Positions 1 to 26,277 of a DNA stretch of 26,277 bases are shown in pieces; position 1 is the first letter of the stretch; each line of letters starts with the position of its first letter. The notes under the pieces are model-generated. The model saw only the letters and a program-made list of their open reading frames with translations. It made no database searches and was not told the origin of the DNA. The translations under genes and the position numbers were made by a program. The stretch comes from a virus (Duplodnaviria; Caudoviricetes). The stretch is taken from positions 1-26,277 of IMG/VR virus record IMGVR_UViG_3300046751_000335; one strand, 5' to 3'.

Positions 1-2
1 TA

Positions 3-398
3 CGTGCGGCTGGTATTAATGCTCACCCTGCTCCAAGTAATGACGCTGTTATGCGAGTGGAAGCAGTCGAAGGTGTCTTAAACCGTATGTCAGATGGCTA
101 TCCGTGTATGACTGTAAGCCCGAATTGTACCACTTTAATAGCAGGGTTTGAAGGTGGTTATCAGTACAAGCGCACATATAATATGGGCAATGAACGTTAT
201 GATGAACGTCCTAGTAAAAACAGGTTCTCTCATATACATGATGCACTGCAATATGCCTTCTTAGGTGGTGGCGAAGGCCGAAAAGTCATCTTTGGGGGTC
301 ATAAACCTGTCTCTCACACCACTGTAGAGCGAGGTGGCACTCCCTTTGGACGATTAAAGTCAAGGAACAGGCTCTCACGAAGGGTTTCGGGGCTGTGA
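3..398 (+). CDS. terL: Terminase large subunit, C-terminal nuclease part (5' truncated by window)
   Basis: Frame is open from base 3 (RAAGINAHPAPSNDAVMRVEAV...). Contains 'C.TLIAGFEGGYQY...P.KNRFSHIHDALQY', the typical TerL C-terminal H..DAL.Y motif. Lies upstream of the portal. Confidence 0.88.
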   Translation, partial: RAAGINAHPAPSNDAVMRVEAVEGVLNRMSDGYPCMTVSPNCTTLIAGFEGGYQYKRTYNMGNERYDERPSKNRFSHIHDALQYAFLGGGEGRKVIFGGHKPVSHTTVERGGTPFGRLKSRNRLSRRVSGL

Positions 399-802
399 AG
401 TGGATAATTTGCTTCTGTGAAAGCGAGAATATAGGGTTATGGAAGTATTTTACTAAGCATAACAAGGGTTTTAGCCATGTTTTTGCAGTTAAATTTGATG
501 TTGAACATGAAATATGGACTAAATACGAGTTTAGTACACATGGCTTTAGGTTTGAAAACTACAAAGGCAAAGAAGCTGACGTTCTGTTTGCCACAATGAT
601 GGAGTATTGGACATGCTTGGATGTTGAGGTTAAAGATAAGCCAATATATATGCCTAGATTGATGTATTGCGTTTCCTTTATTAAACACATAGTTGGCTTA
701 AATAAGTTCTGGGTATTAACGCCCTACCAGTTATATTGTGAATTGCTTAAAGATGGAGCGCAAATCATGTTTGAAAAAGATAAAGGAGACTCTGATGGGT
801 AG
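395..802 (+). CDS. Hypothetical protein, possible circularly permuted papain-like (NlpC/P60) peptidase
   Basis: GTGA overlap with the terL stop. Motifs FSHVF ... MYCVSFIK..G ... TPYQLY show His-before-Cys order. Confidence 0.6.
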   Translation: MKWIICFCESENIGLWKYFTKHNKGFSHVFAVKFDVEHEIWTKYEFSTHGFRFENYKGKEADVLFATMMEYWTCLDVEVKDKPIYMPRLMYCVSFIKHIVGLNKFWVLTPYQLYCELLKDGAQIMFEKDKGDSDG

Positions 803-1064
803 TGTATTTAAAAAACCTAAGATGCCACAAAAAAGCCAAGAGCAGATTGATGCTGAACAAGCGGAAAAAGACCGTCTTGCTAAAGTGGAAGCTGATGCAG
901 AAGCCGATAAATTAGACCAAGAGCGTAAAGCTTCAGCCAATCTTACAGGCAGACGCTCACTTCAGGCGGCTGAAATGGAAGGCTATACTGGCTATCGCAG
1001 AAAACAAATGGGTGCGGCAACGCCAACACCTACTGGCTCAATGGGTCAATCTATTAGAAAGTAG
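795..1064 (+). CDS. Small virion-associated hypothetical protein preceding portal (MGSVFKKPKMP...)
   Basis: AAGGAG RBS at 783-788 supports ATG 795 rather than 738. MG..F.KPK.P start is typical of the small gene before T7-like portals. Confidence 0.7.
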   Translation: MGSVFKKPKMPQKSQEQIDAEQAEKDRLAKVEADAEADKLDQERKASANLTGRRSLQAAEMEGYTGYRRKQMGAATPTPTGSMGQSIRK

Positions 1065-1072
1065 GTACTGAT

Positions 1073-2656
1073 ATGTACGGTGCAGGGCAAGGTGACGGAA
1101 ATCCAACTGTTTCTGGCGGTGAATCCAAACAGGAACTAAAACGTATTATGGACAGATACAAGAAGGCCAAGGGTAGATGGAACTCTTGGTCTGATTTGTG
1201 GGAGGAAATCTATGATTACGTTATTCCTCATCGTGAGAGCTTCTTTCAGGAAAGCAGTGCAAACCGTAGAACAGAAAATATCTATGACGAAACTGCTGTT
1301 GTGGGTCTTCCTAAGTTTGCTAGTCGCTTACAACTTGGTTTTTTTCCTCCTAATGGTCGTGCATTTAGACTCGCCCCCGGTCCTGAGTTTCCAAAAGAAC
1401 TAAGAAGCAAATCATTAGATGAAGAGCTAGATAGAATTACAGACCTTATTCATGAAGGTTTGCGTAACTCTAACTTTAATTCTGAGATGCATGAGGGTTT
1501 GCAAGACCTAGGCATTGGCACAATGAACCTGTTGTGTGAAGAGGGACGCTTCCAAGGGGACTTGCATTTCTCTGCCGTGCCTCCAACTAACTTAGCGTTG
1601 TTGCCGGGTCGCATGGATGGAGTTTCAGACTGGTTTCGCTGGAACAACAACATGGATATCACCGAAGTAAAGCACAGATATCCTAAAGCTAAATACACTG
1701 AAAAAATGATGAGTGAGCAAAAGCGCAATCCTACTCGCAAGACTAAGATTGTTGAAGCTACTCTTTATGATGAGACAAACAGGTTTAAAGACGAATACAC
1801 ATATTACCTGATATCTGAGACAGATAACGAAATCCTTATTAAAGATACGATGAAGGGTCGTGGTTCTGTTCCTTGGATTACTACACGTTGGTCTAAGTCT
1901 GGTTTTGAAGTATGGGGCAGAGGTCCTGTACTACAAGCAATGCCAGCTATTAAAACACTGAATCTGACTGTTCAGCTTATTCTTGAAAATGCTGAGATGG
2001 CTATCGCTGGTAGCTATATTTATGATGATGATGGTGTGTTTAACCCAGATAACATAACTATCCAGCCCGGAACTTTCATTCCTAGAAGTCCGGGATCTAG
2101 TATATCTCCATTGCAGAGTGCTGGCAGATTTGACGTGGCACAGCTTGTTTTGGATGATATGCGTAGGAATGTACGCAAAGCATTGTTTATTGATGAGCTA
2201 GACACAAGGCCAAATGCAAGAACGCCTTTGTCTGCCACTGAGGTTTCTGAAAGACTAGCTGACGTATCAAGAGATATGGGTGCTGTAGCTGGTCGTATGC
2301 AGAAAGAGTTTTTACAGCCGCTTGTTGAGAGAGTAATACACATTTACACAAAGCAAGGGCTGTTAGACATACCGAAGGTGGATGGCAGGGAATTGCGTAT
2401 CGTACCAGTATCTCCCCTGCTAAGAGCGCAAGACCAGCAAGACGTGTCTGATTTTGTTCGCTTTCAACAGACAGTCGCATCTACCTTCGGCCCTGAGATT
2501 ACGCCTGTTCTATACAACCAAGAAGCTGTTATTAAGTACCTTGCCGCTAAGTTCGGTGTTCAAGAGGAGCTTTTAGCTGAAGCAAGCCAAGTACAAGAAA
2601 ATGTACAAACAATGCAACAGTTAATGCAAGCTCAACAAGGGATGCCGCAACAATGA
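1073..2656 (+). CDS. Portal (head-tail connector) protein, T7 gp8-like
   Basis: 527 aa. Motifs W.EI.DY..P.R, SNF..E.H....DL...G, RW.K..GEVWGRGP-like, SATEV.ER, EFL.PL..R. Confidence 0.95.
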   Translation: MYGAGQGDGNPTVSGGESKQELKRIMDRYKKAKGRWNSWSDLWEEIYDYVIPHRESFFQESSANRRTENIYDETAVVGLPKFASRLQLGFFPPNGRAFRLAPGPEFPKELRSKSLDEELDRITDLIHEGLRNSNFNSEMHEGLQDLGIGTMNLLCEEGRFQGDLHFSAVPPTNLALLPGRMDGVSDWFRWNNNMDITEVKHRYPKAKYTEKMMSEQKRNPTRKTKIVEATLYDETNRFKDEYTYYLISETDNEILIKDTMKGRGSVPWITTRWSKSGFEVWGRGPVLQAMPAIKTLNLTVQLILENAEMAIAGSYIYDDDGVFNPDNITIQPGTFIPRSPGSSISPLQSAGRFDVAQLVLDDMRRNVRKALFIDELDTRPNARTPLSATEVSERLADVSRDMGAVAGRMQKEFLQPLVERVIHIYTKQGLLDIPKVDGRELRIVPVSPLLRAQDQQDVSDFVRFQQTVASTFGPEITPVLYNQEAVIKYLAAKFGVQEELLAEASQVQENVQTMQQLMQAQQGMPQQ

Positions 2657-2910
2657 AGGAGAAGATAAATGTTTCAGTCGATGGTCGTGGGTATAGCAAA
2701 GAAGTTGATAAAGACCTTAATAGTAAAGCCTATGGTCTGTTCGGCGGTGGTATCGGAAAAGATTTTCTACATTACTTGGAGTCGCTCACAACGAATAACG
2801 TATACCCTGCGGGAACTGGAATCGAAACTCTAGCTCACGCTGAGGGTTCTAGGTGGTTAGTAGCAATTATCAAAGCTAGATGTGAACAAGGGAGAAAGCA
2901 AGGTGAATAG
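2653..2910 (+). CDS. Conserved phage hypothetical protein following portal (Bbp19-like)
   Basis: ATGA overlap with the portal stop. Pattern F....GK..L.YL...T......LAH.EG.R..V..I. Confidence 0.7.
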   Translation: MKEKINVSVDGRGYSKEVDKDLNSKAYGLFGGGIGKDFLHYLESLTTNNVYPAGTGIETLAHAEGSRWLVAIIKARCEQGRKQGE

Positions 2911-3136
2911 AAGTATACCGAAACCAGCTAAAACAAAGCTTCTGAAGAAAACTGGTGCTGTTAGTGATTTTATTATGACAGTAGGTCCTCATGCTGACCA
3001 GATTGCTAGTTATGGCGCACAAGGTTTAGCGGCATTTGGTGCTGGTGTGTATGGTCGTGGTCTTTACAAAAAATACAAAGAAACGAGAGAAGGCTTCAAA
3101 AGCATGAAAAGATACATGGGAAGGAAGCCTGACTAA
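2903..3136 (+). CDS. Small basic hypothetical protein
   Basis: GTG 2903 after GGGAG, overlapping the upstream gene end (alternative GTG 2882). K/R-rich. Stop is coupled to the next ATG (TAATG). Confidence 0.6.
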   Translation: MNRSIPKPAKTKLLKKTGAVSDFIMTVGPHADQIASYGAQGLAAFGAGVYGRGLYKKYKETREGFKSMKRYMGRKPD

Positions 3137-3273
3137 TGGCTAAACCAGCAAATCCAGCGTTATATGCAAGAGCAAAAGCTATTGTTAAGAAGAGGGTCAA
3201 CAAGTGGCCTTCTGCTTATGCGTCTGGTCAACTGGTACAACAGTATAAGAAAATGGGGGGCAAATACAAATGA
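3136..3273 (+). CDS. 45-aa basic protein, resembles N-terminal half of DUF5872 family (not in ORF track)
   Basis: Translated by hand: MAKPANPALYARAKAIVKKRVNKWPSAYASGQLVQQYKKMGGKYK. TAATG and ATGA coupling on the two sides. Confidence 0.8.
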   Translation: MAKPANPALYARAKAIVKKRVNKWPSAYASGQLVQQYKKMGGKYK

Positions 3274-3500
3274 GCCTCACCAAATGGTTTGATGAGAAAT
3301 GGGTAGATATATCCACAAAGGAGGGTGGTAAGCATCCTAAGTGTGGGCGTTCTAAAGGTGATGGTCGTAGTTATCCTAAATGCGTTCCGTCATCTAAAGC
3401 CTCATCTATGAGTGCAGCCGCAAAGAAGAAAGCGGTTGCTCGTAAACGTGCCACTAATCCTAGCGGTGGTGGTAAGAAACCAACTTATGCGAGGACGTAA
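3270..3500 (+). CDS. 76-aa basic protein, resembles C-terminal half of DUF5872-type proteins
   Basis: L.KWF.EKWVD...CGRS...YPKC.P motif. Coupled to both neighbours. Confidence 0.75.
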   Translation: MSLTKWFDEKWVDISTKEGGKHPKCGRSKGDGRSYPKCVPSSKASSMSAAAKKKAVARKRATNPSGGGKKPTYART

Positions 3501-3814
3501 TGAGCAGAAACGAGCCCAGAAAAACAACCCCTAAAAAACAACGTCAATTAAGAAAAATGGGTCCTCAAACCTATGAAGATTTTTTTGCATCACAATCTAG
3601 GCTAGGAAAAGGAAGGGAACTTCAAAGTCAAAGATATTATGAAGAAGTTACTAAAAAGATAAATTCGTTTCCAACGCCACCTCCACAAGTAAAAATGTCT
3701 ATCCCAAAAGGTTTTGGGACTGATAAACAAGAAGATGGTCCTAGCGATACTTATGTAAAAGGTATACTGGATAGAGTAAACAAAGACGATAGACTAAAGA
3801 AATTTAGGATTTGA
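3500..3814 (+). CDS. Basic hypothetical protein
   Basis: TAATG coupling. Fills the gap in the operon. K/R-rich. Confidence 0.6.
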   Translation: MSRNEPRKTTPKKQRQLRKMGPQTYEDFFASQSRLGKGRELQSQRYYEEVTKKINSFPTPPPQVKMSIPKGFGTDKQEDGPSDTYVKGILDRVNKDDRLKKFRI

Positions 3815-3821
3815 GGGCATT

Positions 3822-4091
3822 ATGGCTAAGTCAGCGGCATGGCAACGTAAAGAGGGAAAAGACCCTAAGGGTGGACTTAATCGTAAAGGTCGTGCATCTT
3901 TGCGTAGACAAGGCAAGAATATCAAGCGTCCTGTATCTGCCAAGCAAGCTAAGAAGTCACCAAAAGCAGCCGCTAGACGTAGAAGTTTTTGTAAGCGGAT
4001 GATGGGTATGAAAAAGAAGCTTACAAGCAAAAAGACGGCTAATGACCCTAATAGCCGTATCAACAAAGCACTAAGGAAGTGGGATTGTTAA
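3822..4091 (+). CDS. Highly basic phage protein, DUF6321-like
   Basis: AAWQRKEGKDPKGGLN.KGRAS...RRRSFC.RM.GM....D..SRINKALRKWDC. GAGGG RBS upstream. Confidence 0.8.
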   Translation: MAKSAAWQRKEGKDPKGGLNRKGRASLRRQGKNIKRPVSAKQAKKSPKAAARRRSFCKRMMGMKKKLTSKKTANDPNSRINKALRKWDC

Positions 4092-4843
4092 TGTCGGAAG
4101 AAACAGCAGAAGTAGAAGTACAAACTGAAGAGGTTCAGGCTGGAGGGTCGGAGCAACCTCAGGAAACTCAGTCAGAAAGACCTGAATGGCTTCCAGAGAA
4201 GTTTGACAGGCCAGAAGAGCTAGCGAATAGCTATAGCGAACTGGAAAGAGCGTTTTATACACGCAAAGAAGAATTACGAACTCAAATTGTAGAAGAGCTT
4301 AACCAAGAAGCTGTTAAGCAAGCTCCTATTAGTCCAGCAGACTATGAGATGCAATTTGAAGCACCAGAAGGTCTTGAGTACAGTGTAGCAGATGATGACC
4401 CAATGGTAGATTGGTTTAGGCAGACTGCACATAACTACGGTCTATCTCAAGATGAATTTAATGGTTTAATGAACGAGTATATTCAAGTAGATGCTCAAAG
4501 AGGACCTGATTGGAATAGTGAATCAGAAGCTCTGGGTGAATATGCTGAAAAGCGTTTAGAACGTGTAGATGGATGGGCGCATGGCAATCTGAGCGAAGAA
4601 GCTTACAATGTCTTTGCTAATGTCCCTGCATCTGCTGGTATGGTTCAACTGTTTGAAGAATTGATGGAACTGAATGGTCAGCCTCAGTTCAACATGACTT
4701 CAGACTCAGAGTTTCAAGAGCGTATTAGTCGTGAAGACCTTATGTCTATGCAAAACGACCCACGTTATTGGAAAGAGAAAGACCCTGCATTTATCTCTAA
4801 GGTAAGGGCTGGTTTTGCTCAACTATCGAGACAGAACGGATAA
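4091..4843 (+). CDS. Capsid assembly (scaffolding) protein
   Basis: Very acidic, with ERPEWLPEKF...LA.SY.ELE and C-terminal DPRYW..D motifs. ATG 4091 is coupled by TAATG. Directly upstream of the capsid gene. Confidence 0.85.
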   Translation: MSEETAEVEVQTEEVQAGGSEQPQETQSERPEWLPEKFDRPEELANSYSELERAFYTRKEELRTQIVEELNQEAVKQAPISPADYEMQFEAPEGLEYSVADDDPMVDWFRQTAHNYGLSQDEFNGLMNEYIQVDAQRGPDWNSESEALGEYAEKRLERVDGWAHGNLSEEAYNVFANVPASAGMVQLFEELMELNGQPQFNMTSDSEFQERISREDLMSMQNDPRYWKEKDPAFISKVRAGFAQLSRQNG

Positions 4844-4873
4844 TGTGAATTTTCTAATTTTGTCTTATGTGAA
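4841..4873 (+). promoter_or_regulatory. Candidate late promoter/operator: TAATGTGAAT (4841-4850) plus TTATGTGAA (4865-4873)
   Basis: Lies in the only long intergenic gap of the late operon. The same 10-mer recurs at 16218 (+) and 25858-25867 (-). Confidence 0.5.
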
Positions 4874-4889
4874 AATGTAATTGTACTAG

Positions 4890-4941
4890 AAGGCCCAAAA
4901 GCGATGGATAACCGAAAGGCCCTGAGTGGATGGATAACCAG
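4890..4941 (+). repeat. Two tandem 26-bp units AAGGCCC-N6-GATGGATAACC-N2 in capsid gene leader
   Basis: aaggcccaaaagcgatggataaccga / aaggccctgagtggatggataaccag. Confidence 0.85.
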
Positions 4942-4983
4942 AAAGAACAAAACTTAATTGTAACTTGAACAAAGGAGGGTGTT

Positions 4984-5811
4984 ATGGCAACACCAACAAT
5001 TGATACCTCCTTTATCGAGGAGTTTGAATCTGGCGTCCACATGGCGTACCAGCGTCAAGGCTCTAAGTTGCGTGGTACTATTCGTACAGCTAATGGCGTA
5101 AAGAATAAGACCACCTTCCAAAAAATCGGTAAAGGCTTTGCTACAACCAAGGCTCGTCATGGTAACGTAGCACCAATGAATCTTGATCACACAAACGTGT
5201 CAGTAACTCTTGAAGATTACTTCGCAGGTGAGTGGGTTGATGATTTAGACCAGCTACGCATCAATCATGATGAAATGTTAGTCGCACAACAGTCAGGTGC
5301 TTATGCACTTGGTCGTAAGACTGACGAACTCATCTTGGATGCAATGGACACAACAACTAATAACCTAAACGAAACAACAAACGGTATTACACTGGCATGG
5401 GCATTTAGCCTGATGGAAGCATTCGGTAACAACGATGTTCCTGATGATGGTCAGCGTTACTGTGTTGTCGGTTGGGAAAACTGGTCACAGTTGATGGACA
5501 TTGATGAGTTTTCACGTGCTGAGTACATCGGTACAGAAAACCTACCATTTGCTAACTCAATCACTGCAAAGCAGTGGCTTGGCTTTACATGGTTTCCGTT
5601 CTCAGGCCTAGACGAAGCTGGCTCTGGTAACGTAGACCGCAAGTGTTTTGCTTGGCACTCTTCAGCGATTGGTCATGCAATTGGTGCAGATGTTTCATCC
5701 AACATGCAGTATCACAACGATAAGGACGCATACTTTGTTCTGAATAAGATGCAAATGAATGCCACACTTATTGACGCAGATGCATGTTACGAACTGCAAC
5801 TGAAGAAATAA
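4984..5811 (+). CDS. Major capsid protein
   Basis: Strong RBS AAGGAGG. F..EF...VH.AYQRQGSKLR.T..., D.LD.LR.N.DE, AYALGRKTD..I motifs. Follows the scaffold gene. Confidence 0.92.
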   Translation: MATPTIDTSFIEEFESGVHMAYQRQGSKLRGTIRTANGVKNKTTFQKIGKGFATTKARHGNVAPMNLDHTNVSVTLEDYFAGEWVDDLDQLRINHDEMLVAQQSGAYALGRKTDELILDAMDTTTNNLNETTNGITLAWAFSLMEAFGNNDVPDDGQRYCVVGWENWSQLMDIDEFSRAEYIGTENLPFANSITAKQWLGFTWFPFSGLDEAGSGNVDRKCFAWHSSAIGHAIGADVSSNMQYHNDKDAYFVLNKMQMNATLIDADACYELQLKK

Positions 5812-5823
5812 GGAGAGGTTATA

Positions 5824-6084
5824 ATGGCATTCGTAGACGCAGACTTCACCTTAGTCAATTATTCAGGCAACGGCTTTCACCTTTGGCACTACAAGTCAAC
5901 TGCTGATGCTCTGAATGCAATTGATGCCGCTAGCTACTTTGATTCAAAGTCTAGCGAAATCAATGTTGGCGATGTAATCTTTATCAATGCTTCTAATGGT
6001 TTTGGTATTGCTACTGTTGTTTCTAACTCTGGCGGTGTTGTCGATACAGGCGATATCGTGAGTATGACTACAGATAGTCGCTAA
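5824..6084 (+). CDS. Probable head decoration/cement protein
   Basis: 86 aa, beta-rich (W.Y.S.D......YF.....I.VGDVI). Strong RBS AAGGAGAGG. Immediately after the MCP. Confidence 0.6.
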   Translation: MAFVDADFTLVNYSGNGFHLWHYKSTADALNAIDAASYFDSKSSEINVGDVIFINASNGFGIATVVSNSGGVVDTGDIVSMTTDSR

Positions 6085-6212
6085 TGGCTAAAGCACCAAC
6101 AAAGAAGGCGGCAGAGAAATCTGCCCCTTCACCTTCTCCAAAGACGAAGAAAATCCGTAGTGGAACAGTAACCTTTGGAAAAGGCGTAACCTTAGGAAAG
6201 GGAGTTAAGTAA
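6084..6212 (+). CDS. 42-aa Lys/Pro-rich microprotein (not in ORF track)
   Basis: MAKAPTKKAAEKSAPSPSPKTKKIRSGTVTFGKGVTLGKGVK. TAATG coupling at both ends. Confidence 0.7.
   Translation: MAKAPTKKAAEKSAPSPSPKTKKIRSGTVTFGKGVTLGKGVK
6104..6130 (+). terminator. GC-rich hairpin with GAAA loop downstream of capsid genes (possible attenuator or mRNA stabiliser)
   Basis: GAAGG-c-GGCAGA GAAA TCTGCC-CCTTC: 11-bp stem with one bulge. No U-tract follows. Confidence 0.4.
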
Positions 6213-6328
6213 TGACCCCATGTAAATCATGCCCATATCCGGGCAAATGTAGGGCTGCTGGAAAATGTTTAAATCCTCCTAAGGGTGGCAAAACAATGGG
6301 CAATAAAAAATCAGGATACGGTAAGTAA
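6212..6328 (+). CDS. 38-aa basic four-cysteine microprotein (not in ORF track)
   Basis: MTPCKSCPYPGKCRAAGKCLNPPKGGKTMGNKKSGYGK. TAATG coupling at both ends, preceded by GGGAG. Confidence 0.7.
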   Translation: MTPCKSCPYPGKCRAAGKCLNPPKGGKTMGNKKSGYGK

Positions 6329-6942
6329 TGCCAACTACTCCATCCACAGATATTGAAGTTGCACAAAAGGCTATGGTTCTTATTGGGCTAGAGCCTTTGA
6401 CTTCATTTACAGATGCTACTGATGAAGCATTGGTTGCTAACACAATATATGAGGATGTGGTTACTGACTGTCTTGCACAGCACAACTGGAACTTTGCAAC
6501 AGGTCAGAAGATTATGTCTAGGCTTACTGCCGCACCTGTTGATAGATGGGAAGCGGCTTATGCCCTGCCTACTAATCCTCCTGTTGTACAAGCACTTACC
6601 GTTACAATAGACAACACCCCACAGCCATACGACATCTATGAGCGTTATGTTTATATTAATGCTGAAGTAGCTGATGAGGTTGTTCTGAACTATGTGTTTA
6701 GACCTGAAACTCAGTATTGGCCTCCTGCATTTACTATGTGGGTTATTTTTAGACTTGCATCTGTTTTGGCTTTATCTGTGACTAGAAAAGGCGATGTTGC
6801 CACTTCTTACACAAATCTGGCAGAAGCACAGTTTAGAAAAGCTAAGGCTAGAGACTCACAACAGGTAACAACACAAGGCATTCGCTTGAATCGTTACAGC
6901 AGAGCAAGAGTTGGTGCATACCAGCAAATAGAAGGCACATAA
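6328..6942 (+). CDS. Tail adaptor / tail tubular protein A (T7 gp11-like)
   Basis: AL/M..IG.EP..S.....EA.....Y.......L..H.WNFA, Y.LP, A...D.Q motifs. Size and position fit. Confidence 0.88.
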   Translation: MPTTPSTDIEVAQKAMVLIGLEPLTSFTDATDEALVANTIYEDVVTDCLAQHNWNFATGQKIMSRLTAAPVDRWEAAYALPTNPPVVQALTVTIDNTPQPYDIYERYVYINAEVADEVVLNYVFRPETQYWPPAFTMWVIFRLASVLALSVTRKGDVATSYTNLAEAQFRKAKARDSQQVTTQGIRLNRYSRARVGAYQQIEGT

Positions 6943-6945
6943 TGA

Positions 6946-8877
6946 ATGGCTCTATTACGTCAGTTTTACACCAACTTTACAGCAGGGGAGATTACACCCT
7001 TACTGTCTTCTAGGGTTGATTCCAACGCATATAAGAATGGCGTAAAAAGCCTCAAGAACTTTCGTATTCTATCTCAAGGCGGTATTAGACGAAGAGGTGG
7101 TTTTAGGTATCTTCAAGAGCTTTCTGATATTCCATATCAAACAGAAACTTACATCTATGATGAAGATGAAGCCTATATTCTTTTATTTTCTAATGGTCAG
7201 CTAGACGTTATTGATATAACAACACCTACTGCAATAGCAGATACCATCACATCATGTCCTTGGACTACTGCAATGATTGGTGAGTTAAGTGTTGCTCAGT
7301 CTGGCGATACAATGATTATTGTGCATCCAGATATGGAAATGCAAAAGCTAACAAGAACAGCAGTAGATACTTTCAATCTTGTTGACTATGAGTTTGACTC
7401 ATCTAACAACTATGTACATCAGCCTTATTTTAGATTTGTTGACCCAGCAGTAACTCTTACGCCTCAAAACTCAAATACTGGTAGTCAGAACATAACTGCT
7501 AGTACATCTATTTTTGATGCTACTTGGGTTGGTGAGGAGATTGAGTTTACTGACTCAAGTGATGAAGTTCACCATATTAATATCACCGCTTATGTTTCTG
7601 GCACTGTTATTACTGGAACGTTTGATACAGCACCAGCTAATACAAACGCTAGAACGACTTGGAAAGAACAAGTGTTCTCTAGCAGAAAAGGGTATGCTAG
7701 AGCAGTTACATTCCACGACCAACGTTTAATATTTGGTGGTTCTAGGGACTTACCAAACCATTTGTTCATGTCAAAGACTGGTGAGTTCTTCAACTTTGAT
7801 GTTGGCGAAGCACTAGATGATGAATCAATCCAGATACAAATTGCTGAAAACCAGATATCAGAGATTAAGGCACTTGGGTCTTTTAGACATTTAACCATCT
7901 TTACTTCTGAGCAAGAGCTTTATGTTCCTACTTCAGAAAACAAGCCTTTAACGCCAACAACTATATCTGTGAAGAAGCAGACATCTTATGGAAGTAGCAG
8001 TGTTCCTCCAGTGGAATTTGATGGTGCTATGGTATTTCTTACAAAGTCAAAAGGTGCTGTAAGAGAGTTTGTATATTCTGATGTAGGGCAAGCCTACAAT
8101 GCTGATGCGTTAACCCTCATATCTCCACATATAATTGGCACACCCACTCAGATGGCATCTCAGCGTGAAGCCGCAGACCAGCTAGAAGCTTATATGTATC
8201 TAGTAAACTCAGATGGTAAGATGCCAGTATTCATGTCTATTCGTAAAGAACAGCTACAGGGATGGGCTGAATGGTCTACACAAGGCGAGTTTAAAAATGT
8301 AGTTGTTGTTAACAGGCAAGTATATGCTATTTGCGAAAGAACAATAAACAGCGCAACATTTACTTCTCTTGAGCTATTAGATAATGAGTATCATACCGAT
8401 TCTGCTATCAAAGCTACTAACGCTACAGCTAAAACAAACTGGACTATAGCTCATTTGCCTAATACTCAGATTGTTGTTAAGTCAGAAAATTATGCTATGG
8501 GTACTTACACTACTGATGCAAATGGTGACTTTACGCTTACAGCCGCAGTAGACAATATTGAAGTTGGCTTAGACTATACTCCAGAGCTTATTACACTCCC
8601 TGCTGAGTTTCAGCTTCCAGATGGTATATCATTCGGTCAGAAAAGACGTGTAGTTCGTGCTGTGTTAGACTTGAATGAAACGTTGAACGTAAAGACTAAA
8701 GGTACAACATTGCTTGTAAGAAGGGTTACAAATAACTTTGCTAATCAGCCAGATACTATTACAGGCAGAAAAGAAGTGTATTTACTAGGCTGGGGTAATG
8801 AAGGTACAGTAACGTTAACACAAGACCAGCCATTGCCTATAACGATAAATGGCATAATGCTTGAGGTAGAAGTGTAA
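6946..8877 (+). CDS. Tail nozzle / tail tubular protein B (T7 gp12 / P22 gp10-like)
   Basis: NFTAGE..P.L..R.D...Y, QGG..RR.G, AQSGD.M, V.FH.QRL.FGG, and C-terminal Q.QPLP.TI. Confidence 0.92.
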   Translation: MALLRQFYTNFTAGEITPLLSSRVDSNAYKNGVKSLKNFRILSQGGIRRRGGFRYLQELSDIPYQTETYIYDEDEAYILLFSNGQLDVIDITTPTAIADTITSCPWTTAMIGELSVAQSGDTMIIVHPDMEMQKLTRTAVDTFNLVDYEFDSSNNYVHQPYFRFVDPAVTLTPQNSNTGSQNITASTSIFDATWVGEEIEFTDSSDEVHHINITAYVSGTVITGTFDTAPANTNARTTWKEQVFSSRKGYARAVTFHDQRLIFGGSRDLPNHLFMSKTGEFFNFDVGEALDDESIQIQIAENQISEIKALGSFRHLTIFTSEQELYVPTSENKPLTPTTISVKKQTSYGSSSVPPVEFDGAMVFLTKSKGAVREFVYSDVGQAYNADALTLISPHIIGTPTQMASQREAADQLEAYMYLVNSDGKMPVFMSIRKEQLQGWAEWSTQGEFKNVVVVNRQVYAICERTINSATFTSLELLDNEYHTDSAIKATNATAKTNWTIAHLPNTQIVVKSENYAMGTYTTDANGDFTLTAAVDNIEVGLDYTPELITLPAEFQLPDGISFGQKRRVVRAVLDLNETLNVKTKGTTLLVRRVTNNFANQPDTITGRKEVYLLGWGNEGTVTLTQDQPLPITINGIMLEVEV

Positions 8878-9311
8878 TGGGTGTTTATGCACAAATAGCT
8901 GGTGCTGTAATTGGTTTAGCTGGTGCTAGACAAGCTAAAGCCGCTAGCGAAATGGAAGCAAGGGCTTATGAAGAACAGGCTGAAATGGCCTCTATCCAAG
9001 CTCGTCAGCAAGAAGAAGAGCGCAACACTCAGTTGCGTAAACAGCTTGCTTCTTTAGGCACATCTATGTCAGCACAAGGCATTGCCTTAGGAACTTCTGC
9101 ATCTGTATCTACTTTAGCTGGTCAAGAAAAGAAGATAGCTAAGAAAGACATATCATCTATAAAATTAATGGGAATGTCTAATAGACGAAAGTTCCAGATA
9201 AGTGCGGCTGGTTCAAGGGCTGAAGGCAAGGCGAAGATGACAGCCGCTATTGGGCAAGCCGTTATGGGGGTTGGTCAGGCAACAGATGGCTTTAAGATAG
9301 GTGGTAAATAA
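8877..9311 (+). CDS. Internal virion (ejection) protein, gp14-like
   Basis: 144 aa, Ala/Gln/Gly-rich and helical with hydrophobic Gly-rich ends. Follows the nozzle gene. Confidence 0.75.
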   Translation: MGVYAQIAGAVIGLAGARQAKAASEMEARAYEEQAEMASIQARQQEEERNTQLRKQLASLGTSMSAQGIALGTSASVSTLAGQEKKIAKKDISSIKLMGMSNRRKFQISAAGSRAEGKAKMTAAIGQAVMGVGQATDGFKIGGK

Positions 9312-12300
9312 TGGCATTCCAAAGAACAAAAGGTAGAAGCGTATTTACTCAACCTACAGGTATGCCTGATTTATCTGGGTTCAAATCTGCCGCCAATGCA
9401 TATCAGCAACTTGGCCAAAGTGTATCTCAAATAGGGACTCAAATTCGCAATCGTGATTATAACGATGCAATACGTCAAGCTGAAATAGATGGAAAAACTG
9501 CTGGTGTTAAGTACACAAAAGATGAAAAAGGGCAATGGAAACTATCTCCTTTAATAAATCTTGACTATTCACAATCTGTTAAAAATCTTCCTAAAAGTGA
9601 TGCAGACAAAGTTTTGCAAGCTCACAGAAAAGCAGCAGTAGGTGCTTATGTAGCGGCGGCTGTAAATGATATAAAAAGTTCAGCAAATATTGCTTTGATA
9701 AAACATAAAAACGACCCTGACCAAGTTAGGGCTGAAATGAATGGTTATGCTGAGGGTCTTAGAGAGCAATTAAATGATGATTTTATATTTGCACAATTAT
9801 TGCCAAAGGTAGAATCTGCTTTTCTTTCTTCTGAAAATCAAGCATTTGCTCAACAGCAAAAGGAATCAGAACTTGTTGGTATAGCAAGTTTGCAAAAAAA
9901 CCTCTCTATAAACACAAAAGAATTAGGTAACTTAGCAGCAGTTGGTCCTGTAGAAGATGACGATTCTTCTGTTGAGGGCTTTGAAATGCGTGTTCAAGAG
10001 CTTCAGGATGAGAATGAAGTTATACTTGAAAATTTGCAAACCCTTGGTGTTAATCCTTTAAAAATAGAACAGTTAAGATCAAACCAGCAAAGCGCAATTG
10101 CAATTAGAGTTGGTCAGTCTGCGATTGAAAAAATCTTTACCCAAAATGGAGACTACGGTTACAGCAGTTCATTAGAAGCTATTGAAGAGATTGTTGATGA
10201 AGCCTACAGCAATCCTGACATAGATGAGGAGCAAATAAGAACGGCTTTGACAGTAACCGCAAACAGTTTGCAAAGATTAAAACAAGCTGAGTTAACTGAA
10301 GACTCAAAGGTGAGGGAGTCTGCTTACCAAAACATCATTTCAAGAGTTATAAATGGTGAAAGCGTTGTGGACATGATTTCAAATCAAGACCCAATTTTAA
10401 GCGTTCTTGAGCCTACACAAGTCTTTAGTGCATTACAGCAAAGTAAGGCATCAGACCAGCAAAGAATAAATGAGGAATTTAGCCCAGCTAAAGATTTAAT
10501 TTTAAATTGGGAAGATGTTATAGCCTCTGGCGACCCTGCTGGAGAGTCTCAAATGGTTTCTGCTTTTCTAAAAGTTAGAAAAATGCATGAAAACGGTCAA
10601 ATAAAGCCAGCAGAATTTTATGAAGTAAAAGCTCAATATCTTAAATATTTTGATACCAAAACAAGAAGCCCTCAAAGAACAGTAGTTTCTTCAACGCTAA
10701 AAAGAGAGTTGAGTGATTTTAGTTCATACCAAGTGCAGCCAGAAACTTTTATAAGAAAAATACCTGACTTAATTAAATCTGGCGTTATTGGAGATGGTGT
10801 AGGTGCTGGGTGGGCAACAGAAGACGCTTATCTTACCGATGTTTCAAAGTACAAAAAGGCTATGAAAAAAAGAAAAGACGAAATTGTTTTGGCACAAACT
10901 GCACAAAGCAAATTGTCTTTATCAATGACTTTGAGTGACAAAGAAAGCGAGGCTTATGTTAAGTCTTTTGGATATGACAAAGCAATAATGCCAGATGGAC
11001 AATCTGTTAAGATTGATTTGTTTTCTAATGATGAGTCTGTATTTCAAGCATCTGCTGACACAGCCGCATCATTTGCCTTAAACTCTCAAGGGCTACTTTT
11101 GCCTGAAGTTAAAGACCTTATTAAGCAAGCAAGGTATAGCGAAGAAGCCACAGATAGAGCTGTTAGAGTGATGGGTCAGACAATGGACATAATGGTTAGT
11201 CAAAGCGACAAGCCAAGATATGCCATAATGTATGACTTGTTTGAGAAAAACAACATTTCTGAAGAAGAAAGAACATACATGACGCTTGCTAACAGCGTTG
11301 GTATTTCTGTTGCTCAAGAGATTGTTAAGAACCCAGTTGATTACAATAGGGGCTTAAACAATTACTTTGGGACAAGAATTAAAGATGGAAACGCAGAAGA
11401 GCTTGCAGATGAGTTTTTGCAAGAAACATTCAGAAAAACACTTACGATGGATGTTCCTTTTGGAATAGGAAGTCCAGTTCTGATGACTCTAAGTTCTGCT
11501 TTAGGGATAAACGAAAATGACCCTCAAAGAGAGCGTTTTATACAAGAGTTTGCTGACACACACAACATATCTACTGACGATGTAAATAAGGTTGTTTTAA
11601 ATAATCCAGTTGTTAAAAACTCTATAAAAGACCTTTTTTACTCAAGGCTTTTACAGCACGGCAAGGCTGTAGCTCCAGAGCAGATTATGTTTGGTGTTTT
11701 AACAAGCATTGGAAAACGCTATGGGTTAGAGGAAAATGAGCGTACTGGAAAGATAGAAATGGTTGAATCTCCAGTTCTTACTCATGCTCAATCCACAGTT
11801 CCTATGGATGATGTGGCTGGAAGAAATGCTAAACCTGTAGTAAATTTAACTCACGAAATGATTGTTAATGATGTTGTTCAAGCTGTTAACTCAGTTCCGG
11901 GAATTGCAAATGAAAGCTTTTATAGTGCTTTGCAAGAAGTAGGAAGCGGCTCTAGTATAAAGTTTTTTGCTAACGACAATATGGGTGGAAAGCCTAGTTA
12001 CACGGTAGCTTTGTATGACAAGCTTGGTGTTCCATATATTCTGTCAGACAACTACAGATATGATTTTGCTTATTCTTCACAAAACGAAAGCTATAGAAAT
12101 GCTTTGCAAGAAGTAAAGTCTAGCAAAATAAAGAGGTTTTTATCTCTAGGCGGTTTGCTTGATAGAGGTTTGTTGCAAAACACATTTGAAAAATGGGAAG
12201 AAAGCAGACAGCCTTCTTCATTTGACCCATTGATAAAAAAGGTAAACGAGATTTACTTTGGTTTAGGTCAAAACTCAGATTACCTTAGAATGGATGAATC

Positions 12301-12379
12301 AATAGAGCCTTTCACTACAGAAGATATTGAGGAGCTTTGGAGATTAAAAGAAACTATACTCAGCCTTGGATTTAAATAA
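9311..12379 (+). CDS. Internal virion (ejection) protein, gp15-like
   Basis: 1022 aa, helical composition. Lies between the gp14-like and gp16-like genes with TAATG coupling. Confidence 0.7.
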   Translation: MAFQRTKGRSVFTQPTGMPDLSGFKSAANAYQQLGQSVSQIGTQIRNRDYNDAIRQAEIDGKTAGVKYTKDEKGQWKLSPLINLDYSQSVKNLPKSDADKVLQAHRKAAVGAYVAAAVNDIKSSANIALIKHKNDPDQVRAEMNGYAEGLREQLNDDFIFAQLLPKVESAFLSSENQAFAQQQKESELVGIASLQKNLSINTKELGNLAAVGPVEDDDSSVEGFEMRVQELQDENEVILENLQTLGVNPLKIEQLRSNQQSAIAIRVGQSAIEKIFTQNGDYGYSSSLEAIEEIVDEAYSNPDIDEEQIRTALTVTANSLQRLKQAELTEDSKVRESAYQNIISRVINGESVVDMISNQDPILSVLEPTQVFSALQQSKASDQQRINEEFSPAKDLILNWEDVIASGDPAGESQMVSAFLKVRKMHENGQIKPAEFYEVKAQYLKYFDTKTRSPQRTVVSSTLKRELSDFSSYQVQPETFIRKIPDLIKSGVIGDGVGAGWATEDAYLTDVSKYKKAMKKRKDEIVLAQTAQSKLSLSMTLSDKESEAYVKSFGYDKAIMPDGQSVKIDLFSNDESVFQASADTAASFALNSQGLLLPEVKDLIKQARYSEEATDRAVRVMGQTMDIMVSQSDKPRYAIMYDLFEKNNISEEERTYMTLANSVGISVAQEIVKNPVDYNRGLNNYFGTRIKDGNAEELADEFLQETFRKTLTMDVPFGIGSPVLMTLSSALGINENDPQRERFIQEFADTHNISTDDVNKVVLNNPVVKNSIKDLFYSRLLQHGKAVAPEQIMFGVLTSIGKRYGLEENERTGKIEMVESPVLTHAQSTVPMDDVAGRNAKPVVNLTHEMIVNDVVQAVNSVPGIANESFYSALQEVGSGSSIKFFANDNMGGKPSYTVALYDKLGVPYILSDNYRYDFAYSSQNESYRNALQEVKSSKIKRFLSLGGLLDRGLLQNTFEKWEESRQPSSFDPLIKKVNEIYFGLGQNSDYLRMDESIEPFTTEDIEELWRLKETILSLGFK

Positions 12380-15300
12380 TGAGCAAAGTAGACTGGAATT
12401 TTATACGTGAACTAGAGGGCTTTGAAACAACAGGATATGTTCCTGATGCTGGTGCTTCTGCTTCTGGGGTTACTATAGGAACTGGGTTTGACTTAGGTGC
12501 AAGGCAAGAGTCAGACCTAGATGGTCTTGATGATGACCTAAAAGAAGCATTAAAACCTTTTCTTGGCTTTAAAGGTGCTGAGGCACAGAAGATAGCAAAG
12601 AACTTAAATTTATCTGAAGAGCAAGCAATAACAGTAGATAACTTTGCTAAAACCAAAGAGTTAAGCAAGTTGAGAGAGAAGTGGCAAAATGCTACAAACA
12701 GTGATTTTGATGAGCTTTCTCCAGAGCAACAAACAGTTGTTGCATCTGTTGCCTTTCAGTACGGAGACTTAGAAAGCAGAACACCTAACTTTTGGAAGCA
12801 AGTGACAAGTGGTTCTTGGGAAGATGCTGTTGCTAACTTAGAGGACTTTGGAGACAGGTACTCTACCAGAAGGAATAAAGAAGCCAACCTTCTTTCTGGG
12901 GTGGTTTTAAAAAAAAAATTAGAAGCTGAAGGTGTTCCTTTACCTGAAGAGGGTAGCTTTGATGCTTTATTTAAGCCTTCTCAAATAGGTGTTGAGGATA
13001 GCTTTACAGTACCCAAAACCTTCAAACTTACCAAAGAGCAAAAGCAAGCTAGGGAAAGTGAGCTAAGAATAAAAAAGCTCATTGAAGAAAAGGGCATACC
13101 TAAAAACAATGTCTATCGTGATTTGCACAATAGAATGTATGGCTTTGAGTCTGATAGATTTGGTCAAAGAGTAGCTAGCAAATTAGACGAAAACTCTTTT
13201 GATTATCATCTTTACACCCCTACTCTTGGTCAGGCTTTTGAAGCGGCCATAGACCAATATCATGTAGGTCCAGCTTTGGGCAGGCTGATAAATTCATCTA
13301 TTGACCCTAAAATGAGGTCTGTTCCTGGGTATTCTCCATTTAAAGACAGAGAGCTTAAGCGTCTTGTTGGAGAGGATGGTTTGTTTTTCTTTAGGCATGT
13401 AGGTAGCCATGAGCAAGCCATGGAAAAATACAGACGTATGCAAGAAGACAGGCAAGACATGTATGTTCTTGACCAGTCTAATTATGGCGGTTTGCTTAGC
13501 GTTGGTGTTACGTTAGCGACTCCAACGATATTGTCCCCAATAGCACCAGTAAGAATTATGAGAGCTGGCCCTGTAAGGAGATTCTTTGGGGGTGCTGCTT
13601 TTACATATATGATGACTGCTGGGCAACAGGGCATTATTGAAACACAAAATGAAGCGAGAGATGCTAGCCATAGTGCGATGGCATTAACTGCTGCCGCTAT
13701 ACTTGGCGGTACTTTGACTGTTGCTTTTGGCAAGAACATGTCTGCTGTAAACCTAGCTCAAATGCGTCAATCAGATGAAGCTGTTGGAGAAGGGTACGAA
13801 AGATTGCCAAAGTCTGCTGGAGCAGGGGCTAATCCTGAAACAGTAAGAACAACTATGTATCGTCAGTTGGAGCAAGAGGGTTTAGAAGAAACTGGCATTG
13901 GAGTTGAAAAGCTAGGGTGGAATCCAGTTAATAGAATGCTTAATAGTGACAATGCTTTTGTTAGAAACTTAGCCGTAGGCATGGTTGATGTTGGCGGTGT
14001 TATGCAGAAAAAGGTTAGGTCTTTTGGAATAGAAATGGACCAATCTGTCGAAGCTACGTTTAGAACAACTTATTTGCCAAAATTGTTGGAGTCTATAAGA
14101 GTTTCTGATTCTGCTTATCTTAAATATAGAAACAGGGCTGTTCCAGAAAGCGATATTGGTCGTGCTGTTGAAATGTTAAAAATGCAAACAGGCGATATAT
14201 TTAGAAGAGCAGACAACACTCTTACAGAAGTTGAGTTTAGGCAACGTGTAGGCATGGCAATGGCTAGGGGTGACATAGATAAGGTTGGTGACTCTGCTTC
14301 ATCATTTGTTACTGAAGCGGCTCAAGCATATAGACCAGTGTTTAATTTTATTAAAGAAGAAGCTCAACAAGTAGGTTTATTTACCAAGCAACTAGAAAAA
14401 GAACTCAAAGTAGCCAGAGAGTCTGGAGACGCAAAAGCAATTCAGTCTATAGAAAGAGAGCTTGCAAGAATCCAAGAGTCTGGAGTTCTTATAAACACTG
14501 CTGAATCTTATGTCCCTAGAGTCTATAGGGTAGATAAAATTGAAGAAAACACTCCAAGATTTTTAAATATAGTAAGAACTTACTTGATTAAGAAAGGTGA
14601 GAGTGCATCTAACGCAGACAAAATGGCTGCTGAAATACTTGATTCGGTTACAAGAAGAAAGCCATTTGTTGATTTAGAAGGTGGGTATGACTCTCTCGAC
14701 TTTATTAAAAACGCATCTGGAGCGCAAAGAAGAAGCTTTGAGATACCCGATGAACTTATAGAAGAGTTTCTTGAAAGAGATATAGAAACCTTAATTAAGC
14801 ACCATGTAAAGACTATGGGAATGGATATTGAGCTTGCGAGAAGATACGGAAGCTTTGATATGTCTGACCAGATAGATGAAATTGCTAGAGAGTATGACAG
14901 ACTAATATCAGAAACATCAGACTTCGCTAAAAGGTCTGAATTAGCAAAGGCCAAAGAAGCAGACATAAGGGACATTCGTGGTCTAAGAGACAGACTGCGT
15001 GGAACTTATGGAGCTTCTAAAGACCCACACGCATTCTCAAGTCGTTTTGTTAGAACAATGAAGTCTTTCAATGTTTTAGTAGGAATGGGCAGTGCTATGG
15101 TTAGCTCTGTTCCTGACATAGCAAGGATTGTTATGGTTGAAGGTTTTTCTAATACCTATCATAAGGGCTTCAAGTCTATGTTTGACCAGCAAGCATATAC
15201 TATCAAGCAAATGAACAAGGGCGAATTAGACAAAGCGGCTATTGCTGTAGATGCTGTTCTTGGCTTAAGAGCGCATGCTATGTCAGATATTGGTGATTTG

Positions 15301-16254
15301 TTTGGTAATCGTTTTGCTGTGGAGCGTAGTTTGAATGACGCAACTGGCATGTTCTTTATGATGAACGGTTTGAACATATGGAATCAGGCAATCAAAGAAA
15401 TAGCTGGTAACGTCACCGTCTTAAGAATGACAGAAAGCATTATGAAAAAGGGTGGCTGGAAGTCTCTTTCTCAATCAGAAAAAGAAAAGCTTCTTAAGAA
15501 TGGTATAGGTGAAAATGACTATAGGATTATGAGAAAAGAGATTCGTAAGAACGGTCAAAAAGAAGGGAACGAATGGATTCCTAATACCGATGGCTGGTCT
15601 GACGAAGCTATGGCTCAACGTCTAAAGTTTAGAAATGCTTTAAATCAGAATGTAGAACGTACCATTATAACTCCCGGTGCTGGGGACAGGGCTTTATGGA
15701 CATCTACTGAAATTGGTTCTCTTATGACCCAGTTTAAATCATACGGTCAGGGAGCTATGGTTCGTATGCTCACTGCTGGTTTGCAAGAAAAAGATGGTGC
15801 ATTTTGGCAAGGTGCATTTTTGATTGTTGGATTGGCTGCTATGGTTAATGAAATAAAAAGAAGCCAATATGGTATAACAAGTGACGAAACTGCTGACCAA
15901 AAGCTTATGAATGCAATAGATAGAAGCGGTGTTTTGGGTTGGTTTATGGATGTAAACAACGCAATTGAAAAGGTTAGCGACTATAAAATAGGAATGCGCC
16001 CATTGTTAACAGAGCAACAGCAATATCCAGTTCATGCTGGTGCTAAAGTTGGGTCTGTTTTTGGCCCTGCTGGTAGCACAATGCTTAATGCAAGCAGCGT
16101 TATAGGCGATGTTTTGAACAACAACATTACTGATGACACGATGAGAGATATGAGATTTGTGTTCCCAAGTGGCAATTTGTTTTACTTAGACCCGATATAT
16201 GATGGGGCTTTTGGTGGTAATGTGAATAGACAGCAAACTAGCAATAGGGAATAG
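12379..16254 (+). CDS. Internal virion (ejection) protein, gp16-like, with N-terminal pesticin-like lysozyme domain
   Basis: N-terminal DW.FI.ELEG....GYVP......SGVTIGTGFDLG...QTV..SV.FQYG......P.FW...DFGD.Y..RR..EA is a pesticin/T4-lysozyme-like muramidase (aa ~1-172). C-terminal TPGAGD...QFKSY motif is typical of T7-like ejection proteins. Confidence 0.85.
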   Translation: MSKVDWNFIRELEGFETTGYVPDAGASASGVTIGTGFDLGARQESDLDGLDDDLKEALKPFLGFKGAEAQKIAKNLNLSEEQAITVDNFAKTKELSKLREKWQNATNSDFDELSPEQQTVVASVAFQYGDLESRTPNFWKQVTSGSWEDAVANLEDFGDRYSTRRNKEANLLSGVVLKKKLEAEGVPLPEEGSFDALFKPSQIGVEDSFTVPKTFKLTKEQKQARESELRIKKLIEEKGIPKNNVYRDLHNRMYGFESDRFGQRVASKLDENSFDYHLYTPTLGQAFEAAIDQYHVGPALGRLINSSIDPKMRSVPGYSPFKDRELKRLVGEDGLFFFRHVGSHEQAMEKYRRMQEDRQDMYVLDQSNYGGLLSVGVTLATPTILSPIAPVRIMRAGPVRRFFGGAAFTYMMTAGQQGIIETQNEARDASHSAMALTAAAILGGTLTVAFGKNMSAVNLAQMRQSDEAVGEGYERLPKSAGAGANPETVRTTMYRQLEQEGLEETGIGVEKLGWNPVNRMLNSDNAFVRNLAVGMVDVGGVMQKKVRSFGIEMDQSVEATFRTTYLPKLLESIRVSDSAYLKYRNRAVPESDIGRAVEMLKMQTGDIFRRADNTLTEVEFRQRVGMAMARGDIDKVGDSASSFVTEAAQAYRPVFNFIKEEAQQVGLFTKQLEKELKVARESGDAKAIQSIERELARIQESGVLINTAESYVPRVYRVDKIEENTPRFLNIVRTYLIKKGESASNADKMAAEILDSVTRRKPFVDLEGGYDSLDFIKNASGAQRRSFEIPDELIEEFLERDIETLIKHHVKTMGMDIELARRYGSFDMSDQIDEIAREYDRLISETSDFAKRSELAKAKEADIRDIRGLRDRLRGTYGASKDPHAFSSRFVRTMKSFNVLVGMGSAMVSSVPDIARIVMVEGFSNTYHKGFKSMFDQQAYTIKQMNKGELDKAAIAVDAVLGLRAHAMSDIGDLFGNRFAVERSLNDATGMFFMMNGLNIWNQAIKEIAGNVTVLRMTESIMKKGGWKSLSQSEKEKLLKNGIGENDYRIMRKEIRKNGQKEGNEWIPNTDGWSDEAMAQRLKFRNALNQNVERTIITPGAGDRALWTSTEIGSLMTQFKSYGQGAMVRMLTAGLQEKDGAFWQGAFLIVGLAAMVNEIKRSQYGITSDETADQKLMNAIDRSGVLGWFMDVNNAIEKVSDYKIGMRPLLTEQQQYPVHAGAKVGSVFGPAGSTMLNASSVIGDVLNNNITDDTMRDMRFVFPSGNLFYLDPIYDGAFGGNVNRQQTSNRE
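16218..16227 (+). promoter_or_regulatory. TAATGTGAAT motif ~35 bp upstream of tail fibre gene
   Basis: Exact copy of the 10-mer at 4841, directly abutting a TAGACA -35-like hexamer (16227-16232). Confidence 0.45.
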
Positions 16255-16261
16255 ATAAAGT

Positions 16262-17620
16262 ATGGCTACTATAGAAATTGCAGATAATGACGCTAGAGTC
16301 CAGTACACCCAAGCGGTAACTGCCAGCACAACGCAGTTAACGATTGATTTCCCATTCTTTGACCTCGATGACATCAACGTTATTGTGACGACTGCGGCTG
16401 GTGTAGACACTACGTTATCAAGAGGAACTGGTACTGGTACATTTTCTGTTACAGGAACTGCTGTAGATGATGGATTTTCTGGTGGATATGTCACTCTTGG
16501 TGACAGTTATAGTGCTGGAACTGATACCTTTACTATACTCAGAGATATTCCTGTAGCTAGAACGACTGACTTTCCAACATCAGGTCCGTTTAATATCTCA
16601 TCACTAAATACAGAGTTAGACAAGATTATTGCTATTGAGCAAGAGATTGAAACTAAAGTTAGCCGTACAATGAAGCTAGCCGACTCTGATAGTGCTGCTT
16701 CTATTACACTACCTTCATCAGCAACTAGAGCTAACAAGTTTCTGTCATTTGATGCTAACGGTGCTGTTACGGTATCTACTACTATTGGTGATTACAAAGG
16801 AGCAGATGCAACAACGACTACTGCGGCTTATGTTAAGCATGATATTATTAAATCAACAACTGCTGCACAGTTAAACAACATTTACATTTGTATTGCTGAT
16901 TCAGCTATTGGTGATTTGCTAACAGACACTACTCATTTTGAGTTAATTGTTGACGCTGTGAGTGCGGCTACATCAGCCGCTAATGCGGCTACAAGCGAAA
17001 CAAATGCTGGAATATCTGAGACTAATGCTGGTGATAGCGAAACTAATGCGGCAACATCAGAGAGCAATGCCCAAGACTGGGCTGTTAAAACAAACGGCAT
17101 TGTGGATAGCACAGACTATTCTGCAAAGGCTTGGTCTATTGGCGGTACTGGCGTAACGGATACTTCTGGTGCTGGCCCTGCAAAAGACTGGGCGGTAGAA
17201 ACTACAGATACAGTAGATGGTACTGAATACTCTGCTAAAGAATATGCCATTGGTTCACTACCCGCAAACACTAGCGGCTCTGCTAAACAGTGGGCGTTGG
17301 GTGGCGGTGGTTCTTATGCGTCTACCACTGCGGTTGATGGTTCTAACTTCTCGGCACGTTATTGGGCAGAAAAAGCACAATCGTATGTTCAACAAGATTT
17401 TCAAAATACATATCTTGGAGCGCACTCTTCTGACCCAACGCAAGACCCATACGATGCTGACCCTTCAGATAGTCAGGCTTTAGAAGCTGGTGATTTATAT
17501 TTTAATACAGCTAACAATGTAATTCGTGTTTATGACGGTGCTAATTGGAATGATGCTGTTCAGGACACAACAGGCTTTGCTAGTAATGGATTTAGCATTG
17601 CAATGGCAATCGCCTTATAG
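16262..17620 (+). CDS. Tail fibre protein with T7 gp17-like N-terminal attachment domain
   Basis: R.QYT......IDFPFF...DI.V ... TI.RD.P..RTTDF..SG.F....LN.ELD. Ala/Ser/Thr heptad repeats. GDLYFNT....RVY.G..W and C-terminal GFSIAMAIAL. Confidence 0.88.
   Translation: MATIEIADNDARVQYTQAVTASTTQLTIDFPFFDLDDINVIVTTAAGVDTTLSRGTGTGTFSVTGTAVDDGFSGGYVTLGDSYSAGTDTFTILRDIPVARTTDFPTSGPFNISSLNTELDKIIAIEQEIETKVSRTMKLADSDSAASITLPSSATRANKFLSFDANGAVTVSTTIGDYKGADATTTTAAYVKHDIIKSTTAAQLNNIYICIADSAIGDLLTDTTHFELIVDAVSAATSAANAATSETNAGISETNAGDSETNAATSESNAQDWAVKTNGIVDSTDYSAKAWSIGGTGVTDTSGAGPAKDWAVETTDTVDGTEYSAKEYAIGSLPANTSGSAKQWALGGGGSYASTTAVDGSNFSARYWAEKAQSYVQQDFQNTYLGAHSSDPTQDPYDADPSDSQALEAGDLYFNTANNVIRVYDGANWNDAVQDTTGFASNGFSIAMAIAL
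16961..17070 (+). repeat. Degenerate 21-bp (7-aa) coding repeat, A(A/G)xSETN
   Basis: SAATSAANAATSETNAGISETNAGDSETNAATSESNA. Confidence 0.8.
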
Positions 17621-17629
17621 GAGTAAATA

Positions 17630-17974
17630 ATGGCACAGAATTTCCATAGATACACATTAAACGCAGTAGGTACGGTAGCTGCTGACATACCTGATGGGGC
17701 TAACTTTGATAGTGTAGATACGATTGTAGGTATTCACATTGCCAACGTAACAGCTAACGCCATCACGATTGAATGTTATATCAACGATGGCACTAACGAC
17801 ATTCATCTAGTTAAAGATGCACCTATTGCTGCTGGCGGTGCGCTGCAAATTTTAGATGGCGGTGCAAAAGTTGTCGTTAAGTCTGGTGACAGGCTTTATG
17901 TAAAGTCAGACACAGCTTCTTCTGCTGATGTTTGGGTTTCTGTAGTTGATGCAATCAGTACACCAGTAACGTAA
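17630..17974 (+). CDS. Conserved virion protein following tail fibre (probable fibre adaptor/hub)
   Basis: AGGAG RBS. MAQNF..., G...ANV, LVKDAPI..GG.L....GG.KVV...GD.L.V.SDTASS.D...S. Confidence 0.7.
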   Translation: MAQNFHRYTLNAVGTVAADIPDGANFDSVDTIVGIHIANVTANAITIECYINDGTNDIHLVKDAPIAAGGALQILDGGAKVVVKSGDRLYVKSDTASSADVWVSVVDAISTPVT

Positions 17975-17986
17975 GGGATTTAACCA

Positions 17987-18844
17987 ATGGGTTATGTAGG
18001 TAATCAACAAGCAGAAGGCTTTGTCCAGCGTCCTACCAAGCAAGACTTAACAGGGGCAACTGGCGATACTCTTACGCTAACTCACGCTGTTAGCAAAGAA
18101 GAAGATATTGACCTCTATATCAACAATGTAAAACAAGAGCCAACGACTGCGTACACTGTAAATGATACAGCCGTAACGCTAACTGGCGATGTAGTTGCTT
18201 CTGATGATATCTATGTGGTATATAACTCTCTGGCATTGCAAACTGTAGTGCCGCCTGATGGTTCTATTAGCACAGATAAGCTGGCTAACAATGCAGTTAC
18301 TATGAGCAAGTTAGCTTCATCTGGAACGCTTCCAGCTTTAAATGGTTCTGCTTTAACAAATATCGGTGGTGCATTAACTGCCGTTAGCGAACAAACCGCA
18401 AGTGGCAGTAGCACGGTTGATTTTACAGGAATACCAAGTGGCGTGGAGTTAGTTAAATTCACTAGTTGGGGGCTTTCTTCTAATGCAACAGCAACTATTG
18501 ACATTCGAATAGGCGATAGCGGGGGATTTGAAACCACTGGCTATGCTAGAAATTCTCATTATGGAACAAATGCACTTGTTACTGGTGGTAGTTCTTTAAG
18601 TGGCGATTCTTGGAGAAACTATGCATGGGTTAACGCTGCGAGTGTTTTCTATTTTAGCGGTCAGCTAGTACACGCTGGAAGTAACAGATGGATAATGGAC
18701 GCTAGCATTTTTGTTTCTGATTATGACGGCTATTTTGTAACTATGATGGGGTACAAGGAACTGTCTGGCGAGTTGGACAGAATACAATTTTTTCCTACTG
18801 CTGGAACTTTTGATGCTGGCACTATTAGAATTATGTACGCATAG
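17987..18844 (+). CDS. Tail fibre/receptor-binding module protein (MxYxG-type N-terminus)
   Basis: N-terminal YVGN...INNVKQEP..AYTV, DGS..T.KLA repeat, and C-terminal beta domain (FTGIPS...ELDRI.....GTFDAG.I...Y). Confidence 0.75.
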   Translation: MGYVGNQQAEGFVQRPTKQDLTGATGDTLTLTHAVSKEEDIDLYINNVKQEPTTAYTVNDTAVTLTGDVVASDDIYVVYNSLALQTVVPPDGSISTDKLANNAVTMSKLASSGTLPALNGSALTNIGGALTAVSEQTASGSSTVDFTGIPSGVELVKFTSWGLSSNATATIDIRIGDSGGFETTGYARNSHYGTNALVTGGSSLSGDSWRNYAWVNAASVFYFSGQLVHAGSNRWIMDASIFVSDYDGYFVTMMGYKELSGELDRIQFFPTAGTFDAGTIRIMYA

Positions 18845-18853
18845 GAGGCTGTA

Positions 18854-19783
18854 ATGGCATTATCAAAAATACTACCAGCCTCTCAAGAGCAATATGCAGG
18901 GGCGAGAAATCTTATCATCAATGGTAACTTTGCTATTGACCAAAGAAACAGCGGTTCAAGTATAACACCTACCGATGGTCAGTTTAGTGCAGACAGATGG
19001 AAGTGTTCTTTAAGTCAAGCATCAAAATTTTCTGTAGAACAAGTAACAGATGCTCCAGTTGGTTTTCAAAACTCGCTAAAAATTACTAGCCTTTCTGCTT
19101 ACACCCCTGTTTCTTCTGATTACTTTCTTGTTCAGCAACAGCTAGAAGGATATACAGGCGCACATTTACTTTATGGAACGGCTGATGCAAAAACAGCAAC
19201 TTTGTCTTTCTATGTAAAGTCATCTTTAACAGGGACTTTTGGTGGTGCAATTAGAAACAGTAATGGATTCAACAGAACTTATCCTTTTGAGTACACAATT
19301 AACTCTGCAAACACTTGGGAAAGAAAAACCATAAAATTTGTTGGCGATACATCTGGCACTTATTTAACGACAAACGGTGCTGGGATTACAACAACCTTTA
19401 GCGTAGGTGCTGGGGCTGACTTTAAGTCAACAGCAAATGCTTGGGCGGCTAACAATGATATTGCAGGAAGTAATGCAACGGATGTTGTAGCAACCAATAG
19501 TGCGACATGGCAAATCACAGGCGTACAGCTAGAAGTAGGCGAGGCTACACCGTTTGAGCATCGTAGCTATGCAGATGAGTTGGCTAGGTGTTTACGGTAT
19601 TATCAAGACAGATACGTCTATATGTATGCTGGGAATCTTCCTCATGGCTACTTGTATAATATGAGGGCTACGCCAACTTTTAATAGTGGATACACAACTT
19701 TTGCCGCTACTGATGAGTATGTTTTGTATTACGCAACAAGTACTGCGGGGCAGTATAATATGAAAATGGATGCGGAGTTATAA
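18854..19783 (+). CDS. Tail fibre/receptor-binding protein with carbohydrate-binding-like domain
   Basis: AGGAGG RBS. RNLIING.F.I.QR...DRW ... TLSFYVKSS.TG ... W.ITGVQLEVG.ATPFEHRSY..EL.RC.RYY. Confidence 0.8.
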   Translation: MALSKILPASQEQYAGARNLIINGNFAIDQRNSGSSITPTDGQFSADRWKCSLSQASKFSVEQVTDAPVGFQNSLKITSLSAYTPVSSDYFLVQQQLEGYTGAHLLYGTADAKTATLSFYVKSSLTGTFGGAIRNSNGFNRTYPFEYTINSANTWERKTIKFVGDTSGTYLTTNGAGITTTFSVGAGADFKSTANAWAANNDIAGSNATDVVATNSATWQITGVQLEVGEATPFEHRSYADELARCLRYYQDRYVYMYAGNLPHGYLYNMRATPTFNSGYTTFAATDEYVLYYATSTAGQYNMKMDAEL

Positions 19784-19785
19784 AA

Positions 19786-19962
19786 ATGAATATTACATCA
19801 GCACAATATCAAAATAACCCTGTTTTTGGGGAAGCCGAACATAATATAGTTGTGATAATTGATGGTGAAACTTTGATTGTACCCCTTGACCCAGCCAACC
19901 GCCACTATGCCGCTATCCTAGAATGGGTAGCTGACGGCAACACAATACAGGATGCAGAATAA
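19786..19962 (+). CDS. 58-aa probable fibre assembly chaperone (not in ORF track)
   Basis: MNITSAQY...IDGE...VPLDPANRHYAAILEWVADGNTIQDAE. This motif commonly follows fibre genes. TAATG coupling to the next gene. Confidence 0.75.
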   Translation: MNITSAQYQNNPVFGEAEHNIVVIIDGETLIVPLDPANRHYAAILEWVADGNTIQDAE

Positions 19963-20774
19963 TGCCATACATAGGTAAAAATCCAGTAGGCGGTGGCTTT
20001 CATAAGCTAGACAACCTTACTGCTTCTGCTACAGACACCTACGCTCTTACGCTAGGGTCTGCGGCATACTACCCAGAGAGTGCTAACCAACTGCTAGTAT
20101 CTCTGAACGGTGTTATCCAAGCACCACAAGACAGCTTCACAGTGTCAGGTTCTGACCTAGTGTTTGATGACCCACTGACAGGCTCAGACAGTATCGACTT
20201 TGTTGTTGCGCTGGGTGATGTGCTGGCTGTTAAGACGGTTACTGATGGGGCTATTACAGCTAACAAGATTGGTACTGATGCCGTAACTACAGCTAAGATA
20301 CAGGACGGTGCTGTTACTGCGGCAAAGATTGATAGCTTGCCAACTGGTTCTGTGTTGCAAGTTGTAAATACAAAACTAACAACTTCATTTGATACTCAAA
20401 GCACAAGCTTTGTAGATGTTACAGGGTTATCAGCAACAATTACTCCATCATCTACGTCTAGTAAAATATTGGTTATGTTTAATGGCTTTTTATCTAACTA
20501 TGGAGCTAACAACTATACTTTTCTTAAAATATTAAGAGGCTCTACTGAAATAGACAGAAATTCGCAAATTGATTATCAGAATTTTAGCCACAGTGGCAGA
20601 AATGTAATGAACGTAATTTATGATTCTCCATCAACTACTTCTGCTGTAACGTACAAAATTCAAATTGCGGCTGAAAGCGCTAGCAATACTGCAAGAATAG
20701 GTGGCGGTGCGCAAGCTGGTACAACAACAGAAGTGCCAGACACAAACATAACACTAATGGAAATAGCAGGTTAG
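19962..20774 (+). CDS. Tail fibre/receptor-binding module protein (MxYIG-type N-terminus, GSVLQV...LMEIAG tip domain)
   Basis: N-terminus is paralogous to 17987-18844. DGA(I/V)TxxKI 10-aa repeats. C-terminal domain is paralogous to 20785-21288. Confidence 0.78.
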   Translation: MPYIGKNPVGGGFHKLDNLTASATDTYALTLGSAAYYPESANQLLVSLNGVIQAPQDSFTVSGSDLVFDDPLTGSDSIDFVVALGDVLAVKTVTDGAITANKIGTDAVTTAKIQDGAVTAAKIDSLPTGSVLQVVNTKLTTSFDTQSTSFVDVTGLSATITPSSTSSKILVMFNGFLSNYGANNYTFLKILRGSTEIDRNSQIDYQNFSHSGRNVMNVIYDSPSTTSAVTYKIQIAAESASNTARIGGGAQAGTTTEVPDTNITLMEIAG

Positions 20775-20784
20775 GGAGACTGAC

Positions 20785-21288
20785 ATGGCACTTATTAAAT
20801 TAAACAATCAGTCTCTGTCTGCTGTTACTAGCGCAGGGTTGCCCAGTGGTACTGTGTTGCAGGTTAAGTTTCTTTCTTTTGAAGACTTACTAACTAGGAC
20901 AGGCACTACCTATGCAGACATTTCAGGTTTTAGTCTTTCTATAACTCCTTCTTCTGCGAGTAATAAAATTTTAGTCACTGTTCAGTTGGCTCACGCCCAC
21001 AGCCCCGGCTCAAATACAATTTTGTACAGATTAATTAGAGGCAGTACAATCATCTCTGAAAATCCTAATATTGGAAATGTGGATGCTTTTATAGGTCATT
21101 ATTCTCACGGTGATGAAGGGCTTTACCACGCCAACAGACCCTTCTTAGACAGCCCAGCTACAACATCAGCAACCACATATAAACTTCAATGGAAAGTTGA
21201 TGCAGGAACTGGTTATCTTAATAGGCACACTGGCAATACGAATTATGGCGGTACTTCTAGCATGACACTAATGGAGATTGCAGGGTGA
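20785..21288 (+). CDS. Short fibre/receptor-binding module protein (MALxK leader + GTVLQV...LMEIAG domain)
   Basis: GGGAG RBS. Shares G.VLQV, D..G.S..ITPSS.S.KILV, DSP.TTSA.TYK.Q and TLMEIAG with the upstream gene. Confidence 0.78.
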   Translation: MALIKLNNQSLSAVTSAGLPSGTVLQVKFLSFEDLLTRTGTTYADISGFSLSITPSSASNKILVTVQLAHAHSPGSNTILYRLIRGSTIISENPNIGNVDAFIGHYSHGDEGLYHANRPFLDSPATTSATTYKLQWKVDAGTGYLNRHTGNTNYGGTSSMTLMEIAG

Positions 21289-21431
21289 ACCAGAACGATA
21301 TCCCTTTATATGCTGGCGGCTTGACTGCTCCGTTGTGGGTTGATGTTCTAAGCGATTGGCTTGGCTTGGTAGCTGTTAGCCTTACTGTTATTTTGCTTTT
21401 GATAAATATCTGGAAGTCTAGGAAGAAGTAA
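21285..21431 (+). CDS. 48-aa membrane protein, holin-like (not in ORF track)
   Basis: GTGA overlap with GGAG upstream. MNQNDIPLYAGGLTAPLWVDVLSDWLGLVAVSLTVILLLINIWKSRKK has a TM helix and a basic tail. Confidence 0.65.
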   Translation: MNQNDIPLYAGGLTAPLWVDVLSDWLGLVAVSLTVILLLINIWKSRKK

Positions 21432-21626
21432 ATGAACGATGATTTTGCAAAACGTTTCAAGAACGTTAGACCCCAAACTAAACCTATTGGTTTTGGTGAA
21501 TATTTTAACAGTGTAACATCTGGCGTTAGTAAGACTGTTAAGAAGATGGGAAATTTTTTTTCGTCTTCTAAGGCAAAAGCTGATGACACTAGCTATCCTA
21601 ATATGCAGAAGTTAAAGCGAAGGTAG
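21432..21626 (+). CDS. Small basic hypothetical protein
   Basis: Abuts both neighbours and fills the operon gap. Confidence 0.55.
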   Translation: MNDDFAKRFKNVRPQTKPIGFGEYFNSVTSGVSKTVKKMGNFFSSSKAKADDTSYPNMQKLKRR

Positions 21627-21628
21627 TT

Positions 21629-22087
21629 ATGATAGACCCTGCCACAATTGCACTCGCTGCTAGTGCTTTTGCGGCTGTGAAAAAAGGCATCGCCCTAGGG
21701 AAAGATGTCGAAGGCATGTATAAAGATGTATCACGCTGGATGGGTGCGGTACATGAAATAGAAAGCAAGCATAACAAGCAGAAGCAAAGTTTTTTTAATA
21801 AGTCTGTTGAAGAAGAAGCATTGCAATCTTGGACTGCAATGAAGCAGATAAAGAAGCAAAGAGAAGAACTCAGACTGTATATGCTTAGTATTAATCCACA
21901 GGCTTGGAATGAGTTTGTTGGCATCGAAGGTCAGATACGCAAAGACAGGATAAGAGCAGAGCAAAGACGCAAAGCTAGAATCAAGAAGAACATAGAGATA
22001 ACAATAATAACAATACTTATGATATGTATCGGTGCTGGTTTGTGGTTTCTAGTTTGGTTTGCGATGAAGGCAAGGGGTTTGTTATGA
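21629..22087 (+). CDS. Hypothetical membrane protein (MIDP..., coiled coil, C-terminal TM helix)
   Basis: Amphipathic N-terminus, charged helical middle and hydrophobic C-terminus. AAGG RBS. Confidence 0.75.
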   Translation: MIDPATIALAASAFAAVKKGIALGKDVEGMYKDVSRWMGAVHEIESKHNKQKQSFFNKSVEEEALQSWTAMKQIKKQREELRLYMLSINPQAWNEFVGIEGQIRKDRIRAEQRRKARIKKNIEITIITILMICIGAGLWFLVWFAMKARGLL

Positions 22088-22290
22088 GTGCAGAAGAAGT
22101 AGCAAGAAAGATGTTAGAGCTACGCATCTTACCACGATTTATGATGGTGTGCATGACAGGCGTTTACATACGCTGTATTGAATGGGCGTTATCTCAGCCA
22201 GATTTATCTACACAACAAAGCGCATTGATAAGCGTAGTTACTGGCGCAATGACAGGCTCATTGGCAGTATGGCTAAATTCAGAGAAATAA
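22084..22290 (+). CDS. Two-TM small membrane protein, putative holin
   Basis: ATGA overlap at 22084 (more likely than 22024). RILPR.MM...W......P...Q.A..S.V.GA.TG...VW. Confidence 0.65.
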   Translation: MSAEEVARKMLELRILPRFMMVCMTGVYIRCIEWALSQPDLSTQQSALISVVTGAMTGSLAVWLNSEK

Positions 22291-22686
22291 ATGGCGGCAA
22301 AGCTAAGTGAGAACACTGAGGTAGCACTACCGCTACGCAACATTATCAGTATGGTTGCGGCGGCTAGTTTAGCAACATGGGCTTACTTTGGTTTGATTGA
22401 AAGATTAAACACATTAGAAACAAACCAGACCATGATGCAGTCTGACTTGGAGCAAAACACAGAGTTTCGCATCAAGTGGCCTAGAGGCGAGATGGGTAGC
22501 TTGCCAGCCGATAGTGAACAGTTCATGCTGATAGAGCATTTAGCTACTGAGTTAGAGAAGTTGCAGAACGAAATAGAGGGTGGCAAAGCACCCTATGATC
22601 AACAGCAAAAGCTGACGTTAGAGTTTTATGAAAAGCGTATAACTAACTTAGAAGAAAACTTAGAGAAGATACGGAACGGTGGTTGA
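22291..22686 (+). CDS. N-terminal TM + coiled-coil protein (lysis-cassette; spanin-like topology)
   Basis: Hydrophobic aa ~13-36 followed by heptad-rich segments. Confidence 0.6.
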   Translation: MAAKLSENTEVALPLRNIISMVAAASLATWAYFGLIERLNTLETNQTMMQSDLEQNTEFRIKWPRGEMGSLPADSEQFMLIEHLATELEKLQNEIEGGKAPYDQQQKLTLEFYEKRITNLEENLEKIRNGG

Positions 22687-22885
22687 ACTTACTTTTGTTT
22701 TATTGCTGGTAATGGGTGGTGAGAAGGTAGAGTACACGCCTTATAAATCCTTGTCTGAGTGTTTGTCTGTACGCAGAAAGATTAAACGTAACGTAGGCCA
22801 CACCAATAACTTTGACCAGAAGTGGTCATGCAAAGAGTTAAAGGTTAAAGTTAAGGACGGCAACATATTGGAGTTTGTAGAATGA
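22679..22885 (+). CDS. Small exported protein with two Cys
   Basis: Hydrophobic N-terminus, SECL...R.IKR and WSCK. Overlaps both neighbours. Confidence 0.6.
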   Translation: MVELTFVLLLVMGGEKVEYTPYKSLSECLSVRRKIKRNVGHTNNFDQKWSCKELKVKVKDGNILEFVE

Positions 22886-23226
22886 TTCAGTTACTAGGTG
22901 TTGTAGGCAATCTTGCTACTACATTTTTAGAAGGCAAGGTTGAGAAAGAAAAAGCCAAGTCTGAGATTATGAAGACTGCTGCACAGCATGATAGCAAGTG
23001 GGAGCTAATCATGGCTGAGTCTACTAAGTCTAGCTGGAAAGACGAAATAATAACAATAGCTGTACTTGCTCCTTGTGTACTTACATTCATTCCGGGCATG
23101 GAGGATGTAGTGAAGCAAGGGTTTGATAGGCTGAATGAACTACCTGATTGGTATCAAAACATATTATATGTGACGATACTTGCTGGTTTAGGCTTAAAAG
23201 GGTTGGATAGATTTAAGCGGAAGTAG
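22882..23226 (+). CDS. Holin, 3TM (GTA holin-like)
   Basis: WE........SWKDE.......P....FIP.....V..GF..L..LPDWY........A..GL.G. GGAG RBS. Confidence 0.8.
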   Translation: MIQLLGVVGNLATTFLEGKVEKEKAKSEIMKTAAQHDSKWELIMAESTKSSWKDEIITIAVLAPCVLTFIPGMEDVVKQGFDRLNELPDWYQNILYVTILAGLGLKGLDRFKRK

Positions 23227-23437
23227 CTCTATCTACCACATCGACCACCTCATAGCTCAAAACTTTTTGGTTGTCGTATCGTTCTAAAGCTTGGCTTCTG
23301 GTTTTAATTCTTTCTAGCCCTAAATCTAAAGCATCATCTTTGTCGATACCCACAACCTTTATTCTACGTTCTACAACTATCTCTACATAAACATCGTAAG
23401 TAGAGCATTTGTTTCTGTCATACTTGGTCATTGGCAT
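23213..23437 (-). CDS. Hypothetical protein
   Basis: Last gene of the - strand operon. GGGGAG RBS; start at 23437 or 23431. Confidence 0.6.
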   Translation of the reverse strand: MPMTKYDRNKCSTYDVYVEIVVERRIKVVGIDKDDALDLGLERIKTRSQALERYDNQKVLSYEVVDVVDRATSA

Positions 23438-23811
23438 ATTACACGCTCCCCTCTTCCATTGAGTATGTCTTCTATAAGGAACAGTAACATTTGTGCGATG
23501 GATGCCTTGTCTTCATTATCTCCGTATCCCCATACAAGATAATTAGTACGACCAGTATCATCATCTGTGATAGTCACTGTCACTGTTAACGCACCGTATT
23601 CTTCTTGCTCAACATTAACAAACATAGTGCGATAAGAAGAGAATATCCCTGAACCTGTAATCCAGAGACATCCCTCATGTTGTTTAGTTTCAGCAGAGAA
23701 TATAATAGCTTTTTTGGCAAGGATTTGGTGTAAGTCCCTGTCAGCTAGTATTTCCTGAGTCATTTTTATAACGCCTAACTGGTAGCTCTCTAGGTTCTCT
23801 GTAGTTTTCAT
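23428..23811 (-). CDS. Hypothetical protein (start uncertain, possibly 23763)
   Basis: Fills the operon, and its stop overlaps the next start. Confidence 0.55.
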   Translation of the reverse strand: MKTTENLESYQLGVIKMTQEILADRDLHQILAKKAIIFSAETKQHEGCLWITGSGIFSSYRTMFVNVEQEEYGALTVTVTITDDDTGRTNYLVWGYGDNEDKASIAQMLLFLIEDILNGRGERVICQ

Positions 23812-24013
23812 AATTCTTTTTTATGTTCTGCCAGCCTATGTCGTAATAACAAGGCTCACAGAATATATCCATTGCGGCTGTGACGGTGTAACTGTCGAGT
23901 TCGTTGTTCACCATCTTGCCGCAATTTCTACAGCGAGAAAAGATATAAGTTACGGTGTTACGTTCACGCTTCTGCGCTTGCTTGGAGAGTGGTTTTCGCT
24001 TTCTTGAACTCAT
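23741..24013 (-). CDS. Small zinc-finger-like protein
   Basis: CRNC-x21-CEPC. Overlaps neighbours. Confidence 0.55.
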   Translation of the reverse strand: MSSRKRKPLSKQAQKRERNTVTYIFSRCRNCGKMVNNELDSYTVTAAMDIFCEPCYYDIGWQNIKKNYENYREPRELPVRRYKNDSGNTS

Positions 24014-24548
24014 CAGTCACCTGTGCCTTTGCCACTTTACCTAGCGTTCCGATTGCCATTTTGTGTTTACGCCACATTCCGTCAATCTCATCTATCGTCT
24101 TTGCTTCTTTGAACTGACTGATGATAACAGAGCCATCTTCTTCGTCCAAGTCCATAGGCAAGTCTTCACCAGCATAGACATTGAGTCCAAGACCATGAAA
24201 GGCAATAGCTTTGACAAGGCAACGCTGAAGAGCTTTGTTGACCTGTCCACCGTCAGGATGCTGAATGGACTGGTTCTTGTTGTCCATGACATAGTGAATC
24301 TCTGTGTGAGCAAGCCCCTCGATGGTGACAGTCACAGCTACATATGTATGACCCTTGGTGTCACGCATAAATGGTAGCGGATTGTCTTGATTGTCACGGA
24401 AGATGTGCTTCTCGAATGTGGCAGATGGGTACTTCTCTTTGACAAAAGCCCAAGCCCATGCCCATGAGAGATAATCGAAACGACCCTTCTGCTCTACTTC
24501 TTTAGATACATCGAATCGTGATAGTGTTTGCCAGATGTTATCAGTCAT
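23964..24548 (-). CDS. sak: Single-strand annealing protein, Sak/DUF1071 (Rad52-like)
   Basis: DVS..VE.KG...YLSWA.AW......YP.A ... VMD.KN......VNK..QRCLVKAIA.HGLGL.VYAGEDLP. AAGGGAG RBS. Confidence 0.88.
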   Translation of the reverse strand: MTDNIWQTLSRFDVSKEVEQKGRFDYLSWAWAWAFVKEKYPSATFEKHIFRDNQDNPLPFMRDTKGHTYVAVTVTIEGLAHTEIHYVMDNKNQSIQHPDGGQVNKALQRCLVKAIAFHGLGLNVYAGEDLPMDLDEEDGSVIISQFKEAKTIDEIDGMWRKHKMAIGTLGKVAKAQVTDEFKKAKTTLQASAEA

Positions 24549-24765
24549 TGTGAATAATCTCCCTTAGTAAGTAATGAAATTCTATAAAAGCATTATCAAG
24601 GTCTACTATGTGATTGTAGTGTGGGTTCTCTAAACCTCGAAAAGAACTCATAACTTGTTGTAAAGCCTTGTCAAGATTCTGTATGCTTTCTATCTGATGT
24701 TCATTCATAGCTTCTTTTAATTGTTTGGCTTCAGCCACCGCTTTGTTTGGTCTTCCTCTAGGCAT
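24541..24765 (-). CDS. Hypothetical protein with N-terminal PRGRP (AT-hook-like)
   Basis: AAGGAGG RBS. Helical. Overlaps both neighbours. Confidence 0.65.
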   Translation of the reverse strand: MPRGRPNKAVAEAKQLKEAMNEHQIESIQNLDKALQQVMSSFRGLENPHYNHIVDLDNAFIEFHYLLREIIHND

Positions 24766-25621
24766 CTTTGCCCTCCTTAGGTGCTACATGTGTGCAAGTT
24801 AGTGTGCCAGCACGTGAACGTGTGACACGGATTTTGTGACCTGTAAGATTGCCAGATAGGTCGTAGTCCATACGGCGACACTTCTCAGGCATTTTCTCTT
24901 TGAACATATCCTTGGCTTCATCACCAACTTTGACAGCTTGCTTTGATTCGATGATGTTTTGTGCCTCAAGGCCGAATAAGCGGTCATGCTCTTCAGACCA
25001 GTCAGGTAGGTCAGCCATGTTCATTGTAAACATATCTGAATGTACCACTGGAGGCAGAGCGTCTGGCAAGACATGAGTATCGTCTTTGTATAACTGCCAG
25101 AACATACGACACTGGTTCATGTACATGTCACACCAGCTATCGTCCTTCTTGAGCATACGCCACTCTAGGCGGCAGCGTACACCGAATAGAGCCACAAGAT
25201 AGCACTTGTCGACACCAGCCACCAGCATGTGATGCTGACATTGTGGCGAATAAAAGTCACATAGTTCTTCCATGTCTTTGAAACCAAAATGAGCTTTAAT
25301 TTCCAATGGAAAAGCATCGCCAACAACACGACCATCAAAGGTAGAATGCATAGGGATGCCGTCAATAAGGATAGTTTTGCCCATTCCCTTTGAGTTAACC
25401 TTGCGTTTGTTTTGCTCACACCATTTGTCAATGATGTATGGTTCGAGGTACGAGCCAGTGTCCATGAGCAGTTGGGTTTGCTTTGAAAACTTTGCATCTT
25501 CCTGTCCACCTTTCTGTCTGGCTAGTGTCATCCATTGTGCAATATCACCTGAGGCGATAGTCTTTGCGTCTGATGAGCCTATGTAGGTAGCTCGTTCCTT
25601 GATTTGTGCTTCAGTAAGCAT
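24758..25621 (-). CDS. YqaJ-like / lambda-exonuclease family recombination nuclease
   Basis: R..YIGSSDA, G..LEP.I, S.FDG......LEIK and Y.PQ.QH.M.V.G motifs. AAGGAG RBS. Confidence 0.9.
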   Translation of the reverse strand: MLTEAQIKERATYIGSSDAKTIASGDIAQWMTLARQKGGQEDAKFSKQTQLLMDTGSYLEPYIIDKWCEQNKRKVNSKGMGKTILIDGIPMHSTFDGRVVGDAFPLEIKAHFGFKDMEELCDFYSPQCQHHMLVAGVDKCYLVALFGVRCRLEWRMLKKDDSWCDMYMNQCRMFWQLYKDDTHVLPDALPPVVHSDMFTMNMADLPDWSEEHDRLFGLEAQNIIESKQAVKVGDEAKDMFKEKMPEKCRRMDYDLSGNLTGHKIRVTRSRAGTLTCTHVAPKEGKDA

Positions 25622-25837
25622 TTAGTTCTCCTTGTAATCGACCTGCTTATATAAGTCAGGCCCGCATTCATCGGCTTGTGCATCCGCCCATGCATCTTCT
25701 ACAGCATCACGGAAACGGTATTGGTCAAAGTTTCTGCCAGCAATCTCCCTTACTTTTGTAATGAATAATTCTTTGTTTGTGGTGATAGGTGCAATCTCAG
25801 TGGCAAGCCACCGATAGTGCTTACGAGTCATGCCCAT
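25622..25837 (-). CDS. Small early hypothetical protein (MTRKHY..LA ... NFD..RF..A)
   Basis: AAGGAGG RBS supports ATG 25837. First gene of the leftward operon. Confidence 0.75.
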   Translation of the reverse strand: MGMTRKHYRWLATEIAPITTNKELFITKVREIAGRNFDQYRFRDAVEDAWADAQADECGPDLYKQVDYKEN

Positions 25838-25856
25838 AGTGTCCTCCTTGCATAAC

Positions 25857-25890
25857 AATTCACATTAGCATATATTTGGCTTATGTGATA
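25857..25890. promoter_or_regulatory. Divergent control region with inverted repeat TCACATTAGC-N9-GCTTATGTGA (candidate operator)
   Basis: Arms 25860-25869 and 25879-25888 match 9/10. The left arm overlaps the reverse complement of TAATGTGAATT. Lies between divergent genes. Confidence 0.6.
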
Positions 25891-25900
25891 GGTGAAGTGA

Positions 25901-26131
25901 ATGAGTGAAATTACTTTTACTTCCAATTTAATTAAACAATTTCAAAGACGTAGGTACGAATTAGGACTTACGCAACCCGAAGTTGACCAAAGACTCGGTG
26001 TGGCGTCAGGTCTATGTGCTAAGTGGGAAATTGGTAATAGAAAGCCAACTTTGTTTAATGCATACTGTTGGGCTGAAGCCTTAGGATGCGATATTAAATT
26101 GGAGATAAAAGATGAGAGTTTGCGGGATTGA
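25901..26131 (+). CDS. XRE/Cro-family helix-turn-helix regulator
   Basis: RR.ELGLTQ.EV...LGV......KWE.G.RKP. Confidence 0.9.
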   Translation: MSEITFTSNLIKQFQRRRYELGLTQPEVDQRLGVASGLCAKWEIGNRKPTLFNAYCWAEALGCDIKLEIKDESLRD

Positions 26132-26277
26132 CCCTGGTTTGACAGGTGGCATCACCTTTATGCAAGGTGAGGAAGTGTCAGCCTATAGAACACCTGTCGT
26201 TAAAGTAGCTAACAAGAAGATTCTAAACCTTGTTAGGATAGTTGATTACTTAAAGTTATATAGGCCAGAAGTTGTTT
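26112..26277 (+). CDS. ruvC: RuvC-like Holliday junction resolvase, N-terminus (3' truncated; not in ORF track)
   Basis: GGAG RBS. MRVCGIDPGLTGGITF... carries the GIDPG..G first catalytic motif, and the frame is open to the window end. Confidence 0.8.
   Translation, partial: MRVCGIDPGLTGGITFMQGEEVSAYRTPVVKVANKKILNLVRIVDYLKLYRPEVV

Follow-up and report, generated by a model that had tools for sequence, protein, structure and literature searches.

The window analysed here is a 26,277-nucleotide stretch of viral DNA (Duplodnaviria; Caudoviricetes), positions 1 to 26,277 of IMG/VR record IMGVR_UViG_3300046751_000335, for which completeness is only 74%. The gene, its parts and the holin-like gene described below lie on the plus strand. 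The open reading frame at 12379-16254 encodes a protein of 1291 residues and is the third gene of an internal-virion block that follows the tail tube genes. Residues 280-1280 of the product, the ejection-protein body (13216-16218), match phrog_342, 'internal virion protein with endolysin domain' (E 1.4e-65), and the genes upstream match phrog_418, phrog_376 and phrog_394. The phrog_342 match and the position between the tail tube genes and the tail fibre identify the product as a podovirus internal virion (ejection) protein. Relatives with a stand-alone endolysin also have this body, but there it carries no lytic domain at all. The closest cultured capsid is that of Pelagibacter phage Hodr, at 47%.

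The N-terminal 172 residues (12379-12894) comprise a pesticin/T4-lysozyme-like muramidase domain, a fold assigned by sequence comparison and a predicted model (pLDDT 92). In a profile search of the 1291-residue protein, Pfam Pesticin (PF16754) matched residues 3-148 (E 2.6e-38; 131.8 bits against a cut-off of 25.8). The phrog_24780 match spans residues 1-174, pesticin PDB chains align with residues 12-172, and the final helix of the model covers residues 162-171, all of which agree with the domain end near residue 172 that the initial annotation had given. Residues E13, T32 and D38 align with the essential E178, T201 and D207 of pesticin and are invariant among 14 homologues, and the catalytic triad is, as judged from these alignments, intact. 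No signal peptide, membrane anchor or hydrophobic segment was detected in the domain.

Right after the domain lies a run of ten adenines (A10, 12909-12918), the predicted slippage site. No other run of A or T in the record reaches nine, and the A10 is, as first noticed, the longest homopolymer of the window, the runner-up being a T8 at 21554. The run overlaps an in-register T TTA AAA heptamer (12906-12912) and is preceded by a Shine-Dalgarno (SD)-like GGGGTGG (12898-12904) that ranks in the top 2% within the gene. One extra A would lead into the −1 frame, which stops at TGA 12927-12929 to give a predicted free muramidase of 183 residues (∼20.3 kDa) with the C-terminus KKKIRS, while the loss of one A or the gain of two would lead to the +1-frame TAG at 12920-12922 and a predicted product of 180-181 residues ending in KKN. 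The positions of the gene, heptamer, run and both stops were all reproduced on recomputation. No plus-strand terminator was found near the A10. Taken within the window alone, the A10 and the heptamer are weak features: 0.16 runs of at least ten A are expected per window under a third-order Markov model, and there are 27 in-register X XXY YYZ heptamers in the 7337 window codons, with T TTA AAA recurring at 10057. The A10 is significant because it is conserved among homologues, not because of window statistics. An assembly artefact, which had been raised as a possible origin of the run, was rejected since an identical A10 in an intact reading frame is present in 4/4 near-identical contigs from other assemblies, whose adjacent codons differ by synonymous substitutions.

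Conservation of the run at the domain boundary

The initial annotation had proposed comparing homologues for the run and the out-of-frame stops. Among 110 distinct viral proteins with an N-terminal pesticin-domain fusion, 109 have a run of A8-A10 no more than 50 codons from the RRxxEA motif, and the run is present in 38 of 39 clusters formed at 85% identity, although the compared sequences are related and such counts overstate their independence. L375 has no run at the domain boundary and has only an A11 ∼130 codons downstream. The runs lie 4, 5, 6, 8, 9, 10, 11, 13, 15 or 44 codons after the domain and occupy all three codon phases when both phage lineages described below are taken together; those of the window's lineage are in phases 2 and 3. 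Within the runs, lysine is always encoded by AAA, and AAG is seen only as the run-ending codon; substitution by AAG within the run, which would have counted against recoding, is thus not what the homologues have. AAA AAA encodes 167 of the 436 other Lys-Lys pairs in the fusion genes, where a run of at least eight A occurs elsewhere only once in a total of 127 kb. A −1-frame stop lies 1-8 nt past the run in 109/109 fusions that have one (background probability 0.32) and a +1-frame stop lies 1-31 nt past it, also in 109/109 (background probability 0.56 for ≤30 nt). The comparison provides strong support for recoding at the A run, and the original proposal that recoding frees a lytic enzyme from the ejection gene is upheld in this respect. 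The T TTA AAA heptamer, which was part of that proposal, is not conserved across the fusions and was rejected as the signal; what is conserved is the uninterrupted A run.

The run is also found in T7-like pelagiphages, where the domain is fused to a different, shorter C-terminal partner. These include the cultured phages Bylgja, HTVC120P, HTVC309P and HTVC134P, together with metagenomic contigs that were placed in the lineage because their structural genes resemble those of Bylgja and on which the phage polymerase was not seen. A second, GH24-like lysozyme family has an A9 behind the domain at five loci; no annotated cultured relative of this family was found. Runs of A8 are fairly common in the AT-rich genomes of pelagiphages, and Bylgja has seven other runs of at least eight A. 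No run of this length is present in 13 of 14 ejection genes without a lytic domain, in five further such genes, in any of five bacterial N-terminal fusions, or, among 109 copies of the domain that stand alone or at the C-terminus, in 106; the remaining three copies are of the inverted form described below. The C-terminal fusions have no conserved internal start codons.

Inverted and split forms

In one lineage the arrangement is inverted. In 4/4 DNA records the zero frame stops after an A9 and the rest of the gene, for the ejection part, is encoded in the −1 frame; all 14 members of the corresponding protein cluster end alike. Here, on the reading frames, the short lysozyme is the predicted default product. 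In a split lineage (L055, L057 and L072) the two parts are separate genes without a run. L425, a pattern match for the inverted form, was dropped as an unrelated sequence. A quick tree was poorly resolved and weakly supported, and was not used for counting origins.

Exclusion of stand-alone endolysins

Pfam and PHROGs scans of the 30 window reading frames revealed no second lytic enzyme, and no dedicated endolysin was recognised in near-complete fusion genomes, a search that the initial annotation had suggested. In a set of 33 genomes, a run of A9 or longer is present in 18/18 fusion genomes versus 0/15 others, and a stand-alone GH24 or M15 lysin above cut-off in 0/18 versus 14/15. Restricted to the 14 genomes that are at least 90% complete, the Fisher value is 3e-4, which overstates the independence of related sequences. 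The gp3.5 amidase and GH24 lysozyme are likewise absent from 6/6 pelagiphage records with the fusion. A divergent endolysin could evade both Pfam and PHROGs.

The window has a holin-like membrane gene at 22882-23226 (phrog_2524; a putative holin), directly followed by a convergent gene, at the place where most relatives have an adjoining GH24 lysozyme or M15 peptidase. G003 has a GTA_holin_3TM / PHROG holin instead of the phrog_2524 gene. As regards the type of endolysin, the muramidase has no hydrophobic segment, a holin-like gene is present (an annotated holin only in G003), and no other lysin was found. In HTVC031P a pesticin-type gene stands alone in a genome that also encodes an amidase, which indicates that a free domain of this kind need not be the main endolysin.

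Mode of slippage

The length of the run differs between the two phage lineages. In the window's lineage, which has no phage RNA polymerase, 70 of 71 sequences have 9-10 A; in the T7-like lineage, which has such a polymerase, 28 of 36 sequences have 8. The latter length agrees with the ability of T7 polymerase to slip on shorter runs, according to the available text of PMC6260861. Counting against transcriptional slippage, the same source finds that the E. coli enzyme, which may not resemble the host's, shows little slippage on runs of up to 8 A and a preference for T. The window has at least nine A in coding sequence, in a family where the run is kept irrespective of phase, and near stops in both shifted frames, as expected for transcriptional slippage.

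The same two products could also result from −1 ribosomal frameshifting, with A_AAA_AAA or A_AAA_AAG as the slippery site, in the style of E. coli dnaX and copA, or by ribosome sliding. An in-register A_AAA_AAN lies inside every run, although any run of eight or more A includes one; the −1 stop, within 8 nt in 109/109, is tighter than the +1 stop; the inverted lineage requires the −1 frame; the window carries the upstream SD-like element; and one site may undergo both types of slip, as described in the available text of PMC5009743. However, the minimal heptamers A6G and A7, long enough for two tRNAs to slip in tandem, are never used despite AAG accounting for ∼43% of lysine codons (median, window's lineage), and the next codon is constrained to lengthen the run. 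Furthermore, +1 stops are near too, and sliding is weak on A9-A10 in the part of PMC4363877 that is accessible. Of the stimulators, an SD-like element ranked in the top 6% in only 4 of 23 representatives and 3′ RNA structure in the top 5% in 1 of 23, with a z of −0.82 for the 3′ fold of the window. Certain phage shifts work without a stimulator, so their lack lowers the case for ribosomal frameshifting rather than excluding it, and we consider a ribosomal origin of the two products rather unlikely. Since the heptamer and the ribosomal stimulators are not conserved and the run length is, transcriptional slippage is favoured, and if recoding takes place the slip is probably transcriptional.

Discussion

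We propose that one gene gives rise to both an ejection protein and a free endolysin by programmed transcriptional slippage at the A10. Unslipped mRNA would yield the 1291-residue ejection protein, and the muramidase at its N-terminus is predicted to open the cell wall as infection begins. RNA polymerase would add or drop A at the A10 to produce shifted mRNA with a stop within 1-3 codons, and the slipped mRNA would yield a free muramidase of 180-183 residues, predicted to be a holin-dependent endolysin. The run is kept right after the lysozyme part and there is no recognisable separate endolysin, from which it is likely that slippage frees the lysozyme. That a short muramidase product is made, by whatever mechanism, we regard as very likely; the complete proposal, including transcriptional slippage, is somewhat favoured on the comparative data. 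The short product would then serve as the endolysin.

Three further explanations were considered. The Lys-Lys(-Lys) linker could have been selected as a protein hinge, flexible or cut by protease, with no recoding and with the lysozyme either cleaved off or active in the full-length protein. Lysine pairs or triplets are present at the hinge in all cases and lysis by the uncleaved protein is conceivable, but a hinge leaves unexplained the all-AAA coding and the A residues of flanking codons, the out-of-frame stops, the avoidance of runs elsewhere, and the inverted lineage with its frames offset at the run, and we consider it very improbable. If the run were instead a contingency tract in the DNA, subject to replication slippage and phase variation, or a hot spot of sequencing error, this would fit a few database proteins that terminate there in a shifted frame (P0001, P0003, P0009, P0028 and P0090) and the existence of the inverted form. 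However, runs do not vary in length within a lineage (4/4 close relatives have A10 and 4/4 inverted records A9), truncation of the ejection protein at the DNA level should kill the progeny, and the loss of the stand-alone endolysin is not accounted for; this origin has very little to recommend it. We attach a similarly slight probability to recoding that is real and makes a second virion enzyme or acts as an expression-ratio device, lysis being carried out by an unrecognised enzyme. There are many small reading frames without a family in which such an enzyme might lie, and HTVC031P has its free pesticin-type gene beside an amidase, yet none of the sampled genomes combines the fusion and its run with a GH24, M15 or amidase endolysin, and nothing fills the slot next to the holin-like gene.

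Programmed slippage at the run can be extended to a joint reading, which we hold with belief and doubt about evenly balanced. Widespread marine podoviruses may have swapped an endolysin gene for polymerase slippage inside the ejection gene, with the device arising or being transferred more than once (two phage lineages and two lysozyme families). Run length may be tuned to the polymerase, 9-10 A for the host enzyme and 8 for the T7-like enzyme, and polarity may flip, in which case an essential virion protein would become slippage-dependent.

Several systems resemble parts of this proposal. In the available text of PMC1088944 and PMC5009743, the tau and gamma products of Thermus thermophilus dnaX are made by transcriptional slippage. 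As in the phage gene, an A run (nine A in dnaX) lies in one reading frame with near stops in both shifted frames, and the shorter N-terminal product has a function of its own. In contrast, the gene here is a phage structural gene, with one predicted product acting at the start of infection and the other at its close; its run shifts place and is found with more than one kind of domain, and the slippage itself is predicted from sequence. The gamma subunit of E. coli dnaX and the copA chaperone arise by −1 ribosomal frameshifting (PMC5009743, available text), where a shift and an immediate stop similarly free an N-terminal domain that has a separate gene elsewhere, but the heptamer, SD and 3′ structure are not conserved in the phage fusions. 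Phage frameshifts described in the same text include the tail chaperone G/GT and capsid or tail extensions. They likewise give two products at a set ratio from one structural gene, but are ribosomal and extending, whereas the window case truncates and would supply a lysis enzyme. The muramidase resembles the pesticin activity domain (PF16754; PMC3390615) in its match (E 1.3e-11) and E/T/D triad and, unlike pesticin as presented in the accessible part of that source, is phage-encoded, lacks receptor and translocation domains, and is fused to an ejection protein. In HTVC120P-group pelagiphages lysozyme is missing and a pesticin homologue was proposed for lysis; the available text of that report (bioRxiv 10.1101/672428) gives no release route, run or recoding. 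Truncating slippage is considered hard to infer comparatively (PMC1088944, available text), and is visible here because of the conservation of the run, the gene exclusion, and the natural inverted and split forms.

No earlier report of this arrangement was found in the literature searched, whose scope excluded most subscription journals and supplements; the pelagiphage supplements may bear on the point. If correct, the proposal would explain lysis by a group of marine phages, including cultured SAR11 phages noted as being without a lysozyme gene, and would define a class of recoding not found in that literature, in which entry and exit enzymes come from one gene. Truncating slippage escapes gene callers, and the run would offer a simple rule for spotting hidden endolysins in phage genomes. 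The proposal can be tested in the cultured phages HTVC120P and Bylgja.

T7 gp16 is an internal virion protein with a lytic domain. The product of the window gene is like the proteins of PHROG 342 and T7 gp16 in being an ejection protein that carries a peptidoglycan hydrolase domain, but the phages that encode such proteins normally retain a separate endolysin. TL-2011b has a separate endolysin, and the 27 kb examined contain no run of eight or more A or T.

The A10 run at the domain boundary

The gene at 12379-16254 (+) encodes a 1,291-aa ejection protein in which residues 1-172 are a pesticin-type muramidase (Pfam E 2.6e-38; PDB pesticin E 1.3e-11) and residues 280-1280 match PHROG 342 (internal virion protein). 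The structure model of the muramidase has a pLDDT of 92 and a final helix at 162-171, and the alignment pairs E13, T32 and D38 with the essential E178, T201 and D207 of pesticin. As the initial annotation held, an A10 run (12909-12918, +) lies just past the domain and both shifted frames close soon afterwards, the −1 frame at a TGA 8 nt and the +1 frame at a TAG 1 nt after the run on the same strand, with predicted products of 183 and 180 aa, respectively. By itself an A10 is not rare (0.16 expected per window), and slippery-form heptamers occur 27 times in 7,337 codons. The run is not an assembly artefact, since four near-identical contigs keep it while adjoining codons vary synonymously.

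Conservation of the run and stops

Homologous loci came from match sets (30/30; 80 of 467; 75 distinct from 76 matches; 80 of 299), public phage records and bacteria (79 distinct loci, best 80 of 202 bacterial matches). One best match was kept per locus and matches ending before residue 160 were left out, giving 281 rows, of which 202 were viral; N-terminal fusions made up 167 of these and represent 110 distinct sequences. Among the loci listed, 109 of the 110 carry an A8-A10 run within 50 codons of the RRxxEA motif; its offset takes ten values between 4 and 44 codons, and each of the three phases is represented. The near out-of-frame stops are likewise kept in 109/109. In the −1 frame the stop comes 1-8 nt after the run (background 0.32), in the +1 frame 1-31 nt after it (background 0.56 for ≤30 nt), and both features that the annotation proposed to check in homologues are present. 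The rest of the same genes (127 kb) contains one run of at least 8 A. The sole exception, locus L375, has only a later run (A11, 6887), ∼130 codons further on and followed by a −1 stop after 2 nt; its relative L015 has a second run (A10, 7554) ∼100 codons after the first (7255), also with a near −1 stop. In some database proteins (P0001, P0003, P0009, P0028, P0090) the frame is shifted at the run and the protein stops there; sequencing errors in the homopolymer or length variation in the DNA may be the cause.

The run is present in two phage lineages, that of the window (ejection body ∼1100-1400 aa) and T7-like pelagiphages (partner ∼450-560 aa), including cultured Bylgja, HTVC120P, HTVC309P and HTVC134P. 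A set collected by the C-terminal part alone yielded five loci in which the same ejection protein begins with a different, GH24-like lysozyme (PHROG endolysin E 2.7e-8; Atlas lead PF00959, 0.92). All five have an A9, and in the four computed the −1 stop lies 3 nt (three loci) or 12 nt (one) away. No run of at least 8 A was found in 13 of 14 ejection genes lacking a lytic domain (the other has an A8 at codon 317), and no run of 7 in five further such genes. Bacterial N-terminal fusions (n=5) do not exceed A5, and 106/109 stand-alone or C-terminal copies of the domain do not exceed A6.

The same muramidase is C-terminal in proteins of 450-840 aa (L376:4024-6537, L383, L406, L408, L363, L366, L026:61-2130), and in L376, L363 and L026 this gene sits directly upstream of a holin-like gene. 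No internal ATG was found to be conserved ahead of the domain in these C-terminal fusions, so the domain may be freed in some other way. A stand-alone pesticin-type gene, L396:5899-6543, lies between a 1,258-aa gene and a membrane-gene cassette, and its domain clusters with the T7-like pelagiphage fusions in a quick tree. Another, in a 148-kb phage record (L020), has T11 upstream and A11 downstream (9955, 10731), both outside the ORF.

Lytic genes elsewhere in the genomes

Homologues of the window's holin-like gene (best 80 of 308) mostly adjoin a GH24 lysozyme or M15-like peptidase; in the window type a convergent gene directly follows it. Among 33 genomes reached via the loci analysed, 18 have a lytic head on the ejection gene (16 pesticin, 2 second lysozyme). 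The A9 run occurs in 18/18 of these, as the sole such run in 17, versus 0/15 of the others, whereas separate GH24 or M15 lysins above the cut-off are present in 14/15 non-fusion genomes (8 and 6, respectively) and 0/18 fusion genomes; four weak GH24 matches in the latter lie within the fused domain itself. Genomes at least 90% complete (n=14) split 8 to 6 (Fisher 3e-4, with independence overstated as the genomes are related). Scans for other lytic enzymes found none, either with Pfam in four fusion genomes (141 ORFs, 75-420 aa) or with PHROGs in seven (113 selected ORFs). Six pelagiphage records with the fusion have no gp3.5 amidase, GH24 lysozyme or SLT; HTVC031P has a gp3.5-type amidase plus a stand-alone pesticin-type gene after terminase (L037:6245-6670, 39753-40292). 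For the HTVC120P group, the available text of bioRxiv 10.1101/672428 (see also 10.1101/410191) notes the missing lysozyme and proposes a pesticin homologue for lysis; no mention of recoding was found in those portions of either.

Natural variants and the probable route to a free lysozyme

In loci L081 and L082 the arrangement is inverted: a zero-frame stop two codons past the A9 leaves a lysozyme of 210 aa. The ejection part runs on in the −1 frame, where ∼145 codons pass without an ATG. This A9 recurs in two more DNA records and 14/14 members of the matching protein cluster share the ending; the inverted lineage is stable, and one extra A would be required to make the full-length protein. In L055, L057 and L072 the gene is split, a real stop ending the lysozyme, the ejection gene beginning two codons on and the run being absent. 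Together, the inverted and split forms show that the locus is under selection to yield a free lysozyme. With the conserved run and stops and the exclusion of other endolysins, they make it very probable, on sequence evidence, that recoding yields a free lysozyme from the gene of the virion entry protein, in line with the original proposal. The logic resembles that of dnaX and copA. In the available text of the literature searched, including a 2016 recoding review, no report was found of an exit enzyme obtained by recoding from a phage entry protein, nor in the accessible parts of PMC4066793, PMC10386132 and PMC8163748.

Ribosomal frameshifting could make the free lysozyme, since an in-register A_AAA_AAN occurs in every run, the distance to the −1 stop varies less than that to the +1 stop and the window has an SD-like element. 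However, the slippery heptamer that the annotation pointed out beside the A run is not conserved; what is kept is an uninterrupted A run, and A6G and A7 forms were not seen in any of the fusions despite the frequent AAG codons of these genes. In a set of 23 representatives neither an SD nor a 3' structure is conserved, and ribosome sliding on A9-A10 is weak (PMC4363877). We therefore regard a ribosomal shift as rather unlikely.

RNA polymerase slipping on the A run would give shifted mRNA, an early stop and free muramidase. Run length is 9-10 in 70/71 sequences from the lineage that lacks a polymerase of its own (no T7-like RNA polymerase was found in 9/9 window-type genomes, 8 at least 90% complete) and 8 in 28/36 from the T7-like lineage, despite the higher A+T content of the T7-like one. 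Slippage by T7 polymerase, mostly by insertion, sets in at shorter A runs than with the E. coli enzyme (PMC6260861). The frequency of A8 in AT-rich pelagiphages counts against slippage. Early stops in both shifted frames are also described for T. thermophilus dnaX in the available portions of PMC5009743 and PMC1088944. Because the run rather than a heptamer is kept, SD and 3' structure are unconserved, both frames stop early, run length matches polymerase and ribosome sliding is weak, polymerase slippage is, judging from these comparisons, the probable route, held with some reserve. Neither a signal nor an anchor is present in the short product, which would therefore presumably need the holin.

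Gene content of the window

The record (G000; 26,277 nt, completeness 74%) carries a podovirus structural module comprising portal, scaffold and capsid genes, two tail tube genes, three genes for internal virion proteins, tail fibre genes and a small cassette of membrane genes; Sak, YqaJ and HTH genes follow. The closest cultured counterpart of its capsid is that of Pelagibacter phage Hodr (47% identity). The portal gene of G002 is broken into two overlapping ORFs (L112:9672-11226), possibly by assembly error. Two small basic genes (DUF5872-like, DUF6321; 3270-3500 and 3822-4091) occupy the portal-scaffold interval, and similar ORFs adjoin the holin-like gene in other phages. A row of short tail-fibre-like genes at 17987-21288 has related domains (phrog_18673, phrog_6942, phrog_4492). 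Within the membrane-gene cassette, a 64-codon ORF (21432-21626) contains a T8 run (21554-21561), which locus L003 has too.
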